From Macrostomum lignano (lineage: Eukaryota), in contig NIVC01000023.1 in the NCBI GenBank assembly GCA_002269645.1, positions 620,001 to 684,000 of the forward strand: a stretch of 64,000 nucleotides of DNA. Direction: 5' to 3'. The notes under the pieces were generated by a model. The model did no database searches, was not told where the DNA came from, and saw nothing but the letters and a program-made list of their open reading frames with translations. Positions 1-64,000 of this stretch are shown here, in pieces (within the stretch, counting starts at the first letter, position 1; every line of letters starts with the position of its first letter). The position numbers were made by a program, and so were the translations under genes.

Positions 1-2707
1 TCTCTTCTTTCTTCTCTCCTCTCTCGTCTCCTCTCTCGTCTCTTCCTTCTCCCCTCTATTCTTTTCTCTCTTTTCTCCTCTCTTCGCTCTGGTCTCTGGT
101 CTCTCATATCTCCTTTCCCCTGTTTTATCTTTTCTCATTTCTCTCTGCTCTCTACTCTCTCTTCCCTCTCCTCTCTGCTCTCTACTCTCTCTTCCCTCAC
201 CTCTCTTCTCACTCCTTACTCTACCCTCTCTCAACACTTTCCTTATCTCTACTCTCTCCTTTTTCCTCTCTTCTCTCAACTCTTTCCTTTCCTCTGTCCA
301 CTCTCTCCTCTCATCTCTCTGCTATCTCCTGTCCTATCTCTCTTCTCTCTAACCTCTCCCTTTTTTCCTCTCCTCTCTCGTCCTTTTCACCAATTTCCCC
401 TGTCCTCTCGATTCTCTCCCTGCCCCTCCTCTCTCCTCACTCACTTCTCATCTCTCCCTTGTCTGCACCTCTCATCTCTTATTTCTTATCTCTCCTCTTT
501 TCTCTCTACTCTCCCATCTCTCGTCTGTTCTGATCTCTCATCTCCCCTCTCTGTTCTGTCATCTTTACTCTCATATGTTCTCTCACCTCTCTCCACTTGT
601 ACTCCTCTCTTTCCCATTTTTTGACTCAGGAGGACTCGATCCTTTCAATTCTTTCTTCTTGTCTCTTTACTTCTCTCTTCTATACTCTCTCCCTCTCCCT
701 TGTCTTCTCTCTTCTTTCTCACTCTCCTCTCTCCTTTTTTATATCGTCTGTTCACTCTCATCTTCGCTCTCTCATTCCCCTCTCTCTTCTGTCATCTCTA
801 CTCTCCTCTCTACTGTGTACTCTTCTCTTTCCCCTCTTCTGACACCCCTCTTTCCTTACTCCTCTCTTCTCTTCCTTCTTCTATACTCTCTCCCCTCTAT
901 TCTCTTCTCTCGTCTCTCTGCACTCTGCTCTCTCTTCCTTCATCTCTCATCTCTACTCTCACGATCATCTTTTTTCATCTCTCTCATCTCCACGATCTCA
1001 TCTCTTTCCTCTCTCCTCTTCCCTTTACTCTATCATCTCTCCTTTCTCCTCTCTTCTTTCTCAACTCTCTCTCTCTTATCTCTTACATCTTATATCTTAT
1101 CTCATCTTCTCACTCTTCCCTCTCTCATCTCTTATCTCCTCTTCTAACTCCTCTCTCTCCCCTCTATCCCCCTCTTATCTCCTCTCTTCTCTATCCTTTC
1201 TAATCTCTCCTCTCAATCCTCTCTCATCTGCCTCTCTGTTCTCTCATCTCTCATCTCTTCTCACTCTTCTCTATTCTCCTCTCTCATTGATCCTCTGTCT
1301 CATCTCTCCCCTCTTCTCTCCATCTTCTCACCTCTACTATTTCTTCTCCCTTCTCTCTCCCCTCCTCTCGCTTCTTCGTCCCATATTCTCTGCTCTCTCC
1401 TCAACCTCCTCGTACGTCTTTCCTGATATCTTCTATCTATTCTCTTATCCCCTCTTGCCCCTCCTCCCTTTCTAATAGTCTATTCCTTTTCCTTTTCACT
1501 CTCATCTGCCCTGCAGCCATAAGCTTGATTCTTTATCTGGCCTTTGAGATAAAAATCTGCCGATCCCTGCTTCGAAAGCCAGTTTGTGGGACGTAGTACT
1601 ATCATGGTTGTTATAATTTCTCGTGCTCTCTCTGGCCAATTAGCAGTCCTGAGAGGAATTTGTTTATCTCCATTCTCTAGCTCCACCACCACAGTCTGCA
1701 GCAGTCTAACAACCAAGGAAATACCCATTTCTTAGGAGGTTATTTAAATTTTCAAGTACCTTATTTGTATCTTAATGTTATAATTTTCATGGTGTAAGCA
1801 ATTTAGTAGGATTGCATTGTAATCAGTTCATTGTAATCATTAATTTTTTGCTATTTTTACAAACCATCCCACATTGCCTTGATTTGCCATCCTTGTTTAA
1901 CTCCTGCAGACTTGTCTTATACAGGAGTGAGGACAGTGGTTGAATCTCTTGCTAAACTCTTTCCTCTCCACGCCTCTCCACTCGCGGGGGTACAGAGAAG
2001 GCTATTCAAAAACACTATACATTCGCTATGTACATTGAGCCCTATCGCCTGACCCTTCGTCTGGCTCTGGGGGAATGAGTGAGTGAGTGGCACAAACAAC
2101 AGAAAAAGCAGACAAACTTCACATGCTTACAGTTTCTTTTTCGGTTGAGTTACAGAGTTGAAACTTTACATTTAGATAGAAAATGAGTCAATAAAGAATT
2201 GTGTCAAATTTTAAGTCAATCGCTTCACGTGGAGCAAACTTATGGCAGCCGAAAGTTAGTCAATTTTGAAACCCCTTTTACACATCTGGGCCCAGATCGG
2301 GAAAGAGAGGCAGCCGGGTGGAGGTTGGGGTGGTTGCTATGCTGAAAAAAACAGCCTAAATTTAAAAGTGCACAGCACCACTCAGGATTAACTTTGAGAC
2401 TCAAAATTTTACATGATTGTGCCAAAATAGTTAAAGATTATCTGTGTCAAATTTGAAGAGAATCGGTAGAAGTGGAGCGGCACCATGGAGGATTAAGTGA
2501 AAAAATCGCGCATTTTGAGCAGTTTTTTGTACTTTTAGGTAGGAAGACTTGAGTCTAGGAAATTAAAAGGTAGTCTAAGACATTCACCGTAGTAAGTTTA
2601 GAGTGGGTGTAAAGTTTGGTGTCATTTGGTTGAGCGGTTTGGGAGTCCATAGCGATCAAAATTGTCCACACACACACACACAGAGTTTTGATTTTTATAG
2701 GTAGAGA
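1..2707 (-). mobile_element. Helitron-like non-autonomous repeat, copy 1 (CT-rich tract plus about 1.2 kb unique part; runs off the window start)
   Basis: By eye, 395-2707 is co-linear with about 48650-50714, including the CT-rich part. Homology stops at the same point in both copies, which reads TCT(C/A)TACCTATAAAAATC followed by a (TG)n run on the minus strand. That resembles the 5'-TC end of invertebrate non-autonomous Helitrons, and here it follows an A. The 3' CTRR/hairpin end was not identified. Confidence 0.5.
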
Positions 2708-2981
2708 TAGCAATTTCTTAGTCTACTAGGGCCTAATCGTAATATTAGTCTAAGCCTTATCTTATCTATGGATATAATTTTTGAAATTGATAGTAATAAA
2801 GCAAAAATCTTAATGGGCCTAAGCACAAGTAAGTCTGTAACAAAATTTTGTTTCTAAAAGATTTTGTTTTCTTTGCAATCAAGTTCAAATAAATAATAGT
2901 CTATGTCTACATATTGTTTAAATAATTTTTATTTAAGCCAGTTAAGAAGGTAGTAGATTTTATACATAATTGCAATGCATA

Positions 2982-3692
2982 GGAAAATTTGGTAATTGTC
3001 AAGTTTTGTTTGTTAAATTATTTTGACTCTAGAAAAGTACTGTAGAAACTATTTTAAATACAAATAAATACTTTTAAGATACTTAAGCCTGATTAAGCAC
3101 TAATTCTGTGCTTCAAAACTTGTTATAATGTATCTGACACTGAAAAGCTACAATAGACTATGGCCATAATATTAAAAAGTAAACAAGTCTTAACAGAAAC
3201 AAATAAAAAGTATTATTGTCTATGGTCAAACCGCCAACAAACAGCAAAAGCTTTATATGCTATAGTAATGGGAAATCCATAATAGAATATTCCCAAATGG
3301 CTTCACTATGTTCAGTTGTGCAATAATTCCTCTAAGTATGTTTTAAATAGGGCTTATAAAGTCCCATGCATGGCATGCAGCATAGCCTTGCTAAATTTAA
3401 GACTTTAATTTTATTTATTTGTTATTTGTCAACTTGTTAAATATCATTGATATTTAGATTTGACCATAGGTATAGACCTTTTTCAAGTCAAAAAATGCTC
3501 AAACATTCTAGCCATAGACTATTGCAGCTTTTTGATGTCAGATACATTATAACAAGTTTTGAAGCATAGAATTAGTGCTTAATCAGGCTTAAGTCTCTTA
3601 AAAGTATTTATTTGTACTTAAAATAGTGCATACAATACTTTCTAGAGTCAAAATAATTTAGCAAACAAAAATAGACAATTGCCAAATTTTCT
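2982..3692. mobile_element. Long inverted repeat (about 183-bp arms), MITE/foldback-like
   Basis: 2982-3164 is a near-perfect reverse complement of 3511-3692. No TSD was found. A solo copy of the arm lies at about 46861-47030. Confidence 0.6.
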
Positions 3693-5393
3693 GGCACAAG
3701 GTATATACTGCAAATGATGCGCTGCATTTGGCATATAGTCTATATTACAAAATCTTCTTAGTTTACACATAAAGTCAAATTCAAAATCAATTCAATTCAA
3801 ATAGTACAAAAAAGTTTCTTCTGACTATACAAACAATATGTATTCTACTGAAAAATTTTAATATTTTAGCAATCATTTTTTATTAAAATTTAAGAAAAAA
3901 TTAAAAAATTTAGAAAATTCAAAATAAGATTATTATTTTTATATCTTTCTTTTATTCAGCATTATAACTAATAATGCATTTTAAAGAACCTATCATTTGT
4001 TATATTGCTATATAATAGCTACTAGGCTCAATACAAGGTATGCATTTTTTTCTTGGCATGCATGCACTTTTTTACTTGGCATACGGTGCACAATTAAAAA
4101 ATTGACTAGGGATTTGTTGCGGTGCACATGGCACACCTTCTTGACCATGGCATTTGAGAAAAACCAATATAAAATTTATACTTTCTTCAAACTAGGCTTT
4201 TCTAATTTTATTTTTTGAAATGGTCATTGCTAAAACTGCTTTGCAAAAACTGACTAAAGCCCTCTTTATATAAAAGTATATGCCAATTGAAATATCAATT
4301 TAGATCAATTTGATACCAAATAGCAAAAAGATAAAAGAATATTAAGCAAATAGTAGGCCTTGCTATTTGCAATTTGCAATTTAAGTAGGCCTAATTTATG
4401 CAATTTAAATTGATTATAGTAACAACTACCTATAAATAACTTTTTTTAAGTAAAAAATCATTCTTTCCTTTTTAAAAACTATATAAAGCTTATGCTAGGA
4501 CTAATTTTATACTAACATAAATAGCTCTCTAATATCTTCCTAGTTTCCATATTTTAAATGCTATATTTGCTATTTGTAACTTTACTTTGGAATTCTTTTA
4601 TTGCTTATATAATTATATTCATCTTGTTTCTTCTAACCAAGCTCTTTCTAATTACATTTTAGACAACTTTGAATTACAATAGCCAATATATATGTCAACT
4701 CATTTTTTATTTTTTAGAATTTATACTTAGTTAATTTAGTATAAATACCATAATATTGATTATAAAATGATTGAATATAATAATAATGCATTTAAGAAAA
4801 TGTTAACCTTTTAATTATATTCATATAACTAATTTTAGCTTTGGTCTGTCTTTAAAGTGTACTATTGAAATGCATATCTAATTCAATAACAATTGATAAA
4901 AGATGATTCCAGCCAAATTAATCAATTGATCATATTGAAAATATGAGCTCATACTTATAGACAAATGATGTTTGTGAGTCTATGGAAGCCATAGACAAGT
5001 ACAGTATTAGGGTATATACAAAATTATATACCCTAGAATATTAGAATATATTAGAATATACTAGAATATATAATAGAATATATTAGAAACAGATTTTATT
5101 ATATAAAGTGCTAATTATGGCACTCTAATGTGGAAAGAATTTCAATTGTAAATAAAGTATATTTTTATCATAATTTATAAAAAAATTCTTAATGCCGTAT
5201 AGAATAAAAAATGACTTCTATTTTTGCACTTTCAGAACAATCTAAAGCCTTCAACAGTTATACAAAAAAAACAAACAACTTTTATGGTAGCTAGTGCTTC
5301 ATCACATTAACTTGCTCAGAACTAGTCTCACTTGTGCCACCTGTGTTCAGAAGGCTCCAGTTTGACAACTAGTGAGCTTACATGCTGGTCTAG

Positions 5394-7286
5394 ATGGTTG
5401 AGATGCAAGGCCAGTTCAGTGCTAGGGGGCTGGGCACTGGCAGACCCCCTGGCGGTGGCGGCTGCGGCTTGCAGTCGGCCCAGCGCACTATCCATTCTGG
5501 TCACTTTATGAAAAGCAACCTTGAAGATGACGAGATCGATGTGAACTTTGCTGACACCAGTTCTCAAGCTGTGCTAGTATTTAGCGGCTCATCTAGTACT
5601 AGCAACCTGTTCCAGTCTATTCAGCAGCAGAAACAGCAACAGCAGATGAATGCTCAATTAACTGAGCACCAGCAGCAGCAGGGCCAGATGCAGCCGCAGT
5701 CCAGGCAGCAAATTGATGAGAATTTACAGCATCAGCAGCAGCATCCAGTCCTTGCCAAACGCACCAGTGAAGTATCAATTGACGAGTCGCTGTCAAAGTT
5801 ATTAGCCTTTCTCAGTCTCACTTACTCTGGCAAACTCACTAGCCCAAAGTGGAATGAATTTCGCGGCATGCGATTCACTACTAAAGACAAAATCCGTCTT
5901 AACAATATTATTTGGCGCGAGTATCATCTGCAGTTTGTTAAACAGAAGCGACCGAAAGTGGTCCAGTTTGCCAGTCCACTGTCGGACGAGGTGCATTCCA
6001 AAGCTGAAGCGGTCATCATGGAGGGCAAATACTGGAAGCGCCGTTTAGAGACAGTTTGCAACGAATATTCTCGTTGGCGTACTTTTCCAAAACAGCGTCG
6101 TCAACGAGCTCCGGCTGTTTTTACGCTTTCGTCATCGATTGCTACGCCAGCTGCTAATGAAGAGGAGCCGATGGACATCACTAGTAATAGCGATTGGTTG
6201 GCGCAGAATTCTGCAGCCGATGTCAAGCGTCGGTCTGGCCGACCAGCCAGTCCAGCTGCCAGTAATAGCGGCGCCTGTGGCGTGGTAGTTAGCAGTAGCA
6301 ATAATAACTTCTTAGACGACATTTTCAGCGACCTTCCATTGGAAAGTTTCGACAATTTATTTCAACCAAACGACGCGTTGCAATTTCCGACGGCTAAAGA
6401 TTTTAATCTGGTTGGCAATTCGGATTTTATTCAGCCGGGACTGCTTCAATTGCAGCCCAGTATTGATGAGGCGGCCACTGCTAGTGATATTTTAGCAATG
6501 CTTACTACTCCGCAGCAGCAGCCAGTCACTGTGCAAGCTTCAACTTATCAGCACCAGCCTGTGGATCAAGTCATGCAACAGCAGGTCCCGGTTAGCAGCA
6601 GTGGCGGTCAGGTTATCTATCCTAGCTTTCTAGCAACTTCCAGTGCCAGCCAGTATCCGCATCAGCAGCAGCAGCAGCATCTGCAATTCCCTCCGACTAC
6701 TTATCAGTTACAGGCGCCAATAACTTTTACAGGAAGTACATCCGGTACTAGCGCTGGTCCGTTGAGATCAGTTGACTACTATAGTGAGACTGCTATGCCG
6801 CAGCAGCAGCAACAGCAACAGCAGCAGCCTTTTAAAAACGAACAGGTGCCAGTGACTTTAATGGATTTACTGCATTCCGAAAGTGCCCCCGTTCGGCAGC
6901 AACAGCAGCAGCAGCGGCAGACTATATCGCTGCCGTCATTTCAGGGCACCATGGTTAAATGCGAGCCTGCTCCGCGCCAACAACAACAGCAACAAAAGCA
7001 ACAGTTAAGCGCCAGCGACCAACAAAAAGTTCTAAATACACTGCAGTTATTGTTGAGAAATCCGCCACCTCCTCCAGCAGCTGTTACTAGTCTGTTGCAA
7101 TATCTTAATAGTGTTGGCATTACTCTGCAACCAGATGTGCAGCAGCACCAACTTCTACAGATACAACAGCAGCAGCAGCAACAACAGGCCATATCGACTG
7201 TTTCCAAGACTCCAATTCCTAATTCTTCTGACAAAAGTTGTTATATTGATTTAACGGCATCTGCTTTGGGGCAAAGGCAACAACAA

Positions 7287-7340
<54 letters not shown>

Positions 7341-7497
7341 CAAACAATGAAGCCACCTGGTGCTGTTCGTTCAGGTGTGTCACCGGCTCTCTATAATATT
7401 TTAACCGGATCGAATAATTCTACATCAGTGTCACATCAGCAGCCTAAATCCTCCGTTGCTGTGTCTCCAAAAATGGAAAATTCAGCAGCTTTGGCGC

Positions 7498-7528
<31 letters not shown>

Positions 7529-10310
7529 TCCCCCGCCTCCGCCTCTGACAGCTAGCGCTAGCGCGGGCTCAGTATCTACTAGTAGCAGTGCAAGTCGGTC
7601 TCGACAATCGTCTGCTTCGCAAATTGTGCCACCAATACCGCCTGTTCGAGAGCAAAGAGGCACCGCGTCGTTTGTAAGCGCCTACTGGGTTAAAACCATT
7701 GTGCAATTTTGCATTCTAATCTAAGCCTAAAAACTCAGGAGCATGTTTGGACACCCAATACCGAGTCGTAATTTTGGAATTCGTATCTAGTCGAAGTTGA
7801 AAGCTGACAGTTCGACAAAATTGAAAATAACGTGCAGTCTAATCGCTAAGCACTGTTATTAAATTAGAATTGTTAAGATTTGGGTGATTTGGGTGTGATT
7901 ATAACGTGATTATGATATGCGTATCATATTAATGAGTGTGATAAGGGTGTGATTATGATATGATTATGAAAATTGTGTGTTTATGATCTCGATGGAACTT
8001 GATTTTGATATTGATTGTGGATGATTGATTAATTTATTATGGATAATTATGATTATGATATGGGTGTGATTATATGATTATAATATGGGTGTAATAACTA
8101 AATTCCATCCTGAACTAATACGCCCCTAACAGTCTCGAGCTTTGGATCACAGCGAGCTGTACCAGCTGCACAGGCGCCAAAGTGTACAGACTGCCAATTC
8201 CGAGCAGAAGCGTCGCTTCTCTATCAATAACGGATTCGACGCGCTGCACGATCTGGTGCCCAGTTTGGCCTCAAATCCGCACGTGAAAGTGTCCAAAGCC
8301 GTGCTGTTGCACAAAGCGGCCGAGCATATGCAACGGATGAAAGCGGATCGGGCTAATATGGAACGGGAGAGTGAGCAGTTGCGCCAAGAGATTGCCAGAC
8401 TCCGAAGCGGCATCGAGGCCTGCTGCGAGCAGCTGCCATCGGCTGGCGGATTGCCTTCAGCTGCCAGCGTCGGCGGAGGCAGCAGCGGCGTCGCCGGTGG
8501 CGGATCCTCGGCTGCCGAGCTGCGTTTGGTTGAAGCGCGACGTTGGTTTGAGCATTCCTACGTACGGCCAGGGGTGCTCAACAATTGGAAGTTCTATCTG
8601 GTAAGGCGGCTGATGCCCACCTGTTCGATGGGGATTTATTTTAGCCAGCGCCAGCCTCCCAAATCCTCAGTTGCTGGGCCGGCCTTCCAGAGCCTCAGTT
8701 GCTGGGCTAGCCTCCCAGAGTGTCAGTTGCTGGGGCAGCCTCCCAGAGTGTCAGTTGCTGGGCCAGCCTCCCAGAGTGTCAGTTGCTGGGCCAGCCTCCC
8801 AGAGTGTCAGTTGCTGGGCCAGCCTCCCAGAGTGTCAGTTGCTGGGCCAGCCTCCCAGAGTGTCAGTTGCTGGGCCAGCCTCCCAGAGTGTCAGTTGCTG
8901 GGCCAGCCTCCCAGAGTGTCAGTTGCTGGGCCAGCCTCCCAGAGTGTCAGTTGCTGGGCCAGCCTCCCAGAGTGTCAGTTGCTGGGCCAGCCTCCCAGAG
9001 TGTCAGTTGCTGGGCCAGCCTCCCAGAGCCTCAGTTGCTGGGCCAGCCAGTAGCTAGGCTGGGATGCTGGAATGTCGTAATTTATATATTTAGATCATTG
9101 AATAGAAAATTGCTGAGTTCTATTTTTAACAGCTTACTCATTGTTCGCTTCACCCAAACGTTTGCCTATCGCAGTTCAGCCTGGTCATCACTGACCTGTT
9201 CGACGCCTTCAGTTCCACAGTTACTACGCACGGTCTGGACGATTTCGCTCGCTCGGTTCTTAGCTGGGTTGATCAGCACTGCAGCCTGATTAAGCTGAGG
9301 CCAGGTTTGTGCTGCGCAATTTAACAGGATTAGCCCAGCCAACTCTGGAGTAGAATCCCTTCAGTAATCTCCCAGCAACCCTTCAATAGTCGAAAGCGTT
9401 GAAAAAACTCTTGTGACTTTTAAACAACTCAAAACGACTGTAATGCGTCAGAGATGCGACTGTTGCGTCGCGAGTCGAGAAAAAAATCTTCCAAGAGTTG
9501 TTGTGTTAGCGCTTAACTTTCTACTAACTCAAGCAGACTAAATAGAGTTGTTATAAATGCAATTCTGATTCATAAAGTGATGCAGAGTCGCAGATCAAAA
9601 AAACCGCCTTAAATTGACTCTTCATGACACTCTCTGACGACTTGTACCGTGACATCTCGTCGTTTTTAGAGTCTCTACTCTCTACTCCCAGAGTCTCTAC
9701 TCTCTACTCCCAGCTTGCAACGAATCTGGGACGCTACTTGGCCTGGGTACCGTTTTTTTTTCATCGGGGAGAGTGTACATGCCTGACCGATTAAGACAGT
9801 CGGGGCCGATGTACACCCTGTGTGAGCGTGTGTGTGGGGGAGAGTGTACATGCCTGACCGATTAAGACAGTCGGGGCCGATGTACACCCTGTGTGAGCGT
9901 GTGTGTGGGGGAGAGTGTACATGCTTGACCGATTAAGACAGTCGGGGCCGATGTACACCCTGTGTGAGCGTGTGAGCGTGTGTGTGCGTGAGCAGAATTG
10001 CCCCTCAGTGCTGCATAGTAAATGATAATCTGACACCGCAAATCAATTTCCAGCCGTCCAAAGAGCCCTAACCCAGTTCAGCACCAGCACTAGCATTCTA
10101 AGCGATCCCCAGGCTGTACCGTCGCAGGTGCTGACAGGTGTACAGGCTGGCACACTGGCTCTGTCCATTGAGCCGCCGCCTTCCCTAGTGCCGCACCAGC
10201 AGGCGGGCCAGCGGCAGACGCATCGCAGCTCGTCAATGTCCGAGTCTAATAAGAATTCTTCATGGCCGGATTTGGAAAATTCCGACGAGGACTGCGATAT
10301 GATGGATTGA
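5394..10310 (+). CDS. MLXIP: Mondo/ChREBP-family bHLH-Zip transcription factor; exons 5394-7673, 8133-8600, 9175-9304, 10054-10310 (1044 aa)
   Basis: Mondo conserved regions are present: IHSGHFM, SLTYSGKLTSPKW, KIRLNNIIWR, EGKYWKRR and GNSDFIQPGLLQLQPSID. The bHLH reads SEQKRRFSINNGFDALHDL. The C-terminal NWKFYL|FSLVI...WVDQHCSL.LRP|AVQRALTQFSTSTSIL matches the family. All junctions are GT-AG and keep frame. MondoA versus ChREBP cannot be resolved (single invertebrate Mondo). Confidence 0.95.
8650..9050 (+). repeat. 28-bp minisatellite in Mondo intron 2
   Basis: Unit GTTGCTGGGCCAGCCTCCCAGAGTGTCA, about 14 copies. Confidence 0.95.
9771..9975 (+). repeat. 71-bp tandem repeat x3 in Mondo intron 3
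   Basis: GAGTGTACATGCCTGACCGATTAAGACAGTCGGGGCCGATGTACACC... starts at 9771, 9842 and 9913. Confidence 0.9.
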
Positions 10311-10539
10311 GGAATTGAAATAATTCTACCAAAAATATTATTAAATTATTGATTCTACATTATTGTATATAGAAATACTGCTTAAATTTTTGTTTCGTTA
10401 ATGGAATTTCAATTTTCAAAGTTTTTTGCGTCGTGCAGTTTGCTTAACTAATTGGCTGGGCATGAAGTGACAGGTAAGCCACCCCTCGGAGACGGAGAAA
10501 GTACATGTACATGTCTCACATGCCTTATTCAGAGTGTGC

Positions 10540-11215
10540 CGCCAGCCTCCCAGATCCCCAGTTGCTGGGCCAGCCTCCCAGATCCCCAGTTGCTAGGCCA
10601 GCCTCCCAGATCCTCAGTTGCTGGGCCAGCCTCCCAGAGTGTCAGTTGCTGGGCCAGCCTCCCAGAGTGTCAGTTGCTGGGCCAGCCTCCCAGAGTGTCA
10701 GTTGCTGGGCCAGCCTCCCAGAGTGTCAGTTGCTGGGCCAGCCTCCCAGATCCTTAGTTGCTGGGCCAGCCTCCCAGAGTGTCAGTTGCTGGGCCAGCCT
10801 CCCAGAGTGTCAGTTGCTGGGCCAGCCTCCCAGATTCTCAGTTGCTGGGCCAGCCTCCCAGAGTGTCAGTTGCTGGGCCAGCCTCCCAGAGTGTCAGTTG
10901 CTGGGCCAGCCTCCCAGAGTGTCAGTTGCTGGGCCAGCCTCCCAGATCCTTAGTTGCTGGGCCAGCCTCCCAGAGTGTCAGTTGCTGGGCCAGCCTCCCA
11001 GAGTGTCAGTTGCTGGGCCAGCCTCCCAGATCCTTAGTTGCTGGGCCAGCCTCCCAGATTCTCAGTTGCTGGGCCAGCCTCCCAGAGTGTCAGTTGCTGG
11101 GCCAGCCTCCCAGATTCTCAGTTGCTGGGCGAACAGCCTGCCAGAGTGTCAGTTGCTGGGCCAGCCTCCCAGATCCTCAGTTACTGGGCCAGCCTTCCAG
11201 AGTGTCAGTTGCCAG
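10540..11215 (+). repeat. Second array of the same 28-bp minisatellite, downstream of the Mondo stop
   Basis: Same unit as 8650-9050, about 24 copies, with GATCCTTA/GATTCTCA variants. Confidence 0.95.
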
Positions 11216-12489
11216 AGAACTCTAGTGTCCAGCCAGTCTTCAATCCATGAAATGTTTCCCAGGTCATCAGGTGCTATCCTCATGCCCAGAGCAACCCAAT
11301 CAGTGTTTATGAATGAAACGCGCTCTGCACAGCGAATTCTTATCGCAAGTCTGCCGTGCTGGCTTGTGCCTGTAATTTACAACGCCCCCTAATCATGTAG
11401 ATACATAGCAAGATTTTAATGGTGCGGAGTTCTTTTGGTTTTTATTTTAATTTTCATAAATTATGATTTACCTACTGGTAACTATCATGTCCTTGATTTA
11501 ATTAATTCAGAGTTGAGTGGCTCTTATTCTTTGTGCATTCCTTCGGCAGGAATTTATATAATAATATTATAAATTGACTTTAAAGAAATATTGTAGAGTG
11601 TAGAGATCCAGCTGTATAGCTCACATATTTTTGACTAGTAAATAATCATACTCGCATAACATTATTAAAGTACTTGAATTATCATCAGTGTCATTAGTTT
11701 CTTACATAATAAATTCAACCTGTATAATATAGTGTAATTAAATTAATTATGATTGACACACTATACTGTAACACAGTTGCATGTAGAAGCTGACTGCCTT
11801 GTGTTAGACTGTTGTATTTGTATAAAAATAGATCTTCAATTGCACTGCTCACTTTGCTCTTATCTATAGATACTGTAATATATGTATGCACTGCAAGCTT
11901 TTATTAGCTGAGCACACACGCATTGAGCACGCGGGAGCACTGCCATCCTGCGTGATCGTGTGTGTCTAGGGTGTGTGTGTGCGGTGTGTGTGTCTTGTAC
12001 ACACCTGGATAAAAGAGAGTTACAGTGTAACTAATACAATAATATGAAAATATTTCGTCAGGTTTAGAGATCTAGGCCTGTCTTTTATCTGTACAGTTAC
12101 ATTATTCTTCTGTTTGTCTATAGAGCAAGGCATCAGGCGTGTAGAGGTTATAATAGAAGAATGTTTTAACCGAATACTATGTGGTTTAATTTAATTCTGT
12201 CAATATCTATTTTATCCCATTGAATATGTGCATATTTTTCTAATTTTATTTAACACCAACAGCGCACATTATGTCTGACCAAAGTTTTGCTTCTTTTGCA
12301 AAACTGTCTCTGCCTGAAATATGCGTGTGTTCATTATAATTGTCAAAAGCGCTGTTTAAATTATATGTCACTATTGACTATTGGACTGCCTTTCCTGTGA
12401 TGCTAATTTGTGTTGTCTGACTTTAAATTTTGTGGTCCTTTAGCTCATAGCTACATCTAGGTCATGTTAAACGTGTCCCAGTCCTCGTG

Positions 12490-12700
12490 TGCCTCATAGT
12501 GAGGTCACTTAGTGTGTCACAGCCCTCATTTAGCTCATAGTGAGGTCACTGAGTGTGTCACAGCCCTCATGTAGCTCATAGTGAGGTCACTTAGTGTGTC
12601 ACAGCCCTCGTGTAGCTCATAGTGAGGTCACTGAGTGTGTCACAGCCCTCATGTAGCTAATAGTGAGGTCACTGAGTGTGTCACAGCCCTCACGCAGCTC
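12490..12700 (+). repeat. 41-bp minisatellite x5 upstream of KIF23
   Basis: Unit CTCATAGTGAGGTCACTGAGTGTGTCACAGCCCTCATGTAG. Confidence 0.9.
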
Positions 12701-12835
12701 GTAGCAAGACTTAATTATCATTTTCATATCTCGCCTTTTATATTCATGCTACTAGCTTTTCTGCCTGCACTTTGGGGTCTATCAGCCTAGCTATTGCAGC
12801 AATTTAAAGTGCAGCAGCAGCAGCGCTTATCCGCC

Positions 12836-15800
12836 ATGCTTGGCCGAACACCCGGTCGCGGTGTGCGCAATCGAATCAATTCGCAGCCCCGCGAAGCTGT
12901 CGAAGTGTTCTGCCGCGTCCGGCCGGCGCCTCTGTCGGCGGCTAATTTTGAAGACTGTCTAACGGTCAAGGATGAACGAACTCTGCTGCTTGATAGGGCC
13001 GGTGCTATGAGGTAAAAAACGTACATGTACTGTTGCTGCGATTATGCCAAGCCTCAAATTTTGCTGGCAAAAATAAAATTTACTAATTTTGCTACTGATA
13101 GTAGAAATGCGGTGATATTGCTACTGACAGTAGAAATGCGCTATTTTGCTACTAACAGTAGAATTGCTCTAATTTTGCTACTAACAGTAGAAATGCGCTA
13201 AATTTGCTACTGATAGTAGAAATGCGCTAATTTTGCTACTCACAGTAGAAATGCGCTAATTTTGCTACTGACATTAGAATTGCGCTAATTTTGCTACTCA
13301 CGGTAGAAATGCGCTAATTTTGCTACTGACAGTAGAAATGCGCTTAATTTACTACTAACAGTAGAAATGCGCTAATTTTGCTACTGACAATAGAAACTTT
13401 TGAATTTCGCTGCCAACGCAAATAAAAAACTCAACTGCAGGTCCACCGAGTACACTTTCACTCGCGTGTTCGACGATGCCTCAAAGCAGTCGGAGGTGTT
13501 CAGCAGCGCCGGCCTGCCGCTGGTAGAGGAGCTGGTGCAGGGCCGCAACGGCCTGCTGTTCACCTACGGAGTGACTGGCAGTGGCAAGAGCTTCACCATG
13601 CAGGGCCATCCGGACAATCCCGGCCTGCTGCCCCGTTGCCTGGACTCCCTGTTCAACTCTGTGGGCTCCCGACTGGCCAAGAAGTTCGTCATTCAGCCCG
13701 ACAGGTGCAATGGCTTCGACATTCACAGCGAGGCTGAGGCCATGATGGAGCGGCAGCGGGTGGAGCTGGAGAGACGGCACGGCGGCTGGAGGCAGCTGGA
13801 AGCTGAGGTTCGTTTGTGCTTCATCAGTTGAAGACTTTTGTTCAATTGAGAGCTTTATTCAATACTCGCTTCTGTCAACAGCCTCACTCGCTTCTGTCAG
13901 CAGCCTCACTCGTTTCTGTCAGCAGCCTCACTCTCCCCATCCTCCCCTTCACCCAGGCGGCCTCCCGCATTCGCGAGAGCGCTCGAGTCCCTCTCGGCGA
14001 GCTGGAGGGCGACGCCTTCGGCTGCGCGGTCTTCGTGAGCTACGTGGAAATTTACAACAAGCTCGCCTACGACCTGCTGGAGGATTTCGGAGTCCCCGGC
14101 CAGGTGCTGCGGGCGGAGCCGACGTCCCGGGCCCTGCGTGAGGACGCCAGGAGGAACATGTACGTGAGCGGCGCCCTGGAGGTCGAGTGCCGCTCCGGTG
14201 ACGAGGCCTTCGCCGTCTTCCTGAAGGGCTGCGCCAGGAGGCAGGTGGCCCAGACAGCGCTGAATGCTGAGAGCTCGCGATCTCACTCGGTGTTCACCAT
14301 CAGGCTGGTGCGGGGCTGCTACGACTGCCGGCTGGGAGAGATGGTTCCGGTGAGTCACTAAGCTGGGAAAGATGGTTCCGGTGAGTCACTAAGCTGGGAG
14401 AGATGGTTCCGGTGAGTCACTAAGCTGGGAAAGATGGTTCTGGTGAGTCACTAAACTGGGAGAGATGGTTCCGGTGAGTCACTATGCTGGGTGTGATGAT
14501 TCCGGTGAGTCACTATGCTGGGTGTGATGGTTCCGGTGAGTCACTATGCTGGGAGAGATGGTTCCGGTGAGTCACTAAGCTGGGTGTGATGGTTCCGGTG
14601 AGTCACTAAACTGGGTGTGATGGTTCCGGTGAGTCACTATGCTGGGTGTGATGGTCCCGGTGAGTCACTAAGCTGGGTGTGATGGTTCCGGTGAGTCACT
14701 AAGCTGGGTGTGATGGTTCCGGTGAGTCACTAAGCTGGGACAGATGGTTCCGGTGAGTCACTAAGCTGGGTGTGATGGTTCCGGTGAGTCACTATGCTGG
14801 GTGTGATGGTTCCGGTGAGTCACTAAGCTGGGTGTGATGGTTCCGGTGAGTCACTATGCTGGGTGTGATGGTTCCGGTGAGTCACTAAGCTGGGTGTGAT
14901 GGTTCCGGTGAGTCACTAAGCTGGGACAGATGGTTCCGGTGAGTCACTAAGCTGGGAGAGATGGTTCCGGTGAGTCACTAAGCTGGGTGTGATGGTTCCG
15001 GTGAGTCACTATGCTGGGTGTGATGATTCCGGTGAGTCACTAAGCTGAGGTGATGGTTCCGGTGAGTCACCCTATGTAAACGGCACACTATACTCGATCC
15101 AAAAGTACATCCTGAACCCATTGGTGATTATAAAAGTACACCCTAAACCCATTGGTGATTATAAAAGTACACCCTGAACCCATTGGTGATTATAAAAGTA
15201 CATCCTGAACCCATTGGTGATTATAAAAGTACACCCTGAACCCATTGGTGATTACAAAAGTACACCTGAACCCCTTGGTGATTATAAAAGTACATCCTGA
15301 ACCCATTGGTGATTTTAAAAGTACACCCTGAACCCATTGGTGATTATAAAAGTACACCCTGAACCCATTGTTGATTATAAAAGTGCACCCTGAACCCATT
15401 GGTGATTATAAAAGTGCACCCTGAACCCATTGGTGATTATAAAAGTACACCCTGAACCCATTCGTGATTATAAAAGTACACCCTGAACCCATTGGTGATT
15501 ATAAAAGTACACCCCGTCCTGCAGGACAAGAGCCTCCTCCACGTCAGCCAGCTCTGCCTGGTGGACCTCGCGGGCTCCGAGCGGTCGCTCCGCACGGGCA
15601 ACGCGGGCAGCCGCCTGCGGGAGGCGTCCAACATCAACAACTCGCTGCTGGTGCTGAAGCGGTGCATCGAGGCTCTGAGGGAGAACCAGCGAGCTGTGAG
15701 CGCCGGGGGCGCCAACGCCGCCACTAAGATTGTCCCGTACCGGGAGAGCAAGATGACGCAGCTGTTCAAGAACTTCTTTGACGGTGACGGCTCCGTCAAG

Positions 15801-18280
15801 ATGGTCCTCTGCGTCAACCGCAACGCCGAGGAGGTCGAGGAGACGGCGAACGTCCTGAAGTTCGCTGAGATGGCCTCCGAAGTGCAGGTGGGTGCTGATC
15901 AACTTCTGTCTTGTTTTTCCCATCAATAACCTGTCATCTCCATCTAAGCTTATTCTGGTTCTCATCACTGATCCCCATCACTGATCCCCATCACTGATCC
16001 CCGTCACTGATCCCATCACTGATCCCCGTCCCTGATCCCCGTCCCTGATCCCCGTCACTGATCCCCATCACTGATCCCATCACTGGTACCCTTCACTTAT
16101 CCCCATCACTTATTCCCGTCACTGATCCCCATTCCTGATCCCCATCACTGATCCCCGTCACTGATCCCCGTCCCTGATCCTCATTACTGATCCCATCACT
16201 GGTACCCTTCACTTATCCCCTTCACTGATCCCCATCACTGATCCCCATCACTGATCCCATCACTGGTACCCTTCACTTATCCCCATCACTGATCCCCGTC
16301 ACTGATCCCCGTCACTGGTACCTTCACTTATCCCCATCACTGATCCCCATCACTGATCCCCATTACTTATTCCCGTCACTGATCCCCATTCCTGATCCCC
16401 ATTCCTGATCCCCATCACTGATCCCCATCACTTATCCCCATCACTGATCCCCATCACTGATCCCCATCATAAGCCCATATTCCGCAATCCCCGCAGGTCG
16501 TCCGCTCCAAGGTGCCGCAGACGCCCCGCTGGCAGGCCGCAACGCCGCGCCCGCAGGTGCCGTCGGCGCCGCCATCGTCGTCGGAGTCGGCGGAGGACGG
16601 CAGCGGCGGCCGCATGTGGCAGTTCGACAGCATCCTGCCGGTGTCTCCGTCAGCGCCGGACTCGGCGACCGCGGCAGCTGGCAGCTCGCTGCGGCAGTCG
16701 CAGTGGGAGCTCTGGGACCAGCGGGCGCGGCTCTTCAGGGCCGAGCTGGACGCCGCTTGGGACGGCGGCAGCGGCAGCGGCGACCTCCTCGAAGAGGTGC
16801 AGCGGCTGCAGGCGGCGCACCGGGCGGAGAAGGCGAGGCTGGAGAAGCGACTGAGGAACGCGGAGATGCGGCTGTGCAAAGACAGGGCAGCTGCGGACAC
16901 GGGGAAGAAAGAACTGCTGAGCAGACTGGAGGGCCAGGAGAACCAGCTGAGGAGGGAGCGGGCTGACAAGGAGAGGCTGCGAGACCAGTTCAAGTACCGC
17001 ATGGTGAGCACTGATGAAGCTGGGGATGCTGGGAAAGTAGTTCAAGTACCGCATGGTGAGCATTGATGAAGCTGGGGATGCTGGGGCAGCAGTTTAAGTA
17101 CCGCATGGTGAGCATTGATGAAGCTGGGGATGCTGGGGCAGTAAAGATGAGGCACGGAGGATGCTGGGGCAGCAAAGATGAGGCATGGAAGATGCTGTGG
17201 CAACAGAGATGAGGCATGGAAGATGCTGGGGCAGCAGAGATGAGGCATGGAAGATGCTGGGGCAGCAGAGATGAGGCATGGAAGATGCTGGGGCAGCAGA
17301 GATGAGGCATGGAAGATGCTGGGGCAGCAGAGATGAGGCATGGAAGATGCTGGGGCAGCAGAGATGAGACATGTGTGATGCAGCATCTCAAGCTCCACCC
17401 GCCCCTCCCCGCAGGACGCAGTGCAGAAGTCGGCGGTCCGCCCGCGCCTCCGCCGCAGCCGCTCGCAGGAGCAGCTCAACGCCGATGCAGCTGCTGCGCC
17501 AACGCCGGGCCTCGTCAGCCGCCTGCGCTGCCGCTTCAGCCCGGGCGCCAGCGGCCAGAAGGCGCCGCCGCCGCAGCCACAAGAGCTGCCGCCGCCACCG
17601 TCGAATCCTCGCTACCGCCGAAGGTCCCGCAGCGCCGGGCAGCTGGTGGTGGACCACCACGCCAAGCACGAGACACCCAGCGGCACTGTGCTGTGCACCA
17701 AGGTGCCAGGCAAGCGGAAATCCGTCACCAAACTGGAGGTTCGGGACATTCGCAAGGCCACGGACTATGTGCTGACGCACCAGACTGCCGACGGCAGCGG
17801 CGGCCTGCGCACTGAGGTGTACAAGGGCTCCGTCACCCCCACTGCTGGTGGCGGCTCCGCTGTACGATTTAACGATGTTGAAAGGCTTGAACAGGTAGGT
17901 CTGTGTGTTTCTTTGCACAATGAAGATAGGGCTCGGTTTAAATTCAGAATTCTTTTAAATTAATCTTTCTAATATTATCTGAGATTTGCACTCTATTTAT
18001 ATCCCATACGGAGAGTAACAATGATTGAATTTTTATTCTAATTTCAATGCATCCAAACTAATGTCAATGCCAGATGTCGCCAACCAGAGTCGGTATCAGC
18101 GACGGCTCCTGGCTAACCGGCGGCAGCGGCAGGAAACGAAAAGCATCGGGCGGCGGTGCCGACGGGCCGCCGCGCACACAGCTGAGACCTTTGCATTTAA
18201 CTGAGTCGCCCGACGACATTAATAATGACGAGGATGAGGATAATTCTGGCGCTAGTCTGATGTCTACTGACGAAGACTAG
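12836..18280 (+). CDS. KIF23: Kinesin-6 KIF23/MKLP1/Pavarotti; exons 12836-13011, 13441-13807, 13957-14349, 15525-15887, 16497-17003, 17415-17894, 18074-18280 (830 aa)
   Basis: Motor motifs: GRNGLLFTYGVTGSGKSFTM (P-loop), VSYVEIYN, NAESSRSHSVF, LCLVDLAGSER, VPYRESKMT. There is a coiled coil and the MKLP1-specific tail RRSRSAG..VDH...YVLTHQ...KGSVTPTAGGGSAVRFNDVERL. All junctions are GT-AG and frame-consistent (2493 nt). Confidence 0.95.
13080..13395 (+). repeat. 29-bp minisatellite in KIF23 intron 1
   Basis: Unit AATTTTGCTACTGACAGTAGAAATGCGCT, about 11 copies. Confidence 0.9.
14332..15070 (+). repeat. 31-bp minisatellite built from the KIF23 exon 3/intron 3 junction
   Basis: Unit CTGGGAGAGATGGTTCCG|GTGAGTCACTAAG. 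GTGAGTCAC occurs 24 times, from 14350 to 15062. Confidence 0.95.
15100..15514 (+). repeat. 31-bp minisatellite abutting the KIF23 intron 3 acceptor
   Basis: Unit AAAAGTACACCCTGAACCCATTGGTGATTAT, about 13 copies, ending about 10 nt before the AG at 15523-15524. Confidence 0.95.
15960..16468 (+). repeat. 13-bp-based minisatellite in KIF23 intron 4
   Basis: Unit ACTGATCCCC(A/G)TC with interspersed ACTGGTACCCTTC variants. Confidence 0.9.
16987..17370 (+). repeat. 52-bp donor-containing repeat x3 followed by a derived 31-bp repeat, KIF23 intron 5
   Basis: AAGTACCGCATG|GTGAGCA has GT at 17004, 17056 and 17108. It is followed by AGATGAGGCATGGAAGATGCTGGGGCAGCAG units. Confidence 0.9.
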
Positions 18281-18349
18281 TCAGTAGTAGCATTTGTCTG
18301 TTGTTCCGTACATTTAGTCAAAGAAGTTGTGAGGCGTTCAGAGTTGGGA

Positions 18350-18800
18350 ATTCCCTCAAGGTCACTATTCAAGGCCACGCTATTCTCTCGTGTAATTAAA
18401 TCCATTAGAGAATAACTGCTGTCACGTTACTCCTCTTTCAGCCAATAGCGATATTTTCAAGGTCACAATATCATTTGTATAATGTGTCCTTTAGGAAATC
18501 CCCTCAAGGTCATTTAAGAATCACGCCACTTGCCTAGTGGGAAAGAGTGCATTGAAACAGTTCGGTTGCCCGTGGTGCGCAATTGCTGCTAGTTGATTTT
18601 CAAGGTCACTAAGTATTGTACGTATTCTATTGGCTGCTGAAAATCACTCAAGGTCATATTGAGATCACGCGATTGAGTCATTTAAAGACTTGTCTTAATT
18701 AAACAGTGTTAAAAGTATGTCAGTTAGAAAGTCCCTAGTGTCATTTAGAAGTCACGCGATTGTCTCGTGATTTGTGAAAAAAATTGGTCTGACCTTGACA
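18350..18800. promoter_or_regulatory. Cluster of TCAAGGTCA motifs in a decayed repeat of about 145 bp
   Basis: TCAAGGTCA at 18356, 18457, 18504, 18600 and 18648; reversed at 18790; TCAAGGCCA at 18369. This matches the NR5A/ERR extended half-site. Function is not shown. Confidence 0.35.
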
Positions 18801-19349
18801 GGGGATTCCCAACAGTTCCGCCCCAATTTGAGGCGGGAATATCGCAATTTTTATTATATAAGTGAATCAATTATTTTATAATTCAGTTTCGCACATATCT
18901 ACTAGTATAGCTGCCCTATTTTTATATTAATTTTGTGACGGCCTACCCCATACTTTTTTGTTATAATGTTGCATTTGTTTATTTTATAGTATTGTATAGT
19001 ATAATAAAAATACAACTTTCCGAATTGATTGTCACTGTTTTAAAAATCCTCTCAGACAGTCTTTGTGTTTATATTTCTGGTGCTAAAAATTATACATATT
19101 TGCATTTTTCTTGGTCTGCAATTTACTCTGCAAATGTAAATTAATTAATTTATTAGTTAATAGGCTGCCTATCAGTTCTGTTTATGCATTGATACATTGC
19201 TTCAATCAATCGTTGGTACCTTTTATAAGTAAATCGAGCAGTCATCATTCATATAGCTAATTGTGCTTTTACATGCAACTTTTACCCGCAGATGGCGTGT
19301 CGCGTACTTATGTCGGTCTATTGCTTTGCCTTATTTGTTGCGATTAGAA

Positions 19350-19800
19350 TATCTCCCCTGTCACCAGGTAGGGCTATCTCCCCTGTCACCAGGTAGGGCT
19401 ATCTCCCCTGTCACCAGGTGCTGCTATCTCCCCTGTCACCAGGTAGGGCTATCTCCCCTGTCACCAGGTAAAGCTATCTCCCCTGTCACCAGGTAGGGCT
19501 ATCTCCCCTGTCACCAGGTAGGGCTATCTCCCCTGTCACCAGGTAAAGCTATCTCCCCTGTCACCAGGTAGGGCTATCTCCCCTGTCACCAGGTAGGGCT
19601 ATCTCCCCTGTCACCAGGTAGGGCTATCTCCCCTGTCACCAGGTAGGGCTATCTCCCCTGTCACCAGGTAGGGCTATCTCCCCTGTCACCAGGTAGGGCT
19701 ATCTCCCCTGTCACCAGGTAGGGCTATCTCCCCTGTCACCAGGTAGGGCTATCTCCCCTGTCACCAGGTAGGGCTATCTCCCCTGTCACCAGGTAGGGCT
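19350..19800 (+). repeat. 25-bp minisatellite x18 upstream of CRBN
   Basis: Unit CTATCTCCCCTGTCACCAG|GTAGGG. The first AG|GT junction is at 19367/8 and the last at 19792/3. Confidence 0.95.
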
Positions 19801-20007
19801 GTCTGCCTATAAATTTTTTTGCTACTCCAGGTACTCTATGTATAATTTTGCATAATCTACTTCTCAGTTGCAGCACTTGAAGCCTTGAACTCTGATGTCG
19901 CGAGACAAAAAAGTTCAATGAACCAGCTGCTAGATTCTCCGTTAAACAACGCAACTAAGCGTTATTAATATTAGTTATAATTATAATACCAACGTACGAA
20001 AAGCAAA

Positions 20008-22865
20008 ATGCTGCGCCTATTTCGCTATCTGCACAGACGTCGCCGAGCTAATAGCGGCGAATCTAATCGCAATAATAATAACAATCGTAATAATAATCGT
20101 AACGCGGTAGCATTAATCACATTCGATGTCAGTTTACCGTTGCAACACGGTTACCTTGGCAACGATCTCCAACCGATGCTGCCCGATGCGTCATCAAGTC
20201 AGACTGCCGCCGATTCTGCTGAAAAATTAATAGTCGAGCTGCCCTATTTTGTCCGCTGTCCGCTAGGCGTGGTAGTGCCTGGCCAGATTGTGCCCGTGAC
20301 GCTGCACCATCCTGTCGACGTGTCGGCCATGTCGGCATTGCATCGTAGCGGCCCTGCGGCCAGCCTTGTGGCCGCTATGCCGAGACTGTGCCGCTTTGGC
20401 GCCACTCTGCGTATATTGGCTTTTAAAGAGGAAACTGACGATAGCGTGAGTCTGCTTGGCCATGACTTTAATAACATTACCCCTACTCAAAATCGCCATC
20501 AGCCCCTACTTAGAATCGCCCTCAGGCCTCAACCACTACTCAGAATAGCTCTCAGGCCTCAGCCCCTACTCAGAATAGCTCTCAGGCCTCAGACCCTACT
20601 CAGAATAGCTCTCAGGCCTCAGACCCTACTCAGAATAGCTCTCAGGCCTCAGACCCTACTCAGAATAGCTCTCAGGCCTCAGCCCCTACTCAGAATAGCT
20701 CTCAGGCCTCAGCCCCTACTCAGAATAGCTCTCAGGCCTCAGCCCCTACTCAGAATAGCTCTCAGGCCTCAGCCCCTACTTAGAATCGCCCTCATCCCCT
20801 ACTCAAAATCGACCACAGGCCTCAATTCCTAATTAAACTCGCCTTCTGGCCTCAGCCCCTACTCAGAATCGCTCTCAGGCCTCAGCCCCTACTCAGAATC
20901 ACCCTCAGCCCCTACTCAAAATCACCCTCAGCCCCTACTCAGAATCGCTCCCAGGCCTCAGCCCCTACTCAAAATCGCCCTCAGCCCCTACTCAAAATCA
21001 CCCTCAGCCCCTACTCAAAATCACCCTCAGCCCCTACTCAAAATCACCCTCAGCCCCTACTCAAAATCACCCTCAGCCCCTACTCAAAATCGCCCTCAGC
21101 CCCTACTCAGAATCGCTCCCAGGCCTCAGCTACTACTTAGAATCGCTCTCAGGCCTCAGGCCTTACTTTAAATTACCCTCAACCCCCACAGTCGGGCCTG
21201 AGCACCATCAAAGCCAAGCTAATCGGCTGGCAGAGATTCGAACTTCTGTCGGCTCGTCGCGAATTCGATGGCCGCTGCACGGCTCGAGTTCGCCTCCTAC
21301 CTGAGCTGACTAATCCGCGCCTAGCGCCGCTTCCCGGCGCCTGGCATTCGGCGCGCTCTAACCGGCGCCTAAACCAGGCGGCCAGCCCGGCCCCGGCCTG
21401 GGTGATGGACTCCTACCGGCCAAGCCGCCTGGCAACTGAAGCGGCAGCCGAACTGTCCAACTGGTGCCCCACTGTTGCCGATGCCGCTGCTAAATCTGCC
21501 GAGGATCCGTTGGGCTTCTCCTATTGGCTGATGCGCCAGCTACCGTTTCCTGATTGGCTGCGCTCCGAGCTGCTAGCATGCGAGCATCCCTGCCGGCGTC
21601 TGGTTGCCTGCCTGGCCGCTCTCAGGCGCTGCTTGGGATTCGCCTGCGGCGGTTGCGGCACTAGACTGGCTGGCAGGTGAGAATCTTCTCGGGAAAGAGA
21701 TGGGATCTTCTCGGGAAAGAGATGAGATCTTCTCGGGAAGGAGATGAGATCTTCTCGGGAAAGAGATGAGATCTTCTCGGGAAGGAGATGAGATCTTCTC
21801 GGGAAAGAGATAGGATCTTCTCGGGAAGGAAATGAGATCTTCTCGGGAAAGAGATGAGATCTTCTCGGGAAGGAGATGAGATCTTCTCGGGAAAGAGATG
21901 AGATCTTCTCGGGAAGGAGATGAGATCTTCTCGGGAAAGAGATAGGATCTTCTCGGGAAGGAAATGAGATCTTCTCGGGAAAGAGATGAGATCTTCTCGG
22001 GAAAGAGATGAGATCTTCTCGGGAAAGAGATAGGATCTTCTCGGGACAGAGATGAGATCTTCTCGGGAAAGAGATAGGATCTTCTCGGGAAGGAAATGAG
22101 ATCTTCTCGGGAAAGAGATGAGATCTTCTCGGGAAGGAGATGAGATCTTCTCGGGAAAGAGATGGGATCTTCTCGGGAAAGAGATGGGATCTTCTCGGGA
22201 AAGAGATGGGATCTTCTCGGGAAAGAGATGAGATCTTCTCGGGAAAGAGATGAGATCTTCTCGGGAAAGAGATGGGATCTTCTCGGGAAAGAGATGGGAT
22301 CTTCTCGGGAAAGAGATGGGATCTTCTCGGGAAAGAGATGGGATCTTCTCGGAGAAGAGATGAGACTTATTTGGGAAGAAGAGATGAGACCTTCTCGAAG
22401 AAGAGACGGGATCTTCTCGAAGAAGAGATGGAATTTCCTCAGGGAGACAATCGTAATCTCGCGGAAGAGAGGAGATTTTATTATTTAATATTAATTTAAG
22501 ATTTATGAATTTAATACTCGTAAAAATCGTCAGAGTGGAGGGTGCACCGATTCTTTAATCTTGACATTCACATGGCGACCCTCTCCCCACCTGCTTTATC
22601 TGTCTGCTCAGAGCTGATCTCATCTGCCTTAGCAACGCTGGCTGTTCCGGGGCCTACGTTAATCCCTCCGGCCAAGTGCACGATCTAGTCACCGTAGCAA
22701 CCGTTACTAAGTCCAGTCTCCGTTGCCGTGGCTGGAGCAGCTCCGAGCATAGCTGGTTCCCCGGCTACGAATGGCGAGTCGCAAACTGCCGCAGGTAAAA
22801 TGCCGCCTTGTGTAGGGGGAGGGGCAGACAGACAGACAGACAGACAGACACTAAAACAGAGACTA

Positions 22866-22943
<78 letters not shown>

Positions 22944-23050
22944 CACAGACAGACAGACAGACAGACGGACGGACAGACAGACAGACAGACGGACGGACAG
23001 ACAGACAACACAGACAGACAGACAGACAGACGGACGGACAGACAGACAAC

Positions 23051-23106
<56 letters not shown>

Positions 23107-23107
23107 C

Positions 23108-23157
<50 letters not shown>

Positions 23158-23247
23158 GGACAGACAGACAACACAGACAGACAGACAACACAGACAGACA
23201 ACACAGACAGACAGACAGACAGACAGACGGACGGACAGACAGACAAC

Positions 23248-23283
<36 letters not shown>

Positions 23284-23594
23284 CACAGACAGACAGACAG
23301 ACAGACGGACAAACTGAAGATTTCTCGCCCCTAAGACAAGCACAAAGCAGACCCCAGAGCAGGCGCTAAGACAGGCATACAGGCGGGCTTGCACAGCTCA
23401 GACAGGCACAGTCAGTATTCTACCATAACCGTTCCCCAACCCGCAGCTGCGGCAAGCACATGGGCTGGCGTTTCGATCGGTCCACCGGGCAGCGCCGGCT
23501 GCAGCCCAAGAAATTCTGGGGCCTCTGCCGGTCGGCGCTGTCGCCGTGCTGGGTGGAGACAACAGACGAGACGGCGGATGCTGGGAGTTGCTAG
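20008..23594 (+). CDS. CRBN: Cereblon (LON-N plus CULT domain); exons 20008-20445, 21192-21676, 22612-22794, 23447-23594 (417 aa)
   Basis: Family motifs: [57 protein letters not shown], the zinc pairs CGGC and CRSC, and the CULT motifs [26 protein letters not shown] and KKFWGL. Junctions are GT-AG and in frame (1254 nt). Confidence 0.95.
20500..21185 (+). repeat. 30-bp grading to 23-bp minisatellite in CRBN intron 1
   Basis: CTCAGGCCTCAGCCCCTACTCAGAATAGCT, then CCTCAGCCCCTACTCAAAATCAC, fading into the acceptor. Confidence 0.9.
21677..22440 (+). repeat. 22-bp minisatellite in CRBN intron 2, starting at the donor
   Basis: Unit ATGAGATCTTCTCGGGAAAGAG. The donor GTGAGAATCTTCTCGGG is itself a unit variant. 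Confidence 0.9.
22826..23310 (+). repeat. (GACA)n microsatellite in CRBN intron 3
   Basis: Long GACA run with GACG and ACAACAC interruptions. Confidence 0.95.
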
Positions 23595-24727
23595 GCGCGC
23601 GATGACGACTTGCTATGGTCAGCTTGTATTTTGATGTACTAAAACTTCTCGCTTAATCTCATTTTTATTGTTATAATAAACAGACCGAATATATCATTTG
23701 TTGTCTTTGTTAAGCGCATTTTTTCTTATATATTGCAAAAGTCAACTTTCATGAAATTTTACATAATCCTCTGAGTCTATCGTTCTATTTTTTGTGTGCT
23801 TTTTTGTCAACAAATATATAAATCTACAAAAAGTACACTGTAGATTTTTAGAATATTTTGTTGTCGTCAGCGGTTTTCTGTGGCGCAAATATAATATTAC
23901 TACTGTATATTGTTACTTTTGTGCAGTTGCTTGTCTCAATGGGAACTACTCGTACTTCTGTAAAAAATAATCATGTGCAAAAAATACACTATTCGATCTT
24001 TTGAATGTTTTTGTTGCTTTTAGCTGTGTAAATGCTTTAAAATATTCTAAAGTTTTTGTCTGTTTGGCTTAGTTACTCAAATTAGTATGTATGAATTGGA
24101 TATACGAGTTATGTAGAAAATTGAACTCAAGTTCATGCTACTCATACACAATGATCGATAAAGTAAATCTGATTTAAACTAATTTATATGCATCAGGCAT
24201 ATATACTTAGTAAAACAGCTTTCTACTTTCAGTTCAGTAGCAAAGAAGAATACATAGCTATTTTTATGAAAATAACGGCAGCTGAAATGCCTGATAACTG
24301 TCAACTTGCTAATTGGTTCAGCAATAATGTATATTATAGCCAGCGCCACTGAGTATATTATATGTGCACTCTGGAATAGTCTCGTATTTTAGTTGGTGGT
24401 ACATATGAATCCGTCCATATAATACATTAAAATGTGTCTGTATTTGTACTAGATACAGTAGTCCATAATGTCTTCCCTCTGCCCCATTGTGCTCCTTCCA
24501 TTTACCCCAATGTACATATGGTTCTGACCGACCCCTCCCCCACCCAATGTACAATACACACAGCTCTGACTCTGACTCCTAATTACGTAATTCCACCCAC
24601 AGCCCCAGTGTCGGGTACTCATAAGCGATCAACTAGCCAAATCTGCTATTAAATTTAATAACCTTGCATTTCCCACACGCCAGACTGCATATATACTTGT
24701 AGTAGCTCAATATTACACCCTGCGCTA

Positions 24728-25141
24728 TAGCGGATGACTGAATGCTTGAGAGACCAGCTGAGCATCCCTAGCGGATGACTGAATGCTTGAGAAACCAGCT
24801 GAGAATCCCTAGCGGATGACTGAATGCTTGAGAGACCAGCTGAGCATCCCTAGCGGATGACTGAATGCTTGAGAGACCAGCTGAGTATCCCTAGCGGATG
24901 ACTGAATGCTTGAGAGACCAGCTGAGCATCCCTAGCGGATGACTGAATGCTTGAGAGACCAGCTGAGTATCCCTAGCGGATGACTGAATGCTTGAGAGAC
25001 CAGCTGAGCATCCCTAGCGGATGACTGAATGCTTGAGAGACCAGCTGAGTATCCCTAGCGGATGACTGAATGCTTGAGAGACCAGCTGAGCATCCCTAGC
25101 GGATGACTGAATGCTTGAGAGACCAGCTGAGCATCCCTAGC
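24728..25141 (+). repeat. 41-bp minisatellite x10
   Basis: Unit TAGCGGATGACTGAATGCTTGAGAGACCAGCTGAG(C/T)ATCCC, with no spacers. Confidence 0.95.
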
Positions 25142-26099
25142 CGTCTTGATCAGCTTAATCGGATCAGCAGATTCCCTACTGTAAATAACTGAGGGCTTCT
25201 CAGCTACGAGTGAGCATCTGTACCGGAAGGCTCTGCCTCGAGTCTACGTGTAAAACATGAGGCCATAGATTTCCCATAGCATCCACATGTGAGATGTTGA
25301 GCTTTTATGCTTCAGATGTACAGCTCTTTATATTTCTGTGTGCAATCGATACAAAAACGCTCTCATTAGATGCATTTAGTACAAAATTCGCTCAGTTGAA
25401 ATGATTTTATTTTAAATGAAGGTTTTACGAGCTGTTCAACCAAAACGTGACAAATGTTGATAGATAAGAAAAACAGCTGCCTCCATAACTTTTTGCACCA
25501 TTGGAAAAGGATCTTTGCACTTTGGAATTTCGAAGTACAGCGAGCACATCCGAGAATTCTTTGTCGGCACAAAATTTTTCTTAGGATTGGCTCGGTTTCA
25601 CTTTTCCGAGAGACTTAATCGATGCAAAGATGATTTGGCAACTAAGCAAACGATTTGGTAGGTAAGCAATGGCAGGGGTTTACAGTGCCATGTTTTTCCT
25701 CCGGCCTTTAACTCTAGACAAGCGAGTTGCTATGTGGGCGAGTTTACTTTGCCTTGGTTGCGTTTGAGCGAACTGAGGGAGGTCTAGACTAGTGTCTTCT
25801 TCTGTATGTTTGTTTGTATCAGGCTGCACGTCCACCTTTGGAGGAGGAGTTGGAGTTGCCACGCTCCTTGGGGTTGGTCGCCAACTTCAGGTGCGCCCGG
25901 TGCTCCTCCCCACTGGCGGTCTCTTGACTTACTTGACTTAGCTGCAGGGTGGTCCGTAGACACAGCGGGGAGGCGAGGGTCACCCATTCCACTAGCCCCT
26001 GAAGGCCCATAGACAGGCAGAGGCGTGGGGACGTTCAGGGTGGTCCGCCGGTCCGTCCTGCAGCGTGATCTTCCGTTGGGAAGAAAGTGGCTCGTCTAG

Positions 26100-28902
26100 T
26101 CGCCCGAAGGCAATGTCGCGGCCGTTGATGATGATGCAGACCCCAAAGCCGGCGTGGCCGTCTTTGATGGATCCGTTCGTGTAGCAATGGACCTCCTGAA
26201 AATTCCAGTGGTCATTTTGCAGCATCCTTAGAGGGGATGGTGACCTTGTAGCGCTGAAAGAGATTGAGAGTGCGGGGTTCCCCGTCAGATAAGACGTGGA
26301 GCCCGCCGCTGTCTCTCAAGTCTTTGAGGCAGAGGTCAGCGTGGGGCAGAAGCTTGCGCTTAGCCATGGCCCTATGGGGCTGGATTCGAATGCCAGCGTC
26401 AGCTAGACGGCGGGCAGTCTTAGCCGCTTCCCTGCGGACAAAGATGTTCAGCGGATTAATTTTAAGGAAGGCGTTGAGGTTATCGTAAGGAGCAGACGGA
26501 GGGGCGCTCATGATCATGCGACATGCACGCCCTTGCGCTCTCCTGAGAGCCTCTAGACAGGTCTTTATCTGCAGGGCGCTAGCCCAGATCAGGCCGCCAT
26601 ACGAGATAGCGGGCCTAACCATTGCAGTTTAGATCCACCAGAGGCGCTTGGGGGTGAGCCCCCATGTGGTGCCGACAGCCCTGCGTAGTTGCGCGAGGAC
26701 TGCGAGGGCCTTCTTGGCTTTTGCTTGAACGTGGGGAGACCAGTTCAGCCTGTGGTCCAGGGTAATACCTAGACATTTAGTCTGCTTAAAGAAGGGGATT
26801 TCCCTTCCGTAAAGCATTAGCGGCCGAATCTGCCACTTGGTCCTGCTGGTGAACATGATCGCTGCGGTCTTAGTCTCAGAGAGCCTAACTTTCAGAATGG
26901 GGTCAGGCCGAGCCTCTCGGAGGAGCTCATCGATGACCATATTCCAGAGAACTGGAGACAGCACCCCACCTTGCGGGCTACCTTTGCAGACGGGGACCGT
27001 CCTCTGGTAGCCCATCAGAATGGCGGTGGCCGTGCGATGGCTGATCATGATCCATCTGGTGAGATGTGAGTGCGTTTGCCTCTCACAAAGAGCTCTTCGG
27101 AACGCCTCGAAGAGGACGTTATCGAAGGCGCCAATGATGTCCAGGAAGATCCCTAGAGCGAAGCCGTTACCAAGCACGGCCTTCTCAAGTTTATCGACCA
27201 GGACGTGCAGCGCGCTTTCAGTTGAGCGACCCGCCCGAAAGGCGTGCTGGTTCTCGCTGTGAGGCTTGTTCTCAGCTCAACAGAGAGAAGGCGCCAAAGC
27301 ACCAGTCTCTCCATCAGCTTCACCAGGGAGGAGGTCAGGCTCCTCCTCCATTTGATAGAATGGTAGTCCGGGCGGCCTGGCTTAGGGATAAAAATCACCT
27401 TTGCCTCGGTCCATGCCTGTGGGACATAGCCAAGCGTGATGCATGCCCGAAGAAGGCTGCAAAGTTTGCACAGGAAGCCTGGGAATTTAACCGCCTCTCT
27501 TAGGAGGGCAGGTACAATGCCGTCGGGTCCTGGGGCTTTGAAAGGCTTGAAGGAATTTGCCGCTCTCACGATGCGGTCCTCCGTGATGATAGAGGCAGCC
27601 AGCGCGTGACCTCCCTCCGAGTGATCCGGAGTGGTCGGGTGAGCTGGCTCGTTGGGGAAAAACGCAGTGAGCCTTACATCAAGCGTTTCCCCTGGGTTAT
27701 CCGTGGACGTACCGTCGGTGCGTTTGACCGAGGAGAGCTTAGACATTTTGTCCAGCGTAAGCGCTTTAACAATTCTGGAGGTGGGGCGTGAGCCCTCTAT
27801 AGCTCCTCACAGTATTGTCGCCATTTTTGAGCCTTTGCATTCCTAACATGCCTTTTTAACTCATGGATAGCTTCATGATAGGCGGTTTGGTCCGCTGGGC
27901 ACTTAGTTTTAGTTGCTCTGCGGTGGAGTCTCTTAGCTCTGCGACGGAGGTTGCCGAGCTCGGGATCCCTTTATAGGCTTTTAAAGCAGCTAGGGCAGGA
28001 CGCCTCAAAGGCCGCCGCCTTTGACCGAGGAGAAAGGCGCGTCTGGTAAGCGTCTCTGTCAACACAGTCGTGCACTCATCCGCTTCTTGGCATGACGTGA
28101 TCGTGGATGGTTGGCCAGGAGACCGATGGAATTCCTTCAGGGCGAGCCCGAAGGTTTCCCAATCAGTATTTCTGGCGTTCCGTCTCCACGTAACACGAGT
28201 TGCGCTACGCGCGGCCATCAGATTGAAGGAGATGAACTTGTGATCAGAGAGTGAGGACGCTGGAAGCACCCGCCACGCCCCAATACTCTGGTAGAGTCTG
28301 GGCGTTGCAAGCGTAGCGTCGATCACCTCTGACCACCGTCCGTTGTCAAAGGTAGGGGTGAACCCAGAGTTGCAGAACTCGAGGGTTGTAGAGGCAAAGT
28401 AGGCTAGGAGGTCTTCGCCTCTCTGATTAATGCCAGTGCTGCCCCAGTGAGTGTGGTGGGCGTTGATGTCGCCGGCAACCATGAGCTCGTAGTTTTTGGC
28501 AGAGCAGAGCTCTACCAGCGTAGCGAGGGCTCTGGGGACGACCGCAGCATCGCCTGGTAGGTAAACCGAGGTAATGAGGGTGGTCTTCCCAGGAAGGAGG
28601 TCCTCGGATTGGATGACGCAGATGTCCCTGTTAGACAGGTCCGATCTGAGCCACGCACTGAGCGTTTTGATCGCAAAGATGCAAGCTCTGGGAGGCTGGT
28701 TGGCCTCGCGAAGGTAAGTATAAAAACAGTTATAGCCGGCAGGGGCGTTTTGAGGCTTACCTCTGAGAGTCCAGGGTTCCTGGACGAGGATGAGCCCCGG
28801 CGTGTCGAGCTCGGCGTAACGCATAAGGTTGACCGAAGCTGCGACGCAATGTTGCAGATTAATCTGCAAGCAATGGATTCCCTGGCTGCTGATCATTATC
28901 AT
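26100..28902 (-). pseudogene. Retrotransposon ORF2 (endonuclease-RT-RNase H), frameshifted
   Basis: APE motifs: QINLQH, LVQEPW, SVYLP, AGDINAHHTHWGS, NQRGEDL, PTF, IDATL, SDH. RT motifs: KAPGPDGI, KVIFIPKPG, LDIIGAFDNV, GSPQGGVLSPVLWN, CLGITLDHRLNW, VRPAISYG. The YADD segment is missing at about 26890 (ILKV|RLSETKT). RNase H begins CYTNGS and is truncated. Confidence 0.9.
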
Positions 28903-29149
28903 GCAGTTGGGGAATCGTTGAGCAGGTCATCCTTCTCCTTTTCAGTGGTGGTTGATCCGCAGACCTCCATGGGAGTTTCAGCGTCCTCAGCAGTTAGGGT
29001 GGCTGCGGAGTCCTCCGCGGGCATGAGCCCAGCGTGGACGTTACCGTCGCCTCCTCTGCGTGCTTCGGTGCTGTCACTGCCCGTCCCCTCTGCCTCGTCG
29101 GTCAGGTCGATGCGGGTGGCGCCAGCCTCCTGGTGAGTCGCAGACTCGA

Positions 29150-31285
29150 ACTAGTCGGTCGGCGCCTCCCCGCTTACAGCCTGGCCTTCTGGCTGTTGGG
29201 GTGGAGCGCGAGAAGCGCGGGCCCGCTCACGATGCGCCCGAAGGCTCTTGGCCTGGTCCAGCGCGCGCTGGATCAGACCGGACCTCCGGGTGCTCCTGGC
29301 GGGTCTGCGATTGCGATTTCCGGTTTCAGCAGCTCGAACTGCCTTACCGGGCATAGGCAAGGACTACTAGACTTGAAGGACGCAACACTTGCAAATCGTG
29401 CAAAAATAGTTGAAGGCCGATTATTAAAATGTCTGCATCTCCGAATCGGTTTGCATGTAGAACGTTAATTTTTTCGCCAGATTGTTCAGATTTTTGTCGC
29501 CTACCAAGGAAGTCAGTTAGTTTAGCTTCCCACTAGATGTAGATGCAAGAAAATCCTGTACAATGGAGACACCCTATTTTTGGGTGTATGGTAGCGATTC
29601 AAATCTTCAAGTTTAGGAAGCAAAATTAAACTTTTCAAAACAAATAGTTTTTTTTTATTTTTGTTCTGGGGTCTGGGGTCTTTGATTGCCCTTGATCCTT
29701 GATTGTCCTGGGGTCCTTGACAAGGACCACTATGGTCCTTGATTGCCCTGGTCCTACAACCCTGGCCTAGGATCAAAAACATTAAAAAAATTTTGGGTCC
29801 CTAAGAAGGGCTCATGACATAAATACTAAAAAATAAATCTAATTTTATGTGCAGTCAATTATAACAGAAACAGTTAGGCAAAATAAACTAGACACACACA
29901 CACTAGAATACACTTAACTTAGTCATGGCCTATGGCTATAGCCTATAGCCTATATAGTATAGCCTAGGCCTAACCAATATGACAAAGCATAATTTCAATC
30001 AATACTTATACTTTGCAGGTCAAAAAAAGAAATTAGTTCAGGCAATTAGGGCTATGACTAGGCCTAGCTAGAAATCAAATAGGTCTAGGTCTATAAAGTA
30101 TTTGTCCTTAGTCATAGGCCTACCTAGCCTAGTCATAAGTAATGTAAAAAACGGTAAATAACATAATAACATGAGTAAACCACAAAATAATATAATTTAG
30201 CGGTTTCTGCTTACATAAACAGATGCAAAATTTCGGAAATTAATAGCCTTAGGCTTCTGCAAACAGCATATTATGTTGAAAATCATGCAATTCGTCTATC
30301 TCACTAATGTATAGGAGAACGAAAATCGGCCTTCAACTTTTTTTTCCACGAATTGAGAGTGTTACGTCCTATATAACGAAGTGTTCCTAGTGGTCCTTGG
30401 GCATAGGGTCGGCCGTTTGCCTCAGCTTCTTTGCCGGAGGAGCCTGCAGAGAGCCCTAGGATCACCGTAGCCCCCTTCTCCTTGCGGGAAGTGGTGGCGT
30501 GGTGTAGGAGCCCGTTGACCTCAAGGTCAGGGTGCAGCTTTAGCAGGATTTGCCTAAGCTGATCTCCGGACTTAATGGCACTGCCGGCCGGGATCCAGAC
30601 GCGAAAGCGCTGGGTCTTCTGTCGCTCGCCCTCGCTGGCGAAGACGAGCTTGCCGAGCTTCTTGGGCCAGTTCAGCTTTGGCAGAAGCTCGCGTAGATTG
30701 CGGCTGCTCTCCTCCGAGCTGCACCAGATGAAGATGCAGCCGTCTGTCTTGGCAGATTTGACCACGCTCACAGGGCGGCCCGCCAGGAGCTGGTCGATGA
30801 GCGCAGCATCAATGGTGCGCCAGGCACTGTCGAGCTCGTCGGCCGTGAGGTCTTGCTCTTCCCCGAAGACGATGACCGCCGGTTGGAGCTTGACCTTGAG
30901 GCGTAGTTGGTGGCGGCGGTTCCCGAAGGCCCGGCCGTCTACTGGGTAGCAGGTTTACTGGGTGGCTCACCAGCGGGGGTTGTATCCTGGGGGGCAGGGG
31001 TTGCTGTGGCTCCTTTCGGCCCAACAGCAGCCTCGCCCTCCCTAGGTTCCCCCTCCGCCGGTGGCCGGCCCGCAGTATCCCGCAGTCGTCGTCGGCGCTC
31101 GTTGCGGCGTTGATTGCGGGCACGTCGGGCCTCCGTGGAGGGCCCGGTTGCGCGTGCGGGCATGTCACCGGACGAGCCGGCGGCAAGCGCATCTGCCCCG
31201 GTGGGGCGGCGCTGGTGTCAGAGTCACCGGCCGGAGTTGCCGGGGCCCCGGCTTCAGCGGGGTTAAAAGAGGCGGATGACGCCAT
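29150..31285 (-). pseudogene. Retrotransposon ORF1 (Pro/Arg-rich N-terminus plus DUF4780-like domain), frameshifted and interrupted
   Basis: It starts MASSASFNP at 31285. The central ...IFIWCSSEESSRNL...FRVWIP...ILLKLHP...ATVILGL resembles ORF1 of LOA-type elements (recalled similarity, not searched). It is split by the 29358-30399 insertion. Confidence 0.55.
29358..30399. mobile_element. Non-autonomous DNA transposon (hAT/P-like), 1042 bp, nested in LINE ORF1
   Basis: 8-bp TSD GGCATAGG at 29350-29357 and 30400-30407. TIRs CAAGGACTACTAG / CAAGGACCACTAG (1 mismatch). The interior is AT-rich with no transposase. Confidence 0.85.
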
Positions 31286-33444
31286 AGCTGAAAGCGGGAA
31301 GAAGTGAGCTGAGTCACAAAAGAAAGAGGAAAGAAGAAAAAGAAAAAGGACCGCTAGCGACCGGACAACCCCCGGCCTTCCAGCCCATCGGCACGGTCAA
31401 ACACCTTAGGCATTAGGGGGTACGTTAAGCAGTACCACGGCCTGCGGACTGGCAAGCCAGACCCGCATACCCAAGTTCGGCAAAAGCCACTGGATGGGTC
31501 GCCAGCGTCGGAGCCCAGTCTGTCCAGCAGCCCTAGGGTCTGCCTTGAACACACGCGGGGACGGGTACCCTGGGTCGACTTGCGAGACAGCGTGGGGGGG
31601 TCTGCGGCTGCCAGCGGCAAATAGAGGATGCAGACCTCCCACCAGCCTTTACCTGCTGAAGATAGGGGCAGGCGTGACTGGCGGTCTCGGCCTCAGGCAC
31701 GCGTCGCGCTCATTAATCTTTTCGGCCTGGGTGCCTTTGCCTGTCAACCGCCTCGCTCGTCTCGCCGTCTCGCCATTGTCTGGTCTGAAATGGGGCTGGG
31801 GCTATTGCTTTCTCTTATAGCTGCTTTGCTTTGAGTAATCACTTCTATTGAATTGCCTTCTTCCAGCCATTCTATTCAGTGCGTTCTTTTAACTTATTCC
31901 TTCCGATTACCAATTTTCCGAACCCTATACACTAGTATTGCAACCCTATTGTAACCCTATACACTGTGCTTACAATAGCGAAAAAATGACGGTAGGCATC
32001 AACAATTGCTTTTTAGTCAACGCGTTTCAACCCATAACTAGCCAGCCGTAATGGCTGTACATTTCGTCACTCCAAGCAAAGCAGAGCTAGATGCAAATTA
32101 AGCTCTACAGCCCTGTGAGCAGACAGAGCTGCCTGCGACTACATACATACCTCGTAATACTGAAACCCGAATGTCCGTAGCTGTTGCAAAATTATCGATC
32201 GTAGTTAGCGAGACCTAGGCTGGGCATTTTTGAATGTACGTTTATTTGAACAAACAGTTTCAAATGCCTTAACATTCGTGCAGCTGTACACGGGCAAATA
32301 CTAACTGTACGTGCTGTGAGTAGCTGAGGCATATATATGTTATGGAGCAACTCCGTTTTTGTATATTATGCCTAGGTGTAACCATTGTATTTTACAGGTC
32401 AGTCTACACATAGTCAAGTTTTGCTTGAGGTGAAGAATAGCTCAGACCCAGAGAGAGTTACGAGCGGCCCTTGATGAGTTGTGACGCTTTATGTGAAAAG
32501 CAAGTTTTGATTTTTACCTTCGTGACTGAGCTTGACACTGGAAATTGAAAAGTTCTCCAAACCCTTATACAAAGTAGTATACCTAAGTAACTGGACATAT
32601 TTCTCTCGTAAGTAACTGTTTTTCAGTTCTTGTACTTTTTTTTCTTTTGTGACTTTCTTGTTTGTATCGATTCTTCTCAGCCAGCAGTCAGCAACCGCCT
32701 TACAAACCTCACTTCCAGAAAGTTAATTATTTAATAATTGCTTCCGTATATTTCCCATCAGTTTTCTGTGAAGACCAATGCAGGTGCAGTAAAGATTAAT
32801 AAAGCATATCGGACTGCATAGCACAGACCATGGATGAAGGAATAGAAAGGATTGCTCATCTGAAAGCGAGTCTATTGCCAAAACTTCCTAAAAATTGGGA
32901 TATTCCCCCATGAATTTCATTGGCTACTGGAACTTAATTATAGTCCCCCCTAAGTTCTTACTGGCTTAAGGAAAAGAAATTAGCATTCTATTCCTTCATC
33001 CATGGCACAGATGAGTCATGGCTATGACAGCACACTCTATGGTCCGTGCATCAATGTACTGATGGCTTTGCTGCAACATTTTGGAGGGCTTTTCAGTGAT
33101 CCACCAATGAGTCCCAATTGTTGCACGCCTCTGGTTTCTATGGCCACAGCAAACCAAGCACTCGCAGCTTTATTTAACTATTTGAAACGAAAAAGAGGCT
33201 TGCTGTGACCAATAGAAATCAGAGGCGTGCAACAATTGGGACTCGTTGGCGGAGCCCTGCAAACCACTCTAAACCGGTATATATTCTCTATCCATTGAAG
33301 TTACATTCTAGCTTCAAACTCGCAAATAATTTTTAAAATGAATTTGCGGATACATTATTGGATTTTTTATTTGTCTCGCAGAGCTATTTTTTAAAGCGGC
33401 TGTCACATCCGTCGACCAAACAATTCTGGCCAGGCAGACTCAAC

Positions 33445-36400
33445 ATGTCAGAGGCCGGCGCAACAGGTACTGAACAACCGGAAGAAGCCAAAGAACTGGA
33501 AGCAGAAAGCAATGTGTCCAGTCAGACTCCTAGCAGTTCTAAAGCGGAAGCCAAAGAAAAAGACAATGAGCAGAAAAAAGATTCCAGCTTTTTTTCAAAA
33601 GTCACGGCTCAATATAAGTCCATGTCGAAGGATGACAAAGAAAAGGTACTTGAAAATGCGGGAGCAGGAATTAAGCAGCTAGAAGAGCCGATTTCACCCG
33701 AGAAGAAGTTGCAAGAATCGAGACAGCTTACTAGCAAAGAGCAGCATCAGAAATTATTCGAAGACATGGATATCGATTCGATTCGCAAGCGCAGTCAGGA
33801 AGACCAATCTAAGGCACAGAAATTTATAAACAGAGATGCAGAGGAGCAGGAGCTTCTGGAGCAGGCCTCCAATCTCACCGATTCAGAACTAATATCTCAC
33901 GCGTCTGCTGGATTGCTGCTGCGTGGGCTAAGACAAGATAGCAAAGGAGGCTGGACTCGGTGCAAACGTAGGCTTGTATGCGTGCCCGAAGACGCCAGGT
34001 TGGTTGGGTCGCAGATCGGTGATGAGGTTGAGGAGCGCGAGTTCTATGAGGCCTCTCAGTTTGACAGCTTCATGCGGTCACTTGGTTCTATGAATAAAAG
34101 TTTCTCATCGAAGTTGCAGTGTGATGTGTTTATTGTGAAGGGTAAAGGAGGAGTGGACGATACTCGGCAAGACGAAAGCTGCCATCACACAGAGACTCAT
34201 GTAAAATCAAAATTTTACTCAAAAGCACATATTGTGTTTGTTCCGACTGCAGCTTGTTATCTGCAACCTAACAAGCTCTCGCAGGAAGCTACGAAAGAGC
34301 TGAAAATAATCGAACACCAACTTCGGTCCCTCGACTGGGAGCACACCGAAAATTCTATTCGGGTCTTCATGTCCAAGTTCGGCAGCCACGCGACTAGTGG
34401 AACTGTCCACTTCGGTGGAATTCTAGCATTTGAAGCATCCTATAGTTGCGTCGAAAATGAGAGCCTCGAGGTAGGCAAGTCACTGGTTTCCAAAGCACTT
34501 GACAGTGTTTTGCGAGCTGGAGTAGGAAGGTTGTTCTTCGAGGGATATTTGGGGTCAGGAGCTGGCTCTGTCTCTTACAGCAAACTAAAAACCGATGCTA
34601 AAAATGAGAACGAATTCAACAGCGAACAGATAAGTAGAGTTTCCATTCGAACAAAAAAAATTGGAGGACCTATTGAGGTGAGCTCTGAGCCATCGTGGAG
34701 ACGTGGACTAGCGAGCAGCAATCGAACGTGGCACGTTGTCAAATGCGATGCAGAGATAGTCCCAGTCTGGGATCTCTTTTTGAAAGAAGATCTTGAGGAT
34801 GCTAAAAAACTGGCTCAAAGTTTCAAATTGGTATGGGTAAAGGACAACTCTCGTGCGGATTTGTGTCCTATGGGCATTCCAAATGAGTTGGAACATGCGT
34901 TAATAAACTACAATTTATGCCTAAAAGATTTTGCAAAGCATGCAAAAAAATCATCTGATTCTCGCTTGTGGAATGAATTCTTTAAAAAACTTCTTAAAAG
35001 TATTGCCACTATTGAGCGGTTCACAGCCCCTTCTGAAAGCGGAAGTGAGTGGACAAAAAACGATGACCTGACTATCGTGCTTAGAGAATTTGTAAATCGT
35101 ACAGATTTCTTGCTTAACTCGCCAGAATCAGAGCAAATTTTGGCCTCTGTGAAACGGCTAATTCAAATATCGGGCAATGTCGATTTTCCCGAGAAGCAGA
35201 AAGTCGCTGCTGTCATCTATTTTCAGGATTTTCAGCCCTACAAACTGGTACTTAAAGAGCAGACAGTTGTTTCACCAAAAGATTTTGTTGAGATATTGAG
35301 AAGCAGATACTTAATAGATATGCATAAGTTTCTTCAGGAGAAAGGCGTTACTGCATTCCCTCATGATCATGAAATTCAAGTGTTGCAGACCATGCAGCCC
35401 GAGTTGACATCTGCTGTCAATCAGCTTCTTGAGTCGCTTACCGTTGCAGAACAGTTTTACAGCAAATTTGTGACCGCTTGTGTCCTAGCCGCCTATGGAT
35501 TTAGCCACAATGACAAGCAATTCCGGGGCTTTTTAGATATTCAACAAGTGAAACAACTAGCAGACACTATCGAATTGGAGACTACTGATTCTTTCTTCGT
35601 TAAAGCCGCAGGGAAAGATGAGTTCATTCAGGCTCAAGTGCTTGCTGTCTACTGCAGGCACGTGAGGAAAGTTGACAAAGCGGATAGGAAATGGCTGCTG
35701 GACATTTGCGAAAGTCTTTGGTTGGAAAAAATCAGAAAAATCATTTACGAGTTCGTTCAGTCAGACCATAAAAACTGGCAAAACCTTAAAGCTGAGATTT
35801 CTAATGTACTACAGCAATACCAGAAAGATGGGCAAGCGTTTTACGTCAATCTAAATCCACTACTAGAATGCACAGACAAGCGAGACGCTCAAAGTCCAAA
35901 TAAAGTTGAAAGTATCGATTTTTCAAACTCGCTAACCGCTGTTGAAACCTTTGCAATACAAGCTTTAGGCTTAAATGAGTTTTGGCCAGGCAAGCTGTCA
36001 ATGTCGACTGTCATGAAGTTCTCCGCCGAAGCAGTCCCTAATGACACTAGAATTGGGCTCGGTATTATCAAGCAGTTAGCGATGACAAACTACAACTTTA
36101 GAAATTCATCAGTGGTCCGTGTTCAGAACTTGGTAGAAGCAGACAAAGACGGTTGCGGAGATGTTTGGTCTGACAATTATCAACCAACGACACAAAAAAA
36201 TTCCGAATCAGTTTTTATTCCTTTTTGTGACGCTTTACTATTTTGCTTTCTAAGCGCAAGCACCCAGCTCAAGCAGGCACTAACTGAAAAGTTATTCGAT
36301 TGTAAGCTTGCCATTCCACTTCTGTATTCAATTGCAGATCAAAATTATCTTTTTACATGGACCCTAAGAGGTCTTGTGCTGAAGTTTCCTGAACAAGGCA

Positions 36401-39400
36401 GTTTGGGCGGCTCTAAAGAGTTGATTGTTGATACAAGTTTATTCTCCGTTGTCTCCTTGATCAGACTCGGAACGAGCAGCTTCTCTAAGTCTATCATAGC
36501 TAACAGGTGCATTAATAAGAAGCATGATGTATTCACTGTTTCTGGAAAAAATTCTTTGAAGAAGAAGTTCACCGATGGCAGCATCGAGCTTGCATGGATG
36601 CTACCAGAGGAAAATGACAAGTCGGGGCTGCCAGGTGCTGTTTGTGTGTTGAACTTGCGAGTCGATGCCATGAAGCACTCTGAGCAGAGGGACTTTCTTG
36701 CATCTGTCTCATCGTACGTAATTGTGGTTCTTCCTGGTGAGGATTACCGGCACTCGGATGAGTATTCGAAGGCGCTTCAGCAACTATACCTCAGTAAAAC
36801 TCGATTAGTAATTCTGGTGACCACACCTACTATTCCTAAGTTTTTACGAGAACTCCAGCAGACATTTAAGACTTCTGATGAAAAACATAAATTGGAACTT
36901 TTACGCTTGAAGTGGACTGACGCAGAAAATTCTACTATTGTGTGCCTAGACGAGTCCGATATAGCTGCCATGCTGAAGGAAGTGATGTTTGACGTTCAGC
37001 GCAAAGCTATTTTTTCTGAAGAGCTTACCTCACTTGCCTGCTTTAGAGCATTTGGGCAGAGAATGAAGTGGATCTTGGATGATGCAACTGACCAGGTTGG
37101 CGGACCCATTGAGAGCGCTCAGTGCTTGTTTGAAAATATTTGCAATCTTTCAGACGACTTAGCTGCTATCAAGCGGAAATTCCTTCCCCTACAGGGTAGA
37201 CTCTGCATCGAAATTTCGCAACGAAAAAAGCAGCGCTTTCGAAAGAACAGAAACATGGTGGGCGATGAGAAGTCTCATTGGGTTGGAAAGATGGACGCTG
37301 AAATACAAGAGATGAGGCGAGAGCAAATCATTCTCCTGCAAAAACAACTCGAAGATTATCCTCAATTAATGCCGGCTTTTCTAAATTTCACGCAGTCGTC
37401 AAATCCGGTTGAAGTTTTTCTGCAACAGTTGGCCATTAAACTGAATGCATTGTCCATCGACAAAATGACTGTTTTTCGAAGAGAATTGGAAAGCATTTGG
37501 CAGAAGATTTTGAAGAGTGAAGACACGACTCTCAAGAGCAAAGAACATTTTCTTGAGATGGAGAACGTCCTCAACGATGCCTCATTCGGTCTGGAGCACA
37601 TATTTCGAGAAGTAGGACAAATTTATGAAGCCATTATAAGCAACGCTGCTCTCTCAGCTCAGAACCAGGAGTTCACATGGAGCCTTGCACGATTTGCGGC
37701 TAATTTGCTTCTTCAGGGCCACGCATTGGAAATTATTGATGGTGACACATCCTCTGTTGCAACCATGTGGCTGCAAGCAGTTCTCAACCAAGTTGAGGAT
37801 ATCGTTGGAGCAAAGCGTCTGCTTGTTTTGTCGGTTCTTGGAATCCAGAGCTCAGGAAAGTCCACTCTACTCAACACCATGTTTGGCCTGCGGTTTCCTG
37901 TCAGTGCTGGCAGGTGCACCAGGGGCGCTTTCATGCAGCTTGTGAGGAACGAGCCTGAAGAGTCCGGTCTCAATGTCGATTATGTTGCCGTGGTGGACAC
38001 GGAGGGCCTCCGGGCTCCAGAACTTGGTGGAGGCATGAAGGAACACGACAATGAGCTGGCCACCATGGTGATTGGCTTGGCAGATGTCGTTCTCATCAAC
38101 ATCATGGGTGAGGGCTTGTCAGAGATTAGTGATGTTCTTCAAATTGTTGTCCACGCGTTCATCAGGATGAAGATGGCTTTCAAAAGCGTTCTGTTAGGCA
38201 AGGGGTGCATATTTCTGCACCAGAATGTTGCTGCCGTTGATTCTGTAGAGAGACTTCGGAGTGCCAGCAGCCGCCTGCTTCTCGAGCTTAACAAGACTGT
38301 AGAAACAGCCGCCGGAGAGGAAGGAGCTGCTGATCTGAAGCGCTTCACTGATATCATTGACTTCGACCCAGACGAGGATGTGTGCTACTGGCCCCATCTG
38401 TGGGAAGGCAGTCCCCCAAACGCTCCGGTGAACCCTGACTACAGTAGAAAAGCGCAGCAAGCGCGAGAGAAGATTTTAAAAAAGTTAAAACAATTTGAAA
38501 GTTCTAAAATGTCCTTTAAAAACTTGTCAATCCGATTTTGCGATCTATGGGACGCCGTACTAAAAGAAGACTTTGTGTTTAGCTTTCAAAATACTCTTGA
38601 GCTGAAAGCGTACAAAGAAGTTGAGTGCAAGTTTACAGGAATTTCCTTCAACTTTGAAAGCTGCATCAGTGACTGGGTCAGGTCTTATGGTGCCGTGAAA
38701 ATGCGTCAGTGTGGAAAAATCGATCGTCTCGAGGTGCAGTTGAACGGAATCGAGCAGCTTCTGCGTGCAAAAATGCAGAAAGAGAAAGAGACTGCTCAGC
38801 ATGAGCTCACGGAGTTTCTTGCCGGACACGAGCTCAGTCACATCTCAAAAAAATGGGAGCAAGAGCGACTCAATAATCTCGAGACTTCCAGCAGGCGAAT
38901 AGAGGAGTCCAGCATGCAGATGCTGCAAGGTCTCAAAGAGGAGCAGAGAGTGACACTCGTTACCACTGTCACAATGGACGCGTACCAGAGAGACATTCTG
39001 AGTCGGGCGAGGACACTGGCGGAAAGAACGAAGGGGGAGCAGGTCGGTGAAGAGCAGAAGACGGAAGAGTTTGAGAAAATGTGGAACCTTTTTGTTGGCC
39101 AGGTGACAACGAAGGAAGAAATTCAATGGACTGCTCCTTGCGAAGCTGAGAAAGCAGTTAAGGAGGAGTTCAGAGATGTTCAGTCTACCACATTGGATGA
39201 AGAAATCAGTCGCTTAAAAGCTCATAAGGACGCAATTTTTTTTCGTTTTATACTTTGGGGAACTTTCCAGGAAAGCTACGTGCTTGATGAGCACTACAGC
39301 TATTCTAAACCACTTACGGCTCGTATAGGTTTAAAAAAAAGACTTCCTCAAAATGTGCACAAAGACTTGTGGCAGTCGCCAACATTGCTCTAGCCAAAAT

Positions 39401-40868
39401 TGATGCGCTGTTACAGAAACGAACTGAAAGGCATATGGAGAGACACATCGTTGATAAGTCAGACTTTCAGCGTTTCGTTAGAGATATTAGAAATGAAAAT
39501 TAAAATTATAACAAAAGTGGTCTAAATGGTAAAAAAGAGCCCTCAGTAAAAGCCACACAATCATTTGAGGTGAGCCTCAGCATTCACGCATGCAGTCATG
39601 CGTTGGCTATATTCGAGGCCTGGAACAATCAGTACCAGCAGCAGCACGGCATCGCTGCAAAGATTCGTGAGTTCAAGAGCGTGGCGTTTTCCTGCTTCTC
39701 AAAAAGACTTCAACAAGAGACAGAAGAGGTCATTGCAGCCGATCTCTTTGCTGCCGTTATCAAGCAGGAGATCAGCAAGAAAGTCATCAAGGAAAAATGC
39801 TCGAAGGTCCTGAAATCTGTCTACGGCGACTTTGACCAGACAAAGCTTCATCTGATCATTCAAATTATGGAGAGCCTGGCTGACAGAGAAATTTTCGAAG
39901 ATTTTATCTTCTTCATTTGGGACAGCAAAAATTTTGCTAGGAAGTGGCTGGCTGATTACATCACAGGAACAATGTTTTCTCCCACTTCCAACAACACCAT
40001 CAAGTATAACGCGCTCATGAAAGAACTTATTGCTCCTCTTACCGAGTCAGTGAAGGACTCAGTGCACCAGGCGTCAGAGGATCTGCAAGCTGAGCTCACC
40101 AGAAATCCAGTTGCCAACAGACTCTTTGCAAAATGGATGCAAACATTTTGCGCCTCAGATTTGAAACTCGGTCTGAGCATCGAAATATTCGCTCATATCG
40201 ATGAGGACTCAATCTCTGATCCACAGAACTTCGAACGCTTGCTGTTGGGACGGCTGGAAGTCATGGAGTCGGAACTGCAAGCTGAGCACAGCGTCGAAAA
40301 TAAGGCGCAACTTGAATGGGTCGGAGAAGCACCATACGATGTTCTTCTGAACAGACTCTGGGGATGCCCGGAGCAGTGCTCATTCTGCGGTGAGCCCTGC
40401 TCCAACAGCTCGGAAGGCCACCACATCGGAGAATCCAAGTGGAGCCACATGTGCATCCAGCACAGACCGGCCGGAGTCACAGGCACGAGAGCGAACCAGA
40501 TGGGCAACGAGTTGGCTCTCACCATGTGCAACTTCGATATTCAAACAGGACAAAACTTTAACTGCGGTGCCGTCAGCTACAAGTGCAGGCAGTCGGGCAG
40601 CTGCAACAGCGGAGGTCCGGATAGCGAAAGCCTAACTTACGTTTTTCACCAGTATAAAGACTTCAAGTCTTTTTTCCCGGACTGGAAAATCGCGCCAGAC
40701 TCGTCGAATACGTCGTCGCCGTACTGGATGTGGTTCATGAGCCGCTTCAGCGAGGAGCTTCAGCGCCACTACGACTGCGATCCGCTGAATTTTCCCGAGT
40801 CCTGGCGCCAGATTTCTGCTGAGCAGGCCAAGGCCAGCCTCTCTGTGTACTCCCTGGAACACGCGTGA
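33445..40868 (+). CDS. GVIN1: Very large inducible GTPase (GVIN1/URGCP family), intronless, about 2474 aa if repaired; frameshift at the A8 run 39333-39340 and in-frame TAA at 39501
   Basis: VLIG G-domain motifs: VLSVLGIQSSGKSTLLNTMFG, SAGRCTRGAFMQL, VDTEGLRAPEL, HDNELAT, FLHQNV, YWPHLWEGSPPNAPVNPDYS. The URG4-like region reads CKLAIPLL. The C-terminus reads GCPEQCSFCGEPC...HRP...PYWMWF...PESW. The ATG at 33445 follows an acceptor ending at 33381. Whether the gene is intact or a pseudogene is unresolved. Confidence 0.88.
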
Positions 40869-41616
40869 CCCGTCCCTACTTGTGAAAAAATCAGAACTTT
40901 AAAAGTCTGAATAACTTTCAGTTCAGCCTACGAACCCGTTTTATGAAGACGTTCATGAATTGAATTTCCCCCAGTATGTATTTGCATCGGTTGCTACGAG
41001 TGGCGATCAGAGGGTTCAAAAACAAGCCTAAAAACAATGGAGCTCGATTGAACATAAACTTATGTTTATTCAAGTGGCTGGTTGAGGAACGTAGTACATA
41101 AATCCGTGACCAGATGGCCTGCACTCGACAAATTTATGTGTTTTATCTACTTTCAGTTAAATAGAAAGCAGGGCTTACTCAATACTAGTGACGTGAAACA
41201 ACAAATGTTGGAGCCCATTTTTTAGTATATTTTTGTCGAAGTCAGCAAGTTTGTGTCTGTAGTGAAACTAAGTTATCAATAGATTCAGCCTCCGACGTTT
41301 GTCGTTTCTTGTTGTTCCTAATATTGAATAGTCACTAAGTAGAAAGTTAAGCAGAACTTTCTGTTTATATATCTGTAATAACAAATTACTTATTTTATTT
41401 CATTGTACATATATTTTAGAGCAGAACTCATTAGTCCCTTTACGCCTAATCCCTCCGGTTTCGTGTTTCCACACAAAATTTTCACCCTATTCCCCGGCCT
41501 CAATTTTTATTCCCTTCATCGGGTTTATTTTCACAGTGGTGCTCAGTAAAGCATAGTGGCTGCACCAATGCATCTAGCAAGTTGTTTCCGTCTAAAAGAA
41601 ACCATTGAGTTGCTGG

Positions 41617-44210
41617 GTTACTCTATTAGACTCATGTGTTTATCAATTTGCCTGTTTACTTACTCTATTAGACTCATGTGTTTATCAATTTGCCTGTTTA
41701 CTTACTCTATTAGACTCATGTGTTTATCAATTTGCCTGTTTACTTACTCTATTAGACTCATGTGTTTATCAATTTGCCTGTTTACTTACTCTATTAGACT
41801 CGTGTGTTTATCAATTTGCCTGTTTACTTACTCTATTAGACTCATGTGTTTATCAATTTGCCTGTTTACTTACTCTATTAGACTCATGTGTTTATCAATT
41901 TGCCTGTTTACTTACTCTATTAGACTCGTGTGTTTATCAATTTGCCTGTTTACTTACTCTATTAGACTCATGTGTTTATCAATTTGCCTGTTTACTTACT
42001 CTATTAGACTCATGTGTTTATCAATTTGCCTGTTTACTTACTCTATTAGACTCGTGTGTTTATCAATTTGCCTGTTTACTTACTCTATGTCCGTGTGTTT
42101 ATCAATTTGCCTGTTTACTTACTCTATTAGACTCGTGTGTTTATCAATTTGCCTGTTTACTTACTCTATTAGACTCATGTGTTTATCAATTTGCCTGTTT
42201 ACTTACTCTATTAGACTCGTGTGTTTATCAATTTGCCTGTTTACTTACTCTATTAGACTCGTGTGTTTATCAATTTGCCTGTTTACTTACTCTATTAGAC
42301 TCGTGTGTTTATCAATTTGCCTGTTTACTTACTCTATTAGACTCGTGTGTTTATCAATTTGCCTGTTTACTTACTCTATTAGACTCGTGTGTTTATCAAT
42401 TTGCCTGTTTACTTACTCTATTAGACTCATGTGTTTATCAATTTGCCTGTTTACTTACTCTATTAGACTCGTGTGTTTATCAATTTGCCTGTTTACTTAC
42501 TCTATTAGACTCGTGTGTTTATCAATTTGCCTGTTTACTTACTCTATTAGACTCGTGTGTTTATCAATTTGCCTGTTTACTTACTCTATTAGACTCATGT
42601 GTTTATCAATTTGCCTGTTTACTTACTCTATTAGACTCATGTGTTTATCAATTTGCCTGTTTACTTACTCTATTAGACTCATGTGTTTATCAATTTGCCG
42701 GTTTACTTACTCTATTAGACTCATGTGTTTATCAATTTGCCTGTTTACTTACTCTATTAGACTCATGTGTTTATCAATTTGCCTGTTTACTTACTCTATT
42801 AGACTCGTGTGTTTATCAATTTGCCTGTTTACTTACTCTATTAGACTCGTGTGTTTATCAATTTGCCTGTTTACTTACTCTATTAGACTCATGTGTTTAT
42901 CAATTTGCCTGTTTACTTACTCTATTAGACTCATGTGTTTATCAATTTGCCTGTTTACTTACTCTATTAGACTCGTGTGTTTATCAATTTGCCTGTTTAC
43001 TTACTCTATTAGACTCATGTGTTTATCAATTTGCCTGTTTACTTACTCTATTAGACTCATGTGTTTATCAATTTGCCTGTTTACTTACTCTATGTCCGTG
43101 TGTTTATCAATTTGCCTGTTTACTTACTCTATTAGACTCATGTGTTTATCAATTTGCCTGTTTACTTACTCTATTAGACTCATGTGTTTATCAATTTGCC
43201 TGTTTACTTACTCTATTAGACTCGTGTGTTTATCAATTTGCCTGTTTACTTACTCTATTAGACTCATGTGTTTATCAATTTGCCTGTTTACTTACTCTAT
43301 TAGACTCATGTGTTTATCAATTTGCCTGTTTACTTACTCTATTAGACTCGTGTGTTTATCAATTTGCCTGTTTACTTACTCTATGTCCGTGTGTTTATCA
43401 ATTTGCCTGTTTACTTACTCTATGTCCGTGTGTTTATCAATTTGCCTGTTTACTTACTCTATGTCCGTGTGTTTATCAATTTGCCTGTTTACTTACTCTA
43501 TGTCCGTGTGTTTATCAATTTGCCTGTTTACTTACTCTATGTCCGTGTGTTTATAAATTTGCCTGTTTACTTACTCTATGTCCGTGTGTTTATAAATTTG
43601 CCTGTTTACTTACTCTATGTCCGTGTGTTTATAAATTTGCCTGTTTACTTACTCTTTGTCCGTGTGTTTATCAATTTCCTTGTTTACTTACTCTATGTCC
43701 GTGTGTTTATCAATTTGCCTGTTTACTTACTCTATGTCCGTGTGCTTATCAATTTGCCTGTTTACTTACTCTATGTCCGTGTGTTTATCAATTTCCTTGT
43801 TTACTTACTCTATGTCCGTGTGTTTATCGATTTCCTTGTTTACTTACTCTATGTCCGTGTGTTTATCAATTTCCTTGTTTACTTACTCTATGTCCGTGTG
43901 TTTATCGATTTCCTTGTTTACTTACTCTATGTCCGTGTGTTTATCAATTTCCTTGTTTACTTACTCTATGTCCGTGTGTTTATCGATTTCCTTGTTTACT
44001 TACTCTATGTCCGTGTGTTTATCAATTTCCTTGCTTGCTTACTCTATGTCCGTGTGTTTATCAATTTCCTTGCTTGCTTACTCTAGGCCTATGTGTTTAT
44101 TGATTGCCTTATTTACTTACTTAATGTCTGTGTGTTTATTAACTACCTTGTTTACTTACTCTATGTCCGTGTGTTTATCGATCGTCTTGATACTTACTCT
44201 ACATGTATGT
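41617..44210 (+). repeat. 2.6-kb polar minisatellite: 42-bp units switching to 39-bp units
   Basis: TTACTCTATTAGACTC(A/G)TGTGTTTATCAATTTGCCTGTTTAC runs to about 43375. TTACTCTATGTCCGTGTGTTTATCAATTTGCCTGTTTAC follows and decays toward 44210. Confidence 0.95.
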
Positions 44211-44374
44211 CCGTGTCTTTATTTTTTGCCCTATTTATTTACTTCACAGGTGAGCTTGTTCACAGGCACTATTAAAGCGAGCTAACAGAACTACAAAAAA
44301 ATTTAAATGTTAATCTCGATATTGTTTTGCCCATGACAATATCATCAGCTCACCTGGATGAAAATTAATCTCGA

Positions 44375-44453
44375 CAAGTAGTATGAAGACGCACACGTCT
44401 TTTAGCCACCAGTGAACGGGCTTCTTTTTAGACGTGGGTCTTCATACTACTTG
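44375..44453. other. 79-nt hairpin (pre-miRNA-like or tiny MITE)
   Basis: Perfect 16-bp arms CAAGTAGTATGAAGAC / GTCTTCATACTACTTG, continued by CACGTCT/AGACGTG and an inner AGCC/GGCT pair. Confidence 0.5.
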
Positions 44454-44499
44454 ATAAACCTAGTTTTGTACCGATGAAAAAGAACTTTGAGAAGCTCAA

Positions 44500-44690
44500 G
44501 AAAAATGTAATTCTCTACTTCTCCTATTTTCTCTCTTTGTCTGTTCTGTTTCTCTCCTCTCTAATCTCTCTCTCGTCTTATTTCTTATCTCCTCTTTTCT
44601 CCCTCTATTCTCTTTCATTTTCTCTCTCCGTCTCATCTGACCCGCAGCCATAAGCTGGAATCTTCTATAATAGGCCATCGAAGGCTTCGA
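44500..44690 (-). mobile_element. Short fragment of the CT-rich Helitron-like repeat
   Basis: A CT tract followed by TCTCATCTGACCCGCAGCCATAAGCTGGA matches CTCATCTGCCCTGCAGCCATAAGCTTGA at about 1501. Confidence 0.5.
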
Positions 44691-45759
44691 TCTAAAAAAA
44701 TTGTCTGAAGTCTCCAGAGCGGCACTGCACTTACCTGCCATCTAGTGTCTTTTAGCTGTCTAAATCTCGAATTCATAGCCGAATAGAAGGGACGCTGCTG
44801 GGACTAAGATCGCATTGGCCATGCAGGGACAAAGAGGACTTTTGCAGGGGATTCTTGCGCTGGCGAGCCTTTCATACACTACTAAAAGTACTATTTCATT
44901 ACCAAATTCCCAGAAGTACATGTATAAGTACACGTAACTGCACGCTTTTGGCACTAAATGTGTTAACACGTCGACAGATAACGATGATGTATGTATTGTT
45001 ACTTTTGAAGACCTTCAGACTAATATTTATCTCGTTTTAGCCGCTTAGCTGCCTGAGACCGCGCGAAAGCGCCAGTCTGGCACTTAATTCGCATGCTTAT
45101 CACGATTTCTGAGATTGACTGATTGACTGGGAACTGTGCCGCTTCCGGTCCACCGTGACCTCTGCCTCTAGATCTAGTCGCTCATCTCAGCTGGCATTGC
45201 GAAAAAGGAAAGAAAACGCTAAGTCTTTAACTTCCAGATTTAACTTTCTCACTTAATCCGCAATCCTAAACACTTTAGATTGAGTTAGAGCGAATGGCTA
45301 CTTTTAATATTAACTGACACTTCTACCTCGAGATTGGCACACAAAAGCATCAAGTAAGCAAAAGTGCAAATCCTATCGGACTACCTAGGAAGGGGTCAAT
45401 CAAAGGGCGCACCCAGTCAAAAAGGTCAAGAGAGCCTCTCACCAAACCAATCAGAGGATCTATATCTGCCGGTAGCCAAGGAATCCACAGAGACCGAAGC
45501 GCTCAGACGGGATGCTGCTGCCGATCTTGACTGATGCGTGACGCCGTTGCTCTTCACTTGCCGGTTGTCGTTGCTGCTCTTAGATCATTACTGCCGGGAG
45601 ATATTGATGATGCTTCTCAGGGGGAACTTAGCTGTTCAAGCCGAAACTGCCGAGGGAAGGGGGATCAGGTCGGCAGGACCGCAGGGAGAAGAGCCTGAAG
45701 GCAGTATCAGGCCAAGTCAAGCTCCCCAGAAGGCCTTTTTCGAGCGCGGGTCGAGTTGC

Positions 45760-45900
45760 CGCCTTATATAACTCTCATGCGGCCGATTTGTTATAACGCG
45801 CGCCGAATTTTCTGATTGGCTGAGAGCTTTTGCTAAAATAGGCGCCAAATTTTCTGATTGGTCGAGCCGTCGTGGGCAGTCAGGTCGACTCTGATTGGCT
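45760..45900 (-). promoter_or_regulatory. Orphan triple-CCAAT plus TATA promoter-like element
   Basis: TCTGATTGG (CCAATCAGA on the minus strand) has ATTGG at 45815, 45857 and 45894. TTATATAA is at 45764-45771. Confidence 0.35.
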
Positions 45901-46154
45901 GAGCTCAAGACCCCAAAACCCACCCCACCTGTGACCTTCAGACCCCAGGGAAGATGACAGGTGCGGTCATAAATCATAAGCAAAACATAATAAAAGCCAC
46001 TTGTCTAGACACCCTGGCGCCAAAAGTGACAGCAAAACACCCATAAATTAAAGGAGAAAGTAACAGAGCGAGTGGGGAGAAAGCTGGAAAGACCTCTTTG
46101 ACCCAGACAGGCTGGAGCCAAAAGTGACAGCTAGACCGCCATAAATCACTGAAA

Positions 46155-46750
46155 ACAGTGAAAAAGCCGCAAATCTGGGGGTCAGAATGGGGGTTGAAAC
46201 CATTCCTCCTAGACTTAGTGTCGCCCGTCTAGACTGCTAGAGGTCAATCCGTCTCAAACCCAGACAGTCTGACCTTCAAAGATGCGTAAACAATCCAAAA
46301 TTAGAATCCTAAGAGAAGTACATTGAGTATTTATCATAGTTAATAGTGATGGCATATATTAGTGTAGAACTTAGCCTGGATGAGAGAATGGAGAGAGATT
46401 CCTAAGCTAGCCTACTGACAGTAGGGGAAAAGCGCATCGAAGCGAATTGTGCGGTTTTAAGCTTGAAAAAAGATGCGTCACTCATCACCTTATTTAAATA
46501 CTTTAAATTGGTTGTTTCGTTGTTAGTCGTCACTTTTCGTCCAAAAATACCGTAAAAAATTCTGGCGCGCTTTCAAATACTTTATCTTTTACAATAACGA
46601 GTTGTAAATCGTTTTTATAAACTTCTATTTCGAAAATTTCTACAAATACATTGCCCTATAAATACCGCAATACAGTGAAAAAGCCGCAAATCTGGGGGTC
46701 AGAATGGGGGTTGAAACCATTCCTCCTAGACTTAGTGTCGCCCGTCTAGA
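46155..46750. repeat. Identical 79-bp direct repeats, 517 bp apart
   Basis: ACAGTGAAAAAGCCGCAAATC...GTCGCCCGTCTAGA at 46155-46233 and 46672-46750. Confidence 0.9.
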
Positions 46751-46860
46751 ACAGGCTATTGGCCAAACAGGCTAATTGCCTGAACCAAATTCTTACTACT
46801 ACTACGGCGGCCATTTCACCCGTCCAGTTCGGATGGGTTGGACGGGTGTTGGGCATGTAA

Positions 46861-47030
46861 TAGACTTTTGCAGCTTTCCTGTGTTAGAGACATTATAACA
46901 AGTTTTGAAGCATAGAATTAGTGCTTAATCAGGCTTAAGTCTCTTAAAAATATTTATTTGTACCTAAAATAGTTCGTAGATTACTTTTCTGGAGTCAAAA
47001 TAATTTAACAAACGAAACTTAACAATTGCT
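46861..47030. repeat. Solo copy of the 2982-3692 inverted-repeat arm
   Basis: CATTATAACAAGTTTTGAAGCATAGAATTAGTGCTTAATCAGGCTTAAGTCTCTTAAAA matches 3546-3604, with flanking similarity. Confidence 0.8.
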
Positions 47031-47989
47031 GATTGCTTGAATGCTCACTGCTCAGCCTCAGCCTACAAAAGATAATTTAGAAATGGCCTAGCCACATATT
47101 GCCACTGCCATATCTTAAAATTGCGCAAGTTTAAATATTTGCTCGTGGTAGGCCTAACTAAAGCAGTCATTATCTTTTGTAAAATAATTAAATGTGCAAA
47201 ATTTAGGATTGCTAGCTACCTAAATTGTAGCTAAAACTGGCATTTATACTATTGGGTTTTAGACTTATGTTATCTATATACCTAGCCTTTGCTTTTGCTA
47301 TAACCTGTGGGCCTTGCTATTGTATTGTATAAGGCTAAATTCATTGCAAAAATGCTAGATTAGACTTCTAAAGATATAGGTCTACTTTGTCATTATATTA
47401 GGCCCCTAGGCCTTGTTTGTTTTAATAATAAAAAAAGGGCAAGACCTAAGAAGTATGATCAAGCATTTAATTTTTTATTATTTTCTGATATAAAAATCTG
47501 GTAGGCCTAGCCTATCAAAAATAAAACCATGATCCAAAATCTAGGTACCTTGGCAGCTAATTTTTTTGCATCTTAAGTTCAAATATTTTTTTTTATAAAA
47601 ATTAAAATGTTTTCTTATTAAATAGACTATTTGTAAAAACTTTTGTTTGTTAAAACATTTGTCCATAGCTTATTTGTTTATTTAAAAAGGTTCTTATAGA
47701 AATAATAATCAAAGACCATGTAACTCTTATATTATTATACTTATTATATATGCAATTATTATATTATTATACTATATTACACAAGCTGTTAAAACCCACA
47801 GATTTTGAACCCGAGGAATTTAAATCTCCAGAACTATTTTTGCATGTAGTCAAAATCTGAGGTCCAACTCAAACAAAAAATGTTAATAGTTAAGATAGAG
47901 TTAAATATAAAATAGAGTACATTTGTGTAAAATTAGGATTTAAGGCAAAGATTGATATTGTTGGCTAGGGTGCTGCGCAGAATATTAGG

Positions 47990-64000: not shown

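Follow-up and report, generated by a model that had tools for sequence, protein, structure and literature searches.

The N-terminal part of a giant GTPase encoded in the genome of the flatworm Macrostomum lignano is almost certainly a genuine, though divergent, MACPF domain, as judged from both fold and homology. The domain lies at positions 33973-34845 (+ strand, aa ~177-467) of the window, i.e. the whole stretch of 64,000 nucleotides that was analysed. Comparison with relatives indicates that GVIN/VLIG giant GTPases carried it ancestrally as their N-terminal module, in an architecture conserved across bilaterians. A first-pass annotation had placed a MACPF-like module at 33900-34780. The domain is indeed there, as supported by the family profile, Pfam matches of sibling proteins and AF2/Foldseek, but its folded extent was revised to the range given above. 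The advance lies in recognising and analysing this architecture rather than in a new fold; Pfam already detects MACPF in some members.

Organization of the locus

The gene consists of essentially one long exon. A single open reading frame on the + strand (33358-39393; 2011 codons, or 1982 aa counted from the Met at 33445) holds all motif strings pointed out in the first-pass annotation, each at the position reported there. Its product begins with a low-complexity, highly charged region (aa 1-165, 33445-33939, + strand), in which E, D, K, R, S and Q make up 59% of the translated residues; the alignment with homologues starts only around 33871. No signal peptide was found (the best 19-aa hydrophobic window within the first 70 aa scored -0.79), and a sequence check revealed no transmembrane segment in the window protein. 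Since it lacks a signal peptide, the GVIN protein is presumably cytosolic.

The MACPF-type domain is followed by a region predicted to be all-helical (aa 471-927, 34855-36225, + strand), delimited by an AF2 model and iterated HMM searches. The latter recovered this linker in 87 of 150 relatives, a GVIN-wide conservation that holds at the profile level only. The model of aa 471-930 was all helix (pLDDT 70.3) and displayed no significant match among PDB folds (best E-value 0.3). Neither the model nor the PDB fold search revealed a recognisable accessory lipid- or glycan-binding domain downstream of the MACPF. Further along come a URGCP-like domain (aa 928-1149, 36226-36891, + strand; Pfam PF25496, E 5.7e-39) and a URGCP/VLIG-type GTPase domain of the dynamin superfamily (aa 1288-1667, 37306-38445, + strand; Pfam PF25683, E 2.6e-106), whose P-loop also gave weaker RHD3 and Dynamin_N Pfam matches. 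The suspected fusion of the N-terminal module to a dynamin-superfamily GTPase was thus confirmed by Pfam domains within the same reading frame. The order of URGCP then GTPase is that of GVIN/VLIG giant GTPases, and the locus was collinear in tblastn with relatives of 2406-2462 aa.

Predicted fold and motifs of the MACPF-type domain

A template-free AF2 model of the domain (pLDDT 77.6, pTM 0.72) displayed the bent central sheet and the two helical clusters that are looked for in a MACPF fold. Four long strands cover model residues 90-108, 150-171, 234-241 and 265-275, and the helical or low-confidence clusters span model residues 36-89 and 172-233, with the low-confidence stretches at 52-86 in the first and 197-207 in the second. 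The first cluster, equivalent to TMH1/CH1 (aa 201-254, 54 residues, 34045-34206, + strand), is situated between long strands 1 and 2 of the model. The second, equivalent to TMH2/CH2 (aa 337-398, 62 residues, 34453-34638, + strand), was delimited by model helices 176-198 and an alignment block, and carries a 5-residue insertion relative to most aligned relatives. A helix-turn-helix precedes the signature strand. When the model was compared with PDB entries using Foldseek, the best 50 matches were exclusively MACPF proteins, among them pleurotolysin B (2e-12), GNIP1Aa, MPEG1/perforin-2, perforin, C8, C9, C6, TgPLP1 and astrotactin-2. Their probability was 1.00 and the query TM-score was at most 0.58, at a sequence identity of 9-17% within the structural alignments. 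Gasdermin or aerolysin-type entries were absent from these best 50.

The MACPF signature has been described as Y/W-G-T/S-H-F/Y-X6-G-G or, alternatively, Y(F)-G-T(S)-H-X7-G-G (PMC5483515); it served here to aid diagnosis, not to define the superfamily. In the window protein, the corresponding motif is F-G-S-H-x8-G-G (34378-34419, + strand, aa 312-325 as numbered from the Met at 33445), which starts the third long strand. Its core reads FGSHATSGTVHFGG and is part of the longer string FMSKFGSHATSGTVHFGG (34366-34419). Eight residues separate H from GG instead of the canonical seven, as rightly cautioned in the first-pass annotation. The second conserved motif, GG-X9-W (G407 and G408 to W418, 34663-34698, + strand), lies within the string IGGP...W (34660-34698), of which IGGPIEV begins at 34660. 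It is followed by a conserved block that includes SWRRGLASSNRTWHVV (34693-34740) and extends to IVPVWDLF (34756-34779). Translated in all six frames, the window had no match to the strict signature [YW]G[ST]H[FY]-x6-GG and one to the relaxed pattern [FYW]G[ST]H-x7/8-GG, against 0.005 expected from shuffles. The occurrence of the motif therefore exceeds chance.

Homology to known MACPF proteins

An exhaustive search of representative proteins with aa 161-497 returned 275 relatives at E<=1e-3, of which 127 were at E<=1e-10. Word-index homologue searches, run with the window domain and with a 28-sequence alignment, came back empty; this reflects a limit of the index and says nothing on absence. 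The check suggested at first pass, a comparison of the window protein itself with Pfam PF01823, was negative: no match appeared even at E<=10, whether the whole protein, aa 1-652 or aa 166-475 was used. Likewise, phmmer of the window N-terminus found no match among PDB sequences. MACPF proteins were reached only through the family profile. Built from 28 relatives and compared with PDB sequences, this profile retrieved C8-alpha (6e-09), pleurotolysin B (5e-05), C8-beta (2.8e-04) and Plu-MACPF (0.1). HMMER aligned the window motif to the YGTH...GG of C8-alpha by opening a gap of one residue in the C8 sequence.

Pfam MACPF was matched by 11 of the 28 profile members (E<=10). Six relatives scored above its gathering cut-off of 21.5 bits (46.5, 43.4, 30.2, 30.1, 28.6 and 26.3 bits), including P0072, a protein of 2439 aa that carries the GTPase. 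The relatives used for transitive membership were linked to the window domain at E-values from 3e-29 to 1e-10. Five full-length relatives (frog, sea urchin, flatworm, eel and a bird fragment) displayed no MACPF at E<=0.01, so that Pfam picks up the domain only in parts of the clade. Other Pfam matches remained below threshold and were set aside as noise: the window copy gave SLC25_like, and single relatives gave ETX_MTX2 and DUF1967, among others.

A distinct MACPF clade in GVIN proteins

The pattern [FY]G[ST]H-x8-GG occurred in 79 of the 86 full-length homologous domains and the canonical x7 spacing in only one of them. The downstream GG-Xn-W was present in 75 of the 86, with n=9 in 71 of these 75. 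Invariant positions of alignment A1 were G148, G159 and G160 in the signature-like motif, and G242, G243 and W253 in GG-X9-W, the latter three corresponding to G407, G408 and W418 of the window protein. By these alignments, the domain is assigned to a distinct MACPF clade with the hallmark [FY]-G-[ST]-H-x8-GG ... GG-X9-W.

A GVIN GTPase was found in all relatives long enough to hold one (45/45), from flatworm to birds, in agreement with the earlier guess that the feature might be general to GVINs. Relatives annotated as 'interferon-induced very large GTPase 1-like' bear the same N-terminal domain, and one bird fragment among the relatives is already named 'MACPF domain-containing protein' in UniRef, automatically. 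No mammal appeared among the 30 relatives whose names were checked. Since the domain occurs in flatworm, nemertean, sea urchin, lamprey, fishes, frogs and birds, its distribution shows the predicted MACPF-GVIN architecture to be old, older than the interferon system. Flatworms are not known to have an interferon system, so that 'interferon-induced' is here a name derived from homology only. A full-text literature search, with subscription journals outside its coverage, found no paper linking GVIN or VLIG to MACPF.

The two helical clusters

Across the family, TMH1 measured 50-57 aa and TMH2 53-62 aa, the two clusters being roughly equal at about 55 aa. Both lengths were tightly kept from flatworm to bird despite differences in sequence. 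The window copy combines the GG-Xn-W tryptophan of pore-former type with a full-size TMH1 that matches its TMH2. According to a review, pore-forming MACPFs possess this tryptophan whereas astrotactins, BRINPs and Torso-like lack it, and TMH1 is missing or nearly so in the neuronal and developmental MACPFs that do not form pores (PMC5483515).

The family alignment displayed alternating hydrophobicity and Gly-rich turns in both clusters. Averaged by column, the alternation extended over about 20 columns in TMH1 and about 24 in TMH2, values reached by 7.5% and 3.5% of shuffles, respectively. In individual sequences, beta-periodicity was not significant (z of about 0.3-0.7; 1.0 and -0.24 for TMH1 and TMH2 of the window copy), and charged residues are more prominent in TMH1 of the window copy than in the consensus of the family. 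The amphipathicity of the putative hairpin regions is thus only suggestive.

Comparison with known systems

MACPF pore formers such as pleurotolysin B, MPEG1/perforin-2, perforin, C8-alpha and C9 share with the GVIN domain the bent sheet, two clusters of about 55 aa, the helix-turn-helix, the G-[ST]-H ... GG hinge and GG-Xn-W, as well as an immune or attack-related setting. They differ by having seven residues between H and GG instead of eight. Moreover, the GVIN proteins are devoid of a signal peptide and of C2, P2, TSP, LDLRA or lectin accessory domains, their MACPF precedes a helical linker of about 450 aa and then the giant GTPase, and their role in pore formation is inferred. The non-lytic MACPFs (astrotactin-1/2, BRINP1-3, Torso-like) have the fold in common with the GVIN domain, which likewise sits within a large multidomain protein, but lack the GG-Xn-W tryptophan and nearly all of TMH1, both of which the GVIN clade possesses (PMC5483515).

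All the parts of a GVIN/VLIG giant GTPase, a family that includes mouse Gvin1 and human GVIN1/GVINP1, can be recognised in the window: URGCP domain, URGCP/VLIG GTPase, helical regions and C-terminal Cys/His region. The host here is a flatworm. GVIN/VLIG proteins constitute the fourth and least understood family of interferon-inducible GTPases; their first function, reported in 2025, is that of human GVIN1, which forms a coat on cytosolic bacteria and perturbs a protein of the outer membrane (bioRxiv 10.1101/2025.03.24.645074). The human open reading frame shown to be active encodes only 1808 aa. Its authors recognise two LG domains besides the N- and C-terminal domains and describe no MACPF (bioRxiv 10.1101/2025.03.24.645074), and coat formation is therefore independent of a MACPF. 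Some lineages may have lost the MACPF arm. GVIN1 coats have been likened to those of GBP1 (bioRxiv 10.1101/2025.03.24.645074). The logic shared with GBP coats and their separate membrane-damaging partners is that of a dynamin-superfamily GTPase on the pathogen surface, followed by membrane damage. In GVINs, by contrast, the putative membrane-damaging module belongs to the same polypeptide as the GTPase; the likeness is one of possible function and not of family membership.

Disruption of the C-terminal region

In tblastn comparisons with full-length relatives, the reading frame changed between 39315 and 39411. An A8 homopolymer (39333-39340, + strand) marks the point where the relatives' frame shifts from frame 1 to frame 3, and the window frame stops shortly past this run, at 39391-39393. 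The frame-3 continuation contains an in-frame TAA (39501-39503, + strand) where flatworm and sea-urchin relatives have coding residues. A short intron removing this stop was considered, with GT..AG candidates of 63 and 75 nt identified by eye, and rejected, as the relatives' coding alignment crosses the stop. Beyond it lies the C-terminal GVIN region (39504-40868, + strand), out of frame and severed from the upstream frame. It is 28-31% identical to sea-urchin and nemertean GVIN-like C-termini (E 2e-74 and 2e-70) and holds a Cys/His cluster with the pattern WGCPEQCSFCGEPC...H...H.C.QHRP (about 40360-40480); no Pfam family matched this C-terminal region. The Cys/His C-terminus had initially been regarded as joined to the rest of the protein, a view that does not hold for this copy given the two intervening disruptions. 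Since the frameshift and the stop sever the C-terminal quarter, the window copy may be a truncated or decaying one, or reflect mis-assembly.

Alternative explanations

These disruptions, both within sequence aligning to coding residues of relatives, raise the issue of whether the locus holds a paralogue that is decaying or has been truncated, its MACPF-like segment being a relic past selection whatever intact GVINs do. The copy is also very divergent: no relative exceeds 33% identity to it in the MACPF region, it is the sole member of its cluster, and it departs from the consensus at VIDRG (here VVKCD) and IYWWKA (here ILAFEA). Yet it keeps every family position that is invariant or nearly so, and a frame open over its whole 2011 codons upstream, with some 450 more codons open past the stop, is unlikely after long neutral decay. 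In addition, a frameshift at the A8 run could be an assembly error, and a relative from eel, P0013, has an annotated product of comparable size (1954 aa). A relic is considered improbable. Far less probable still is a chance motif in an unrelated domain, or membership in another class of beta-pore formers (gasdermin, aerolysin/ETX-MTX2). The unmatched strict pattern would fit such a reading, as would sub-threshold ETX_MTX2 in one relative (E 7e-4, 19.9 bits for a cut-off of 22) and sub-threshold SLC25_like in the window copy. Against these stand the rarity expected of the relaxed motif in a window, its conservation in the clade, and profile and best-50 structural matches that are all MACPF. 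As far as sequence and model tools reach, this reading was ruled out.

A more serious competitor, although on balance an unlikely one, is a MACPF fold that forms no pore and has been repurposed for oligomerisation, membrane docking or ligand recognition within the giant GTPase, as in astrotactins, BRINPs, Torso-like or non-inserting complement components. Several MACPF proteins are well documented as non-lytic (PMC5483515), and astrotactin-2 was among the structural matches. The statistically weak periodicity of the helical clusters, the failure to find an accessory membrane-binding domain past the MACPF and the ability of human GVIN1 to form coats without any described MACPF part point in the same direction. 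However, the clade retains precisely the tryptophan and the full-length TMH1 that are reported as missing from developmental non-pore MACPFs (PMC5483515), cluster lengths are conserved while sequences differ, and the GVIN family belongs to an immune-effector context.

Proposed function

Taken as a whole, the explanation that we favour, with somewhat better than even confidence, is a MACPF arm carried on a GVIN GTPase and acting by a membrane-perforating mechanism. The evidence suggests that the GVIN family carries a membrane-piercing arm of its own; for actual pore formation or membrane insertion by the family, the chances seem slightly short of even. According to the proposed mechanism, the GTPase and C-terminal parts would recruit the protein to its target surface, a pathogen or a pathogen-containing membrane, where it would assemble in a nucleotide-dependent manner, as do human GVIN1 coats and GBPs. 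Such assembly would increase the local concentration of MACPF arms. These could then oligomerise, and their two clusters of about 55 residues would unfurl to beta-hairpins and insert, thereby perforating or destabilising the membrane.

A bolder version, which is rather doubtful at present, is that GVINs were ancestrally, and in most animal lineages still are, membrane-attack machines of the cytosol made of a single chain, in which GTPase-driven coat assembly on a pathogen or vacuole would position and trigger a MACPF that punches pores from the side of the host cytosol. If true, they would join complement, perforin and MPEG1 as a fourth arm of MACPF immunity, one that predates interferon and was possibly lost in some lineages. 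The conserved perforin-type N-terminus provides a concrete and testable idea of GVIN function, and would bring a cytosolic, GTPase-coupled member to the small set of MACPF immune effectors of animals.

The GVIN gene and its MACPF-like signature

The gene occupied one long plus-strand frame (33358..39393) whose first Met (33445) gives a protein of 1982 aa, on record as an exact match on contig NIVC01000023.1 of the Macrostomum lignano assembly GCA_002269645.1 (locus L001, NIVC01000023.1:652445-660393). Beyond its N-terminus, Pfam assigned the protein to the GVIN/URGCP-type giant GTPases, with domains PF25496 (URGCP, aa 928-1149, E 5.7e-39) and PF25683 (URGCP_GTPase, aa 1288-1667, E 2.6e-106), both encoded on the plus strand. 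All motif strings from which the first-pass annotation had proposed an N-terminal MACPF-like domain were found in this ORF, on the same strand: FMSKFGSHATSGTVHFGG (34366-34419), with its FGSH...GG core at 34378-34419 (aa 312-325), and the translated strings IGGPIEV (starting at 34660), SWRRGLASSNRTWHVV (34693-34740) and IVPVWDLF (34756-34779). In the six-frame translation of the window, the strict signature [YW]-G-[ST]-H-[FY]-x6-GG did not occur, and the relaxed form [FYW]-G-[ST]-H-x7/8-GG occurred once, against 0.005 expected from shuffles. The caution already voiced about spacing was right, since eight residues separate H from GG instead of the canonical seven.

Homology and predicted fold

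Taken singly, the window protein gave a negative answer to the Pfam search suggested earlier: no MACPF match was obtained even at E<=10, the sole further match being SLC25_like, below threshold, and phmmer against PDB gave no match either. A 28-sequence alignment of MACPF-like domains, used as a profile against PDB sequences, retrieved C8-alpha (6e-09), pleurotolysin B (5e-05), C8-beta (2.8e-04) and Plu-MACPF (0.1). The FGSH...GG block fell on YGTH...GG of C8-alpha, the C8 sequence carrying a gap of one residue. Invariant positions among the 28 sequences were the G of FGSH, the GG hinge, a second GG, two Trp and two Leu.

When the 28 members were scanned individually, 11 had Pfam MACPF matches. 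Six relatives exceeded the gathering score of 21.5 bits (P0072, P0015, P0082, P0079, P0047 and P0104; the six scores were 46.5, 43.4, 30.2, 30.1, 28.6 and 26.3 bits), and one of them, P0072 (2439 aa), carried the GTPase in the same protein. Relatives P0007, P0050, P0088, P0013 and P0002, among them full-length proteins of frog, sea urchin and flatworm, had no Pfam MACPF match at E<=0.01. The Pfam model thus catches only a minority of the GVIN clade, and the architecture may therefore have gone unremarked.

AlphaFold2, run on aa 166-475 with the same alignment and without templates, gave a model with a mean pLDDT of 77.6, a pTM of 0.72 and 151 residues at pLDDT >=90. It displayed long strands (model residues 90-108, 150-171, 234-241 and 265-275), a helix-turn-helix immediately ahead of the signature strand (115-147) and two helical clusters, partly of low confidence (36-89 and 172-233). 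The bent sheet and two helical clusters, which the first-pass annotation had expected of this fold, were hence predicted, and the family profile did find MACPF sequences. Foldseek found 59 PDB matches at E<=1e-3, the best 50 of which were MACPF proteins only, with no gasdermin or aerolysin-type structure among them. Pleurotolysin B was the closest (2e-12); within these best 50 of 59, probability was 1.00 and the TM-score (query) reached 0.58. The others included GNIP1Aa, MPEG1/perforin-2, perforin, C8-alpha, C8-beta, C9 and C6, as well as Bacteroides MACPF, Mpf2Ba1, TgPLP1, Plu-MACPF and astrotactin-2. Homology to MACPF proteins, together with a MACPF fold, is very nearly certain.

Relatives and architecture

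With aa 161-497 as query, HMMER run exhaustively over 1.84 billion representatives recovered 275 proteins at E<=1e-3 (127 at <=1e-10), at most ~33% identical to the window domain, whereas word-indexed searches with the single domain or the 28-sequence alignment recovered none. Many relatives were 2300-2600 aa long, with the MACPF-like domain at ~residues 200-500. The GVIN-type GTPase, detected with the window's own GTPase domain, was present in all 45 relatives of sufficient extent, which bears out the earlier guess that GVINs share this feature generally; Pfam confirmed URGCP and URGCP_GTPase in frog, sea-urchin, flatworm and eel relatives. Relatives occurred in frogs (Pyxicephalus, Leptobrachium), a bird (Zosterops), eel, sturgeon, bichir, tarpon and lamprey, and among invertebrates in the sea urchin Lytechinus, the nemertean Lineus and Macrostomum itself. 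As judged from this distribution, from flatworm, nemertean and sea urchin to birds, the architecture is at least as old as Bilateria.

Database names were 'interferon-induced very large GTPase 1(-like)' or 'VLIG-type G domain-containing protein'; since the host is no vertebrate but a free-living flatworm, 'interferon-induced' is a name by homology only. UniRef gave the name 'MACPF domain-containing protein' to one fragment of 505 aa, from the flycatcher Ficedula. Relative P0104 (820 aa) displayed a weak SAM-like PF22931 match N-terminal to MACPF (aa 115-141, 22.5 bits, below the cut-off of 25), a possible sign that some GVINs have a small folded domain ahead of MACPF.

C-terminus of this copy and rest of the window

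Full-length relatives aligned in frame 1 to ~39357 and then in frame 3 from ~39315-39411 to 40829-40859. This switch coincided with an A8 run (39333-39340, plus strand), and the frame-3 continuation contained an in-frame TAA (39501-39503, plus strand). A short intron spanning this stop is unlikely, because the relatives from flatworm and sea urchin are coding at this position. Further on, in a frame open to 40868, lay a Cys/His cluster (WGCPEQCSFCGEPC...H...H.C.QHRP.G, ~40360-40480, frame 3, plus strand), 28-31% identical to sea-urchin and nemertean GVIN-like relatives; it matched no Pfam family and its residues resemble a zinc-binding motif. The Cys/His C-terminus described in the first-pass annotation is ancestral to the family but out of frame in this copy: the assembled protein terminates at aa 1982, its conserved C-terminal quarter cut off. 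The frame change and stop may reflect assembly errors, plausibly so at least at the A8 run; the alternative is that this paralogue was truncated recently.

Other domain matches in the window were an HLH-domain ORF (8142-9053, plus strand), a LINE-type endonuclease ORF (Exo_endo_phos_2, 27856-28902, minus strand) and a GoLoco/TPR ORF (GPSM/LGN-like, 58527-59300, plus strand), neighbours that indicate an animal genome. GC skew was extreme at 1-2000 (-0.67), 48001-50000 (-0.61) and 62001-64000 (+0.61), with AT skew too; these blocks probably consist of repeats, simple or satellite-like. The long ORFs spanning 41556-44103 and 48204-49659 sat in skewed or low-GC sequence, and their stretches 41605-44103 and 48439-49659 had no Pfam match.

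Pore-former features and possible function

The sole MACPF signature is Y(F)-G-T(S)-H-X7-GG; the Trp of GGXnW, after the tandem Gly, is kept in pore-forming MACPFs and missing in astrotactins, BRINPs and Torso-like, and the first helical cluster (TMH1) is nearly missing in neuronal, non-pore MACPFs (PMC5483515). Within the GVIN clade, 79 of 86 domains displayed [FY]-G-[ST]-H-x8-GG, a clade-specific one-residue insertion relative to the canonical signature. GG-Xn-W was found in 75 of 86 (n=9 in 71), at positions invariant in the 28-sequence alignment. TMH1 (50-57 aa) and the second cluster, TMH2 (53-62 aa), were full-size, matched and tightly kept in length despite diverged sequence. Gly, Ser and Ala were abundant in both, flanking a Gly-rich turn (consensus GYSVSASAKAGFLGFSAEAGASYS and ALNASVSASYSGFG...GGSVS).

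The main rival reading, a repurposed, non-lytic MACPF, appears rather unlikely: unlike the non-pore proteins of PMC5483515, the clade keeps both GG-Xn-W and a full-size TMH1. Column-averaged hydrophobicity alternated over ~20-24 positions in both clusters, with modest statistics (observed beta-moment reached by 7.5% and 3.5% of shuffles); per-sequence beta-periodicity tests were not significant. No C2-, lectin- or P2-like targeting domain was found after MACPF. The ~460 residues there (aa 471-927, 34855-36225) were modelled as all helical, had no significant structural match in PDB and, as a linker to URGCP, were conserved among GVINs only at profile level. The window protein had no signal peptide or transmembrane segment, and only 1 of 41 long relatives had a marginally hydrophobic N-terminus, in keeping with the known cytosolic location of GVINs.

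Full-text searches revealed no paper linking GVIN, VLIG or very large GTPases to MACPF, perforin-like or pore-forming proteins, co-occurrences being unrelated transcriptome lists, and neither 'MACPF' nor 'perforin' appears in the 2025-26 GVIN1 paper (bioRxiv 10.1101/2025.03.24.645074). Already known were automated MACPF labelling of at least one fragment and Pfam detection in some members. What is new is an undescribed GTPase-coupled, cytosolic architecture around a known fold; it is no new kind of system.

Our results showed a pore-former-type MACPF-fold domain fused to a dynamin-superfamily GTPase in a cytosolic-type protein, a fusion kept across bilaterians; the first-pass annotation had proposed this joining of a perforin-like module to the GTPase. 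Human GVIN1 (1808-aa ORF, no MACPF domain described) forms coats on Burkholderia thailandensis in the cytosol and, together with cofactors, displaces a protein of the outer membrane (bioRxiv 10.1101/2025.03.24.645074). Our proposal is tentative, the chance that the family inserts into membranes or forms pores being somewhat short of even. Targeting and nucleotide-dependent assembly would come from the GTPase and the C-terminal region; this would concentrate the N-terminal MACPF arms at the target surface, where they may oligomerise and insert their two hairpin-forming clusters.
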